Positions 1 to 64,000 are shown, counted from the stretch's first letter. The stretch is DNA of 64,000 nucleotides from Chloroflexota bacterium (GCA_016866215.1 VGNE01000006.1:36631-100630); one strand, 5' to 3'. A program made the numbers and translations. The notes: generated by a model not told the origin, from the sequence alone.

Positions 1-578
1 ATCACCTGCGAGCGCAGTTCAATGTCGTCGGCCTTTTTGATTTCTGCAAATTTCAAGTCCAAAACCATCAGGGTTGCAATCGTCATCCCGCCCAGCATCA
101 GGGCAGTGACGTAGAACGAGATGATCACGGTGTGGGAATTCCATGCGGCTTGGGTGGGAATGAGGTATATACGCGCCATGCAATAGATCAAGTTCACGCC
201 GAAGAGGATTGCCAGCCAGCCGAGTGCGGTAATCAATTTGCGGCGATGAGTCTGGAAATAGGTCAAATACAACAATCCCATTGTCGCCAGGAAAAACAGG
301 ATATTGAAGACAATCTCCCTGCTAAGCCATGATGATTTAATATTAAGTACAGCCAGGAAGGAGTGAAAAGGTTTACTCAAATGAAAATGGGCGCCGCCCA
401 TTGCGACCACAGATGTAAACGCAATCACCAGGATGGGGTTGCTGATAATGCGGTCAATTTCCCTGGGGCTGAATTTGGACCCCGCAAGGTAACGGATTAG
501 CCACAGCACGATCAGCGCGCCTACTGCAAGCTGCAACAGGATGGTATAAACAGGCAAAGCCCATTCACGGACGTTCAT
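1..578 (-). CDS. DmsC-like membrane anchor subunit (DMSO-reductase family), partial; C-terminus runs off the window
   Basis: Absent from the ORF track because there is no stop in the window. Reverse-strand ATG at 578-576. My translation MNVREWALPVYTILLQLAVGALIV...HLSKPFHSFLAVLNIKSSWLSREIVF...ARIYLIPTQAAWNSH is polytopic and parallels DmsC landmarks as I remember them. It lies 33 nt downstream of the kinase gene on the same strand. Confidence 0.6.
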   Translation of the reverse strand, partial: MNVREWALPVYTILLQLAVGALIVLWLIRYLAGSKFSPREIDRIISNPILVIAFTSVVAMGGAHFHLSKPFHSFLAVLNIKSSWLSREIVFNILFFLATMGLLYLTYFQTHRRKLITALGWLAILFGVNLIYCMARIYLIPTQAAWNSHTVIISFYVTALMLGGMTIATLMVLDLKFAEIKKADDIELRSQV

Positions 579-610
579 TGCATTAATTCACTCCATCATG
601 ATTGAAATGG

Positions 611-2665
611 TCAACGGATCACCACGCTTTGTTTCTGTAATCTTTCCTGTTGTAAACATGGGAGGCAGCATTCGATGCAGGTGCCGTTGCCAATGCTGGA
701 TTTAATGGTCAGGTTACCGCTGGCGCTTTCGGCGCGTTCCTGCATCGTTTGCAAGCCGAAATTGCGTTTTGAGCCTGCCATCACGAAACCGATCCCGTCG
801 TCAATAATTTGCATGTGAATGTGGTCTCCATCTCCAAGGATTTCCTTCCTGATCGCCACATCCACCTGGCTGGCTTGTGCGTGCTTTCGCACGTTCGTCA
901 TCGCCTCCTGCAGGATACAAACAAATTGAACCTCCGCAATGGATGAGAGATTCAAGTCACCGTCCACTTGATAGGCGAACGATGTTTTGAGCCCCGTCTG
1001 GATTTCAAACTCTGAAAGATATTCCTGCACCGCCGCTTCCAGCCCCTTCTCCTGCGCAAGTGTGGTGCGAAGACTCAAAATATTCTCTCGCACATCAGCG
1101 TGCGCGGTTCGGATCGCCTGCCGCATCTGCAAAAGTTCAGTCTGAAGTTTTTCGGTCCTGCCCTGGTTCAGCAGAGACCCGAGCGTTTGCACTTGCAGAT
1201 TCAAGTAACCAAGCACCTGCGCCAGCCCGTCATGCATCTCACGCGCGATGCGTCCGCGTTCCTGCACGATGGACAATGATTGAAGCTGCGAAGTCATCAA
1301 GCCATGCTGGATGGCAATTGCAACCTGGTCTGCCATGCTTTCGAGCCAGATCGCGTCGGTCTCTGAAAATTGAGTGCTCTCGATGCGCGCGATCCATAAG
1401 GATCCGATGACCGTGTTTTCCAATTGAAGCGGCACGATAACAATGGCTCTGGCTGGCTCATCCGTAAAGAAGCAGACACCCTCGAAAATCTCAATGGATT
1501 CATTTCCCAGGGACCGATACGAGGCGGAGGTTCGCATCGCATTCTTAACAAGGGAGTTGGTCACGCGTATTGGGGCATTATCCACCAGTTGGGTTTTTCC
1601 ACCGCTCGAATAGCATTTCAACTCGAGAGCGGAGTTTTCCTGGTTGGTGATTGCCACACCGACAAAATCCGTGTTCAGCAACTGGTGGACGTTATCCACG
1701 ATATAAATCAGGATATCGTCCACGTGCTCGAGTTTGGCAATGCGGCGGCTGATGTTGATCAGTGCATTCGTCCAATTTTCCGCCATTTGCCGCTCGTGAA
1801 TTTGCGCCGCGATCCTCTCCCTTTGTGCGCGGTCCCGTTCCTGCTGAAGGGCCAGCACCTGCCGTCTGCGGATGGCTTCGAACACATCCAGCGCCTTCAC
1901 CACAAAGAACGTAACGATCACCGCCGATAACATGCGCCAGATTTCAATTGGCAAACCCGTTGTATTCAAAACGCTTTCGTAATCCAGCCACGGGTACAAG
2001 GCATAGGGCTGGGTTACTTCCAGACTTTCTCCGATGAATGCGGTGTGGATGACACGATCATAGTTGTAATAGGATGCTGGACCATACGGCGCGGCTGGCA
2101 CGATCAATCCCATCACCACCGCTTCAAGGATAAACGCCAATCCCGCCCCCAGCATCAGGTTGGAGACATCATATAGGCCAAGTTTTCGCTGCGAGTGCCA
2201 TTGACGCAGGAACCCCGTCCCAGCGAGTAAACTGCCGGGGAGGTAGAGGAGATAGCGGGTCCAAATTTCGATCGGGATTTCGATTGGGGATGGTGTTATG
2301 AAAGTGGTAGTCGCGTAGGTGATCACAAACGCAATCGGGACGATCAAAATCCCCGGAATGAAAATGCTCCAGGCGGGCAGGGGATTCAGGTTGTTCAGCA
2401 TTCCCCATCCAAACCGCAGGAGTAACCCTCCGGTTAGCATGTGAAGGAACACCCGTAAAATGCTCAGGATATTCACGATCTCTTCGAGCGAGCCGCTTGC
2501 CAAAAACATGTCCACCCAACCTGCTGCGCCGCCTACGAAACCAAAAGCTGCCAGCCAGGGCAGTTCGCGCTTTAGTGGAAAATCTCCCTCTCTCCTCAAT
2601 TGCAAATACGTAGCCAGCCCCAGCCCCTCAAATGCCAAGCCGTAGAAGAAGTATAGGATAATCAA
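611..2665 (-). CDS. Sensor histidine kinase: N-terminal polytopic membrane domain, GAF, HisKA_3 (NarX/DesK type), HATPase_c
   Basis: 684-aa ORF with a TTG start. The first ~260 aa are hydrophobic helices. H-box ERGRIAREMHDGLAQVLGYL. C-terminal ATPase motifs (QEAMTNVRKHA, DDGIGF, GLQTMQERA). Confidence 0.85.
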   Translation of the reverse strand: MIILYFFYGLAFEGLGLATYLQLRREGDFPLKRELPWLAAFGFVGGAAGWVDMFLASGSLEEIVNILSILRVFLHMLTGGLLLRFGWGMLNNLNPLPAWSIFIPGILIVPIAFVITYATTTFITPSPIEIPIEIWTRYLLYLPGSLLAGTGFLRQWHSQRKLGLYDVSNLMLGAGLAFILEAVVMGLIVPAAPYGPASYYNYDRVIHTAFIGESLEVTQPYALYPWLDYESVLNTTGLPIEIWRMLSAVIVTFFVVKALDVFEAIRRRQVLALQQERDRAQRERIAAQIHERQMAENWTNALINISRRIAKLEHVDDILIYIVDNVHQLLNTDFVGVAITNQENSALELKCYSSGGKTQLVDNAPIRVTNSLVKNAMRTSASYRSLGNESIEIFEGVCFFTDEPARAIVIVPLQLENTVIGSLWIARIESTQFSETDAIWLESMADQVAIAIQHGLMTSQLQSLSIVQERGRIAREMHDGLAQVLGYLNLQVQTLGSLLNQGRTEKLQTELLQMRQAIRTAHADVRENILSLRTTLAQEKGLEAAVQEYLSEFEIQTGLKTSFAYQVDGDLNLSSIAEVQFVCILQEAMTNVRKHAQASQVDVAIRKEILGDGDHIHMQIIDDGIGFVMAGSKRNFGLQTMQERAESASGNLTIKSSIGNGTCIECCLPCLQQERLQKQSVVIR

Positions 2666-2721
2666 TTACAGAACCTGATCCTGATGAGCGTTTTACACCT
2701 TTTGTGAAATTATTCCCAACT

Positions 2722-2750
2722 ATTTTAGTGGTTTATGTATAAGTTGACAA
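2722..2750 (-). promoter_or_regulatory. Candidate sigma70-type promoter for the kinase gene
   Basis: On the minus strand, TTGTCA (2750-2745), a 17-nt spacer, then TAAAAT (2727-2722), about 55 nt upstream of the TTG start. It overlaps the palindrome TGACTAAAGTCA. Confidence 0.3.
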
Positions 2751-2779
2751 ATGACTAAAGTCACTAGTTTGTGTTCCGA

Positions 2780-3376
2780 TTATCCGCCCATGACTATCTT
2801 CGGACGATATTGCAGCGCCTCCGCCAGGTGTGGGGATTGGATGTCTTCACTCCATGCCAGATCAGCAATTGTGCGCGATAGTTTCAGGATGTGGTGATAG
2901 GCGCGCGCGGATAACTGCAATTGACTCATGCACAGCACGATGTGGCCGCCCGCATCAAGCTCTGATGCTTCGACACGGCTCAGCACGACGCCTTCGGGTT
3001 GTAACTTGCAAAATTGCCGTATCTCCCTGACGCGCATGTCCGCGTTGCAGACGATGTCGGGGGATTGGCGATTGGTAAATCGTAATTGTTGGATGCTTCT
3101 TGCAGCTTGGACTCGTTTCCGGATGGCTTCGCTGGTTTCGCCGAGTCTATCCGCGCTGAGTTTTTCGTAGTCCACGCGCGGGACTTCGATGCGGCACGCC
3201 GTGTCAATGCGGTCGAGAAGAGGACCTGAGATTCGTTTTTGATATTTTGTGACCACAACCGGCGCGCAAGTGCAGGGTCTGAGGGAGTCGCCGTAATAGC
3301 CGCAGGGACAGGGATGAACACAATCAGACATGTTTTTCGTGCCTGATAAGGGATAAAAAGGTGATTTTGAAGGCAA
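2780..3376 (-). pseudogene. comM: comM/yifB (Mg-chelatase-like ATPase) 3'-terminal fragment, diverged copy of the last ~175 codons
   Basis: The ORF reads ...CPCGYYGDSLRPCTCAPVVVTKYQKRISGPLLDRID...LQLSARAYHHILKLSRTIADL...HLAEALQYRP, colinear with the C-terminus of the intact comM at 14045..15595. The AAA+ N-terminal two-thirds is absent. It carries an extra in-frame segment containing the CTTCGACACGGCTCAG repeat (2968-2983). Confidence 0.8.
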
Positions 3377-3545
3377 TTTTTACGAATGATGGGAAAATAT
3401 GTAGAATTTAGCGCGGAGCCTGAATTATACCCGTATACCTGATATGTACCCACCAAAGTAACATTTTATCTTAATGCATTACGCTGGGCAGCTCCTTGTC
3501 GAACTCCAGGGCCGGTGGGAAACCAAATTGTGGAAGCATACTTTA

Positions 3546-3574
3546 TTGAATTACAACCGCGCTTGTGCTACACT
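3546..3574 (+). promoter_or_regulatory. Candidate promoter of the V/A-ATPase operon
   Basis: TTGAAT (3546-3551), a 17-nt spacer, then TACACT (3569-3574). This would give a ~200-nt leader before the first gene. Confidence 0.3.
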
Positions 3575-3775
3575 AATATTGAAAGATTTTTCACAAAAGG
3601 ATGCCTGCCGTGAGTATGGCCTCTTTCATCCGTGTCAAAAGCCGTCCTGAAAACTGAGAGGCATTTTGCGCCGCAATCCTGCAGTGGGGAAAGCATCGGG
3701 ATTATCAGGCGCCCGCTGCGGCAAAACGGTTGACCAATTATTCCAGCGTACCTGCTGGGATGGAGGAATCTTTTT

Positions 3776-4138
3776 ATGACCGATCAAACGTCCGCTGCCG
3801 AGTTGTCGCCACTGGATCAAATCCGACTGGTTGAAGCAGAAATAACACGCAAAATTGTCGCCGCACGGGAAGCATCTGAGCGCAGGGCGGCGGATGCGCG
3901 CGCGCAATCCACTCTTCTCAAAAAGCAGGCGCACGATTCCGGAAACCGCGAAGGGCAGATCCGTTACAAAGAGATCGTATCCAAAGCCGAAGAGGAGGCG
4001 CGGACAATTGTTGCGCATGCGCACAACCAGGCCGAAGAGCTCCGCCGAAAAGGACAAGCCCGCATGGAGGCGGCCATCCAGGAGGCTATTCACGTTGTCC
4101 TCGGGCTGAAAGGAGGTGGGAACTCAAATGAACCTTGA
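3776..4138 (+). CDS. V/A-type ATPase peripheral-stalk subunit (G, called H in some annotations)
   Basis: 120-aa charged coiled-coil protein (AEITRKIVAAREASERRAADARAQ...EEEARTIVAHAHNQAEELRRK). It is the first gene of the operon, as in the Thermus G-I-L-E-C-F-A-B-D order. RBS GGAGGA precedes the ATG. Confidence 0.6.
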   Translation: MTDQTSAAELSPLDQIRLVEAEITRKIVAAREASERRAADARAQSTLLKKQAHDSGNREGQIRYKEIVSKAEEEARTIVAHAHNQAEELRRKGQARMEAAIQEAIHVVLGLKGGGNSNEP

Positions 4139-6014
4139 AATGATCCCTGTTGAAATTGTGGGACTTAAAACCAATTTGCAGGCTGTTATTCGTATCATAC
4201 GGCAGATGGGTTGTATGCATATTGAAGAGTTGACTGATCTCCCCGAAGTTTCAGCGCGCCCGCTCTCGCTGGATCGGGATACGCTTCGTCAACAGGAGGA
4301 ACTCAGTTTACTTGTGGCGCGTGTTGGAGGATTACTGGATGCCTTGGGCGGCATCCATCAAAAGTCCGTGATTTCCTTGACGGGAAATTATCTGGCTGAG
4401 GCTCGCGCAGGTGTGGAAGAACTTATGCCTAAAGTGAAGGCGTTTACTTCGCAGCGCGAGCGGCTTGAATCCGAACTTACGTCCCTGCCGCGCTACGAGG
4501 CTACTTTACGCAAACTATTGCCGATCATCCCATCATCTGTGCGTGATGCGGGGAACAGGTCGGTGGGCATCCTGGTCAATCGGGAACACATGGACATCCT
4601 GGATGCAATCGGTAAACGTGTAGTTGACCTGACCCAGGGACGCGCCGAGGTGGTAGCCAGCGATGTGGATGTTGCCACGCGCGCCATGTTGATCGTCTTC
4701 CCCGAGAAATTCACAAACGAGATCGAAGCTCTGCTGGGCCGCGAGGATATTTCGCGTCTGCGTCTGCCTGCCGAGTTGGGAGACGGCTCTCCCGATGTTG
4801 TCCTTGCGGCCTTGTACCGCCGCATGGCATCCATCCCCGAACAGATTAAAGAGATCAACCGTGAACTGGCAAGCCTGTCTGCGCAATGGCGCGAAAAACT
4901 TGCTCTCTGGCGCGCCGTTTTGCAGGATGAGATCGAAGCCTCGCGCGTCTTGCCGCGCTTCGGCGAAACCGACCTGACCTTTGTGCTGGCAGGCTGGGTC
5001 CCAGCGAAAGAGATTGAACGAGTTGAAATGGCTCTTCGGGAGAACGTCGGCAATGAGGTGTTCATCCAGAAATTGAAGATGACTCCTGAAATGAAAAAAC
5101 GGGCGCCGGTCATCCTGCAAAATCCGCGACTCGCCAAACCTTTTGAGAGCCTGGTCAAACTGCTCGCCCTGCCGCGTTACGGACACATTGACCCGACGCG
5201 CCTGATGGCGTTCTTCCTGCCCATCTTCTTTGGCATGATCCTCGGTGACGTGGGTTATGGCATCCTGGCGCTGGCGCTCAGCCTCGGTTTTTTGCGCCGC
5301 TTCAAAGAAGGTGTGCTGCGCGACATTCTCATCGTGCTGGCGATGGGGGCGGGCTGGTCCATCCTGTTCGGCTTTTTGTATGGCGAGGCATTTGGCACAT
5401 TGGGCGAATATGTCGGGATGCACGCACTATGGTTCGACCGCACCAGTCCAGAACACGTAATGGGACTCCTCATTATGACTGTGGCAGTCGGCGCGGTTCA
5501 CGTTACGCTGGGTTTGATCCTCGGTGTGTGGGAAGCCATCAAAGACAAGAGTCGCAACCACCTGTTGGAGCGCGGCGGGATGCTCGTGGGCTTGATCGGT
5601 CTCTTTTTCATGGTCGGCGTGTTGACGGATTTCCTGCCGCAGGGATTCATGAGCGTTGCCATCGCCATCATCATTGTCGGCATCGTGTTGTTGAGCGCCT
5701 CGCTTGGCTGTCTGGGGATCGTGATGGGTCCCATCGAATTCATCACATTGGTCGGCAACGTGCTTTCCTATCTGCGTATCGCGGCCATCGGGCTGGCTTC
5801 CGTTTATCTGGCGAAAGTGGCAAACGAGGTGGCTGGGATCGCGGGCAATGTCGTCGTGGGCGCGATTCTCGCCATTTTGATCCATGCCCTGAATCTTGTC
5901 CTGGGCATGTTCAGCCCCATGATCCATAGTTTGCGTCTGCATTATGTGGAATTCTTCCGCAAGTTCTACGAAGGCGGCGGACGGCCGTATGAACCTTTCA
6001 GGAGTCGAATGTGA
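4128..6014 (+). CDS. atpI: V/A-type ATPase subunit I (membrane a-subunit)
   Basis: Soluble N-terminal half plus a C-terminal multi-TM half with the conserved SYLRIAAIGLAS...HSLRLHYVEFF region. Start chosen at ATG 4128 behind AGGAGG; the ORF track begins at 4116. Confidence 0.9.
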   Translation: MNLEMIPVEIVGLKTNLQAVIRIIRQMGCMHIEELTDLPEVSARPLSLDRDTLRQQEELSLLVARVGGLLDALGGIHQKSVISLTGNYLAEARAGVEELMPKVKAFTSQRERLESELTSLPRYEATLRKLLPIIPSSVRDAGNRSVGILVNREHMDILDAIGKRVVDLTQGRAEVVASDVDVATRAMLIVFPEKFTNEIEALLGREDISRLRLPAELGDGSPDVVLAALYRRMASIPEQIKEINRELASLSAQWREKLALWRAVLQDEIEASRVLPRFGETDLTFVLAGWVPAKEIERVEMALRENVGNEVFIQKLKMTPEMKKRAPVILQNPRLAKPFESLVKLLALPRYGHIDPTRLMAFFLPIFFGMILGDVGYGILALALSLGFLRRFKEGVLRDILIVLAMGAGWSILFGFLYGEAFGTLGEYVGMHALWFDRTSPEHVMGLLIMTVAVGAVHVTLGLILGVWEAIKDKSRNHLLERGGMLVGLIGLFFMVGVLTDFLPQGFMSVAIAIIIVGIVLLSASLGCLGIVMGPIEFITLVGNVLSYLRIAAIGLASVYLAKVANEVAGIAGNVVVGAILAILIHALNLVLGMFSPMIHSLRLHYVEFFRKFYEGGGRPYEPFRSRM

Positions 6015-6138
6015 TCCAAACCCTAAAGGTCTTTCTCGCAAAACGAGAGGCTGAATTTGCAAGAACGTATGCTTGAAACGCACTCTCGATTGCAAAGGAG
6101 ACCTTTGGGTTTTGGATAGTTACTACAAGGAGGCAAAA

Positions 6139-6381
6139 ATGGAAATTGACCTGACTACAATTGGAACCGGACTGACCGCAATCGGCGCGGGACTGGCAAT
6201 TGGCCTGGCTGCCGTCGGGACGGGTCTGGCGCAGGGACGGATTGGAGCGGCGGGGGCCGGCGTGATCGCCGAGAAACCAGAGGCGCTCGGGACGATGATC
6301 CTGCTCATCGCCATTCCCGAGACGATGGTCATTCTGGGCTTCGCAGTGGCGGCCATGCTGTTACTGCTTGGCGGCGAATAA
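6139..6381 (+). CDS. atpK: V/A-type ATPase proteolipid subunit K (c-ring)
   Basis: 80-aa two-helix hairpin with Gly/Ala-rich helix 1 and IAIPETMVILGF (carboxylate E) in helix 2. AGGAGG lies 6 nt before ATG 6139. Confidence 0.9.
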   Translation: MEIDLTTIGTGLTAIGAGLAIGLAAVGTGLAQGRIGAAGAGVIAEKPEALGTMILLIAIPETMVILGFAVAAMLLLLGGE

Positions 6382-6382
6382 G

Positions 6383-7009
6383 ATGAGTTTGCAGGCCATC
6401 CTCGGGAAGATCCGCGCTTCGGGAGAGGCGCAAGTTCAGGAGATCGAAAAGGGCGCGCAATCCCAGGTGAACGGGATACTGGCGCAGGCCCGGGTAGAAG
6501 CGCGCCAAATCGAAGAAGATGCCTGTGCGAATGCGAGCGCTCCAGCCATTGCGGAACGCGCGCGCATTCTCCATCGGGCGCGCCTGGAGTCTTTGCGGAT
6601 CGTCGGCGATGTGAGAGAAGTTCTGGTGGATACTGCCATCACCCGCACACGCGAACGCCTCGCCGCTGTCCGCGCGGATTCATCCTACCCGTCCGTGTTG
6701 CATACGCTGACCAAAGAAACGCTCGCTGAACTTGCATCAGGTGGAAAGGCCCAACTTCTGGCCGATCCACGCGACAGAGAGTTATTAAAAAATATACTCG
6801 GCGACTTGAAGTTGGATCTGCCCGTCAGTTACGAACTGAACTGCTGGGGCGGGCTGATTGCTAAAAGCGAAGATGGCCGCGTGGTTGTCATCAACACCTT
6901 CGAGTCCCGGCTGGAACGAGCAACCGCATTTTTACGCCACTATCTCGCGGCATTGTTTGAGGAGGAACAATCAGAGGTAAAACAAGTTGAGTTGATAGGG
7001 AGACCCTAA
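6383..7009 (+). CDS. atpE: V/A-type ATPase subunit E
   Basis: N-terminal coiled coil (LQAILGKIRASGEAQVQEIEKGAQSQV...) plus a globular C-terminal domain. Position in the operon fits. ATG 6383 lies 2 nt after the atpK stop. Confidence 0.8.
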   Translation: MSLQAILGKIRASGEAQVQEIEKGAQSQVNGILAQARVEARQIEEDACANASAPAIAERARILHRARLESLRIVGDVREVLVDTAITRTRERLAAVRADSSYPSVLHTLTKETLAELASGGKAQLLADPRDRELLKNILGDLKLDLPVSYELNCWGGLIAKSEDGRVVVINTFESRLERATAFLRHYLAALFEEEQSEVKQVELIGRP

Positions 7010-7146
7010 AGGTTTTTTAAGGTCTTCCTTCGTGACCACTTCGACACGGTGAGCGAAAGTCGAACCGTCAGTACAGGCTTTGTCCCTTCGTGTTTAAATC
7101 TTTTTCGGCTTGTCCGAGTTAGGGTCTGTTACCTGAAAGTTGTACT

Positions 7147-8220
7147 ATGGCTGATTATGATTACGGCAATGCGCGCATACACGTCATGAAATCCAGATTG
7201 CTTCCTCGACATGAACTGGAAACGCTGGCAGATGCAGGCAGCCTGCAGGGACTGATCGCGGCATTGACCAAAACCGTTTATCAGAAATCGGTTGAGGCCG
7301 CCCTGACGCGTGCCGCTGGTATGCAATGCATTGACGAGGCCCTGAGAACTGATCTCGTTAACACGGTTGGGAAGATGCGCGGCTTTTATATGGAAAGCGC
7401 TGGAAAGATGGTCGCGATTATTTTGCGAACTTACGATATTCATAACCTCAAGGCAATCCTGCGCGGACTCTCGAAGAATGTTCCCGCTGGCGATATTCTC
7501 ACGGTCTTACTGCCGATCGGCGAATTGAACATGAGTGTTCTCCGTGAATTGGCTCAGTTGAACAATCCACGCGAGGCGATAGACCTGCTCGCAAGCATGA
7601 GTCTTTCATTTGCCTGGCCGCTTCTTAACATGCGGGCGGAGGTTCCAGGCGCGGAGACATTCGAAATGGAATTGGCATTGGATCAGTGGTATTACGAAGA
7701 GTCCCGTCAAACGCTGCGAAGTGAGACAGGCATGGTAGACCCGCTGTCCTATGCCCTGGCGCTTGAGGCTGATCTGGCGAATGTGTTGACCGTCCTGCGT
7801 TTCGCCCAGGATCCGCACGAGCGCACCCTTTTGCGAGACCGGCTTGGCACTGACGAGATCGAGCATCTATTTATTGGGCAGGGGCGCATATCTTATGAAA
7901 TGCTCGCAAGCGCTTGCAGGCAGGATACGGTAACCAATGCCATAGAAACTCTGTCAGGAACATCCCTCGAACCGGCGTTGCGGACTGGATTGGAAGCCTA
8001 CGCGCGCTCGAATCGCCTGAGCGATATCGAAAGGCAACTGAAGCATTATCGGTTGGAATGGATGGCAGGGCAGATCACAAAAGACCCGCTGGGCATTGGC
8101 GTGGTTCTCGGCTATGTCGCGCTGAAGGTCAATGAAGTTGGCAACATTCGCTGGATCACGCAGGGGATCAACCTCGGGTTGAAAGCGGATGCCATTCGAG
8201 CGGAATTGGAGATGGTATGA
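7147..8220 (+). CDS. atpC: V/A-type ATPase subunit C (eukaryotic d homologue)
   Basis: 357 aa with the characteristic N-terminus DYDYGNARIHVMKSRLL and the repeated all-helical pattern, sitting between E and F. Confidence 0.85.
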   Translation: MADYDYGNARIHVMKSRLLPRHELETLADAGSLQGLIAALTKTVYQKSVEAALTRAAGMQCIDEALRTDLVNTVGKMRGFYMESAGKMVAIILRTYDIHNLKAILRGLSKNVPAGDILTVLLPIGELNMSVLRELAQLNNPREAIDLLASMSLSFAWPLLNMRAEVPGAETFEMELALDQWYYEESRQTLRSETGMVDPLSYALALEADLANVLTVLRFAQDPHERTLLRDRLGTDEIEHLFIGQGRISYEMLASACRQDTVTNAIETLSGTSLEPALRTGLEAYARSNRLSDIERQLKHYRLEWMAGQITKDPLGIGVVLGYVALKVNEVGNIRWITQGINLGLKADAIRAELEMV

Positions 8221-8341
8221 GCATTGATCTTAAACATTTGCGGCACTTGCGCAGGTTTGCAGCGCGACATTCATGTCGCCTTGCGCCGCCGAGCGACATA
8301 AATGTCGCGGTACGCCCCTGGTTGCGGTTGGAGACCTCGCT

Positions 8342-8689
8342 ATGAGTCAACTATTCGTTGTCACCCGCCCCGCCCTCGTCCCTGGTTTTCAATTGGCTGG
8401 GGTGGATGCTCATGGAGTGGAAGATGTGGAAGGCGCACAGGAGTTGATCGAAAAATGGATGACCGCTGGCGAGGTGGGTCTGCTGGCAATTGATGATGGC
8501 TTGCTGGCTCACATGGATACAGCCTTTTTGAAACGCCTCGCTTCTTCCGAGCATCTGCCCTACCTTGCGATTCCAGGCGGACAGCCTCTCGGCCCCGAAG
8601 CCTCGCAGAGACACCGCATCGCCGCGTTGATTCGGCGGGCGATTGGGTTTCATATTACTTTCAAGGGTGAGGAAGAAAGTGAAACGTAA
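8342..8689 (+). CDS. atpF: V/A-type ATPase subunit F
   Basis: ~115 aa, MSQLFVVTRPALVPGFQLAGVDAH...GLLAIDD, typical of subunit F. ATG 8342 is preferred over the upstream start in the ORF track. Confidence 0.8.
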   Translation: MSQLFVVTRPALVPGFQLAGVDAHGVEDVEGAQELIEKWMTAGEVGLLAIDDGLLAHMDTAFLKRLASSEHLPYLAIPGGQPLGPEASQRHRIAALIRRAIGFHITFKGEEESET

Positions 8690-8839
8690 AAGAGTCTCTT
8701 GCAAAAAGGTTCTTAAACACGAAGGACACGAAGTACACAAAGGTTTAAACAACAAAAGAACTTTCCTTCGTGTTCCTTTGTGGACTTTGTGTTTAATTGG
8801 TTTTTAGGGAACCTTTGGATCTTGAGAAAGTAGTGACGA

Positions 8840-10633
8840 ATGAACGAAACTGAAAATAACCTCGGCAAGATAATCCGCATTGCAGGCCCCGTCGTGAGGG
8901 CGGTGGGACTGGAAAACGTCCGTTTGTATGACGTTGTGCGCGTCGGTGAATTGGGACTCGTCGGGGAGGTCATCCGTCTTTCGGAGGGACTGACCACGAT
9001 TCAAGTCTACGAAGATACATCGGGAATCTGCGTGGGAGAACCAGTTCGTAGCACAGGGCTTCCCCTCGTTGTCCAGTTGGGGCCAGGCTTGCTGGAACAG
9101 GTGTACGATGGCCTGCAGAGGCCGCTGAAAATTTTGGCCGAAGGGAGCGGAGAATTTATCCAGCGCGGTGTGTATGCGTCGCCGTTGCCCGAAGATAAAC
9201 GCTGGCATTTTACGCCGCGCGTTTCTGTTGGCGAGGTTGTCGGCGCGGGCGATATTTTGGGCGTGGTTCCCGAATCGCGGACGATTGAACATCGCATCAT
9301 GGTTCCGCCTCACCAGCGCGGACGGGTGGTCAGTATCCGCGCAGGGGAGTTTAACGTCAATGAAACGGTGGCCGTTATCGGGTCGGAGAATGAAGCGGGA
9401 GTCGAAGCGGAGATCACACTCGTCCAGCGTTGGCCCGTCCGCCAGCCGCGTCCATGCCAGACGCGTCTCGCGCCGCGTGAACCGTTGCTCACAGGGACGC
9501 GCATCATTGACGCGTTTTTCCCTGTCGCCAAAGGCGGTTCGGCAATCATCCCTGGAGGATTTGGGACGGGGAAGACCGTGACCGAACACAGCCTCGCGCG
9601 CTGGGCGGATGCGGATGTGGTGGTCTACGTGGGATGCGGCGAACGCGGCAATGAGATGACCGAGGTGCTGGAGGAGTTCCCGAAACTGGAAGACCCGCGC
9701 ACGGGCGCGCCGTTGATGGAACGCACAGTGCTGATCGCCAACACGTCGAACATGCCTGTGGCGGCGCGGGAGGCGAGTATTTATACGGGCATCACGATTG
9801 CAGAGTATTACCGCGACATGGGCTACGATGTGCTCATGCTGGCCGATTCCACTTCGCGCTGGGGGGAGGCGTTGCGCGAGATTTCCGGGCGTTTGGAGGA
9901 AATGCCTGGCGAGGAGGGCTACCCCGCTTATCTGGCCGCGCGCCTGGCTGAATTTTATGAGCGCTCTGGCAGGGTTATTTGTTTGGGTAATCATGGTAAT
10001 TCAGATACGCAGGGACGCATGGGTTCTGTCTCGGTGGTTGGCGCGGTGTCGCCTCCTGGCGGCGATTTTTCGGAACCTGTGACCCAAAACTCGATGCGCG
10101 TAGCAAGCACCTTCTGGGCATTGGATTACGATCTCTCACGCCGCCGTCACTTTCCCGCCATCAACTGGACGAGCAGTTATTCACTTTATAATTTTCGCGA
10201 TTGGTTCGAGCGCGAAGTGGCTACCGATTGGGACGAGTTATCGCATGAAGCCATGGCATTGCTTCAGCGTGAAGTTGAACTGCTCGAGATCGTTCAGTTG
10301 GTTGGTCCCGATGCGCTGGCTGAGCCTGAACGAGCCGTGCTGGCAGTCGCGCGCATGTTGCGCGAAGATTTCCTCCAGCAATCGGCATATCGCGATGTAG
10401 ATCGCTACTGTTCGATCCAAAAGGCTTACTGGATGCTCAAGACGATCATGGATTTTTATCATCATACGCAGGCCGCACTGGAATCAAAAATACCCTTGGA
10501 ACGCGTGACGGCTCTGCCTGTCGTTTCCGATATTGCGCGCATGAAAGAATTCCAGGCGGATGCCGCCGAAAAGGAAATACGCGCCATCATGGATCGCGTG
10601 CAATTCAGTTTCGCAGATTTGGGAGTTGCCTGA
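8840..10633 (+). CDS. atpA: V/A-type ATPase catalytic subunit A
   Basis: 597 aa with Walker [10 protein letters not shown], the non-homologous insert region typical of A subunits, and GERGNEM, DSTSRWAEA-like and [12 protein letters not shown] motifs. Confidence 0.95.
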
Positions 10634-10634
10634 A

Positions 10635-12068
10635 ATGCTCAAGACGATGCCTCTTCCCCGCCTGTTTACCACCGAATATCGCACACTCTCCCAGATCAGG
10701 GGTCCGCTGATCTTCGTCGAACGCATCGCGGATGTGGCTTACAACGAGATCGTGGAGATCATCGCTCCCGATGGCGATGTGCGGATTGGACAAGTATTGG
10801 AGGTGGATAAGCAGCGCTGTATGGTTCGCATCTTTCTCGGGACCTCGGGCCTGGATCTCGAACGAACGCGCATTCGCTTCACTGGAGATGTGGCGCGCCT
10901 CGGCGTCTCGCTTTCAATGCTGGGACGCGTCTTGAACGGGTCTGGTCAGCCCATTGACGGCGGCCCGCCCATCATCCCCGAAAGATCGCTCGATATCAAC
11001 GGACTGCCGATCAACCCCTCGATGCGGACACACCCAAGCGAGTTCATCCAGACGGGAGTCTCAGCCATTGACGGTCTCAACACACTGACGCGCGGCCAGA
11101 AACTTCCCATCTTTTCTGGCGCGGGTCTGCCCGCGAACGAACTGGCCGCGCAGATCGCGTCGCATGCGCGCGTGGTCGGTGGAAATAAGACAGGAGAGTC
11201 CGAAGGCGAAGGAAGCGAACCGTTCGCAGTGGTCTTCGCCGCAATCGGGATCACACAGCGCGAGACATCTTTCTTCATGGATCAATTCCGCGCCAGCGAC
11301 GCGATGGATCGTACCGTGTTGTTCGTCAACCGCGCGGACGATCCGTCCATTGAACGTTTGCTGACTCCGCGCGCGGCTTTGACGGTGGCGGAATATCTGG
11401 CGTTTACGCATCATCGTCACGTGCTGATCATCCTGACGGATATGACCAACTACTGCGAGGCACTGCGCGAAATCGCCGCGGCCAGTGAGGAAGTGCCGGG
11501 CAGGCGCGGCTATCCGGGTTACATGTATTCGGACCTGGCAAGTTTGTACGAACGTTCGGGACGCATCCACGGCAACCCCGGCTCGGTGACGCAATTGGTG
11601 ATCCTGACCATGCCCGATGACGACATCACTCATCCCATCCCGGACTTGACCGGATACATCACCGAGGGACAGATCGTGTTGAGCCGCGACTTGCACCGAA
11701 AAGGTATTTCCCCGCCCATTGATGTTTTGCCATCCCTCTCGCGGCTGATGAACGAGGGCATCGGCACAGGAAAGACTCGCGCCGATCACCGCTCCGTCGC
11801 CGATCAACTCTATGCCCTGTATGCCGAAGGCCGTGACTTGCGCCGACTGGTGGCGATCATTGGCGAAGCGGCATTGTCCTCGGAGGATCGCCGTGTGCTA
11901 AATTTTGCCAGACGCTTTGAAGAAATTTTCATTGGGCAGGGAGTGGTCAACCGCGAAATCGTCGAGACGCTCGATCAGGCATGGGAGTTGCTCTCCCCCA
12001 TGCCCGTCGAATTGCTCAAACGGATTCCGAAGGAATTCACTGAGCAATATCATAAACACAAAACGTAA
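10635..12068 (+). CDS. atpB: V/A-type ATPase subunit B
   Basis: [16 protein letters not shown]...[22 protein letters not shown]...[32 protein letters not shown] 10635 lies 1 nt after the atpA stop. Confidence 0.95.
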
Positions 12069-12134
12069 CGCGGCATTTATGTCGCAACTGAGAGGCGAGA
12101 TCAATCTTGCGGTACGAGTGGAGCAGATAGAGAA

Positions 12135-12782
12135 ATGAGCAACGTATCAGTCACCCGCATGGAACTTTTGGCCCGCAAGGCGCAAATTGCACTGGCGAGT
12201 CAGGGACGTGACCTGCTGGAACAAAAGCGCACGGCTTTGATGAAGGAGTTCATGCGTACTGCCGATACCGCGTTGGAACGTTCGGACGCGCTTCAAGTTT
12301 CCGCTGCCCATGCCAGCCAGTCACTTGCAAGGTCTGAGGCGATGGCGGGGGCGGAGTCTGTTCGCTCGGCCGCGTTGGCCTCTCGCGGCGGATTCAGTCT
12401 CGAGGTCACGACCAGAAGCGTGATGGGGGTGAGAGTCCCGCACATCGAGCAGAAAAGCGCATCCCGTTCATTGCTGGAACGAGGGTACTCGATTGTCGGC
12501 GCTTCGATCACGATTGATGAAACCGCTTCGGCTTTTGAACGGGAAGTCGAAGCCATCATCCAACTTGCCGAGACCGAACTGCGTCTCGCGCGCCTGGGCG
12601 ATGAAATCCAGCGCACGTCCAGGCGGCTGAATGCGCTTGATCATTTTTTGATCCCGCGTCTCAAAGCGGAACGGGATTTCATCCAGATGGCTTTGGATGA
12701 ACGCGAACGCGCCGATCATTTTCGGCTCAAACTGGTGAAGCGTTCCCTGGAACGGAAGCGAGAAATGGAAAAGCCCAGGTGA
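12135..12782 (+). CDS. atpD: V/A-type ATPase central-stalk subunit D
   Basis: 215 aa, VTRMELLARKAQIALASQGRDLLEQKRTALM...RRLNALDHFLIPRL, the last canonical gene of the operon. Confidence 0.9.
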   Translation: MSNVSVTRMELLARKAQIALASQGRDLLEQKRTALMKEFMRTADTALERSDALQVSAAHASQSLARSEAMAGAESVRSAALASRGGFSLEVTTRSVMGVRVPHIEQKSASRSLLERGYSIVGASITIDETASAFEREVEAIIQLAETELRLARLGDEIQRTSRRLNALDHFLIPRLKAERDFIQMALDERERADHFRLKLVKRSLERKREMEKPR

Positions 12783-12793
12783 GGAGGTAGCTT

Positions 12794-13039
12794 ATGTCTA
12801 CCAATAAAAACAATAGTCGACCGATCACGGAAGATATGCATGCCGTTCTTGAGATGTCTCTCATTGAAGCATATTTGCAAGGCAAAGGATACACACTGGG
12901 AGATTTGAAGAAGCTGCCTGAAGCAGAAGCCAAACAGCTCATGAAGGAGGCGTCAGTCTTCGCATCCGGCAAGCTTGCCGAGTTGGAAGAAAGAGCACAC
13001 TTCCTGCAGGAACTTCATGACGCGTATACAGGCGAATGA
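12794..13039 (+). CDS. Hypothetical 81-aa protein appended to the V-ATPase operon
   Basis: GAGGAGG RBS, with the ATG 12 nt after the atpD stop. Soluble and helical (LKKLPEAEAKQLMKEASVFASGKLAELEERAHFL). I do not recognise a family. Confidence 0.5.
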   Translation: MSTNKNNSRPITEDMHAVLEMSLIEAYLQGKGYTLGDLKKLPEAEAKQLMKEASVFASGKLAELEERAHFLQELHDAYTGE

Positions 13040-13128
13040 GTATTGCATTGTTGGGCAGCTTGTAGCTAAGAACCAAGCAACTGCTCCCCATGCCCAGCTT
13101 GACTTGAGATACGAGCAAAGGATCAACA

Positions 13129-13543
13129 ATGCCGAGGTCGTTGGCAGAAGTTGAAGGTTTCCTGCATTGAGAGCGAGTGGCTGCTTATTGCACAGTAGAT
13201 TGTAAGAACAGGCCTCACGTTGTCCCCGTATTCTTCACGTATGACGATGGCAAAGTATATGTACAGACGGATCGGGAATCGGTAAAGGTTCGTAACCTGC
13301 TGAGAAATCCTAATGCGGCTATTACAATTTACAGCGGAGATTTCGGGGAGGAAGCGGTAGTGATACAAGGACGGGCAAGAATCGTGAGTGATGATGAGTT
13401 CGTTAGAAGAACGCAAGAGCATATACACAAATATCAATTACAGTTGGACGAACAAGGAAGAGACTCATTTAGGAATATCCCTTTTTGACAGCACAGTACG
13501 CTGTGTGATCGAAATGACACCAGAGCGTTTGAAATTCTGGTGA
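13129..13543 (+). pseudogene. Pyridoxamine-5'-phosphate-oxidase (PPOX/FMN-binding split-barrel) family gene, inactivated
   Basis: MPRSLAEVEGFLH-TGA(13168-13170)-ERVAAYCTVDCKNRPHVVPVFFTYDDGKVYVQTDRESVKVRNLLRNPNAAITIY... is family-typical. The family-typical tail ...VIEMTPERLKFW* (stop 13541-13543) is only readable after a frameshift near the T5 run at ~13474-13478. Confidence 0.6.
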
Positions 13544-13701
13544 CATGCTCTCTCTCGGAAGGAATAGGAGTCCAGTATGTGGAAAAAGAGAAAGAGGTGA
13601 CCTCGAACCTTCTACGATGTCCAACCCAGGGAATTGAAACGGGCAGTGGAAAAGATGTGCCATGAGTTGAGAAGTTCACCTTTTTCGGTGGCGCAGTTCT
13701 G

Positions 13702-14024
13702 TCACTTCGCTTTCATGATCGTCAGCATTGCCTGCTGAGCAGCGTTTTGTCTTGAAAACCAAGTGCGCGATCTCAGTGGCGATTGCGAAGTTGCTGCTGG
13801 GCAATCGTAGCTGTATTGGGTCATCTCGAGCAGCTCGAAAATATGCCGTTGCAAAAACATTCCATACGATTGTCCTGATATCTGCTCAATGATGTAGTTC
13901 AACAAACGTAACCTGGAGTGCGGAACGAACGGCTGACAAATATCACTTGGCGGCCCCGGGCTTTCTTGTTACGCTTAAATTGGTCAGTCAGAATAAGAGA
14001 AAACTGTTTTATTGGATTCTTCAT
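13702..14024 (-). pseudogene. Serine-hydrolase (beta-lactamase-related) gene remnant
   Basis: ...TPGYV / LLNYIIEQISGQSYGMFLQRHIFELLEM... is the conserved mid-region of class-C-like serine hydrolases. It is frameshifted at a T-run and only ~100 of the expected >300 codons are present. Confidence 0.45.
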
Positions 14025-14044
14025 CTTTCCCAAATATCTGCTTC

Positions 14045-15595
14045 CTATCCCATCATAATTTTAGGCCTGTATTGCAACGCCTCCGCCAGATGCGCGGACT
14101 GAATCTCATCACTCCCCGCTAAATCGGCGATGGTGCGTGAAAGTTTTAAAATTCGGTGATAAGCCCGCGCGGATAACTGCAATTGACTCATCGCCGCCCG
14201 CATCAAGCTCTGACCTTCGGCCTGCAACTGACAAAATTGCCTGATCTCCCCGATGCGCATATCGGCGTTGGAGATGATATTCGTTGATACGGTTTTCGAT
14301 ATTAGAGAGTCGGGATTCGTGAATCGGGTTTGCTGAATATTTCTTGCGGCTTGCACACGTCTACGTATCGCTTCACTTGTTTCGCTTACTTTATTCCCGC
14401 TTAACTTTTCATAATCAACTCTTGGGACTTCGATGTGGATGTCGATGCGGTCCAGCAATGGACCTGAGATTCGTTTTTGATATTTCGTTACCATTGCAGG
14501 TGCACAGGTACATGGTTTAAGTGAGTCGCCATACCAGCCGCAGGGGCAGGGATTCATTGCAGCGATCAATTGGAAGTTTGCTGAAAAAGTGAGTGAGCCT
14601 TTTGCGCGGCTGATGGTGACAACTTTATCTTCCATCGGCTGGCGCATCACTTCGAGGACGCGTGTGCCGAATTCGGGGAACTCGTCTAAAAATAAAACAC
14701 CTCGATGTGCCAGGGAGATTTCACCAGGCTTGGGGATATTTCCTCCACCCACCAAGCCTGCATGTGAAATGGTATGATGCGGTGCGCGAAACGGGCGATG
14801 GCGAATTAATGCTGTACCTGTGGGCAACTGGTCTGCAACAGAATAAATGCGTGTAACATCCAACGATTCTTCGATGCTCATCTCTGGGAGAATGCCAGGC
14901 ATGGCGCGCGCAAGTAAAGTTTTTCCCGCGCCAGGGCTTCCTACCATCAGTACATTGTGTCCGCCAGCCGCGGCGACTTCGAGTGCGCGCTTGACGTGTT
15001 CCTGTCCCTTTACCTCGCTGAAGTCTGTCGGCGTGAATAAAGGTTCGAGTGAATCTGCCGAGGGGAGATAAGGCTCAATAAGACGGCGACCCGCTAAATG
15101 GTCGAAGAGATCCGCAAGCGTTTTGACCGGGATAATCTCAAGGTCGGGAATCAAGGCTGCTTCGGGCGCATCCACTTCAGGGACGAACATCCGCTTGAAT
15201 CCACTTGCGCGGGCAGTGGCGGCCATTGGAAAAACGCCGCGCGCGTGACGCACAACGCCGTCGAGTGAAAGTTCGCCGATGACGATTGTGTTTTCAACTT
15301 TGTCATGAGGGAGAAAACCCGCAAGGACGATGACGCCGAGCGCGATGGGGAGGTCGTAGGAGGGACCTTCTTTGCGGACTGTGGCGGGCGCAAGATTGAC
15401 AACGATGCGATGACGAGGGAAATGCAAGCCTGCGTTTTTCACGGCGGTTTGCACGCGCTCGCGACTCTCCTGCACAGCGGTATCGGGCAAACCGACAATG
15501 GTCATGCCGGGCAAGCCGTTGGTGTAATCCACTTCCACTTCAACAATGACGCCTTCAAGACCAACGACAGCGCAGGAAAATATTCGAGCAAGCAT
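14045..15595 (-). CDS. comM: ComM/YifB Mg-chelatase-like AAA+ ATPase (intact)
   Basis: 516 aa with a Lon-protease-like N-domain, Walker A GSPGAGKT, VLFLDEFPEF, and a C-terminal CPCGWYGD...CTC zinc motif. Confidence 0.9.
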   Translation of the reverse strand: MLARIFSCAVVGLEGVIVEVEVDYTNGLPGMTIVGLPDTAVQESRERVQTAVKNAGLHFPRHRIVVNLAPATVRKEGPSYDLPIALGVIVLAGFLPHDKVENTIVIGELSLDGVVRHARGVFPMAATARASGFKRMFVPEVDAPEAALIPDLEIIPVKTLADLFDHLAGRRLIEPYLPSADSLEPLFTPTDFSEVKGQEHVKRALEVAAAGGHNVLMVGSPGAGKTLLARAMPGILPEMSIEESLDVTRIYSVADQLPTGTALIRHRPFRAPHHTISHAGLVGGGNIPKPGEISLAHRGVLFLDEFPEFGTRVLEVMRQPMEDKVVTISRAKGSLTFSANFQLIAAMNPCPCGWYGDSLKPCTCAPAMVTKYQKRISGPLLDRIDIHIEVPRVDYEKLSGNKVSETSEAIRRRVQAARNIQQTRFTNPDSLISKTVSTNIISNADMRIGEIRQFCQLQAEGQSLMRAAMSQLQLSARAYHRILKLSRTIADLAGSDEIQSAHLAEALQYRPKIMMG

Positions 15596-15731
15596 ATTTG
15601 AAGTTTAGACGAGGGAGGAAGAAAAGTCAATTCACTGATGTGGGAAATTGGGTATTGAATCGCGAGTGGGTTTGTTCTATACTGAATTTGGGATAGGTTC
15701 TTTTTTGCACGTTTCACACAGGAGGTGTGAG

Positions 15732-16052
15732 ATGAAAACCGATTCAAGTCAATCAATGTGGCGGCCCAGCACAAAGCTTGGTTGGTGGTCGGTCAGACTG
15801 GCGGCAGCGTTCGTAATTCTCATGGTTATCAACAACACTATTTTCATGCGCTTGCCGGAGGATGTAACGTGGCGGGTAACAGTATTACCCTTCTACGGTA
15901 TTTTTATGATGTTGTGCGGGCTGACCGCTGGCATTGTCGGACTGGTCGCGGTGATACGACAGCACGAGCGTTCGCGGCTCGTCTGGCTTACCATGTTACC
16001 CGGGCTGTTCGCCCTCTTCTTCATCCTCGGCGAATTCCTGGTGCCGCATTAA
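15732..16052 (+). CDS. Small membrane protein (3 predicted helices)
   Basis: GGAGG RBS then ATG 15732, with hydrophobic segments. No family recognised. Confidence 0.5.
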   Translation: MKTDSSQSMWRPSTKLGWWSVRLAAAFVILMVINNTIFMRLPEDVTWRVTVLPFYGIFMMLCGLTAGIVGLVAVIRQHERSRLVWLTMLPGLFALFFILGEFLVPH

Positions 16053-16122
16053 GTCCTTCGGGTTGGGGGACTCGAACCTGTAGGCGTTACTCTCATCCAA
16101 AATCGCGGCTATAATCCGCCGC

Positions 16123-16953
16123 ATGACATCCTACCCTCGCGCACATTTCTGGACCCGCGATAGCGGTATCCTCCTCGGGGGATTCTTTGTCACCATTTTT
16201 TTGATCGTTTACATTTGGTGGCCGCTGGCGGAGGAATATTTTACCTATGTGGATTGGAGCGGCGCGTGGTGGCTGTACATGGATTGGCTGTTGCTCGGCG
16301 TTTTCCTGTTCATGTCCATTACCATCATTGCGCGGGCGATTCTCAAAACGGATATGTTGATCGTTTTTGTTGGCATCTGTGGCGGACTCGCGATTGAGTC
16401 ATGGGGCACACAAACGAATCTCTGGCATTATTACACAGCAGAGCGCCCGCCCTTGTGGATTATCCCTGCCTGGCCGATTGCTAGTTTGTCTATTGATAGA
16501 ATTGCAAGATTTTTAGATTGGACTGTTGAACAAGCAAGCAAACGAAGCAAGACAACTAATCTCCAATCTCTATTCTCTATTTTCTATTGGCTGACCTTCG
16601 CTTCCTTCTTGACCTTGATGCTGGTCTTTGTTTCCCCAACATTTGACAAGTCCTATACATGGTTGGCCATGATCTTGTGCATTCTCCTGATCGTCACGCC
16701 AACGGATCATCGCTTTGCTTTGCTGACATTCATTGCAGGCACAGGTCTTGGTTACTATCTGGAACTGTGGGGCACAACCCGTGAGTGCTGGACGTATTAC
16801 ACAAATGAAACCCCCCCATTATTTGCGGTGCTCGCGCATGGCATGGCAGCTGTCGCATTTTGGCGGGCGGGATTGTATGTGAAAATGGTTTGGGGGAAGG
16901 TGGTTGTGACATTCATCCTCCTTGACAGGCGGGGGAATCAGCGTAGAATGTGA
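16123..16953 (+). CDS. Polytopic membrane protein with internal two-fold repeat
   Basis: 276 aa. The two halves share GGLAIESWGTQTNLWHYYTAERPPLWIIPAWP versus TGLGYYLELWGTTRECWTYYTNETPPLFAVLAHG. Confidence 0.55.
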   Translation: MTSYPRAHFWTRDSGILLGGFFVTIFLIVYIWWPLAEEYFTYVDWSGAWWLYMDWLLLGVFLFMSITIIARAILKTDMLIVFVGICGGLAIESWGTQTNLWHYYTAERPPLWIIPAWPIASLSIDRIARFLDWTVEQASKRSKTTNLQSLFSIFYWLTFASFLTLMLVFVSPTFDKSYTWLAMILCILLIVTPTDHRFALLTFIAGTGLGYYLELWGTTRECWTYYTNETPPLFAVLAHGMAAVAFWRAGLYVKMVWGKVVVTFILLDRRGNQRRM

Positions 16954-16984
16954 CCTTGTGGTCATATGACTTGGAGGTCACATT

Positions 16985-17647
16985 TTGCCCAAGCAGACAT
17001 TTTTCAATCTCCCCGAAGAGAAGCGAAAAACCATCGTCAACGCTGCGATATATGAATTTGCGGAGTATGGTTTTGAAGCCGCGTCCATCAACCGCATCGT
17101 GGCGAACAGCGGGATCTCGAAGGGCAGTTTCTATCAATATTTTGAAGACAAACTGGATGTCTTCAAACATCTGATTGATATGCTTGCGCATGAAAAGATG
17201 GAATTCTTCATGGATAAGCATCCGTCAAGCACAAACATGGATACGTTTCAATATTACCGCTGGATGATAAAGACCGGCATGGAGTTCAACTCCACGAACC
17301 CGCGCCTGGTGCAAGCCATCGGCCGCGTGCTGCTAGGTGAAGGTATGTATTATGGAAAGGATTTTGAAGAGTACCGCAAACAGTCCACTCGTGCGCTGAC
17401 AGCGATGATCCAGCAAGCCATCGAACGCGGCGAGGTTGACCCAAGCGTGGACGTGGACCTGGCGGTGATGATCATGGAAACATGGAATAACGCGATCAGC
17501 ACGTATTTTCTCAATGAAGGCATGAAGCAGAGGGACATCATGAAATGGGTGCGTTCTGCAAAAACACAGGAAGTCATTGATAAGCTGTTGTATGTGATGG
17601 AATACGGCTTGCGTAAAACGGAATCGGAATTCACATCCGCAACATAG
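16985..17647 (+). CDS. TetR/AcrR family transcriptional regulator
   Basis: The N-terminal HTH IVNAAIYEFAEYGFEAASINRIVANSGISKGSFYQYFEDKLDVF is classic TetR. TTG start behind GGAGG. Confidence 0.85.
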   Translation: MPKQTFFNLPEEKRKTIVNAAIYEFAEYGFEAASINRIVANSGISKGSFYQYFEDKLDVFKHLIDMLAHEKMEFFMDKHPSSTNMDTFQYYRWMIKTGMEFNSTNPRLVQAIGRVLLGEGMYYGKDFEEYRKQSTRALTAMIQQAIERGEVDPSVDVDLAVMIMETWNNAISTYFLNEGMKQRDIMKWVRSAKTQEVIDKLLYVMEYGLRKTESEFTSAT

Positions 17648-17660
17648 AAAGGAAGTCACC

Positions 17661-18890
17661 ATGAATTTGTACCTGCGCCTTGCGTGGCGCAATGTCTGGC
17701 GGCAGCGCCGCAGAACGCTCCTGATCGCTGTTGGCATGGGCGTCACGATGTCCCTGCTAGTGTTCTACGACGGGCTCATCGGCGGGTTCGAACAGGCAAT
17801 TTATGGCAATGCCATTCAGTTGCTGGGAGGCAATATTCAAGTCCATGCGCTCGGCTACAACGAGAAGGCGGGACGAAAGCCATTGCTCCCGATGGAGAAC
17901 CCGGATACCGTTGTACAGGCGGCGGAGGCGCACCCCGAAGTTGTGATTGCATCGAAACGCATCGTCACCAGCGGATTGGTCACCAACCGCGAAGGCGCGT
18001 TCGCTATCTCGATCATCGGTGTTGAAACCGACAAGGAAGTCCAAATCACACCGGTGGCGGATAATATATCGAGCGGGCGTTACCTGAACCCGGACGATGG
18101 CGACCTGATCGTCATCGGACAGGGACTGGCTACCGCCATGCAAATCGAAGTTGGCGACCGCATCACGATGGTCGGCAGTTCGACCCACGAGCAGACACGT
18201 CAACGCACGATGACAGTTGTTGGTATCTATGATGTAGGCGTGCCTTCGGTTGAAAAGACTACGATCTACATATCCCTTGGCGAGGCACAGCAACTGTTCG
18301 GTCTGGATGGGCAGGTAACCGAAGTGGTTGTTTCCCTGAAACAGATCGGACAGGAAGCGGGTGTGATCAATACCATCAACAATTCGACGCCGGGTTATGA
18401 AGTGGAAAGTTGGGAAACATCCATCCCGGATTTGAAAAAGACCATGGACATGAAAACGTCGGTCATGAGCGTCTTTGGGATCTTTATGCTGGGCATCGCC
18501 GCCATTGGCATTCTCAACCTGTTGATGATGGCGGTCTTCGAGCGCACACGCGAGATCGGCATCATCGGCGCGCTGGGATTGAAACCGCGCGAGATCACCT
18601 TCCTGTTCCTGTTGGAGGGAATCCTGATCGGTGTGATGGGAGCGGTATTGGGCGCGATTTTAGGGACGCTTATCAATGGAATACTCGGTGTTGTTGGCCT
18701 TGACTACAGTCAGTTCGCCAACCTGACCGAATATACCGCCCTGATCAGTGGAAGCATCTATCCTCAATTGGTTCCATTGAAGGTGCTTCAGCACGCGCTC
18801 ACGGTTGCCATCATTGCCGCACTTGCAGCGTTGTACCCGGCAATCGAAGCTTCCAGGCGTGAACCGGCGGAAGCGTTGCATTACGTTTAA
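17661..18890 (+). CDS. ABC transporter permease, FtsX/MacB-type
   Basis: 409 aa: N-terminal TM, a large periplasmic domain, and a C-terminal FtsX 3-TM bundle with the FERTREIGIIGALG motif. Confidence 0.85.
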   Translation: MNLYLRLAWRNVWRQRRRTLLIAVGMGVTMSLLVFYDGLIGGFEQAIYGNAIQLLGGNIQVHALGYNEKAGRKPLLPMENPDTVVQAAEAHPEVVIASKRIVTSGLVTNREGAFAISIIGVETDKEVQITPVADNISSGRYLNPDDGDLIVIGQGLATAMQIEVGDRITMVGSSTHEQTRQRTMTVVGIYDVGVPSVEKTTIYISLGEAQQLFGLDGQVTEVVVSLKQIGQEAGVINTINNSTPGYEVESWETSIPDLKKTMDMKTSVMSVFGIFMLGIAAIGILNLLMMAVFERTREIGIIGALGLKPREITFLFLLEGILIGVMGAVLGAILGTLINGILGVVGLDYSQFANLTEYTALISGSIYPQLVPLKVLQHALTVAIIAALAALYPAIEASRREPAEALHYV

Positions 18891-18892
18891 TC

Positions 18893-18937
18893 TGCTCCAA
18901 GCCGCCGTCCTCGGCGGCGGTCGCCGGGGACGGCGAC
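18893..18937. repeat. GC-rich double-hairpin repeat (family TGCTCCAGCCGCCGTCCCCGGCGGCG)
   Basis: GCCGCCG-tcct-CGGCGGC (18901-18918) followed by GTCGCCG-ggga-CGGCGAC (18920-18937). Related copies lie at 59247-59288 and 61140-61165 in inverted orientation. Confidence 0.7.
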
Positions 18938-18956
18938 CTGAGCAAAAGGAAATCTT

Positions 18957-20171
18957 ATGATGAATTATTTCAAAATGGCGTATCGCAATTTGGGCAGGCA
19001 TCGCCGCCGCTCCATCCTTTCGGGGCTGGCTCTTGCCATGGGAACGGCATTGCTGATGTTCATCGCTGCCTTCTTTCAAGGCGAAATGCGCAGTTCCATG
19101 GAGACCACCCTGCGTCTCAACAGCGGACATATCCAGGTGCAGGATGCGGATTATGACCCCGACAAACTCAGCGTCGCCTGGGAATATCTGATCGAGAACC
19201 CGGAGCAGGTTGCGGCGCAGATCGAAGCGATTGACCAGGTCCGGGCGGCAACCCCGCGCCTCTTCGCAAGCGGAATCGTATCTGCGTTGGATGAATCCAT
19301 TGGCGTCCAGATCATGGGTATCGTTCCCGATTCTTCAGCGAATGATCCTTATCGCCAATTGGTCTCCGGCGAATTCATCACTGCCGATGACCGCGAAGGA
19401 ATCGTGATCGGGTATCCACTGGCAGAGAGTTTGGGGCTAAAAGTTGGCGACCAACTCAACCTGTTGGTGAACACATCCGAAGGCAATGTGGACGAGCAAA
19501 AGTTCGCCGTGCGCGGCATCTTTTCAACCGGCACAACCGCCTACGACAAGGGCATTGTGCTCCTGCCGCTCGCCAAGGCGCAGGCATTTTCCGGCGCGGG
19601 GAATCATGCCAGCATAATCTTTATCCTGTTGAAGGATCGCGAACAAGCAGACGTTGTTGCCGCCGCAATCCAGGGCAGTGGCTATCAGGTCAAGACCTGG
19701 ACCGAGTTGAACGAACTGCTCGTGCTGGTCAACGATTTTTCAAACGCCTACCTCATGATCATTAACTTGATCATACTTGGCGTAACCGCCACGGTCATCG
19801 TCAACACATTGCTCATGTCTGTTTTTGAACGCACACGTGAGATCGGGATTCTCTCCGCCATCGGCATGAAAGGCAGACAGGTTGTCACCCTCTTTCTTGC
19901 CGAAGCCAGTTTGCTGGCTTCGGGCGGAATCACTTTTGGCTCGTTGATCGGTTGGGCGCTCTCTGCCTATTTCGGCAAAGTCGGCGTCTACTTTGGCGAT
20001 CTGGGTATCAGCAACGATATGCTCCTGCAAGATCGCATTTACACCTACCTGACCTTGGAATCCGCGGTCAACCTGATCATCACAGCATTCATAATCACCG
20101 TACTTGCTTCACTCTATCCGGCGCGTATGGCATCCCGCATGGAACCGGTCGAAGCCTTACATGGAAATTAA
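18957..20171 (+). CDS. ABC transporter permease, FtsX/MacB-type (second copy)
   Basis: 404 aa with the same architecture; FERTREIGILSAIG motif. Confidence 0.85.
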   Translation: MMNYFKMAYRNLGRHRRRSILSGLALAMGTALLMFIAAFFQGEMRSSMETTLRLNSGHIQVQDADYDPDKLSVAWEYLIENPEQVAAQIEAIDQVRAATPRLFASGIVSALDESIGVQIMGIVPDSSANDPYRQLVSGEFITADDREGIVIGYPLAESLGLKVGDQLNLLVNTSEGNVDEQKFAVRGIFSTGTTAYDKGIVLLPLAKAQAFSGAGNHASIIFILLKDREQADVVAAAIQGSGYQVKTWTELNELLVLVNDFSNAYLMIINLIILGVTATVIVNTLLMSVFERTREIGILSAIGMKGRQVVTLFLAEASLLASGGITFGSLIGWALSAYFGKVGVYFGDLGISNDMLLQDRIYTYLTLESAVNLIITAFIITVLASLYPARMASRMEPVEALHGN

Positions 20172-20180
20172 GCTAATTTG

Positions 20181-20252
20181 CCCTCACCTCAACCCTCTCC
20201 CGTTGGAGAGGGGACTTCCTTCCCCCTTTTTGGGGAAGGACTGGGGATGAGG
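20181..20252. repeat. Composite palindromic repeat between the permease and ATPase genes
   Basis: CCCTCACCTCAACCCTCTCC-cgtt-GGAGAGGGG, then CCTTCCCC-ctttt-tGGGGAAGG, closed by GGGGATGAGGG. The first half recurs inverted inside the methyltransferase ORF at 28599-28637. Confidence 0.7.
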
Positions 20253-20268
20253 GAAAAGGAGAACCATC

Positions 20269-20961
20269 ATGGAAGTCGCAAAATTAACAGATGTCACCCG
20301 CGTTTACAAGATCGGCGAAGTGGAGACCCGCGCCTTGAACGGCGTCAGCTTAACGATTGGGAATGGTGAGTTCACTTCCCTGGTTGGACCTTCCGGCTCC
20401 GGCAAGACCACCCTTTTACAACTCATCGGCTGTCTCGACCAGCCCACATCCGGCAAAGTGGTCATTGACGGCAAAGAGACCACCAACCTGAACCGCAACC
20501 AGCGCGCCGACCTGCGCAAAGGGACGATCGGTTTTGTGTTCCAGTTCTTTGCCCTCATCCCCACGCTGACCGCCTACGAAAACGCGGAAATGCCGCTCCT
20601 GCTCAACGGCAAGAACGCGGCGGAGCGCAAACAGCGCGTGATGGAATTGCTAAAAGCGGTGGATATGACCGACCGCGCTCACCACCGCCCCGATCAACTC
20701 TCCGGCGGACAACAGCAGCGCGTCGCTGTCGCCCGAGCGCTGGCCACCAATCCCAAACTGATCCTCGCTGACGAACCCACCGCGAATTTAGACACAGAGA
20801 ATGGTGAGCAGGTCATGGAGATCATGAAGAAACTCAACAAAGAGACCGGCACCACCTTTGTCTTTGCCACGCACGACCCGCGCGTCATCAAATATGCGAC
20901 CCGCGTGGTCACATTGCAGGATGGACTGATCACAAACAACGGCAAGGCATCCGCAAAATAG
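20269..20961 (+). CDS. ABC transporter ATP-binding protein (MacB/LolD-like)
   Basis: Walker [10 protein letters not shown], signature [15 protein letters not shown], Walker B ILADEPT. Confidence 0.9.
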
Positions 20962-20978
20962 ATGCTGGAGTGAAAAGA

Positions 20979-22145
20979 ATGAAAAAAGTTTTATGGGTTC
21001 TCGGCATACTGGCGCTTGTGTTAGCCGCCTGTGGTTCATCCTCCACGCCGACTGCAATCCCGACGGTCATGCTGGATGACATCGATGTGGATAGTTCGGC
21101 TCCCGTCTCGCGTGGAACTGTTACCGCTTCGGGGGTTGTCCTGCCTGCCCGGGAAGCGAGTATGGCATTTACTGTGGGCGGCAATGTAAAAACGGTGAAC
21201 GTCGCCGTTGGTGGGCGTGTGCGAGCCGGGCAGGTGTTGATCGAATTGGATAACACCATCGCCCGCTTGGAAGTCGAGCAGGCGAAGCGCGCGCTCCGGG
21301 AGTTGACCTCCCCGGCCTCCATCGCGGCGGCGGAGCGGGCGGCTGCATCCGCGCAAAAGGATATGGAAGACGCGCAAAACAAGGTATATGCGCTGGACCT
21401 CCCGCGCGCTTCCGAACTCAAACTTGATACTGTAAAATCCGACCTCGCATTGGCAAAAAGGCAACTGGCGCTCGCTTCCGACGAGTATCGAAGGGTTGAT
21501 AGACTGCCCGAAGGCGATAGCAAAAAAGCCAAAGCGTTGGCCGCCTTGACCGCCGCCGAAATGCGGGTAAATCAATTGCAAGCCGAATATGATTGGTACA
21601 CCGGCAAACCAACCGAAACGGATGCCGCCATTGTCCGCGCTAATTTCGCAGGTGCAGAAGCCGCCGTTCAGGAAGCGGAATGGTACCTGGCGGCGTTGAA
21701 AGGGGAGCCGGTCCCGCCGGAAGCGACGGGCTTTCAACTCACTCAACTGCAGCAGGCAAGGGATAATCTCGAAGCCGCGCAGGCAAGGCTTGACAATACG
21801 CGCCTGACCGCGCCATTCAACGGCGTGGTTGCCGCCATCAGCATCAGCGCAGGCGAGTTCGCCTCCCCCGGCCTGCCGTTGATCGTCGTCATTGATATGG
21901 ATCATTTTCAGGTTGAGACCACCGACTTGAGCGAACTCCAGATCACGAAGGTAAAGGTGGGCGATGCTGCCACTATCAGTGTGGATGCATTAAACCAGGA
22001 ATTCAACGGCGAGGTCATCAGCATCTCACCGCTGGCGAACACACTCGGAGGCGACGTCGTTTACAAAGTGACGATTGACTTCGATGAAACGCCCGCGGGT
22101 CTGCTTGGCGGTATGAGCGCCACTGTGGAAATAAGTGATAAGTAG
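20979..22145 (+). CDS. HlyD/MFP-family periplasmic adaptor lipoprotein
   Basis: Lipobox LVLAAC after MKKVLWVLGILA, a long coiled-coil centre, and a beta-barrel C-terminus (VKVGDAATISVDAL). The ORF track start at 20970 is an alternative. Confidence 0.8.
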   Translation: MKKVLWVLGILALVLAACGSSSTPTAIPTVMLDDIDVDSSAPVSRGTVTASGVVLPAREASMAFTVGGNVKTVNVAVGGRVRAGQVLIELDNTIARLEVEQAKRALRELTSPASIAAAERAAASAQKDMEDAQNKVYALDLPRASELKLDTVKSDLALAKRQLALASDEYRRVDRLPEGDSKKAKALAALTAAEMRVNQLQAEYDWYTGKPTETDAAIVRANFAGAEAAVQEAEWYLAALKGEPVPPEATGFQLTQLQQARDNLEAAQARLDNTRLTAPFNGVVAAISISAGEFASPGLPLIVVIDMDHFQVETTDLSELQITKVKVGDAATISVDALNQEFNGEVISISPLANTLGGDVVYKVTIDFDETPAGLLGGMSATVEISDK

Positions 22146-22204
22146 ACAGGTAAACAGGTAAACAAGGAGACAAGTAAGTAATTCGTGCCTGTGTACCTGT
22201 CTAC
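22142..22204. repeat. 17-bp inverted repeat (possible terminator or REP-like element) after the efflux operon
   Basis: GTAGACAGGTAAACAGG (22142-22158) pairs with CCTGTGTACCTGTCTAC (22188-22204) with 1 mismatch and a 29-nt loop. Confidence 0.4.
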
Positions 22205-22238
22205 CCGTCTACTTTTACAACACTCACAGGAGAATCCC

Positions 22239-23624
22239 ATGACCACCATCACTGTCATCGGCGCAGGCAGCGCATCATTTGGCGAGAACACCCTCTCCGC
22301 ATTGCTTCGCTCCCAAAAATTGAAAGGCTCCACCTTACGTTTGGTGGATCGCAATCTGCAAAGCCTGGATATCGTTCACAGATTAGCGAAGCGATTAAAT
22401 AAGGAATGGGATTCAAAATTCAATATCACTGCCCATGCACATCATAAAGAGGCTCTCGAAGGCGCGAACTTCGTGGTCTCCGCCATTGAAGTCGGTCCAC
22501 GCGAGGAGTTGTGGAAATCCGATTTTGAAATCCCATTGAAGTATGGCGTGCGTCAACCGTATGCAGAAAATGGCGGACCCGGTGGTTTTGCGCATGCCGC
22601 GCGGAATGTGAAGCCTGTGTTGGAAATCATCCGCGACATGGAGCAGGCTTGCCCGGAGGCCTGGTTTATCAATTTCACAAATCCGATGGTGCGTATTTGT
22701 GATCTCGTTAATCGTCACAGTAAAATAAAGGCCGTTGGTTTATGCCATCAAATTTACATCGGCTATTGCATGGTGGGAATTGCGCTTGCAAAGGAACTCG
22801 GCATTCAAGTGCCGAATGGGCTCGAAGGCATGCAAGCCGACATCCTGCAGCACCCGCTTCAACAAATGGTGATTCATCAAACTGTCCCGTTGATAGACAT
22901 CCGCGCGGCAGGCACAAATCATTTTTCCTGGATCATTTCCGTGCATGATAAAAGAACAGGACAGGATTTATACCCGTTTTTGAAGAAACGCTTTTTCGAT
23001 CTTGAAGAAAAATTTGAACCGCTCACGCGCCGCGTTTTTCATGACTTTGGCTTGTTGCCGATCCCCGGCGACACCCACCTCTGCGAATACCTGCCGTGGA
23101 TGAGCGATCCTGTCACCAAACCTTGGGAAAAATTCAACATCCGTTTGTATGATTGGAAAACAATGGCAGGTGTGCGTGATTTTAGTTTGGATCGCTTAAA
23201 CGAAATGGCGAACGATAACATGACGATTGAAGGGTTGTTGGATACAAATTCAGAAGGCGCTTTGGAGATGATCGAGAACATTGCGCTTGCAGGCAACCAT
23301 TATCATCTCGCTGCAAACCTGCCCAATGCAGGTCAGATTGCCAATCTGCCTTTGGGTGCAATCGTTGAGACCCCAGTGCATATCAATGCGGCCGGGATTC
23401 ATCCTGTGCATGTTGGGAATTTGCCAGAATCCATTGCTGAGTTATGCCGCCGGGAGTTAATAGTCTCACAATTGTGTGTTGATGCCGCTGTTGAAGGTAG
23501 TTATGAAAAAGCATTGCAATGTCTATTGCTTGATCCCATCGTCCATGACATGGATGCCGCAAAGAATATTCTGGATGATTATTTGAAGACCTACAAAGAA
23601 CATTTACCACAGTTCTGGGAATAA
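22239..23624 (+). CDS. Glycoside hydrolase family 4 (alpha-galactosidase/alpha-glucosidase, NAD/Mn dependent)
   Basis: The N-terminal Rossmann motif MTTITVIGAGSASFG, the GLCH motif (AVGLCHQ), and length are typical of GH4. ATG 22239 preferred. Confidence 0.8.
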   Translation: MTTITVIGAGSASFGENTLSALLRSQKLKGSTLRLVDRNLQSLDIVHRLAKRLNKEWDSKFNITAHAHHKEALEGANFVVSAIEVGPREELWKSDFEIPLKYGVRQPYAENGGPGGFAHAARNVKPVLEIIRDMEQACPEAWFINFTNPMVRICDLVNRHSKIKAVGLCHQIYIGYCMVGIALAKELGIQVPNGLEGMQADILQHPLQQMVIHQTVPLIDIRAAGTNHFSWIISVHDKRTGQDLYPFLKKRFFDLEEKFEPLTRRVFHDFGLLPIPGDTHLCEYLPWMSDPVTKPWEKFNIRLYDWKTMAGVRDFSLDRLNEMANDNMTIEGLLDTNSEGALEMIENIALAGNHYHLAANLPNAGQIANLPLGAIVETPVHINAAGIHPVHVGNLPESIAELCRRELIVSQLCVDAAVEGSYEKALQCLLLDPIVHDMDAAKNILDDYLKTYKEHLPQFWE

Positions 23625-23657
23625 AAAATAATTAAAACATTGTAATCAATGATCAAT

Positions 23658-23694
23658 AAAGAGATGCAGAATATTTTTCTGCATCTCTTTTATT
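23658..23694 (+). terminator. Rho-independent terminator after the GH4 gene
   Basis: AAAGAGATGCAGA-loop-TCTGCATCTCTTT followed by a T-rich tail. Confidence 0.7.
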
Positions 23695-23946
23695 GTAAAT
23701 AGATAAAGATATTAAAATATTTATTGAGAATTGATGGATATGGATGTTTATGTCGCACAATATTTTAAGAAAACTGTATGTGCAAAAACCTTTACATAAT
23801 TCAATAGTTGTATAACAATAAACACATAATCAATGATTTTATGTTTATCATCATTGATTGAATCATAAAACGGTGATCACATATGTTGTTCGTTGAAATC
23901 GAATCTACATTAGATCATAAAAAGGAATGACAATAAAGGAAAGATC

Positions 23947-24969
23947 ATGAATATTTGTGTATTGACAAGCACACCTGATGCAGACGATCTTCCGTATGAC
24001 CCATCGCCATACATGAAAGGCTATCGTTGGAAACAACATTTGGTAGCGCCAGCGCATGTTGAAAAACAAATTAAAGATCTGATGGATGACGGTGTGGATG
24101 CCTTCGTCAATTTATGTGACGGCACACCGGATGATGCACTTTCGGGCATTGCACTTGTGCATGCGCTTGAAAAATATAACGCCGCATTCACAGGCGCGGA
24201 TTCAAAATTCTTTGACCCCACCCGTGATGAAATGAAAAATGCCGCACGGCGTGTGTCTGTACCCACTCCCAATTGGATCTTTGTCAATCGCGCAGAAGAT
24301 GCTGAAAAAGTTGTGAAGCGCTTGAAATTCCCGATGTTGGTCAAACCACCCCACGGCTATGCCAGTGTTGGCATCCGCCGCAATTCCAGAGTGGAAACAA
24401 TTGAGCAGTTGCGCGAACAACTAAAACTTGAGATTGCTGAATTCGGACGCGCATTGATCGAAGAGTTCATTGAAGGGCGCGAATTTACCTGCCTGATATC
24501 AGAGAATCCCGACGACCCCAGGAAATCGGTCACATACACCCCGGTTGAGTTTATCTTCCCGGTCGGCGAAACTTTCAAGCACTATGAAATGAAATGGGTT
24601 GAATATGAAAAAATGTCCGTGGCTGTGGTCACTGACTGGCGTATAGAAAAGACCCTGCGCGAGCAAACCATGCGTGTCTTCAAAGAGCTGGGCGGAAATG
24701 GCTACGCCCGTTGTGATTATCGCATGGACTCAAATGGCGTGATTTACATGCTTGAGATCAATCCCAATTGCGGCATATTCTATCCGCCGCATGAGCCCGG
24801 TTCGGCAGATTTCTCGCTTCTCAACGACCCGGTCAACCATATCAGGTTTATGAGGTTGATCATTCGAAATGCCCTAAGACGGCAGACACGCATTGCCGCG
24901 GAAAAGATTATTAAGCGCCAGCACCGCAAACGCTCAGTCGAAGTTGAGCAGTTGGCCTTCAATATGTAA
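23947..24969 (+). CDS. ATP-grasp enzyme, D-Ala-D-Ala-ligase-like fold, unknown substrate
   Basis: 340 aa. FPMLVKPPHGYASVGI, LIEEFIEGREFTC and YARCDYRMDSNGVIYMLEINPNCG are ATP-grasp motifs. Visibly lower GC than its neighbours. Confidence 0.75.
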   Translation: MNICVLTSTPDADDLPYDPSPYMKGYRWKQHLVAPAHVEKQIKDLMDDGVDAFVNLCDGTPDDALSGIALVHALEKYNAAFTGADSKFFDPTRDEMKNAARRVSVPTPNWIFVNRAEDAEKVVKRLKFPMLVKPPHGYASVGIRRNSRVETIEQLREQLKLEIAEFGRALIEEFIEGREFTCLISENPDDPRKSVTYTPVEFIFPVGETFKHYEMKWVEYEKMSVAVVTDWRIEKTLREQTMRVFKELGGNGYARCDYRMDSNGVIYMLEINPNCGIFYPPHEPGSADFSLLNDPVNHIRFMRLIIRNALRRQTRIAAEKIIKRQHRKRSVEVEQLAFNM

Positions 24970-25005
24970 AAAGATGGGACACAGAAATGTGTCCCATCTT
25001 TTTTA
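24968..25005. terminator. Bidirectional hairpin terminator between the convergent ATP-grasp and galK genes
   Basis: AAAAGATGGGACAC-agaaat-GTGTCCCATCTTTT, flanked by A/T runs on both sides. Confidence 0.7.
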
Positions 25006-26223
25006 TCCTTTAATTAGACTCGCTCCCTCGCTTGCCTTGCAGATATAAACACTCGCCTCCAAACCTGACCTTTGCCTGTATGCCGCTGAAACAGCATTTG
25101 CAAACTCTTTGGCATTCTGCTCCTTTACCAAAGCGACAGCGCAGCCTCCAAATCCTGCGCCGGTCATGCGCGCGCCGTAGCAACCCTCCTGTTCACGGGC
25201 GCAATCCACTATGATGTTGAGCGCGTCGTTGGTCACTTCGAAGTCGTCACGCAGGCTGTCGTGACTGGCATCGAACAACTCTCCCAGCCGTTTTATATTC
25301 CCTGCTTTCATCACATGGACTGCCTCCAGCACGCGCGCGTTCTCGGTGATTATATGCTTCGCCCTTTTTAACATCACTTCATCCAATCTTTCCTCTTTCC
25401 CCCCTTCGACTGGACTCACATTGTCCCGATGCTCTTTCGGGAGGGCAAGCTTTCCTCGTTCAAACTCCTCCACGCTGACATCGCGCAACGCCTTCACCCC
25501 AAACCAACGTGCCGCCTCTTCACATTGACTGCGTCTTTCATTGTAAGTTGAGACCACCAGCCCGCGCCTTGTGGATGTATCAAGAATTACAATTGAAACA
25601 CCTTTTGGCAGGAGTACATGCTGAAATTCTAGCGAACGGCAATCCAAAAATAAAGCATGGCCTTCCTTGCAGACTGCACTCGCCATTTGATCCATGATGC
25701 CGCAATTAACCCCGACCCATTCATTCTCGGCCTTTTGTGCGATCTTTGCCATCCTTGGCGCATCCCACGTAAAACCGGAGACGGCGGCAAATGCACGTGC
25801 AACTGCCAATTCCACCGCCGCAGAGGAAGATAAGCCAGCTCCGCGCGGGACATTGCCTGTAATGATTGCGTCGAAGCCGTTTAATTCATAGCCTGCTTCC
25901 TGTAGTTGATATGCAATACCTTTTGGATATTCCAACCAGCCACTGCCTTTCGTGAGTGCATTTAACTCGAAAACTGAATCAGCTTGCAGGCTTGCATTGG
26001 TCGGCGTCGGAATATCCAGGGAAAAGAGGCGCACGGTTTTATCGGCTCGCGGACGAAGCGCAAGCCAGACGGCACGGTCAATTGCCATGGGCAGGACAAA
26101 GCCGTCGTTGTAATCGGTATGTTCGCCGATTAGATTAACCCGTCCCGGCGCGCGGACAATGATTTCAGTTTCGGAGTTAAAATAGGCTGCAAAAGACTGC
26201 TTGAGATTTCGAATGTTCATCAT
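25003..26223 (-). CDS. galK: Galactokinase
   Basis: Signature GRVNLIGEHTDYNDGFVLP, GHMP motif PRGAGLSSSAA, C-terminal ARMTGAGFGGC. Confidence 0.9.
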   Translation of the reverse strand: MMNIRNLKQSFAAYFNSETEIIVRAPGRVNLIGEHTDYNDGFVLPMAIDRAVWLALRPRADKTVRLFSLDIPTPTNASLQADSVFELNALTKGSGWLEYPKGIAYQLQEAGYELNGFDAIITGNVPRGAGLSSSAAVELAVARAFAAVSGFTWDAPRMAKIAQKAENEWVGVNCGIMDQMASAVCKEGHALFLDCRSLEFQHVLLPKGVSIVILDTSTRRGLVVSTYNERRSQCEEAARWFGVKALRDVSVEEFERGKLALPKEHRDNVSPVEGGKEERLDEVMLKRAKHIITENARVLEAVHVMKAGNIKRLGELFDASHDSLRDDFEVTNDALNIIVDCAREQEGCYGARMTGAGFGGCAVALVKEQNAKEFANAVSAAYRQRSGLEASVYICKASEGASLIKG

Positions 26224-26251
26224 CGCGGTTATACCATAGCAAAGGCACTAC

Positions 26252-26892
26252 GTGACCGATCTCGAATTGCTCGAAAAATATGAACCCGTGTTACGGTTCG
26301 CGAAAAGCGAGCGTTTTTTTCCAATGGCGGTTGAACCCTATTTGGATATTGTTCGCTTTTCCCCAGTGAGCGCATGGGGTGGCGGAGTTGTTTGCCCATT
26401 TGAATGAACCGCTGATTGATAAGATCGGCAGACTCACAAGTGAACAGTATTATCTGCGGTTTGTGAACAAGCCTTTGAATGATTCGGATGCCTGGGTATG
26501 GTGGGGAACGCTTTCGTTAATGGGTGTTGCGGCGGGTTGGTTTTCAGGGGAATACCCTCAAGGAAGGAGTTGTTAAATCGAGCAGTTACTTGAAGCGCAT
26601 TATGTCTGACCGTAAGACGACCCGCCCGCCTATAAAGGAATGGAAGCCCGTGCTATTGAATTCCGAGCCGATTTGGGTACAATATAAAGGATTGTGGGGT
26701 GTAAAAAGTTTGTTGAACGATGAATCGGGTCCGCCTGGCCCCAAGTGGGACAGACCCATGAAAGATCAGATTGGCGTGAACCGGCGTATCCGCTGGGATA
26801 AACCACTGGATTGGCTTGCAGAGTTGGAAAAACATTCCTATTACAAAGCGCCGCACGCATTTCAGACATCCGTAATTAATTCAGAATTATGA
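26252..26892 (+). pseudogene. Unknown conserved-looking gene broken into three frames
   Basis: VTDLELLEKYEPVLRFAKSERFFPMAVEPYL... (frame of 26252) continues sensibly into ORF 26379..26576 and then ORF 26524..26892. The frame switches fall near G4 runs. Confidence 0.4.
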
Positions 26893-26965
26893 TATATACT
26901 CGTAATTCCTTCCAGAAAATCTGGTACTCTATATCAAGCGGCAGGATCATAACAAGGAGAAAACC

Positions 26966-27904
26966 ATGTCCATTCCACAGATTCTTGAAGTTGCTATAGG
27001 CCTGATCGTTATCTATTACCTTTTGGGTTCAGTGGTGTCGCTAATTACACAATGGATCAATGAAGCGTTTGAGTCGCGTGGTAAAGCTTTGCAGCAATAT
27101 TTGATCAAGATCGTCGGCGAGAAAAAGGTCGAAGATCTGATAAGACTGCCCCAGGTGCAGGCGTTGCGCCCCATTCGATATAAGAATTTCCTGAGTGTGT
27201 TTGGTTCAATCACTGAACCTAAAAAACTGGAGAAAATCCCGGTTGCAATTTTGGTGGATGCGTTTTTCGATCTTTCCGGTTTAAGCAGAAAAAAAGAAAT
27301 GGATCTGCTTCAGTTGGCCGAAATAATCGACAAACTACCTGATTCCGAGGGTAAAAATGCATTTATAAGTTGGATCAATCAGGGCGTGACCAATATCGCT
27401 GATTTGCGTATGCGTACAACGGCTTACTTTACAGGACTGATGGAGCAGGCCGCAGATACCTTCCGCGCGCGTGCCCGCAGTTTTGTGATCATGCTTTCCA
27501 TTGGAATTACGATCCTGCTCGGTACCGATAGCATTCAACTTGCAGAGACGCTTTGGACGAATGTCGAGTTACGTGCCATCGCCGCCGCTCAGGCAGATGC
27601 GGTTGTGGCAGAAGGCGGCGCGAATGCAGATTTGTCCGATCTTCTCGATGACCTCGATCAATTTTCCATTAAGATTGGCTGGTGGCAAACACAGGAATTC
27701 CCAAAATCCCCCGACGTGGAGGCATGGGCTTTATTCATTTTCTGGAAGGCGCTGGGACTGGGCATCACTGCCGTGGCTGTCTCGCAGGGAGCATCCTTCT
27801 GGTACGATGTGCTGAAGAAAGTATCATCACCTGCCACAAGCACCAGCAGTAGTAAGAGTAGTGGTGGGGGGAGTAGCAGCACGAGTAGTAGCAGCAGCGG
27901 ATAA
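26966..27904 (+). CDS. Membrane protein with Ser-rich C-terminal tail
   Basis: 312 aa with an N-terminal TM, further TMs and the tail SSPATSTSSSKSSGGGSSSTSSSSSG. RBS AGGAGA. Confidence 0.6.
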   Translation: MSIPQILEVAIGLIVIYYLLGSVVSLITQWINEAFESRGKALQQYLIKIVGEKKVEDLIRLPQVQALRPIRYKNFLSVFGSITEPKKLEKIPVAILVDAFFDLSGLSRKKEMDLLQLAEIIDKLPDSEGKNAFISWINQGVTNIADLRMRTTAYFTGLMEQAADTFRARARSFVIMLSIGITILLGTDSIQLAETLWTNVELRAIAAAQADAVVAEGGANADLSDLLDDLDQFSIKIGWWQTQEFPKSPDVEAWALFIFWKALGLGITAVAVSQGASFWYDVLKKVSSPATSTSSSKSSGGGSSSTSSSSSG

Positions 27905-27947
27905 ATATGGCACAAAAAAATTCCGAGGTGATAAGCCTTGGAATTTT

Positions 27948-28898
27948 TTATTTGCTTGACCATCTCGCATAGACCGCCTGTGAAAGCAGGCGGTTTGCGC
28001 TTGTTTCGCGGATGACCAATTCGCCGCTGTCAATTTCCCCATTATATATTTTCATCATTTCATCAAGCACCTGCGCCACATGAATGGCAGATGCGCGCAC
28101 TGCATAGACGGTGACAATCACAAAAAGTGGATTGTCGCTTAGACAGGCGCGGCACAGATCTAATAAATTGGGCAGGGATTTATACACTTCCCACACTTCG
28201 CCTTTGGGCCCGCGTCCGAATTTTGGCGGATCAAGAATGATGCCGTCATATTTCACACCCCGTTTTGCTTCGCGTTGGACATATTTTACAGCGTCCTCCA
28301 CGATCCAGCGGATGGGCTTGTCACTTAAACCTGAGAGTGCCTGATTCTCTCGCGCCCAACTCACGGATTTTTTGGAAGCGTCCACATGAGTCACTTGCGC
28401 GCCAGCCGTCGCCGCCGCGAGAGTAGCCAAACCTGTGTAACCAAATAGGTTGAGAATATTCGGTTGGCCCCTTCGACTACGCTCAGGGTGAAGTCCTGCC
28501 TTTCGGATGGAATTAGCCATAAAGTTCCAATGAGAGGCGACTTCAGGAAACACACCGAGGTGACGGCCTGGTGTGGTCATCGCCCAAAAGCGTAATTGCC
28601 CCTCTCCCTTAAGGAGAGGGGTTGATGAGGTGAGGGGATATTTCATCTCCCATTTTTCATCCATTTGTTTCTTAAAATCCCAATGACCGCCGCTTTCCTC
28701 AGCCGATGCCTGAAACACAGCGTGGACATTATTCCATTCGGATGCGGGCAATGCGCGACTCCACATGGCTTGGGGTTCGGGTCGTGAGAAAATATATTTT
28801 CCGAAGCGCTCCAGTTTCGAGCCGTCGCCAGAATCAAGCAATTCATAATCTTTCCAGGCGGAGGCTTCGAGTAGTGAAAAAACAGGGGATTTTTGCAT
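27948..28898 (-). CDS. Class I SAM-dependent methyltransferase (RlmI-like catalytic domain family)
   Basis: NLFGYTGLATLAAATAGAQVTHVDASKKSVSWARENQALSGL...IILDPPKFGRGPKGEVW matches the Methyltrans_SAM type. It contains two in-frame repeat-derived inserts. Confidence 0.8.
   Translation of the reverse strand: MQKSPVFSLLEASAWKDYELLDSGDGSKLERFGKYIFSRPEPQAMWSRALPASEWNNVHAVFQASAEESGGHWDFKKQMDEKWEMKYPLTSSTPLLKGEGQLRFWAMTTPGRHLGVFPEVASHWNFMANSIRKAGLHPERSRRGQPNILNLFGYTGLATLAAATAGAQVTHVDASKKSVSWARENQALSGLSDKPIRWIVEDAVKYVQREAKRGVKYDGIILDPPKFGRGPKGEVWEVYKSLPNLLDLCRACLSDNPLFVIVTVYAVRASAIHVAQVLDEMMKIYNGEIDSGELVIRETSANRLLSQAVYARWSSK
28599..28637. repeat. Palindromic repeat embedded in frame in the methyltransferase ORF
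   Basis: CCCCTCTCCCTTAAGGAGAGGGGTTGATGAGGTGAGGGG. Its reverse complement matches the intergenic element at 20181-20213. It translates as PLTSSTPLLKGEG. Confidence 0.75.
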
Positions 28899-28949
28899 GG
28901 ATATTATTGGACTGTCTTACAAATGGGTTGAAATGACCAGTTTCCCCAC

Positions 28950-29002
28950 TTGATTTTTTGCCACAAACCTGTATAATGTGGGAACAAGTGGTAAGAAGTG
29001 GT
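28950..29002 (+). promoter_or_regulatory. dcw (Pmra-like) promoter with three MraZ-box direct repeats
   Basis: TTGATT (28950-28955), a 16-nt spacer, then TATAAT (28972-28977). This is followed by GTGGG (28978), GTGGT (28988) and GTGGT (28998) at exact 10-bp spacing, and then by the hairpin GACGCCGGG-at-CCCGGCGT. Confidence 0.5.
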
Positions 29003-29054
29003 AAGGACGCCGGGATGCCCGGCGTTCAACGCATTAAAAGGATAAGTAGCACAA

Positions 29055-29501
29055 ATGTTCTTGGGTCAATACCAACACAACCTCGATGACAAGGGACGCC
29101 TGATGATCCCGGCGCGCTTCCGTCAGTTGTTGGATGGCGACGCCTTCATTACGCAGGGCTTTGATAAATGTCTCATGGTGATGACAGGATCTTATTTCAA
29201 ACAGGTCTATGAGCGAATCGAAGCCATGAACCTTGCGGACCCAACCGCGCGCCTCTTGCGCCGCTTGATTTTATCCAATGCTTACCCTGTGGAGGTGGAT
29301 AAGATCGGGCGCATGCTTGTGCCGCAAAACCTGCGTACCTTCCTCGCGATTGAGAATGGTGAACTGGTGGTGGCAGGGCAGGGCGAATATTTCGAGGTGT
29401 GGATGCCTGCTCTTTGGAGCGAACAAATGACTCAATTGCAGGATACCGAAGCCAACAAAGCGCGCTTCTCCACGCTCGATCTTTCTAAGACACAATCGTA
29501 G
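29055..29501 (+). CDS. mraZ: Transcriptional regulator MraZ
   Basis: MFLGQYQHNLDDKGRLMIPARFR..., two SpoVT/AbrB-like halves, first gene of the dcw cluster. Confidence 0.9.
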   Translation: MFLGQYQHNLDDKGRLMIPARFRQLLDGDAFITQGFDKCLMVMTGSYFKQVYERIEAMNLADPTARLLRRLILSNAYPVEVDKIGRMLVPQNLRTFLAIENGELVVAGQGEYFEVWMPALWSEQMTQLQDTEANKARFSTLDLSKTQS

Positions 29502-29582
29502 CGGCGACTCTTATTCTTGCCCATACAGGGCAGGCACACCCACAGGGTGCTTCGCGAAGACCTGCCCCTGCGAACAAACACG

Positions 29583-30497
<915 letters not shown>

Positions 30498-30565
30498 TGG
30501 TTTGTTGGTGGTCGAGTAGCCCCGCATGTTTTCGCGGGGCGTATCGAGAACACATAAGAAAAAAA

Positions 30566-31033
30566 ATGAACATACCGAACGTAAATCACTACATCCACGC
30601 ATATAAAATTGCTCCCTGGCGTATTCAACGCCAGTGGATCGGTAACGTGTTGCTTGCTGTGGTTGCGCTTGCCATGGTTGCCGCACTTTATCTCAATATT
30701 ACATCGCGAACCGCAATTGCCGGGCGCGAGATCCAAGACCTGACCTATTCAATCACTGTCAGCCAGCAGGTGAGCGGAGATCTGCAAACACAGCTCGCTT
30801 CGTTAACCTCTGCCAGCGCAATGGACCACCGCGCGCGCGAACTTGGTTTCCGCCCCATGGAAACGGATGAAATGGAATATCTGATTGTGCCGGGGTATTC
30901 CGCGCCTCAACCGTATATTTTAGTGTCCGCGCCGCACCTGCAATTGAGCGCTCTGACCATTCCACCGCAATATAATCAGTCATTGTTGGATTGGATGGAT
31001 GAAAAAATATCACCCTCCCGAGGTCAGCAATGA
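30566..31033 (+). CDS. FtsL-like bitopic cell-division protein
   Basis: A single TM (VLLAVVALAMVAALYL) followed by a coiled coil, in the position between rsmH and the PBP gene. The sequence itself is not diagnostic. Confidence 0.55.
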   Translation: MNIPNVNHYIHAYKIAPWRIQRQWIGNVLLAVVALAMVAALYLNITSRTAIAGREIQDLTYSITVSQQVSGDLQTQLASLTSASAMDHRARELGFRPMETDEMEYLIVPGYSAPQPYILVSAPHLQLSALTIPPQYNQSLLDWMDEKISPSRGQQ

Positions 31034-32778
31034 GACAGCAATATGCGCGCCGTACTCAGGCCCTGGCTGCTGTGATGGGATTTATTGCGTTTGCCATTAT
31101 TGTGCAAATAACACGGATTCAAAACAGCGCCGAAGCAGATTTCTTTCGTCAGCAGGCCGAGAACTATGCTTATGTTCTGCATACCTTTTACCCGGACCGC
31201 GGCGAGATTTATGACCGCAATGGCCGTTTGTTGGCGGGGAATAAAACCGTGTATGAGATCGGTGTTGATCTGAGCACCGTGAAGGATGCTCATGCGATTG
31301 CATTTGCAGTCAGCTCAGAACTTGGCATGGATTACGATAAGATGATCAATGAAATTCAAAATCCGCCTGAAGGTCTTTCTTATCTAGTCATTGCGGATTT
31401 TATTGAGGCACAGCCAGTCTTGAACCTTCAAGCGTTGAAGAAAGCCTTGCAAGATCAGTCTCCAGAAGGAACTCGGGGCGGGCTGACTGGACTGCAGTTC
31501 AAATCTCATCCACAACGAAGTTATCCTGAAGACGCGCTAGCATCCAATATCATTGGTTTTGTCAGCCGCGAAGGACGAGGATATTTTGGCATTGAAGAAA
31601 AATATGATACTTTGCTGGCGGGCAACCCCGTGCGGGCCTATGTTCCCACAGACCCGAACAAAGCTTTTGAGATTCAACGCATGCCAGATGGCACCACGCT
31701 CATCTTAACCATTAACCGTGACTTGCAGGCCGCCGCCGAACAGATCCTGGATGAATCCCTGCTGGAGTATGGTGCGCAGGGCGGTACGATCGTCGTGATG
31801 GATCCGCGCAATGGGGAATTGCTTGCGATTGCCGCCTCCCGCCGCATGGATTTAAATCAATTCTGGAATTACGGTGTCATCTATGACCAGGCCAGTGAGT
31901 TCAATCCGGCTGTTTCCAAACCCTATGAACCAGGCTCAGTCACGAAAATCCTGACCATGGCGGCCGCATTGGATAGCGGAACCGTCACGCCTGCTACATC
32001 CTATCTGGATACGGGTTCCATACTCGTCGGCGGCGCCACCATTAAGAACTGGAATCAGAAACCGTGGGGTCTTCAGGATATGACTGGTTGTTTACAACAT
32101 TCGCTCAACGTGTGTATGGCAACACTGTCCTCGCAAATGGGTGCTGGATCTTTTTATAGTTACATGGATCGCTTCGGCTTTGGCCAGCTCACCGGGGTTG
32201 ATATGGCTGGAGAAGCAGAGGGCAGGCTCAAAGTCCCGGGCGATTCGGATTGGTATCCAGTTGACCTCGCTACCAATTCATTTGGCCAGGGCCTCACTGC
32301 CACCCCGATCCAGATGTTGATGGCAGTTTCATCTGTGGCTAACCACGGACGTTCAGTGACTCCACATGCTTTATACGCAATGGTGCGCGACGGCCGCCAA
32401 TACAATGTACCCGCGCAATATGCTGGTTCTCCCATCTCCGAGCAAACTGCAAGAACGCTTTCTGCAATGCTCAGCGTTTCACTTGAAACAGAAGGGTCGC
32501 TTGCGTTGATTCCCGGTTATCGCGTCGCTGGAAAAACAGGCACGGCGCAAATCCCTGTCAATGGATTTTATGACAGTACCCAAACCAATACGTCATTCAT
32601 TGGCTGGGGACCTGTAGATGATCCGCAATTTATGATCTATGTCTGGCTTGAACGACCATCCGCATCCATTTGGGGTTCAGAGACCACTGCGCCTATTTTT
32701 GCCAAAATGGCAAAAAAGACCGTTATCCTGTTGGATATTCCGCCGGACAATATTCGACAACAACTTGTGACAAAATAA
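31030..32778 (+). CDS. ftsI: Class B penicillin-binding protein / peptidoglycan D,D-transpeptidase (FtsI-type)
   Basis: N-terminal TM, dimerisation domain, and transpeptidase motifs SVTK (EPGSVTK), SLN (HSLN) and KTGT (GKTGTAQ). Confidence 0.9.
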   Translation: MRQQYARRTQALAAVMGFIAFAIIVQITRIQNSAEADFFRQQAENYAYVLHTFYPDRGEIYDRNGRLLAGNKTVYEIGVDLSTVKDAHAIAFAVSSELGMDYDKMINEIQNPPEGLSYLVIADFIEAQPVLNLQALKKALQDQSPEGTRGGLTGLQFKSHPQRSYPEDALASNIIGFVSREGRGYFGIEEKYDTLLAGNPVRAYVPTDPNKAFEIQRMPDGTTLILTINRDLQAAAEQILDESLLEYGAQGGTIVVMDPRNGELLAIAASRRMDLNQFWNYGVIYDQASEFNPAVSKPYEPGSVTKILTMAAALDSGTVTPATSYLDTGSILVGGATIKNWNQKPWGLQDMTGCLQHSLNVCMATLSSQMGAGSFYSYMDRFGFGQLTGVDMAGEAEGRLKVPGDSDWYPVDLATNSFGQGLTATPIQMLMAVSSVANHGRSVTPHALYAMVRDGRQYNVPAQYAGSPISEQTARTLSAMLSVSLETEGSLALIPGYRVAGKTGTAQIPVNGFYDSTQTNTSFIGWGPVDDPQFMIYVWLERPSASIWGSETTAPIFAKMAKKTVILLDIPPDNIRQQLVTK

Positions 32779-32779
32779 T

Positions 32780-34201
32780 ATGCTGACACTCGCCGACGTT
32801 CTCGAAGCCCTGACACGCAACACGGTTCGCATTCCGAATGCAACTACGGTCATCACAGAAGCCGCGATAGACTCGCGTCAGATCATCCCCGGTTCGCTCT
32901 TTGTGGCAATCCCCGGGGAAAATGTGGACGGGCATGACTTTATTGCAGATGCGTTCAAGAGGGGGGCGTCTTTTGCTTTAATCCAAAAAGACGTTCCCGC
33001 TTCTTTCCCGACCCTTGACCTGCGTGCCGGTCTATCCACTGATTCGTCCCCCCAGCTTGATTCGCCTCTTTGTCTGCGTGTGGAAAATACGCTCTCAGCC
33101 TTGCAACAGATCGCCCGTTTCTGGCGCCGCAAACTGGATTTGCGTGTTGTCGGCATTACCGGCAGTGTTGGAAAATCCACCACGAAAGAAATGGTTGCCG
33201 AAGTGCTTGGCACACGGTATCGCACACTGCGCAGTCCCGGAAATTTGAATAATGAAATTGGTTTGCCTCTTACCATCTTAAGGCTTGGTCCTGGTTATGA
33301 ACGCGCCGTATTGGAAATGGGATTTTATGTCCCCGGTGAGATCCAATTCCTGTGCGATATTGCCCAGCCTCAAATTGGCGTTGTGACGAATGTAGGCACG
33401 GTTCATGCCGAGCGCGCAGGTTCACAGGAAGCCATTGCGCGCGGTAAAGGTGAATTGATCCAATCCCTTCCGTCCGATGGCGTTGCCATTCTCAACTTTG
33501 ATGATCCCTGGGTTCGCAAAATGGAAGAGAAATCCAAAGCACGCGTTTTCTTCTACGGGCTTTCCCCTGAAGCAGACTTATGGGCTGACCAGATCGAAGG
33601 ACTGGGTTTGGATGGCATTCGCTTCCGCCTGCACTACCAAGGCGAGGTCTTACATTCACATGTCCCCATGATCGGTAGGCACTCGGTTCATACTGCCTTG
33701 CGCGCCGCCTCTGTCGGGTTGAATGATGGCTTAGCCTGGCAGGAAATTTTCGAAGGCCTTTCACATGGACACGCGCAATTACGCCTCGTGGCTGTCCGCA
33801 GTAAAACAGGCGCATTGATCCTTGATGATACCTACAATGCCTCACCAGAATCCATGTTAGCCGCATTGAATCTGTTGGATGAAATGGATGGGCGTAAGAT
33901 CGCTGTTTTGGGAGATATGCTTGAGTTGGGTCAGTATGAAAAACAAGGGCATGAGATCGTAGGGATGCGCGCCGCTCAGGTGGCGAAAGTTTTGCTTATA
34001 CTCGGCCCCCGCGGACACATGATTGCAGACGCGGCACAGCGTGCAGGAATGAAATCGGCACAGATTTTAGAATTTGAAAAACCAGAATTAGTTGTGGATT
34101 GGTTGAATCAGAATCTTACCTCAACCGATACGGTGCTTATCAAAGGCTCTCACGGTTTGCGCATGGACCGTATCACCGCAGCCCTGGAGGTCAGCTCATG
34201 A
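32780..34201 (+). CDS. murF: UDP-N-acetylmuramoyl-tripeptide--D-alanyl-D-alanine ligase
   Basis: Mur ligase with P-loop GITGSVGKSTTKEM and a DDTYNASPESM C-domain; position before mraY. Confidence 0.9.
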   Translation: MLTLADVLEALTRNTVRIPNATTVITEAAIDSRQIIPGSLFVAIPGENVDGHDFIADAFKRGASFALIQKDVPASFPTLDLRAGLSTDSSPQLDSPLCLRVENTLSALQQIARFWRRKLDLRVVGITGSVGKSTTKEMVAEVLGTRYRTLRSPGNLNNEIGLPLTILRLGPGYERAVLEMGFYVPGEIQFLCDIAQPQIGVVTNVGTVHAERAGSQEAIARGKGELIQSLPSDGVAILNFDDPWVRKMEEKSKARVFFYGLSPEADLWADQIEGLGLDGIRFRLHYQGEVLHSHVPMIGRHSVHTALRAASVGLNDGLAWQEIFEGLSHGHAQLRLVAVRSKTGALILDDTYNASPESMLAALNLLDEMDGRKIAVLGDMLELGQYEKQGHEIVGMRAAQVAKVLLILGPRGHMIADAAQRAGMKSAQILEFEKPELVVDWLNQNLTSTDTVLIKGSHGLRMDRITAALEVSS

Positions 34202-35196
34202 GGCAGATCGCGTTTTCGCTCAGCCTCGCGGGGCTTGCTTTCATCATGACCGCTATTTGGGGTGGACCTTTGCTTCGCATCCTGCGTCATTTCAAAGTTG
34301 GCAAGATCATCCGTGTCGAAGAACCCGATTCGCACCGTGTAAAGATGGGAACCCCCACGATGGGCGGGGTCATGTTCATATTGTCGGTGTTGTTGCTAAG
34401 CGGGCTGTTGAATGCGGTTGCCTTGATCGGTGTCGCCACCAGCGGTGTGGGACGTTCCGTTCTTTTACCAATGGTAGTCATGTTTGGGTATGCGCTGCTC
34501 GGGGCTGTGGATGATTGGGAGGGTATTCGCGGCAAACGCAAAGGCGATGGAATGCGTTCGAGTACCAAGTTTACTTTCCAGGTGCTGCTGGCCATTGGCA
34601 CTGCTTATGTTTTGAAATATGTGATCGATGCACCGGATGTTTACATCCCCGGTTTGTTCTTTGAAGTTGAACTTGGCTGGTTCTATGTGCCGATTGCCGC
34701 ATTCATTATTGTTGCGGAATCAAATGCGATTAACTTTACGGACGGCCTCGATGGGCTGGCTGGCTTGATCGCCGCCACAGCGATCGCAGCGTTTGGGGGT
34801 ATTGCCCTCATCCAGGAACAGGTCTATCTCGCGCGATTTTGCTTTATTCTGGTCGGCGCACTTTTCGGCTTTTTGTGGTTCAACGTACATCCCGCTGAAC
34901 TCATCATGGGAGATACGGGTTCGCTTTCTCTTGGCGCAGTGCTGGCAGTTGTGGCATTGATGACAGGCCAATGGCCCATGTTGTTGATCATTGGCATCAT
35001 CCCGCTTAGCGAAATGTTAAGTGTGGTGATCCAAATTGGTTATTTCAAATGGACGAAAGGCAAGCGTTTTTTTAAAATGGCGCCGATCCATTTGCATTTT
35101 GAGTTACTCGGCTGGAGTGAAACGCAGGTCGTTCAGCGTTTCTGGCTTATCGGTTTGATGGCCGCATTGATCGGAATTGGTTTATCGCAGGTTTAA
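34198..35196 (+). CDS. mraY: Phospho-N-acetylmuramoyl-pentapeptide transferase
   Basis: ATGA overlap with the murF stop. GTPTMGG, NAINFTDGLDGLA, MGDTGSL and KMAPIHLHFE motifs. Confidence 0.95.
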   Translation: MRQIAFSLSLAGLAFIMTAIWGGPLLRILRHFKVGKIIRVEEPDSHRVKMGTPTMGGVMFILSVLLLSGLLNAVALIGVATSGVGRSVLLPMVVMFGYALLGAVDDWEGIRGKRKGDGMRSSTKFTFQVLLAIGTAYVLKYVIDAPDVYIPGLFFEVELGWFYVPIAAFIIVAESNAINFTDGLDGLAGLIAATAIAAFGGIALIQEQVYLARFCFILVGALFGFLWFNVHPAELIMGDTGSLSLGAVLAVVALMTGQWPMLLIIGIIPLSEMLSVVIQIGYFKWTKGKRFFKMAPIHLHFELLGWSETQVVQRFWLIGLMAALIGIGLSQV

Positions 35197-35261
35197 GTGC
35201 GTAATGCGTGATGCGTAATTCGTAATTTACGGATCACGTATCACGCATCACGGATTACGAG
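35197..35261. repeat. Imperfect palindrome built from CGTAAT/CGTGAT hexamers between mraY and murD
   Basis: GTGCGTAATGCGTGATGCGTAATTCGTAATTTACGGATCACGTATCACGCATCACGGATTACGAG. The left and right halves are imperfect reverse complements. Confidence 0.7.
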
Positions 35262-35263
35262 TC

Positions 35264-36682
35264 ATGACTAACTGGAATAACACCCACGTACTTATTTTAG
35301 GAGCCGCCCGCCAGGGACTCGCCCTGGCTCGCTGGCTTTCCCGTCGCGGTTCACACGTGACCTTGAGTGACTCACGCAATGCGGATGAACTCGCCTCCGC
35401 CCGAGCCTCCCTCGCGGATACGAATGTGACATGGGCAGTCGGTGGGCATCGGCTGGAATTGCTTGAAAACGTTGATGTGCTCTGTCTTTCCGGCGGCATC
35501 CCGCTGACATTGCCCATCGTGCAGGCGGCGATCAAGCGTGGCATACCGCTTTCGAACGATACGCAAATTTTCATGGAAGTTGTTCCATGCAAGACAATTG
35601 GCATTACTGGCTCAGCAGGTAAGACAACGACCACGACATTGGTTGGAGAAATGGCGAAAACAGACCATGGACGACAGACCGTTGACCATGCATCGTCAAT
35701 CGTCAATCGTCAATCGTCAATGGTCTATGTCGGCGGCAACATCGGTGATCCTCTAATAAATTATGTAGATGACATGACAGCCGATGACCTCGCCATTCTT
35801 GAGATTTCTTCTTTTCAATTGGAGCAGATGACTATCTCACCAAATATCGCGGCGATTCTAAATATCACGCCCAATCATTTGGATCGCCACGGCATAATGG
35901 AAGCATACACTGCGGCAAAGGCGCGCATTTTGGAATTTCAAACTGAGAAAGACACGGCAATTCTCAGTCACGATGACAAAGGCGCGTGGAGTCTACGCAA
36001 TAAAGTCAAAGGCAGGTTGCTGACGTTCAGCTTGAATGATTTGGATGAAGGTTTAAGCGGCGCATATCTGCACGATGAATTATTGAACCTGCGCGATGGA
36101 AACGCGTACCTGCCTTTGATCCTGCGAGAAAAGATTCAATTGCGCGGTGATCATAATGTAGCGAACGTGCTTGCTGCATTCACGATCGGTCACGCGGCCG
36201 GTTTTAAACTCGACGACATGCTCGAAGCCGTTGAAGAATTTCGCGGCGTACCGCACAGGCTCGAATTCGTCCGCGAATTGCATGGTGTGCGCTGGTACAA
36301 CGACTCGATCGCAACTGCGCCAGAGCGAAGCATGGCGGCCATCCATGCGTTTGATGAACCAATCGTGCTGATGCTTGGCGGGCGTGATAAAGATTTACCC
36401 TGGGATGAACTCGCAAAACTGATTCACGAACGCGTGGATCATGTGGTGCTTTTTGGTGAAGCGGCAGAACTGATCGAGAAAGGCGTAGCAGGTGTCGGCG
36501 GCGGACGAAGCGTTGACCTTCACCGCGCAAATAATCTTAAAGAGGCAGTTTTCATCGCCGCAGAAATTGCAGCAGCTGGAGACATTGTCCTGCTTTCACC
36601 GGGCGGTACAAGTTATGACGCGTTCAGCGATTTTGCTGAGAGAGGAGAAACTTTTAGAAAATGGGTACTGGAACTTTCCTAA
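35264..36682 (+). CDS. murD: UDP-N-acetylmuramoylalanine--D-glutamate ligase
   Basis: N-terminal Rossmann VLILGAARQG, P-loop GITGSAGKTTTTTL, then a ~20-aa extra segment before VGGNIGDPL, and a GGRDKD C-domain. Confidence 0.9.
   Translation: MTNWNNTHVLILGAARQGLALARWLSRRGSHVTLSDSRNADELASARASLADTNVTWAVGGHRLELLENVDVLCLSGGIPLTLPIVQAAIKRGIPLSNDTQIFMEVVPCKTIGITGSAGKTTTTTLVGEMAKTDHGRQTVDHASSIVNRQSSMVYVGGNIGDPLINYVDDMTADDLAILEISSFQLEQMTISPNIAAILNITPNHLDRHGIMEAYTAAKARILEFQTEKDTAILSHDDKGAWSLRNKVKGRLLTFSLNDLDEGLSGAYLHDELLNLRDGNAYLPLILREKIQLRGDHNVANVLAAFTIGHAAGFKLDDMLEAVEEFRGVPHRLEFVRELHGVRWYNDSIATAPERSMAAIHAFDEPIVLMLGGRDKDLPWDELAKLIHERVDHVVLFGEAAELIEKGVAGVGGGRSVDLHRANNLKEAVFIAAEIAAAGDIVLLSPGGTSYDAFSDFAERGETFRKWVLELS
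35692..35719. repeat. (ATCGTCA)x4 heptanucleotide tandem repeat inside murD
   Basis: Four consecutive perfect ATCGTCA units read directly. They translate as part of HASSIVNRQSSMV. The reverse complement resembles the intergenic AGACCATTGACGATGGACAATTGACC at 47596-47621. Confidence 0.9.
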
Positions 36683-37929
36683 ACGAACGACCTGATTTGC
36701 CGAATGTTTCGCGTCGCGCAGTGTTTTTACGCGGCTTCGATATGCCATTGCTTGTCTCTGTGGTGGCATTAATCGTTTTTGGTTTGTTGATGCTTTTTTC
36801 AGCTTCGTGGGATTTCTCGCTCGGCGCGTATGGCGACCCTATGTATATGTTCAATCGTCAGTTGTTGTGGCTAGGGTTTGGATTGGTCATCGCTGTGATT
36901 CTTGCGTTCATTGATTACCATCACTGGCGCAAATTTGTTGTGCCCGCCATGATCCTGACCGTTGGATTATTAATGACCATTTTGTTGATGAACGAAATTC
37001 GTTTTGGTGCAAAGCGCGCGTTCTTCGACGGCTCGGCGCAGCCTTCCGAACTGGCGAAGCTGGTTTCAATTCTTTATCTTAGCGTGTGGCTGTATGCCAA
37101 ACGACAACACTTGCAGGATATTTCCCTCGGCTTGATTCCGCTGGGCGTTATCCTCGGTGTGGTGGGCGGTTTGATCTACCAACAACCTGACCTGAGCGCC
37201 GCGGCGACCGTGCTTATGCTGGGCGGTTTGCTTTTCTTTCTTGCAGGCGGTGATTTGAAGCAGATCGGTGTTTTACTGATCGTTGCCACAGTTGCCGCGT
37301 GGTTGGTTGCCTCTGTAAGCATAACGGGACAACAACGCGTAGAAGATTTTCTCGCGGGCATCAAAGATCCGTTGCAGGCTTCTTATCATGTACGTCGTTC
37401 CTTTGAAGCGATAGTCAACGGCGGGTGGTTTGGCGTTGGTTTGGGTCAGTCAAAATCGAAACTCACAGGTTTGCCCGTGCCTCCAACGGATAGCGTGTTC
37501 GCTGTGGTCGTGGAAGAACTTGGTTGGATTGGTTCTGTGGCGCTGATCGCTTTATATGGTTTTCTGGTCTGGCGCGGTTTGGTCATTGCCCGCCGCGCTC
37601 CAGATATGCTTGGGACTCTTCTCGCTTCAGGTCTCGTGATATGGATTGCTTTTGAAGTATTGCTCAACATGGCGGTGATAGTAGGTCTCCTGCCATTTGC
37701 AGGCAACGCATTACCTTTTATTAGCGCGGGCGGATCTAACCTGGTTGCCACACTTGCCGCGCTCGGCATTCTCTTTAATATTTCCCGCCAAACAGGCGAA
37801 GGTGCGATTTCCGATGACGAATGGAGGTCTTATAGTGCGGTTGCTAATTTGCGCTGGTGGAACGGGCGGCGGAGTGTATCCCGCGCTCGCCGTTCACAAC
37901 GCGCTAACCAGTCAACATCCCAACGTTGA
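36661..37929 (+). CDS. ftsW: SEDS-family peptidoglycan polymerase FtsW
   Basis: 422 aa, ~10 TMs, PSELAKL and PVPPTDSVFAVVVEELG motifs; position between murD and murG. Confidence 0.9.
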   Translation: MGTGTFLNERPDLPNVSRRAVFLRGFDMPLLVSVVALIVFGLLMLFSASWDFSLGAYGDPMYMFNRQLLWLGFGLVIAVILAFIDYHHWRKFVVPAMILTVGLLMTILLMNEIRFGAKRAFFDGSAQPSELAKLVSILYLSVWLYAKRQHLQDISLGLIPLGVILGVVGGLIYQQPDLSAAATVLMLGGLLFFLAGGDLKQIGVLLIVATVAAWLVASVSITGQQRVEDFLAGIKDPLQASYHVRRSFEAIVNGGWFGVGLGQSKSKLTGLPVPPTDSVFAVVVEELGWIGSVALIALYGFLVWRGLVIARRAPDMLGTLLASGLVIWIAFEVLLNMAVIVGLLPFAGNALPFISAGGSNLVATLAALGILFNISRQTGEGAISDDEWRSYSAVANLRWWNGRRSVSRARRSQRANQSTSQR

Positions 37930-38932
37930 AACCTTGTGGGTTGGTGGTGAAGGCGGCATGGAAGAGGAACTCGTGAATCGCGCGGGCATCTCTTATCGTT
38001 CCATACCTGCTGCGGGTGTGCATGGCGTCGGCTTGCGCGCCTTGCCGCGCAATATTGCAAAACTCTCTCGCGGCGTGAAGGCTTCACGTCGCCTTTTGCG
38101 CGAGTTTAAACCCGATATCCTTTTCTTCACCGGTGGATTCGTTGCCGTGCCCATGGCTGTTGCCGGTCGAAACATTCCAACCGTATTATATGTGCCTGAT
38201 ATTGAGCCGGGCCTTGCGCTCAAATTTCTTTCTCGTTTTGCGGATGTCGTCAGTGTGACTGCATCTGAGTCAAAAAAATATTTCCCTCAGAAGTGGAAGC
38301 TTGTCCTCACAGGTTACCCGCTTCGCGCTGACCTCTCAAACTGGTCGCGCGAAAAAGCGACTCAGCGCTTTGGGTTTGATCCTAATAAACCCATACTACT
38401 TGTCACTGGCGGAAGCCAGGGCGCGCGTTCGATCAACATGGCGGTCTTGAAGCATCTCAACGAGTTATTGGATGTGTCACAAATCATTCACATCACAGGA
38501 TCTTTGGATTGGCCTGTCATTGAGAAAGCCGCGCAGGAATTGCCCAGGCATTTAAGATCTCATTATCATGCCATGCCATATTCGCATGAGATGGGCGCAG
38601 CGCTTGCCGCCGCAGATTTAGTGCTCGCGCGCGCGGGCGCATCCTCATTGGGAGAATATCCCTTCTTTGGTTTGCCCGCAGTACTCGTGCCGTATCCGTA
38701 TGCTTGGCGATACCAAAAGGTGAACGCCGATTTTCTCGCCGAACGCTATGCGGCTGTCATTTTGCAGGATGAATCATTGAAAGATAAACTCCTGCCCATA
38801 ATAAAAGACTTGTTGCTTAATAATAAAAAACTTGAAGCCATGCGTGCCGCAATGAAAAAGCTATCACATCCCAATGCGGCAAGCGTAATCGCCAGCCAGT
38901 TGGTTGAATTGGCAGGAGAGCAACCCTCATGA
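37835..38932 (+). CDS. murG: Undecaprenyldiphospho-muramoylpentapeptide beta-N-acetylglucosaminyltransferase
   Basis: VRLLICAGGTGGGVYPALAV..., LLVTGGSQGARSIN. GTG 37835 lies 7 nt after GGAGG; ATG 37814 is an alternative. Either start overlaps the ftsW 3' end by ~95-115 nt. Confidence 0.9.
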   Translation: MRLLICAGGTGGGVYPALAVHNALTSQHPNVETLWVGGEGGMEEELVNRAGISYRSIPAAGVHGVGLRALPRNIAKLSRGVKASRRLLREFKPDILFFTGGFVAVPMAVAGRNIPTVLYVPDIEPGLALKFLSRFADVVSVTASESKKYFPQKWKLVLTGYPLRADLSNWSREKATQRFGFDPNKPILLVTGGSQGARSINMAVLKHLNELLDVSQIIHITGSLDWPVIEKAAQELPRHLRSHYHAMPYSHEMGAALAAADLVLARAGASSLGEYPFFGLPAVLVPYPYAWRYQKVNADFLAERYAAVILQDESLKDKLLPIIKDLLLNNKKLEAMRAAMKKLSHPNAASVIASQLVELAGEQPS

Positions 38933-39486
38933 TGAGTATCATTTATATCTTTTGGATGTATGTCATTCTCTTTGCAGTGATCGGCGCGATGCGTGGATGG
39001 GCAAAGGAATTGCTGGTCGCATTCAGTGTCATCACCGCGCTGGCAGTTAATTTACTTTTGGAGAAATACGTTCCCCTTGTGAAGAACCTCGCTGTCCCTG
39101 CCGATCTTGCCCAACCGGGCGTAGACGCCCTCAGGTCCCTGTTTTGGATACGCACCATCATCCTGATCGCGCTGGTTTACTTTGGGTACCAAACAGTAGT
39201 CATCGCGCGATTTGCATCCAAAGCCGTGCGCGAGCGTTTACAGGATTCGCTCTTCGGCGCAGTGCTGGGTGGCTTGAATGGCTATTTGGTCGCTGGCACC
39301 ATCCTGTTCTATAACCACATGGCAAATTATCCGTATCCGAAAATCATCAGCCCCGCCACCGATCAAGCTTTCATCCAGGCTGTCGAGACGATGATGAAAT
39401 ACATGCCTCCGCGCTTTTTAGGCGAGCCTGGCATATATTTTGCTGTCATTATCATCCTGATCTTTATTATTGTGGTGTATATCTAA
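38929..39486 (+). CDS. CvpA-like small polytopic membrane protein inserted in the dcw cluster
   Basis: 185 aa, 4-5 TMs. The N-terminus LFAVIGAMRGWAKELLVAFSVITAL resembles the CvpA family pattern. ATGA overlap with the murG stop. Confidence 0.45.
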   Translation: MMSIIYIFWMYVILFAVIGAMRGWAKELLVAFSVITALAVNLLLEKYVPLVKNLAVPADLAQPGVDALRSLFWIRTIILIALVYFGYQTVVIARFASKAVRERLQDSLFGAVLGGLNGYLVAGTILFYNHMANYPYPKIISPATDQAFIQAVETMMKYMPPRFLGEPGIYFAVIIILIFIIVVYI

Positions 39487-39490
39487 CCTT

Positions 39491-39587
39491 GCGTCATTGT
39501 GAGGAGGGTGTTCTCCCCGACGAAGCAATCCTCAACTTTACAGGAGATTGCTTCGAGCAAAGAGCAAGAGCGCCCTCGCAATGACAT
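39491..39587. repeat. Nested palindromic (REP/MITE-like) element
   Basis: The outer arms are GCGTCATTGTGAGG (39491-) and CCCTCGCAATGAC (-39585). The inner hairpin is CGAAGCAATC (39521-30) with GATTGCTTCG (39546-55). A half-copy CTCCTCGCAATGACG lies at ~61762-61776. Confidence 0.7.
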
Positions 39588-39709
39588 TAGGAACTTAGAA
39601 GTTAAATGCTTGTACAAAAAACAAGAATTTTTGCACCGCGAAGTCGCGAAGGTTGCCAAGAAAACCTATTAAAAATCTTCGCGTTCTTCGCACCTTCGCG
39701 GTAAAACTC

Positions 39710-39730
39710 TTTCGGCTTGTCCGAGTTAGG
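39710..39730 (+). repeat. 21-nt motif TTTCGGCTTGTCCGAGTTAGG just upstream of murC (identical copy at 7103-7123 upstream of atpC)
   Basis: The two 21-mers are identical by direct comparison. Both end 10-24 nt before a start codon and follow CTTCG(T/C)G-rich repeats. Confidence 0.8.
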
Positions 39731-39739
39731 AATTAACTT

Positions 39740-41125
39740 ATGACACGCGTTCATTTCATCGGCATTGGCGGTTCAGGGCTTTCTGCCATCGCGCGTCTAC
39801 TCAAAGAGAAAGGCTATGAAGTGACAGGCTCCGACCGTGTGCTTTCACAATTTGCGATTGACCTGCAAAAAGATGGAGTGTCTATTTATATGGGGCATCA
39901 TCCGCGTAATGTGGCGGGTGCAGATATGGTGATCCGCTCCTCTGCAATTGCGGAAGATAACCCCGAAGTGGAAGCCGCAAAGCGGGCGGGAATCCCCGTT
40001 TACAAACGCGCGGATTTCCTCGGTCAATTGATGCCTGAGAAAACCGGCATTGCAGTTGCGGGCACACATGGCAAAACCACCACAACCGCCATGATCGCAT
40101 GGACGTTGTACGCAATGAACCGTGATCCGTCTTTTATTGTGGGCAGCACGCTGAACAATCTAAAGGTCAACGCGCATGCGGGCAAGGGCAGACTCTTCGT
40201 CATTGAAGCAGATGAATATGACCGTATGTTTTTAGGTCTCAAGCCGCACATTGAAGTGGTGACCAATCTGGAACACGACCATCCTGATTGTTTCCCTACT
40301 TATGAAGATATGTACTCCGCCTTCCAGAGTTTTGTAGACCTGCTTCCGGCGGATGGCACGTTGATCGGTTGCGCCGAAGATGAAGGCGCTATGAGATTGC
40401 TTTCTTATGCGCGTCGGAAAGGATTGAGTGTCATCTCCTACAGTCTGCAAGGCGAGATGACCATCAACAGCCCGCAGTGGCTGCAGGCGCGCACGTCCAA
40501 GCCCAACCAGCACGGCGGATTTGATTTTTCCGTTACGACGAACATGGGCGCGGAAGCGGCTTCGATTGTGAAAGTTTCCTTGCAGGTGCCAGGTGAGCAC
40601 AATGTCCGAAACGCGCTCGCAACACTATCTGTTATTGCGGCGTTGGGTCTTCCGCTGCAAGAAGCGGCGGATGCGTTGGGTGAATTCACTGGCACAGGCC
40701 GCCGTTTTGAAGTGCGCGGTGAGTATAAAGGCGTGATCGTGGTCGATGATTATGCCCATCATCCCACCGAGATCCGTGCGGCACTTGCAGGTGCGAAGGC
40801 GCATTATCCCAACCATCGTATTTGGGCGGTGTGGCAGCCTCACACGTATTCGCGCACGCAATCCTTGTTCTTTGAATTTTCGCGTGCATTTGGCGATGCA
40901 GATGAAGTGCTTGTCACTGAAATTTATGCCTCCCGCGAAGCCAAACAGGAATTTTCTTCGGCTGAAGTGGTAAGTGCCATGCCTCATCCTTCAGTGCGAT
41001 ATACCGGGTCGCTTGAGGATACGACGGATTATTTATTGAAGAATCTTCGTTCAGGCGATATTGTCATTGTCCTTTCGGCCGGTGATGCAGACCAGATCAG
41101 CACAGACCTTTTGAAGAAACTATGA
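39740..41125 (+). CDS. murC: UDP-N-acetylmuramate--L-alanine ligase
   Basis: VHFIGIGGSGLSAIA, GTHGKTTTTAM, DDYAHHPTEI. Confidence 0.9.
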   Translation: MTRVHFIGIGGSGLSAIARLLKEKGYEVTGSDRVLSQFAIDLQKDGVSIYMGHHPRNVAGADMVIRSSAIAEDNPEVEAAKRAGIPVYKRADFLGQLMPEKTGIAVAGTHGKTTTTAMIAWTLYAMNRDPSFIVGSTLNNLKVNAHAGKGRLFVIEADEYDRMFLGLKPHIEVVTNLEHDHPDCFPTYEDMYSAFQSFVDLLPADGTLIGCAEDEGAMRLLSYARRKGLSVISYSLQGEMTINSPQWLQARTSKPNQHGGFDFSVTTNMGAEAASIVKVSLQVPGEHNVRNALATLSVIAALGLPLQEAADALGEFTGTGRRFEVRGEYKGVIVVDDYAHHPTEIRAALAGAKAHYPNHRIWAVWQPHTYSRTQSLFFEFSRAFGDADEVLVTEIYASREAKQEFSSAEVVSAMPHPSVRYTGSLEDTTDYLLKNLRSGDIVIVLSAGDADQISTDLLKKL

Positions 41126-41182
41126 ATTGGAATCAGTCAAACCCTTGGAGCGCGGTCAAAAGACTTCAGCCCCATAAATAAT

Positions 41183-42100
41183 ATGACGATGCTCACGATC
41201 CCCGTTGATATATTGCGCCAACAGTTTGGCGATGCAGTGCAGGAGAATGTTTCTCTTGCGCCTTACACTTCTGCGCGCATTGGCGGGTTTGCGGATGTTT
41301 TGGCTATGGTCAAATCTACCAATGAATTAATGGATGTTATGAAGGTGGTCTGGGAACACGAGATACCTTATTATATATTGGGCGGCGGCTCGAATGTGCT
41401 GGTCAGTGATAAAGGTGTGCGTGGAGTTGTGGTTTTGAATAAGGCCAAGGAAGTACGTTTCGAAAGCGGCGACCCGCCTGCAGTCTGGAGCGAAGCGGGC
41501 GTCGTCCTGAGCAATCTTGCGAATCGTTGCGCGTCCAAAGGATTGACAGGTTTGGAATGGGCGGCCACAGTCCCCGGTACGATCGGCGGCGCAGTCTATG
41601 GAAATGCGGGCGCATTCGGCGGCGATATGTCCGGGAATCTTCTCTGGGCCGAGATGTTGACTAAAAATGGGCGCGAGAGATTTTCTGTTGGGCAAATGGG
41701 ATATGGTTATCGCACCAGTATTTTGAAGCGCGGCGAAATTAATGCCGTCGTCCTTTCGGCTCTTTTGAGATTAAACAATTCAACAAAGGAAGAAGTGTCT
41801 GCTAAAATCGAGCAATTCAGCGAACGCCGAAAGACCACACAACCGCCCGGTGCGAGCATGGGTTCCATGTTTAAAAACCCTGAAGGCGATCATGCAGGTC
41901 GTTTGATCGAAGCCGCAGGCTTGAAAGGCACGCGCATTGGCAACGCTGAGATCAGCAAGGTGCATGGAAACTTTATTATCAATCATGGCGAGACGCGCGC
42001 TATGGATGTTCGCGAGTTGATTGATTTAACCCGCAGGATCGTGAAACAAAAACTTGGTGTTGAACTTGAGTTGGAAGTTGAATTCGTTGGAGAATGGTAG
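41183..42100 (+). CDS. murB: UDP-N-acetylenolpyruvoylglucosamine reductase
   Basis: FAD-binding PCMH domain (YTSARIGG, ILGGGSNVLV) and a C-terminal GSMFKNP motif. Confidence 0.9.
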   Translation: MTMLTIPVDILRQQFGDAVQENVSLAPYTSARIGGFADVLAMVKSTNELMDVMKVVWEHEIPYYILGGGSNVLVSDKGVRGVVVLNKAKEVRFESGDPPAVWSEAGVVLSNLANRCASKGLTGLEWAATVPGTIGGAVYGNAGAFGGDMSGNLLWAEMLTKNGRERFSVGQMGYGYRTSILKRGEINAVVLSALLRLNNSTKEEVSAKIEQFSERRKTTQPPGASMGSMFKNPEGDHAGRLIEAAGLKGTRIGNAEISKVHGNFIINHGETRAMDVRELIDLTRRIVKQKLGVELELEVEFVGEW

Positions 42101-42101
42101 T

Positions 42102-43262
42102 TTGAACAAACTTCGTGTGGCAGTGTTATTTGGAGGTCGTTCCGGCGAACATGATGTTTCGCTGATGTCTGCGCGCTCCGTGCTTGCCGCGCTTGACCCC
42201 AAAAAATACGAAGTGACCCAGGTTGGTATAACGCTCGATGGCGAATGGCTGACCGGCCATAATACGCTTGATGCCTTTGTGAGCGGAAATATTAAGGAAT
42301 TGAATCGGGTGATTCTGCCGGGCGATCCTTCGCATTCCGCTCTTTATGAATTACAAATGCCCACCCGCCCGAAAGAACAGCAGGATAAGGTGAGTAAGGT
42401 TGCAGGGAGAGATCACGGTGAGGTGATTAAAAAACTTGCCGATATTGACGTTTTTTTTCCGGTTCTACACGGGCCGTTTGGTGAAGACGGCACCCTGCAA
42501 GGTCTGCTTGAACTGGCGGATGTGGCCTATGTGGGCGCAGGTGTGGTCGGTTCGGCCGTTGGCATGGACAAAGGCATCTTCAAGGACGTTATGCGCGCCA
42601 ACAATATTCCGATTGTTGATTCACTGCTTATTCTGCGAAGCGAAATTGAAAACGATTTGAATACTGTAATTGAAAACGTTGAAAAGCTGGGAGCGTATCC
42701 ATTCTTTGCGAAGCCTGCCAACCTGGGTTCTTCGGTTGGCATCAGCAAATGCAATTCACGTTCCGATCTTGGCGAAGGCTTGCTGGAAGCCGCACGTTAT
42801 GACCGCCGCATTATCATTGAGCGCGGTGTGGGTAAAGTGCGTGAAGTGGAAGTCAGTGTGCTGGGCAACGAAGATCCCCAGGCTTCTGTTTGCGGTGAAG
42901 TCCTGCCGAGCCGCGAATTCTATTCCTACGAATCAAAATATGTGGATGGCACGTCCGGCCTCGTTATCCCTTCACAATTGCCCGATCAAATTACGGACAA
43001 AATTCGTGAGTATGCGATCAGCGCCTACAAAGCCATAGACTGCGCAGGTATGGCGCGCGCTGATTTCTTTGTTGAAGACGATACGCTCAAGATTTACTTG
43101 AATGAACTTAATACATTGCCAGGTTTTACATCCATTAGCATGTATCCAAAACTGTGGCAGGCAAGCGGCATGACCTATTCCGAACTGGTTGACCGTCTGA
43201 TCGAACTTGCGCTGGAACGCAAGCGCCAGCGTGATCACACACAGCATCGGAGAACGGCATGA
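42102..43262 (+). CDS. ddl: D-alanine--D-alanine ligase
   Basis: LRVAVLFGGRSGEHDVSLMSA, FPVLHGPFGEDGTLQGLLE, ELNTLPGFTSISMYPKLW. TTG 42102 just after the murB stop is preferred; the ORF track starts at 42054. Confidence 0.9.
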   Translation: MNKLRVAVLFGGRSGEHDVSLMSARSVLAALDPKKYEVTQVGITLDGEWLTGHNTLDAFVSGNIKELNRVILPGDPSHSALYELQMPTRPKEQQDKVSKVAGRDHGEVIKKLADIDVFFPVLHGPFGEDGTLQGLLELADVAYVGAGVVGSAVGMDKGIFKDVMRANNIPIVDSLLILRSEIENDLNTVIENVEKLGAYPFFAKPANLGSSVGISKCNSRSDLGEGLLEAARYDRRIIIERGVGKVREVEVSVLGNEDPQASVCGEVLPSREFYSYESKYVDGTSGLVIPSQLPDQITDKIREYAISAYKAIDCAGMARADFFVEDDTLKIYLNELNTLPGFTSISMYPKLWQASGMTYSELVDRLIELALERKRQRDHTQHRRTA

Positions 43263-44263
43263 GCGACAGACGCGAACTTTCCCGCGCTGAGCTCGTCCGT
43301 CACCGTCGTGCGCAACGCACTCTGAATGAGTTTGAACAAACCGCCAGGCGCGCGCCCAAGCCGATTGTGCCGGTCACTTCACGCACACCCACGCTTGCGG
43401 TTACATCCAAATTCAGGCCGGCGGCCAAGCCCCGCCGATTTAATGTTGCGCTTGGGTTACCTGGAATACTTTTACATAGGCCAAACATTTCCATCCCGCG
43501 TTTGCATGCAAATTGGCGGATTATCTCCGGTATTATTGCGTTATTGCTTGGCGCTGCTATTTATTTGGCTCTCACGCTTCCATACTTTTTTGTCCCTGCC
43601 GCAACCGTGCTGAGTAATAATCGTTTAAGCACGGAAGAGATCAACGCGGTGCTTGGCCTTACGGGTCAATCCATTTTTATCGTCCAGCCACAAGATGCTG
43701 AAACACGCCTGTTGATGAACTATCCTGAACTGCTATCAGCGGAAGTGAAAGTTTATTTGCCGAACCATGTTTATGTTACCGTCAGCGAGCGCCAGCCTGT
43801 CATTCTTTGGCAAATAGGCGAAGGCTATACCTGGATTGATCAGGCCGGCGTGGCATTCCGTCCCAGAGGTTTTGTGGATGCACTGGTTCCGGTCATTGCT
43901 TTGGATGAACCGCCCGCAGGCGCTGGACTGGACCCCCTCGGCCCGCCGCCGTATATGCAAAAAGAATTAGTGGATGCAATTCTCGCTCTTTCTCCGCTTG
44001 TGCCTGCTGGCTCGACCATGACATTCGACTCGGCCGATGGCCTTGGCTGGGCCGATCCGCGCGGTTGGAAAGTTTCCTTTGGCACAAGTGCAATAGACAT
44101 GCCTTTGAGGATGCTCGTGTATCAATCGCTGGTTGATTCCTTGAACGCGCGCGGCAGGTTGCCTGAAATCATTAATGTCGTCCATGCCGATGCGCCTTTT
44201 TATCGCCTGGCTGATAATGCAATTGAAGATGCAACCGAAGAAATAGTGAGCAGTGGACAATAA
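43259..44263 (+). CDS. ftsQ: FtsQ/DivIB-type cell-division protein
   Basis: Basic N-tail, a single TM (IISGIIALLLGAAIYLAL), a POTRA-like segment (VKVYLPNHVYVTVSERQPVILWQ), and ATGA overlap with ddl. Confidence 0.75.
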   Translation: MSDRRELSRAELVRHRRAQRTLNEFEQTARRAPKPIVPVTSRTPTLAVTSKFRPAAKPRRFNVALGLPGILLHRPNISIPRLHANWRIISGIIALLLGAAIYLALTLPYFFVPAATVLSNNRLSTEEINAVLGLTGQSIFIVQPQDAETRLLMNYPELLSAEVKVYLPNHVYVTVSERQPVILWQIGEGYTWIDQAGVAFRPRGFVDALVPVIALDEPPAGAGLDPLGPPPYMQKELVDAILALSPLVPAGSTMTFDSADGLGWADPRGWKVSFGTSAIDMPLRMLVYQSLVDSLNARGRLPEIINVVHADAPFYRLADNAIEDATEEIVSSGQ

Positions 44264-44264
44264 G

Positions 44265-45621
44265 ATGGATGAGATCGTTGTAGGAATAGACGTAGGCACA
44301 ACCAAGGTTTGCACCCTTGTTGGGCGGGTGGAGGATGAAAAATCCATCCGCATCCTTGGCGTTGGTATTGAACCATCGGAGGGAATTCGCAAAGGCATTA
44401 TTGTAGACCTCCCGGCCGCAGCCCAAGCCATCAAACGTTCAGTTGAAAAGGCGGAACATACTTCTGGTTTGGAGATCACCACTGGGTTGGTTAGTCTTGC
44501 GGGTGCGCATGTTTCATCGGTCAACAGCCGCGGCCCAAGCCATCAAACGTTCAGTTGAAAAGGCGGAACATACTTCTGGTTTGGAGATCACCACTGGGTT
44601 GGTTAGTCTTGCGGGTGCGCATGTTTCATCGGTCAACAGCCGCGGCGCGACGGGCGTGCCGGGTGGAATTATTGACGCAATGGATATAGCGCGCGCGCTC
44701 GAACAGGCGCAGGCAGTTGCCATTCCGCATGACCGCGAGATCGTGCATGTCATTCAGCGCGGCATCACTGTGGACGGCCAGGGAGGCGTGAAGACCCCTA
44801 TTGGGATGCACGGCTTCAAACTTGAAGTGGAAACACATATCATCACCGCCGCCGCCGCAACCGTGGATAACCTGCGTCAATGTGTGGGCGCAGCCGGTGT
44901 TGATATTCAACAATTCGTTTTGAATCCGCTTGCCTCTGCTGAAGTGGTCCTGACAGCGCAGGAGCGCCAGATGGGAGTTGCGGTTTGCGATATCGGCGGC
45001 GGCACCACCGACCTGGCAATTTATGTCAACGACGATGTCTGGCACACCATGGTGTTGGCCGTTGGCGGCAACCAGGTCACACAAGACATTGCTCATGGGT
45101 TGCGTTTGCCCTTGTCTCAGGCGGAGGAAATTAAGAAGCAGCAAGGCTATGCTGTTCGGTCCGAAATAGGAAGCGATGAGTATTTTTCCATCCGTCCATT
45201 TGGCGAAGATCATGATGTCAAGATCAATCGTCAAGACCTGGCTTACATCATCGAAGCCCGTATTGAAGAAACTTTTGGTTTGATCCTGCAGGAAATTAAA
45301 CGCTCCGGTTATGATGGTTTGCTTCCCGCAGGCATGGTATTAACGGGCGGCACTTCTGCCTTGCCCGGTATCAAACGGATAGCAAGCGAAATTTTGGGAA
45401 TGCCCGTGCGTACGGCAAAACCTGAAAACCTCACGGGACTTGTTGATAAATTGAATTCGCCTGCCTATTCCACAAGTGTGGGGCTGTTACGCTGGGTCAC
45501 CACCATGCGTGAACAGGATGTTCCAGTTTCAGGTGGTAATAAAAAACGCCGCAGATCACAAGGAGAGAAAAATATGAATTTTGAGGCAGTCAAAAATTGG
45601 ATGAAAAGATTACTTCCGTAA
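44265..45621 (+). pseudogene. ftsA: ftsA, reading frame broken by a 112-bp tandem duplication
   Basis: N-terminal ORF MDEIVVGIDVGTTKVCTLVGR... stops at 44558. The rest (…ATGVPGGIIDAMDIARAL...GGGTTDLAIY...LTGGTSALPGI) is in the frame of ORF 44443..45621. Removing one repeat copy gives a single 1245-nt ORF. Confidence 0.85.
44421..44644. repeat. Perfect direct tandem duplication, 2 x 112 bp
   Basis: 44421-44532 and 44533-44644 are identical at every position (compared in 10-nt blocks). The junctions share GCCGC(A/G)GC. Confidence 0.95.
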
Positions 45622-45736
45622 TAATAATGATAGTCATTAATGAGTATTAATAATCATGAAAATTGGCTAGTTTTTACCCTTTTAATATTCTGCATCCTAG
45701 TTTAAGATATGGCATATTCCTTGCCAGGAGGAACAA

Positions 45737-46897
45737 ATGGACTCGATCAAAAGAAATCTGCAAGCCGAAGCCTTTGCCCGCATTAAAGTAATTGGCGTGG
45801 GTGGTGCCGGCCAAAATGCCGTTAACCGCATGATGGAAGAGGGCATTCAAGGCGTTGAATTTATCGCCGCCAATACGGATGCGCAAGCGCTTACGCTTTC
45901 ACGCGCGCCTGTTCGTGTGCGCCTAGGAGACAAAATCACACGCGGGCTGGGCGCGGGCGGAGACCCTGAGATCGGCCGCAAAGCCGCTGAAGAATCAGCT
46001 GACGAATTGTACAACGTGCTTAAAGGCGCGGATATGGTTTTCGTAACAGCGGGTATGGGCGGCGGCACCGGTACAGGCGCGGCTCCTGTTGTTGCGCAAG
46101 TGGCAAAGGAATGCAGCGCCCTCACCATTGGTGTGGTCACACGTCCCTTTACATTTGAAGGCGGCAAGCGCTCGCAATCTGCTGAATCGGGTGTGACAAA
46201 AATGAAGGAACACGCGCACACACTGATCTCCATCCCGAATGACCGTTTGCTTCAGCTGGCTGATAAAAAATCATCCCTGCAGGATGCTTTCCGCATGGCA
46301 GATGAAGTTCTGCATCAAGGGATTCAAGGCATCTCCGAGTTGATCACCATCCCTGGTTTGATTAACCTCGATTTTGCCGATGTGCGTACCATCATGTCTG
46401 AAGGCGGCGCGGCGCTTATGGCAGTCGGTCGCGGCTCCGGTGATGAACGCGCGAAACAAGCGGCCGAACAAGCCATCTCAAGCCAACTGCTGGATATCAC
46501 CATTGATGGCGCGCGCGGCGTGCTCTTCAATATGACCGGCGGCTCGAACATGACCCTCTTTGAGGTCAATCAGGCCGCGGCAATTATCCGCGAAACGGCT
46601 CATCCTGATGTCAACCTGATCTTCGGTGCAGTCATTGACCCGGAAATGGGTGACGAGATTCGCGTCACCGTCATCGCAACTGGGTTTGACCGCAGCGGAG
46701 TCCCGCGCCGCGCTTTGGAACGCCCCCTGCGGAACGACAGGCTCGTCTCGGCTTCCAATACGCCTTTCACCCGCCAGAATGAATCCGTCACTGTGAACGC
46801 TGATTACAAACCTGCTTCCGAATCGAAATCCGCTTCACAACCGATCATCCATAGCGACGATCTGGACGTCCCGACATTTTTGAGAAATAGGAGATAA
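45737..46897 (+). CDS. ftsZ: Cell-division GTPase FtsZ
   Basis: [17 protein letters not shown], tubulin signature [14 protein letters not shown]-terminal [10 protein letters not shown] peptide. AGGAGG RBS. Confidence 0.95.
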
Positions 46898-46910
46898 GCT
46901 GCAGTAAAAC

Positions 46911-46957
46911 AGAAGTAACAGTCACCCGTTCAGTAAAGGTGACTGTTACTTCTTTTA
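46911..46957 (+). terminator. Rho-independent terminator after ftsZ
   Basis: AGAAGTAACAGTCACC-11-nt loop-GGTGACTGTTACTTCT followed by TTTT. Confidence 0.75.
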
Positions 46958-46978
46958 ATTCATGCTAAAATATAGCCT

Positions 46979-47407
46979 GTGAAAGCCAAACTCCCGCACC
47001 ACGAGCATTATTCTTATCAACAACACCGCAAACAACGGATGACACAAGTCATTCTACCTGTGATGCTTGGCTCGTTGTTGGTGATCGGCATGATCGTGTT
47101 GATCAGTATAGCCACATTTAAGGCTGGCGGGGACGTCGGTCATTGGGCGGCCATTTCCACGATCTGGATCGTACTCCCCATTATTATCGTAGGGCTGATA
47201 TTTCTTGCAGTCCTCATCGGTTTTATATATCTATTGTCTCGTGCTCTGGGCGTTCTGCCTCGTTATACCGGCATTGCTCAAGATTATGTTTACAAAGCGC
47301 GCGCATATCTCCTGCGCGCGGCGGATCTGGCTGTCAGACCTGTCATTGCTTTTAATGGCGGGCTTGAACATATTAAAGCATTCATTCGAAGGATTAGTGG
47401 CTCATGA
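46979..47407 (+). CDS. Hypothetical membrane protein
   Basis: 142 aa, GTG start, two strong TMs. No family recognised. Confidence 0.45.
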   Translation: MKAKLPHHEHYSYQQHRKQRMTQVILPVMLGSLLVIGMIVLISIATFKAGGDVGHWAAISTIWIVLPIIIVGLIFLAVLIGFIYLLSRALGVLPRYTGIAQDYVYKARAYLLRAADLAVRPVIAFNGGLEHIKAFIRRISGS

Positions 47408-47595
47408 ATAAAAGCAGGACAATTTTCTTTGGCGCATTGATCGGCGCGGTTACAGGACTGATTGCCGCCGTGCTTCTTAGCCGCCGCGCCGAAAGGAACG
47501 AAAGAGATTCAGCTATCACAACTGGTGAAGGGTTGAAACTTGGCGTTCTGGTTTTCGGTCTACTGAGGGCAATTGCTTCCTTGAATGATGATTAA
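47404..47595 (+). CDS. Hypothetical small membrane protein
   Basis: 63 aa with ATGA overlap to the previous ORF. N-terminal TM FFGALIGAVTGLIAAVLL. Confidence 0.45.
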   Translation: MNKSRTIFFGALIGAVTGLIAAVLLSRRAERNERDSAITTGEGLKLGVLVFGLLRAIASLNDD

Positions 47596-47618
47596 GAGAC
47601 CATTGACGATGGACAATT

Positions 47619-47646
47619 GACCGAGGATTCAACCTCGGTCTTTTTT
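47619..47646 (+). terminator. Rho-independent terminator
   Basis: GACCGAGG-attcaa-CCTCGGTC followed by T6. Confidence 0.75.
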
Positions 47647-47661
47647 ATACCAACCCTTTCT

Positions 47662-47724
47662 TCAACCTTGAACCTTCAACCTTCAACCTTCAACCTTCAA
47701 CCTTCAACTTTAAACTTTAAACTC
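47662..47724. repeat. Heptanucleotide tandem array, 9 units (TCAACCT consensus, degenerating to TAAACTT)
   Basis: Read directly: TCAACCT TGAACCT TCAACCT x4 TCAACTT TAAACTT TAAACTC, ending 6 nt before the ycaQ-like ATG. Confidence 0.9.
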
Positions 47725-47730
47725 CCAACC

Positions 47731-48981
47731 ATGATAACGATTTCCAAAGTTACATTTCGCCGTTTCCTGCTTGGTCAGCAGGGACTTTGGCCTGGCCGCC
47801 GTTTCAAGGGCTTAAATGGCACAACCCAGGCCATCCATCAAATGCAGGGACTGCAGCTCGACCCCCTGAATAGTGTTGCGCGTAGCCAGGAAATTGCGTT
47901 ATATGGGCGCGTGCTGGATTTCAAGTTGGGACATCTTTATCAAGCCGCGTATGAAAAACGCGGTTTTTTTGATTATGGCGGCTGGCTGTTCATGTATCCA
48001 ATGCAGGAGTTCCCTTATTGGCGTTTGCATATGAAACATCGTGAAGAACGGGGTATGCATTATGAAGCATTTACGCATCCACCCGCAGAGTTGATAAAGT
48101 TTGTATTAAATGAATTGCGTACGCGCGGTCCGCTGGGCAACCGTGATTTTGGCGGGGAGGCTGTTCAAGCATGGAGTTATCGTGGACGTAAAGAAGCCTC
48201 CATCGCGCTTTATTATTTATGGATGATCGGCGAGGTGATGATCACAAGCCGCAAAGGCTTTGACCGCATCTATGATCTGCGTGAGCGTGTCCTGCCCAGC
48301 GAATATGACTATGCTGCGCCTGAATCGGAGGCTATAGATTTTTTCAGCCGCAAGGCGATAGCATATCTTGGATTGGCGCGTGAAAGCACGTGGCGTACCA
48401 GCCTTGCTTATTTTATTCATCGTGATGTTTCTCGTGACGAATCGAAAAAACTGTTGGAACGCCTCATCGAGCAGGGAGTCGCCTCACGGGTGCGCGTGGA
48501 AGACTCAAAGGATGGATTCCTTGTCTTGAACAGCGACCAGCCTCACCTGTCCGAATTGGAAGCGGGCCGTATTCCCAAGGCATGGAAATCAAAAGGTCCA
48601 ACAACCGAGGAAGAGGTCACTTTCCTCGCGCCGTTGGAGACAGTCAGCGCAAGAGGGCGTGCGAAAAAAGTTTTTGATTTTGAATATCTATGGGAAGTGT
48701 ATAAGCCTGCCCATCAACGCCGCTGGGGATATTACACCCTGCCGATTTTATACGGCGACGACCTCGTTGCACGGCTTGACCCGAAATTGGACCGCAAAAC
48801 AAACATGCTGCATATCCTGGGCTTCTGGCTCGAAGATGACGCGCCAAAAGATGAAGCCTTCGCGGACGCGCTCGCCAATGGGCTCAAGAGATTTGCGGAT
48901 ATGATCGGCGCGGAAAAAATAGATCTGAGCGGAATCAGGCAGGTAAAACTGCGCTCCTACTTGAAGAAGAAATTGAAATAA
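47731..48981 (+). CDS. YcaQ/AlkZ-like winged-helix protein (DNA crosslink glycosylase family)
   Basis: TFRRFLLGQQGLWPGRRF...GLQLDPLNSVARSQEIALYGRV...YLWMIGEVMI...RWGYYTLPILYGDDLVARLDPKLDRK is typical of the family. ATG 47731 is preferred because the ORF-track start would translate the heptamer array. Confidence 0.75.
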   Translation: MITISKVTFRRFLLGQQGLWPGRRFKGLNGTTQAIHQMQGLQLDPLNSVARSQEIALYGRVLDFKLGHLYQAAYEKRGFFDYGGWLFMYPMQEFPYWRLHMKHREERGMHYEAFTHPPAELIKFVLNELRTRGPLGNRDFGGEAVQAWSYRGRKEASIALYYLWMIGEVMITSRKGFDRIYDLRERVLPSEYDYAAPESEAIDFFSRKAIAYLGLARESTWRTSLAYFIHRDVSRDESKKLLERLIEQGVASRVRVEDSKDGFLVLNSDQPHLSELEAGRIPKAWKSKGPTTEEEVTFLAPLETVSARGRAKKVFDFEYLWEVYKPAHQRRWGYYTLPILYGDDLVARLDPKLDRKTNMLHILGFWLEDDAPKDEAFADALANGLKRFADMIGAEKIDLSGIRQVKLRSYLKKKLK

Positions 48982-48986
48982 TTCAA

Positions 48987-49050
48987 CTACCCCTTCACAC
49001 AAACCAAACCCTTCAAATACGCGCCCTCTGGGAAATGCAAACTGACCGGG
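48987..49050 (-). pseudogene. 3'-terminal remnant (21 codons + stop) of an unidentified gene, copy 1
   Basis: The minus frame reads PVSLHFPEGAYLKGLVCVKG*. It is 55/64 nt identical to copy 2, with the differences almost all synonymous in this frame. Confidence 0.6.
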
Positions 49051-49054
49051 GTCA

Positions 49055-49463
49055 CTAATCTAATTCTGATAAAATTTCACCAGGCGTTTTTCGCTTCCTT
49101 TTTGTGTTGTCGAAATCCGAATCAAAACTGATTATCGTCAAATCATATTTTTCGGCGGCTGTGTATTGATAGGCATCATCAAGGTCCAGCCCAAATTTGG
49201 TCATCGTTTTGCTGACTTGTAATAAATCTTGGGGGGGTTAAGTGGATAAGCCGAGCCGCGCTGTAATTGAAAACATCATCTATAAAACTTTCCAACGTTT
49301 CCGCTTGTTTTAGTTTGGAAAAGATCACACCCATGGAGTGGAGTGAAAAGTCTGTCATAAACAACAAATCGCCGGGGATCTGCTCAAAGAATTTTGCAGC
49401 CTCGGCGGATTTTTCCCGGTCAAGCGGGCGTTCAAGCCAAACATTGGTATCAATTAAATACAT
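49055..49463 (-). pseudogene. vapC: PIN-domain toxin (VapC-like) with a frameshift at a C7 (G7 on plus) run
   Basis: The N-terminus MYLIDTNVWLE... has the PIN acidic motif. After the homopolymer at 49231-49237 the family-typical C-terminus DLLQVSKTMTKFGLDLDDAYQYTAAEKYDLTIISFDSDFD... is in the -1 frame and stops at 49057-49055. Confidence 0.7.
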
Positions 49464-49466
49464 GAT

Positions 49467-49673
49467 CTAACTTGCCCGCCATTCCATTGATTTTTTCTGC
49501 AGTTCCAATGCGGTATATTGTTTTTGATATTCCCGCAATGCTCCCGCCCAGGTTTGGCGCAACTTTCGACCAAGCTTTTGCTGTTCACGTTCCAGCAAAT
49601 AACCTATAAACTCAGAAACTTCTTTTTGTAAATCAGGAGGTAATTGTCGGACCAAGACATCCAGTGATTCCAT
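49467..49673 (-). CDS. Type II antitoxin, DUF2281-like
   Basis: 68 aa, LVRQLPPDLQKEVSEFIGYLLERE. It ends 4 nt before the vapC start. Confidence 0.6.
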   Translation of the reverse strand: MESLDVLVRQLPPDLQKEVSEFIGYLLEREQQKLGRKLRQTWAGALREYQKQYTALELQKKSMEWRAS

Positions 49674-49696
49674 AACAACCTCCTCTTTATTTTACC

Positions 49697-49800
49697 TTAC
49701 TTCTTCACACATACCAGTCCTTTCAAATACGCGCCCTCTGGAAAATGCAAGCTGACCGGGTGATCGCTGCCTTGCGACGAATGCTCGATGATCGTCGCAT
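49697..49800 (-). pseudogene. 3'-terminal remnant (~34 codons + stop) of the same unidentified gene family, copy 2
   Basis: The minus frame reads NATIIEHSSQGSDHPVSLHFPEGAYLKGLVCVKK*. Nothing upstream of it continues the homology. Confidence 0.6.
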
Positions 49801-49867
49801 TCCCGCTTGACCTTGCTGATTGAAAATCGTACAACGACAGAATTTTATTCTGGTATGATTTGAAATT

Positions 49868-50875
49868 ATGAAACTAAAAAATTCCATCACTGATGTGCGC
49901 GGCATCGAAGTTGGACACGCGCAGGATGAAGAAGCGTTGACCGGCTGCACGGTCATCCTCTGCCGAAAAGGCGCGGCCGCCGGCGTGGATGTACGCGGCG
50001 GCGCACCCGGTACGCGCGAGACCGATCTCTTGAATCCCATTAATCTCGTCGAGAAAGTTCATGGGATCGTTTTGGCGGGCGGCTCCGCATTTGGTTTGGA
50101 CGCGGCAACCGGCGTGATGCGCTATCTTGAAGAGAAGAAGATCGGATTCAACACCGGTGCCGCGAGAGTGCCAATCGTCCCTTCCGCAATTTTGTATGAC
50201 CTGAACCTCGGTCGTGCGGACCTTCGGCCTGATTCTGCGATGGGAGCACTTGCCGCGGCCTCGGCACGCGATCTTACTGCGTCCGACCCGCCTGCGGAGG
50301 GAAATATCGGCGCTGGCACAGGCGCATCCGTCGGCAAGATGTTCGGCACTGCGCTGGCGATGAAATCCGGGCTGGGAACTGCCAGCATGGACATCGGCGG
50401 TGGCGTGATCGTCGGTGCCATCGTTGCAGTCAATGCGTTTGGCGATGTAGTTGACCCAAAGACAGGTGAGATTGTTGCGGGGCTTCGGTCTGGGGAAATC
50501 GGTCCATTGCGGATTGGTAAAAAGGACTTATTTGCAGATACGCTCGCAATGATGAAAACCCCACTTGGTCGCGGAATTCTCGGGTTTGCGAGTCGCGGCA
50601 ACACGGTGATTGGAGTTGTGGCAACGAATGCAAAATTGACAAAAGCCCAGGCCACCAAAGTCGCGCAAATGGCACAGGACGGTATCGCGCGGGCAATCCG
50701 GCCCGCTCACACCATGCTGGATGGTGATGTGATCTTTGCCCTATCCACAGGCGCGAAAAAAGCCGATGTCTCAACTGTCGGCGCATTGGCGGCGGAAGTG
50801 ATGGGGCAGGCTATCCTGCGAGCCGTGAAAATGGCAAAAGCGGCTGGTGGATTGCCGGGGTTGAATAAAATGTAA
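49868..50875 (+). CDS. P1/S58-family peptidase (DmpA/BapA-like aminopeptidase)
   Basis: SITDVRGIEVGHAQDEEALTGCTVIL...GAPGTRETDLL...VLAGGSAFGLDAA...TVIGVVATNAKL is diagnostic of the family. Confidence 0.85.
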   Translation: MKLKNSITDVRGIEVGHAQDEEALTGCTVILCRKGAAAGVDVRGGAPGTRETDLLNPINLVEKVHGIVLAGGSAFGLDAATGVMRYLEEKKIGFNTGAARVPIVPSAILYDLNLGRADLRPDSAMGALAAASARDLTASDPPAEGNIGAGTGASVGKMFGTALAMKSGLGTASMDIGGGVIVGAIVAVNAFGDVVDPKTGEIVAGLRSGEIGPLRIGKKDLFADTLAMMKTPLGRGILGFASRGNTVIGVVATNAKLTKAQATKVAQMAQDGIARAIRPAHTMLDGDVIFALSTGAKKADVSTVGALAAEVMGQAILRAVKMAKAAGGLPGLNKM

Positions 50876-50916
50876 AAAGTGAGATTACTTCTGAGATCAA
50901 TCCCTTTATACGATTA

Positions 50917-51000
50917 TTACTTTTCTGATTTCCCTGGAAAATACAAGTTGACTGAGTGTTCGCTGCCCTGTGACAAATGCTCGATGATCGTCGCATCCAC
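50917..51000 (-). pseudogene. 3'-terminal remnant, copy 3 (more diverged)
   Basis: The minus frame reads DATIIEHLSQGSEHSVNLYFPGKSEK*, colinear with copy 2. The sequence upstream in the same frame (R/P-rich) does not look like a real protein. Confidence 0.5.
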
Positions 51001-51306
51001 GTCCACATCCAATGCCGCTTCGCAGCCCCGCCCAATTAGGTTTATACTATGCTCAGGCAGTGTCCCGTTCCCCCTAGGGGGACGATGTCGACGAGGTGTC
51101 CGCGCCTGCCTTGGTGGCTGACTGGCGAAGCCGTGTCGAATCCTATTGCCGCTGCCCATAGGCGCTTCGCGGCGCAAACTATTCGGCGGCTTCCTTTTTC
51201 ATACCACAAAAGCCTTGATCTCAGCCTGGAAATAGCCTCCTCGGTGACGACGAAATCAGCAAGCGCTTTGGCTCGTAAGTAATGGAATTATTTGGGAGAT
51301 TGGCAC

Positions 51307-54906
<3,600 letters not shown>

Positions 54907-54966
54907 TTGATGACAATTGAAACGACTTATATTATCTCTTTTTAGCCTTTTTGCGCTTGCCTTGGC

Positions 54967-55290
54967 TTGCGCGCAGCCACCTGCTTCCGCCACACTCACA
55001 CCGACAGCGCCATTTACATCGGGGTGGATGCGGGCGCTGGTCCGCGCGACAGCATGATGCTGGCGATCAAACGCACCACTGGCATCAGCATCCGTGCAGC
55101 GCGTGCTATTATTGAAGTGACAGTGGTGACGCTTGGCTGGTTTTTGGGCGGACCCGCGGGGTTTGGTACATTGGCTTACGCCATTATGGTTGGTCCATCT
55201 GTGCAATGGGGATTTAAAATATTCAAAGTTCAGCCGCACAAGCTAATTGACGAAGCAGTGATCGCAGGGGTTGAGGGCGGCGCGGAGTAA
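54967..55290 (+). pseudogene. YczE-like membrane protein, C-terminal half only
   Basis: ...IYIGVDAGAGPRDSMMLAIKRTTGISIRAARAIIEVTVVTLGWFLGGPAGFGTLAYAIMVGPSVQ matches the second half of the family. The ~100-aa N-terminal half is missing and an in-frame TAG lies just upstream. Confidence 0.5.
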
Positions 55291-55309
55291 AATTAAAAAG
55301 GAGAAAACC

Positions 55310-57640
55310 ATGACTGAATCAATTGATAACTCTCCGATCATTGAACCTAAAAACAGAAGCACAGCGGCGCTGGTCATCTTTTTGATCTTTGCGCTTCCGA
55401 TGCCGTTTTGTTTGTTCATCTATCACTTCATCATCTGGTCAACCGAGCAAAGTGCGATCCTTTCCTTGAGTTCGAAAAACCTTGCATGGGCTGGACCAAT
55501 TGGACTATGTGTGCAAGCCGTGGTAATGACGGGCGTTACTGCCGTGTTATGGCGCTTCACTAAAGATGACCGCTTCAAGCCCGTGTATGCAGGCTTGTTC
55601 GGCGCGGCTTTGATGGCCTTCCCTGTTTTATTGTTGCGGACGCTTGGACCGAATCGCGATCAACTGGGTTCAATCTTGCAGTTTGCATTTGCCCTGGCCG
55701 CAACTTTCATTGTGATTCGTTTTCGTAAAGATAAATTGGTTTGGGATCGCGGCGCGCTTCCCTTTGGACTGCTGATTGCGGGCATCGGCATTGCGCCTTT
55801 GGTCATTTATGGTTCCTTTGGTTCATTTGGTGATGCGTTTCTAAGCCTGCTGGCGGGGCTGGCGTTTGGTCTTCTTGCGGGGGTCTTGATCTCAACCACA
55901 ACGGAGAATGTTTTATTGAATGGCGTAGGTGTGGGTGCAGTGCTGGCCTTGCTTGCCTCTGCGCTTGGATACGATGGATCGCAACTTTTACTACTGACGC
56001 TCGTACCTGCCTTCTCATTTGCAATTGCAGTGGTTTTACCCTCGCGGATGGCGGCAGGCGCGGCGGCGGGCATCCTTGCCTTTGCAGCCTTGGCATTATT
56101 TGATCCCACAGAATTCACCATTGTGCTTGGTGATATTGCCGGACTGGCTGTAAAAGCAGCAGGTATTGCGTTATTGATCGGCTGGGGTACGAGCGTCATC
56201 GCATTGATCCTGTGTAAGTTTGCCTCAAGCCATTCAGGCGCCAGGACGAAGCGGGCGGTGGGTTGGGCCGGTTCGGGTGTTACGTGGCTTTTTGTAATCG
56301 CGCTATTTTTTATATTCGGCAACCCAGGTAATTATGGCGACCGCTTGTTTGTCATCCTGAAAGATCAGGCGGATATTTCTTCGGTGGCGGGAATTCATGA
56401 TCGCGATGAAAGATTGAGTGCGGCATACGAGCAATTAACTGAACATGCAAATGAAACACAAGCCGAGATGCGTAAATTTTTTGATGCAGTTGGCGTTGAG
56501 TACACGCCTTATTATTTACAAAATGCGATGGAAGTGCAGGGCGGGACCTTGGTGCGATTGTATTTGATGACTCGCCCCGAAGTGGAGCGCATCATTCCCA
56601 GCCCGCGTCTGCGTGCCGCTCCCGAAGATTCTCCCCAGCCCGGATATTTGACCGCAGTGGATGGCAGTGTGGGATGGAATATCTCCATGATCGGGGCAGA
56701 CAAGGTCTGGGATGAATTCAATGCGCAAGGCCAAGGCATCGTAGTGGGTCAATCTGATTCAGGTGTGGATGGGAATCACCCTGCGATCCGCAAGCAATAT
56801 CGCGGCATCGTTCAAGGGGACGATTACAACTGGTTCGATCCCTGGGATGGGACAAGCTCCCCGAATGATGAAGGCGGGCATGGCACGCATACGATGGGTA
56901 CGATCTTGGGCACAAATGGAATCGGTGTTGCTCCCAAAGCCCAGTGGATTGGCTGTGTGAATTTGGATCGAAATCTGGCTAACCCGGCCTTGTATCTGGA
57001 TTGTATGCAATTTATGCTGGCACCTTTCCCGCAGGGCGGCGATCCATTAGTTGACGGCGACCCAACCAAAGCCGCGCATGTGCTGAATAATTCCTGGGGC
57101 TGTCCTGCCATTGAAGGCTGTGACCCGAATGCCTTGTTATACGCGGTGGACAATTTGCGTTACGCGGGCATCTTTGTGGTGGTATCCACTGGCAATGACG
57201 GCCCGAGTTGCGAAACGGTTGCATCGCCCTTATCACTTTATGAAAATGTATTTTCCGTTGGTGCGATTGACCAGTTTGGCGATCTGGCTGAGTTTAGCAG
57301 CCGCGGTCCCGTGGTTGCGGATGGTTCAGGACGCATCAAGCCGGATATTGTTGCGCCGGGTGTGGATATTCTCTCGGCATTGCCCGATGGCACTTATGGC
57401 CCGAACAGCGGCACATCCATGGCGGGGCCTCACATGGCGGGCGTGGTGGCGTTGATCTGGTCTGCCCAGCCTGACCTGATCGGCGATATTGACAAAACCG
57501 AGCAACTCATCATTGATACCGCGCAGCCCTACACGGGTGATACTTCAATTGGATGCTTCACAGGAGATATACCAAGCAATGCTTATGGCTATGGCATTGT
57601 GGATGTGTATGAGGCTGTGAAGCAGGCTTTGGGAAAATAA
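55310..57640 (+). CDS. Subtilisin-like S8 serine protease fused to a ~330-aa polytopic N-terminal membrane domain
   Basis: Catalytic triad contexts VGQSDSGVDGNHP (Asp), GGHGTHTMGT (His), GTSMAGPHMAGV (Ser). The N-terminal third has ~9 hydrophobic helices. GGAG RBS before ATG 55310. Confidence 0.85.
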   Translation: MTESIDNSPIIEPKNRSTAALVIFLIFALPMPFCLFIYHFIIWSTEQSAILSLSSKNLAWAGPIGLCVQAVVMTGVTAVLWRFTKDDRFKPVYAGLFGAALMAFPVLLLRTLGPNRDQLGSILQFAFALAATFIVIRFRKDKLVWDRGALPFGLLIAGIGIAPLVIYGSFGSFGDAFLSLLAGLAFGLLAGVLISTTTENVLLNGVGVGAVLALLASALGYDGSQLLLLTLVPAFSFAIAVVLPSRMAAGAAAGILAFAALALFDPTEFTIVLGDIAGLAVKAAGIALLIGWGTSVIALILCKFASSHSGARTKRAVGWAGSGVTWLFVIALFFIFGNPGNYGDRLFVILKDQADISSVAGIHDRDERLSAAYEQLTEHANETQAEMRKFFDAVGVEYTPYYLQNAMEVQGGTLVRLYLMTRPEVERIIPSPRLRAAPEDSPQPGYLTAVDGSVGWNISMIGADKVWDEFNAQGQGIVVGQSDSGVDGNHPAIRKQYRGIVQGDDYNWFDPWDGTSSPNDEGGHGTHTMGTILGTNGIGVAPKAQWIGCVNLDRNLANPALYLDCMQFMLAPFPQGGDPLVDGDPTKAAHVLNNSWGCPAIEGCDPNALLYAVDNLRYAGIFVVVSTGNDGPSCETVASPLSLYENVFSVGAIDQFGDLAEFSSRGPVVADGSGRIKPDIVAPGVDILSALPDGTYGPNSGTSMAGPHMAGVVALIWSAQPDLIGDIDKTEQLIIDTAQPYTGDTSIGCFTGDIPSNAYGYGIVDVYEAVKQALGK

Positions 57641-57645
57641 AATCC

Positions 57646-58263
57646 ATGTGGCTTTACCTCCTTCAAGGCATCGGCTATGGACTCATTGCCGCTTCTCAAC
57701 CAGGACCTTTTCAAACGTACTTGATTTCCCAGGCATTGATCCGCGGCTGGAAGCGGACTCTGCCTGCCGCTCTTGCGCCGCTCATCAGTGATGGCCCGAT
57801 TATTTTGATTTCATTATTGGCCTTGAGTCAAGTGCCTGTGTGGTTACAAAGATTTCTTTACGTCGCAGGCGGACTATTCATCCTCTATCTAGCTTATGGC
57901 GCTTTCATTACCTTTCGCGATTTTGAAAAACAAATGATCACAGCAGAATCTACAGATCAACAAAGTGTGCTCAAAGCCGTGCTGATGAATATTTTCAATC
58001 CAAGCCCGTATATTTTCTGGACGCTTGTGACAGGTCCTATTTTGCTCAAAGGCTGGCGCGAAACACCAGTCAACGGGATCAGGTTTCTGGCGGGGTTTTA
58101 TGTAACATTGATAGGCAGCCTTGCCGCGATCATCCTTGTCTTTGGAACTGCCGCGCGGTTGGGACCAATGGTAAATCGGGTTTTACTAGGTTTTTCTGCA
58201 ATTGTGCTTTTTTGTTTTGGGTTATATCAATTATGGCTGGGGATAAGCGGTATTGGAAATTAA
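57646..58263 (+). CDS. LysE/RhtB-family amino-acid exporter
   Basis: 205 aa, 6 TMs, with the family-typical N-terminus GIGYGLIAASQPGPFQTYLISQAL and NPSPYIFW. Confidence 0.8.
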   Translation: MWLYLLQGIGYGLIAASQPGPFQTYLISQALIRGWKRTLPAALAPLISDGPIILISLLALSQVPVWLQRFLYVAGGLFILYLAYGAFITFRDFEKQMITAESTDQQSVLKAVLMNIFNPSPYIFWTLVTGPILLKGWRETPVNGIRFLAGFYVTLIGSLAAIILVFGTAARLGPMVNRVLLGFSAIVLFCFGLYQLWLGISGIGN

Positions 58264-58315
58264 AAGAACCGCCTTAAACCAGATGGGTGTTGCTTTACCA
58301 ATTACATATTATTTT

Positions 58316-61057
58316 TTACTGCCTCCGCCGCCACTTACCCAACTCCATCACCACGAAAACAATCACGCCTGTACCTGCTGCAATGGATAGGTCACCTCCG
58401 CTTAGTGGTATGACTTCAAAGAAATTGCTCAGGAAGGGGATATACAACACCATTAATTGCAACACAATAACTAGAATGGCCATGCCTGCCAGCAATGGAT
58501 TACTCATCAGCCGCATTTTGAATAACGAGTCTTTTGCCGAGCGGGAAGCCAAAGCCTGGAAAACCTGCATGAATGCAAGCGAAGTGAAGATCATCGTCTG
58601 CCATTCGGCGCGGCCGGTGAAGAAATACCAGGAACCAAGCCCCAGGGCGAGCGCGCCGATCATCACGCCAACCCAAATGGTTCGAGCGCCAGCGCCGCGT
58701 GAGAACACACTTTCAGTGGGGGAGTATGGCTTGCGCTTCATTGTGTCAGGCTCAGGGTTTTCCACGCCCATGCCCAACCCAAGCAGACCGTCTGTTAATA
58801 AGTTGAGCCACAACAACTGTAAAGGCAGCAGCGGCAATGGTTTTCCTAAAAATGGGGCAAGCAGCATCACCAAAACCTTGCCGATGTTTCCAGCCACACT
58901 GAAGCGCACGAACTTGCGAATGTTATCGTAGATCGTTCTGCCTTCCTGCACTGCCGCAACGATGGTCGCAAAGTTATCGTCGAGCAAAACCAGGTCAGAT
59001 GCCTCTTTTGCCACATCCGTGCCAGTGATGCCCATCGCCACACCGATATCCGCTTTGCGAAGCGCGGGCGCATCATTTACGCCGTCGCCTGTCATCGAAA
59101 CGATATGTCCGTTTTCCTGCAAGGCTTGCACGATCTTCAACTTATGTTCGGGCGCAACACGCGCAAAGACATTGACTTCATCCACGACGCTCTTTAATTC
59201 TTCAAAGCTTAAATTCTCGATCTCGGTTCCAGCCAACGCTTTTATGCCTGAGCCGCTGTCCCCGGCGCCGGGGACAGCGGCTGGAGCAGAAGAAACAATC
59301 CCCAATTGACGCGCGATCTCAATCGCAGTCAATGGATGGTCTCCCGTGATCATCACAGGTCGAATCCCTGCGGCGCGGCAGGCTGCCACCGCCTCTCTTA
59401 CTTCCGGGCGCGGAGGGTCGATCATGCCGAACAAACCCACCAGGGTCATCTTCTGCTCAAGGTCTGTTTGAATAATTTTAGGGATGGAGTTAAGCAGGCG
59501 GAATGCAACGCCGAGGACGCGCATGCCCTTTCTGGCAAGCCGCTCATTCGCCGCTTCAATTCTGGACCTCCAGCCTGCATCCATTGGCAGGGACTTTCCC
59601 TCCACCCAAACATGGCTGGTAATGTCGAGCAGTCCATCCACGCCGCCTTTGGTGAAGGCGATGTAACGTTTGTCACCGATCTCAAGCCCTGACAGCACGG
59701 TGGGATCGTATTGCCCAAGATGATGGACAGTGGTCATGCGTTTGCGTTCCGAGTCGAATGGAAGTTCTGCTGCACGCGGGAAAGATGAATCGAGTGATGA
59801 TTTCCAATAACCCATCTTTGCGGCAGCCGCCACCAATGCGCCTTCGGTCGGGTCGCCAAGTGTATGGAAGCGGTCATCGCCGGTGTCTATCAGTTTTGCG
59901 TCATTGCATAAGCTGCCGCCGATCGCTGCCAGCGAAAGAGATGATTGGGCTGGCGCACCCAGCCCTCGGGTAGCGTGAAGCGTACCGTCGCGTTCCATTG
60001 TTTCGGTCAGATCAATGGCATGTTCAGCCATGTCCAGCACAACGACGGTCATGCGGTTTTCAGTCAGCGTGCCTGTTTTATCGGAGCAGATCACAGTGAC
60101 CGAGCCAAGCGTTTCCACCGCGGGTAGTTTGCGAATTAATGCCTCGCGTTGCAGCATGCGCTGCGCGCCGAGCGCCAGTGTGATGGTAACAACAGCGGGC
60201 AAACCTTCCGGCACAATTGCAACCGCAACACTCACCGCCGTAAGCAGCATGTGACGAAGTTCGTCGCCGCGCATGAGGCCCAGTGCAAAGACCAACACGG
60301 CAATAACAACGCCGATCAATGCGAGGTTTTTTCCAAGCGTATCCAGTCTGCGTTGAAGCGGAGTTTGCTCCTGCTTCACTTGCTGGATCAGTTCAGCGAT
60401 CTTGCCGAGTTCGGTTTGCATGCCTGTGGCAACTACAAGTGCGAGGCCGCGTCCCTGTGTAACGATGGTTCCCATGTAACTCATATTGCGGCGATCACCG
60501 AGAGGCAGGTCCTCGCCAGAAAGCGCGGTGGTATGTTTTCCGATTGGTTCTGATTCACCCGTGAGCGCGGCTTCCTGGATTCGCAGGTTCACTGCTTCAA
60601 GCAAACGTAAATCTGCAGGGATGACGTTGCCTGTTTCCAATTGAATGATATCGCCAGGGACAAGCTCGCGCGCGGAGAGTTCCTGCAATTTGCCGTCACG
60701 AAGCACGCGCACATTTGGCACAGACATTTTCTTGAGCGCGGCAATGGCTTTCTCGGCGCGATATTCCTGAATGAAACCGAGGAAAGCATACAGGGTAACG
60801 ATTGAGAGAATTGCAATCGTGTTCTTTGTATCGCCAAGTAATCCCGCCGCAACTGCCGCGGCAATAAGGATCAAAACCATTGTGGCGGTGATCTGCTCCC
60901 ACAAAATTTGCAGGGGGTTGCGTCCGCCGCGTTCGACGAGTTCATTCGCGCCGTTTTGGGCTTTACGTTCAATTACTTGCTCAGAGGCTAATCCTGTCTC
61001 AGCAGAGGAAGAGAGTTCGTCGAGTGCAAGCTTTGTTTCGAGTGTATGCCAGTTCAT
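58316..61057 (-). CDS. P-type cation-transporting ATPase (P2-type, Ca2+/Mg2+-like)
   Basis: TGES, phosphorylation site [30 protein letters not shown], and 10 TMs. ATG 61057 (MNWHTLE...) is preferred over the TTG-extended ORF ending at 61138. Confidence 0.9.
59251..59282. repeat. Perfect 32-bp palindrome inside the P-type ATPase ORF
   Basis: AGCCGCTGTCCCCGGC|GCCGGGGACAGCGGCT. It is translated (minus strand) within [16 protein letters not shown]. It belongs to the same repeat family as 18893-18937 and 61140-61165. Confidence 0.9.
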
Positions 61058-61323
61058 GACGCCATTTATACCACTTGCGATTGTTCTGTGAGCACATCGC
61101 GTGCACTCAAAAAATGCCTGGGAAAGTTGCTCATGCAAACGCCGCCGGGGACGGCGGCTGGAGCATAGGTTACTGACAAGGCTTCGACAGGCTCAGTCCA
61201 AGCCTTTGTGTGTACACGCGGAGCACAGCAGTGTTCATACCACGATTGGGATTAAACCTTCCCCCATCGAGATGGGGCTGCCTGCCTCAAGTTAGACAGC
61301 CCCGGTTAATGATAAATTCTGAT

Positions 61324-61701
61324 TTACTTCTTCCGGCCCTTCAACTCATCGCGCAGGATAAAACCCATGACAACGCTTACGAAACTGATTACCAAACTGC
61401 CAAGCAGGGCCTGCCAGAATCCATCCACAGTGAAGCCGATGCCAAATGATTGCCCGATGTTGCTGGTGAGCATCAGCATGGCAGTGTTGATCAGGATGGT
61501 GAACAACCCCAGTGTCAGAAGGATCAACGGGCAGGTCAGGAATTTAAGCAGGGGACGCACCAGCGCATTGAGCAAACCAAAGATGAGCGCCAGCCAAAGA
61601 ATACCAGTCCACGGGCCGTTGAATTGGATGCCCGGCACGATCAAGACTGCCGCAAATAAAGCAACTGCATTGATTGCCCAGCGTACGAAGAATTTTGTCA
61701 T
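61324..61701 (-). CDS. Phage holin family IV (4-TMS, YvlD/DUF360-like) membrane protein
   Basis: FVRWAINAVALFAAVLIVPGIQFNG...LIFGLLNALVRPLLKFLTCPLILLTLGLFTILINTAMLML matches the family pattern closely. Confidence 0.7.
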   Translation of the reverse strand: MTKFFVRWAINAVALFAAVLIVPGIQFNGPWTGILWLALIFGLLNALVRPLLKFLTCPLILLTLGLFTILINTAMLMLTSNIGQSFGIGFTVDGFWQALLGSLVISFVSVVMGFILRDELKGRKK

Positions 61702-61805
61702 TTATACTCCTTTTGTTGTGATGTCACATCTGCACTGGCGTGCGGCGCAAGTGTTGCGAACGCTCCTCGCAATGACGGAAATCTATAATAAATACGAAAA
61801 ATAAC

Positions 61806-62780
61806 TTACGAAGTTGCCTGCATCCAGATCAAAGTTCGCTGAGATTTGAAACCTGCAGCGCGGATTGCGTTGTCAAACTCGCTGACTGGGAATTCCAGCC
61901 CGATGTTTGGATATAGATGATATAACTCGCGGCGCGCCTGGGTCAGTAATGCTGTCAACGCTTCAGGGTCGGACCTTTCGCCTGCTGAGGCAAAAAGGGA
62001 TTCACTTCGCCTGTTGGGAATCCACGAGAGCGTGGCGTGAAGTTGGCCTTTTCGGACTGCCGCCCATTGACGGACGTTCATATCCACAAAAAGCAGGTAC
62101 AGCCAATTCCATAAACCGGGTTGAAGGGAGTTAAAGTCCAAGTCGCGGTGCCAGGCTAACTGGTCGGGGTAGAGGCGCGAGAGCCACTTGAGCTGAGTCT
62201 GCCAAAAGAGGGGATGTCTATTTGTAATGGCGAAGTCCGTCTCCAGTCCTGGAGCATGACGGTCAGTGACTGCCTGCCAGGAAGTGCGCTGCGCGCGTTC
62301 GGTGAATCCCAGTTTTGTGTAAAGTTCAACCGCTTCGGGGTTGTCAGCGCGGACGTGAAGCCAGATGTTGGTAACTTTTTTTTCGTGGGCATGTTGCAGG
62401 GCGCGTTCCGTTAGGGCGCGTGCAATTCCCTTGCGGCGGTGTGACGGATGAACCGCGACATTGGCAATCAGATAGATGCGTTGCTTGTTGCGTCGAAAGG
62501 GCACGAGACTGGCATTGCCGATGATGTCTCCGTTTTCCTCCCAAATGTAGCCGGTCAATGGAAGCGAGGTGGTTTCAGTGGCGCGGTTCGCCCATTTAAT
62601 AAATGAGTTGTCCCTGCCGGCGCGGCGCATCTCCTGCACATAGCGTTTGCCTTCGATGTCCATTGTGCCGGAGAAGCACAATTCGATCAGATCTGCCACG
62701 GCAGGCAGGTCTCGCATAATGCTGAGCGGACGCAGGTTGGGGTGCGTATCCACACGTGCGGTGAGGGTGATGGAGGTCAT
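61806..62780 (-). CDS. GNAT-family N-acetyltransferase with extra C-terminal domain
   Basis: Acetyl-CoA motif VHPSHRRKGIARALTERAL and a second ~150-aa domain. Confidence 0.7.
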   Translation of the reverse strand: MTSITLTARVDTHPNLRPLSIMRDLPAVADLIELCFSGTMDIEGKRYVQEMRRAGRDNSFIKWANRATETTSLPLTGYIWEENGDIIGNASLVPFRRNKQRIYLIANVAVHPSHRRKGIARALTERALQHAHEKKVTNIWLHVRADNPEAVELYTKLGFTERAQRTSWQAVTDRHAPGLETDFAITNRHPLFWQTQLKWLSRLYPDQLAWHRDLDFNSLQPGLWNWLYLLFVDMNVRQWAAVRKGQLHATLSWIPNRRSESLFASAGERSDPEALTALLTQARRELYHLYPNIGLEFPVSEFDNAIRAAGFKSQRTLIWMQATS

Positions 62781-62968
62781 TGGATATATTATAGCCCCAT
62801 GTGTACTGATCGAACACGTTTGATTATTCAGAGCCGTTTAAGGTGATGCGTGATCAACAGACCGTCCAGTGCATGTGTCTTGAAATTCCCCTGTTTTTTC
62901 CTTATAAAGGAGTTATTGATCTTGACTTTCAACATAGCTGCTTCACACAATATTGGGCGCAGGGCTGG

Positions 62969-63658
62969 TTAGAGACCCCTTAGCAATTGCACGATTTGTT
63001 GAGCATGGTCGCGTTCATGCCACAAAGTTCGCCGCATTATCTTTCGTGCAGACCATAACTCATCGCAATTCTTCGTTACCCGTTTATCACCGATCAACTT
63101 GACCAATTGTTCCTGGGTATTTGCGCGAACGATTGCAATCTTTTCCAGCGGGTCATCGGATAGTTTTGCCCGCTCCAAGCCACAATCTAACTGTTCAAAA
63201 TACCAATTCTCGGCAGTTGCGATGTGACTTAGTATGCCCATAACTGAACCACGCGCTTCCCCCGAAATTGCTTTTGTAAGTTGTTCTTGAGTCATTGACT
63301 GAATCGCACCTAGTAAGTCCTGGCGAGTCCATTTCAATAATTGTAAAGCGATTTCGACATCCCAGTATTCCAAAGGACGTCGGTCATCATCAAAAAAGGC
63401 ATTAACGATATATTCAGGATCTTCACTGCTTGCAAAGGAGTGAAAAGTCTCGATGACTTCCACTTCAATTGGCTCATTAACAGCAGGTAATAGATTATTA
63501 TGTGCCAACAGCCAGGAAAAATATTCTGTAATCTTTTGGGGAGCATAGGCAATGGCGTCTGCCGCTGTGGCTGCTGAACTAAAGCAGGCAGGCAGATTAA
63601 GTGCCCATGCAATCCAGTGATTGGGTTCCATATCTTCCACTGCAAGATAAATACGCAT
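62969..63658 (-). CDS. DinB-superfamily protein with an N-terminal HicB-like segment
   Basis: The C-terminal four-helix pattern ILSHIATAENWYFEQL...TLWHERDHAQQIVQLL is DinB-type. The N-terminus MRIYLAVEDMEPNHWIAWALNLPACFS resembles the HicB fold; this call is tentative. Confidence 0.6.
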   Translation of the reverse strand: MRIYLAVEDMEPNHWIAWALNLPACFSSAATAADAIAYAPQKITEYFSWLLAHNNLLPAVNEPIEVEVIETFHSFASSEDPEYIVNAFFDDDRRPLEYWDVEIALQLLKWTRQDLLGAIQSMTQEQLTKAISGEARGSVMGILSHIATAENWYFEQLDCGLERAKLSDDPLEKIAIVRANTQEQLVKLIGDKRVTKNCDELWSARKIMRRTLWHERDHAQQIVQLLRGL

Positions 63659-64000
63659 TTTATTTACTCTCCAGTGCGCCCAACGGTTTGAGTAAGCCCC
63701 GCATGATTTCTACGGGTAGCAGCGGTTTGTCTCGACAGGCTTGACAACCAAAAAATGCTTGACGCGAAGCGTGCCGCACGCGAAGCGTCCCACACTGCCT
63801 GCCCTGAGCCTGTCGAAGGGCGTCCTCAGGTGAGAACGCCTGCTTTGCATTTAACGAGTGATGGAATTTTGATCCTTTTTTCGCGGATTCAACGACTCAT
63901 GCTCTCCAACGCGGCTCGAAAGGTCTCGTCATCGGCGTCCGCGGAAGGACGGTTTCTGAGAACGCTTTGTTGGCACGCTCTTGATTTTGAGATTCTACTC

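Follow-up and report, generated by a model that had tools for sequence, protein, structure and literature searches.

Slipped-strand mispairing is an established mutational mechanism, and tandem duplications between short direct repeats are ascribed to RecA-independent misalignment mutagenesis, as in E. coli lacI (reviewed by Lovett). In some systems tandem duplications act on a phenotype. Tandem-duplication phase variation is described for cap3A, in the type 3 capsule of Streptococcus pneumoniae (Waite et al. 2001, summarised in PMC11163986), and according to that summary the duplications recur at a measurable level, differ in length and in position, act on a surface trait that the cell can dispense with, and have been demonstrated to revert. 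Tandem duplications are likewise involved in the phenotype conversion of Ralstonia solanacearum (Poussier et al. 2003, cited in bioRxiv 10.1101/2023.04.27.538605); as far as the citing preprint describes it, a spontaneous duplication knocks out phcA and the phenotype can revert. Recurrence with demonstrated reversion is the defining feature of both systems. The gene concerned here, ftsA, is essential in E. coli, while its loss in B. subtilis leaves cells viable but filamentous, with SepF as an overlapping anchor, and an active Z-ring can be formed there from FtsZ plus SepF (PMC11790237).

The window analysed in this study is a 64-kb stretch of DNA that carries a tandem duplication inside ftsA. 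Copy 1 (44421..44532, plus strand) and copy 2 (44533..44644, plus strand) are identical in 112 of 112 bases by direct comparison, and the exact period-112 identity spans 114 nt, with 44421-44534 equal to 44533-44646. Tandem Repeats Finder (TRF) returned a period of 112, 2.1 copies and a score of 457, and no further occurrence of the 112-bp unit was found elsewhere in the window. Chance falls far short of explaining an exact tandem repeat of 114 nt. Copy 1 encodes FtsA residues 53-89 plus 1 nt, and copy 2 is extra DNA that is missing in all other assemblies compared. As 112 equals 3x37+1, the result is a frameshifted null allele of ftsA. The frame that opens with the ATG at 44265 comprises 89 FtsA codons, goes out of frame in copy 2 and, after eight out-of-frame codons (GPSHQTFS region), ends with a TGA at 44556-44558, which delimits the ftsA 5’ fragment (44265..44558, plus strand). 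The remainder of the gene is read by a maximal ORF at 44443..45621, which translates copy 2 as AAAQAIKRSVEKAEHTSGLEITTGLVSLAGAHVSSVNSRG and runs on as FtsA to the usual stop; the publicly annotated 3’ fragment (44509..45621, plus strand, 370 aa, P0124) lacks FtsA residues 1-49. No single ORF in the window thus contains the whole FtsA, which occupies one continuous ORF of 1245 nt in the same-strain and related contigs described below, and removal of one copy from the window sequence gives the same 1245 nt and an FtsA of 414 aa. The preliminary description of this DNA had claimed the base-for-base identity of the copies, the frame break with a stop at 44558, a reading of copy 2 by the second ORF that equals that of copy 1 in the first frame, and the rescue of the gene by deletion of either copy with 1245 nt restored; all of this was reproduced by comparison and translation, and the rescued protein shows full Pfam matches. 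Programmed ribosomal frameshifting was considered as a way to rescue the frame and was rejected: the ribosome would have to shift by +1 before 44556, and inspection revealed no recognisable site for this.

The restored 414-aa protein matches Pfam FtsA (PF14450, 1.4e-43, in two stretches) and SHS2_FTSA (PF02491, 3.6e-24, residues 80-157), its best match in the PDB is the FtsA structure 7q6f (E 1.9e-71, residues 2-380), and its closest named homologues come from Anaerolineales, including Candidatus Villigracilis. The duplicated unit (residues 53-89 plus 1 nt) lies across the border of subdomain 1A with the SHS2 (1C) insert, which begins at residue 80. As expected for a dcw cluster, ftsA sits between ftsQ (43259..44263, plus strand, POTRA_1), directly upstream, and ftsZ (45737..46897, plus strand), directly downstream. 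The description of all other dcw genes as intact was borne out from mraZ through ftsZ, that is for mraZ, rsmH, an ftsL-like gene, ftsI, a Mur ligase gene (murE/F), mraY, murD, ftsW, murG, cvpA, murC, murB, ddl, ftsQ and ftsZ. The ORFs downstream of ftsZ gave no Pfam matches. The 5’ product of the broken allele is predicted to consist of 89 native and eight foreign residues and to retain the DVGTTK phosphate-1 loop and nothing else, while a 3’ product would need an internal start, either the ATG at 44509 or the TTG at 44581. Judged from these translations, neither fragment should be functional alone. By analogy with ftsA loss-of-function mutants, the predicted consequence is loss of the membrane tether of FtsZ, with a division block or filamentation.

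Comparison contigs were obtained by exact-protein look-ups with FtsZ, FtsQ and other proteins of the window. They came from the Lake Tanganyika metagenomes IMG 3300020198, 3300020220, 3300020603 and 3300020074, from Logan assemblies of several SRA runs and from Hainich groundwater assemblies at 99% identity. The Lake Tanganyika IMG identifiers are listed by Tran et al. 2021 (PMC8245535), according to whom HiSeq 2500 reads (2x150 bp, insert about 240 bp) were assembled with metaSPAdes 3.12, each sample on its own. Contig Ga0194120_10000557 (70,326 bp, IMG 3300020198) shows 100.000% identity to the window over 2135-60875 (58.7 kb), two length differences aside, namely the 112-bp duplication and a homopolymer at 53478 (C35/G9 in the window, C36/G8 in Ga0194120_10000557); the sole BLAST mismatch, at 44532, is the A/G of a short repeat at the alignment edge. 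With zero substitutions in 58.7 kb, the one-copy and two-copy alleles must have parted extremely recently. The same extreme clonality, zero substitutions over 58.7 kb, extends to contigs from several SRA runs and from no fewer than three further samples of Lake Tanganyika.

The exact intact FtsA of 414 aa (P0121) was found on seven same-strain contigs. For six of these (IMG 3300020198 and 3300020603; Logan SRR16108672, SRR7985589, SRR7052952 and SRR7008372), DNA comparison showed a single copy and no junction 41-mer TTCATCGGTCAACAGCCGCGGCCCAAGCCATCAAACGTTCA. The Logan contigs, built with k=31, run unbroken through the duplication site with one copy. An eighth same-strain contig, from IMG 3300020220, is partial, ending within ftsA, and also holds one copy only. 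The assembly of that sample breaks within ftsA at 44874-44905, some 260 bp past the duplication site and perhaps from low coverage, where Ga0194119_10033989 ends at 44905 and Ga0194119_10058477 starts at 44874, giving a 32-nt overlap of two contigs that are both 100% identical to the window. The number of independent same-strain samples is about 4 to 7, since JGI samples and SRA runs may in part represent identical data. The alignment with ftsA of close relatives, which the preliminary description had proposed as a check, showed one in-frame copy in five relatives as well as in the same-strain contigs: the Hainich contig (L003) at 99% identity, and three metagenome contigs and the Anaerolineales MAG SMAG_U8289 (together L005-L008) at 96-97%, with SMAG_U8289 as the nearest named genome (97%). 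The Hainich contigs, from groundwater in Germany, represent an unusually close relative from a very distant habitat. In total, the junction occurs in none of about 12 independent contigs of the same strain and relatives, and a scan of metagenome and genome contigs with a 38-mer internal to the unit returned single-copy contigs only. The C-fragment of the two-copy allele, P0124 (370 aa), has a single source in the protein collection, a contig of 103,790 bp that is found in both JGI/IMG and NCBI, from which it follows that the window is a slice of a metaSPAdes contig that has also been deposited within a MAG. None of nine other candidate start variants was present in that collection, and exact-protein look-ups of the 392-aa and 97-aa fragments returned no contig.

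The wider protein comparison gave FtsA lengths of 411-431 aa in all 120 nearest FtsA clusters (84-95% identity). The two-copy state as the ancestral one was rejected, FtsA being about 414 aa in all relatives down to 84% protein identity. Between the intact ftsA and relatives at 98-99% nucleotide identity there are 21-26 synonymous and 2 non-synonymous codon differences and no gaps, a pattern that shows a functional gene under purifying selection within the lineage, so that the two-copy allele is not an old pseudogene. The two-copy state is derived, extremely recent and not conserved.

The edges of the duplicated unit carry short direct repeats. The upstream repeat GCCGCAGC (44415..44422, plus strand) and the downstream repeat GCCGCGGC (44639..44646, plus strand) are ancestral, and in all single-copy relatives they lie 112 bp apart and bound the interval. 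The novel junction (44527..44534, plus strand), within the junction 41-mer, bears GCCGCGGC, the downstream version, and the order in the window is therefore GCCGCAGC-unit-GCCGCGGC-unit-GCCGCGGC. The microhomology at the junctions, previously given as GCCGC(A/G)GC, was hence recovered as the 8-mers GCCGCAGC, GCCGCGGC and GCCGCGGC. Window-wide, an 8-mer match of at least 7/8 touches an arbitrary breakpoint at 112-bp spacing at about 0.3% of positions, which makes a coincidental microhomology unlikely and is evidence against a plain end-to-end joining of overlapping contig ends. The ftsA gene contains 149 8-mer pairs of this quality (7/8) that are spaced 30-300 bp apart, and folding of the unit revealed no unusual DNA secondary structure (z = 0.19). 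With repeat pairs this common and DNA structure this ordinary, the site is not specially built for slippage. The window gave no Rfam matches. The locus shares the features of slipped-strand duplications: imperfect repeats at both ends, a repeat-unit-repeat-unit-repeat order, the downstream variant at the junction, perfect copies and a private, recent allele. It is the same in kind, with the difference that it is seen here only in a metagenome contig. In mechanism the event is an ordinary microhomology-mediated tandem duplication, or else an artefact.

We regard a very recent slippage duplication, carried as a null ftsA allele by a subpopulation in one sample, as the best reading of this locus, with a probability of roughly 0.5. 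The comparisons show the structure of the duplication, its derived state, its privacy to one contig, the microhomology and the purifying selection on ftsA; we infer an in-vivo origin, a slippage mechanism and the status of a subpopulation. Slipped-strand mispairing or template switching would have taken place between the imperfect 8-bp repeats GCCGCAGC and GCCGCGGC in wild-type ftsA: a nascent strand on which the downstream repeat was already copied would have re-paired with the upstream repeat, and the interval would have been copied a second time, so that the variant left at the junction is the downstream (G) one. The product would be a stub of the 89 N-terminal residues and a C-terminal remainder without the ATP-binding N-terminus, and within an Anaerolineales strain its carrier would be a subpopulation, perhaps no more than one clonal clump or filament, in a single sample from Lake Tanganyika, with the intact single-copy ftsA retained elsewhere in the same strain. 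The two 112-bp repeats could collapse to wild type by recombination or slippage, with no sign that this is selected or programmed.

Two of the origins offered in the preliminary description survive, an assembly or consensus artefact and a very recent duplication. The duplication is missing in seven full contigs and one partial contig of the same strain and in five relatives. The microhomology is the signature of a polymerase event and speaks for a real allele. Against it stands that a frameshift in a conserved division gene should be strongly deleterious and hardly reach the frequency needed to enter a consensus contig. The artefactual alternative holds that a chimeric or PCR-template-switched fragment, or an assembler heuristic, placed the junction into one metaSPAdes contig of an organism that is single-copy throughout; a chimera may have been amplified as PCR duplicates, a loop may have been traversed, or tips may have been joined via a short imperfect overlap. 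We hold this to be a serious possibility, nearly as likely as a real recent mutation. It would account for a two-copy allele that is confined to a single contig and for a junction that appears in only one of about eight assemblies of a 100%-identical strain, with k=31 Logan contigs crossing the site with one copy; it would also fit the perfect identity of both copies, the biologically unexpected null allele in a conserved division gene under purifying selection, and the fact that the only remaining difference from the sister assembly is an assembly-hostile poly-C/poly-G hairpin. In-vitro polymerases switch templates at microhomology, and template switching during library PCR leaves the same microhomology signature, so that the chance rate of about 0.3% speaks against concatenation but not against this route. 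On the other hand, a junction written by a de Bruijn assembler requires junction-spanning k-mers in the reads, and a microhomology of 8 bp with 7/8 matches falls well below every k used. The exact repeat of 112-114 nt corresponds to none of the usual SPAdes k values (21, 33, 55, 77, 99 and 127), the window is free of N, neither an N gap nor a contig boundary marks the junction, and random chimeras seldom attain assembly coverage. SPAdes may traverse simple loops with minority read support once, and its gap closer may join graph tips through short imperfect overlaps, a step that could itself select for microhomology. By either route a junction that is rare or spurious could end up in the contig. 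Our literature search returned no directly applicable source on tandem-duplication misassemblies by metaSPAdes.

The two further options of the preliminary description, an on/off switch and a tolerated split FtsA, gained no positive evidence. As a reversible switch, the out-of-frame duplication would turn ftsA off and precise loss of one copy would turn it on again, with a bet-hedging subpopulation of non-dividing filaments as the outcome, in analogy to the phase variation of cap3A. The structure is indeed that of known duplication switches, a perfect tandem duplication within an ORF with a length that is not a multiple of three. Like the cap3A duplications it turns the gene off and its exact loss would restore it, and like those in phcA, as the citing preprint presents them, it would be a spontaneous knock-out. 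Perfect 112-bp repeats are intrinsically unstable, and hence reversion is mechanistically possible. We nevertheless consider a switch very improbable. Whereas cap3A duplications recur, the present duplication is a single observation on a single contig, affects a core division gene and does not recur in about 12 related contigs: the junction is missing in all seven to eight same-strain contigs (six full and one partial by DNA comparison) and in all five close relatives, which carry the unit once and in frame, the outcome that the preliminary description had named as speaking for a dead-end mutation rather than a switch, and none of the 120 nearest clusters has an FtsA of aberrant length. Unlike ftsA, phcA is, in the preprint’s account, a regulator whose variants are selected in culture and revert in planta. 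A switch also has to be reconciled with the ordinary nature of the short repeats (149 comparable 7/8 8-mer pairs in ftsA), with a unit devoid of special DNA structure (z = 0.19) and with an off state that halts proliferation. The literature search for ftsA with tandem duplication and frameshift found nothing relevant and no ftsA duplication switch. The more specific idea is slightly less probable again: the duplication would be one visible case of an ftsA switch by which a filamentous Anaerolineales population keeps a few of its cells in a non-dividing, elongating but revertible state, a form of bet-hedging that reaches filamentation by mutation. Just as remote is a two-copy allele fixed in a viable sub-lineage that tolerates a split FtsA or dispenses with FtsA, either by reassembly of the fragments or by compensation through another membrane anchor of FtsZ such as SepF. 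FtsA is not essential in every bacterium, as B. subtilis with FtsZ and SepF illustrates (PMC11790237), and in-frame starts for a C-fragment do exist at the ATG at 44509 and at the TTG at 44581, which follows an AGGCGGA-like stretch. Against this, the break lies inside subdomain 1A, at its boundary with SHS2 (from residue 80), the C-fragment lacks residues 1-49 including the phosphate-binding DVGTTK loop and the N-fragment has lost all the rest. A split RNase-H-like subdomain might conceivably reassemble, but nothing supports this. Neither a split nor an expanded FtsA occurs in the 120 nearest protein clusters, ftsA is strongly conserved in the lineage, the zero substitutions since the event give no indication of persistence over time, and no sepF is present within the 64-kb window.

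The main value of the finding is that of a quality flag: on a contig of 103,790 bp that is public both in IMG and within an NCBI MAG, ftsA is broken, and its 370-aa annotation is unrepresentative of the organism. Seven other assemblies of the identical strain carry ftsA intact. If the junction is real, the locus would be a small and clean natural case of microhomology-mediated tandem duplication, with an allele that is lethal or nearly so caught in the wild, in a freshwater population of high clonality; this would be useful for mutation-spectrum work and unsurprising to specialists. Only a duplication that recurs across samples would make this a regulatory principle of a new kind, in which mutation switches a division gene.

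Several other features were noted in the window. Upstream of the dcw region, the V/A-type ATPase operon at 4116-12782 is complete (subunits I, c, E, C, F, A, B, D). Inside murD (35264..36682) the heptamer ATCGTCA is repeated 4.9 times at 35692-35725, and the Logan contigs L024 and L026 stop at 35721. At 39486-39735, between the cvpA-like gene (38929..39486) and murC (39740..), the intergenic region measures about 250 bp, compared with about 72 bp in SMAG_U8289, and the alignments to the 96-97% relatives L007 and L008 break there; the extra 180 bp or so carries GTCATTGTGAGGAG...CCCTCGCAATGAC and GCGAAG-rich arms as inverted repeats and is suggestive of a small MITE-like insertion in the dcw cluster. 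Just 3’ of the small ORFs after ftsZ, at 47660-47722, the heptamer CTTCAAC is repeated seven times (also readable as a 21-mer repeated three times). The 96% relative L005 aligns with an offset at this repeat and the Logan contig L013 begins inside it; the copy number probably varies.

The homopolymer site that also differs from Ga0194120_10000557 lies at 53471-53535 and consists of CGGTTTAC followed by C35, GAC, G9 and TAAACCG, forming a perfect G:C hairpin and a poly-proline run when translated. It is located within an ORF (51292..54906) for a 1199/1204-aa Cache-HAMP-GAF-PAS-HD sensor. HiSeq 2500 instruments use four-colour chemistry, and so the G tract should not be a two-colour poly-G artefact. 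Five independent same-strain assemblies end at or within the C run. The tract may be a hypervariable homopolymer, possibly a contingency locus, or a site that defeats all short-read assemblies. In IMG 3300013138, 3300013125 and 3300013136 it reads C10-12 GAC G8, and the sensor gene is split there into 731/744 and 439 aa.
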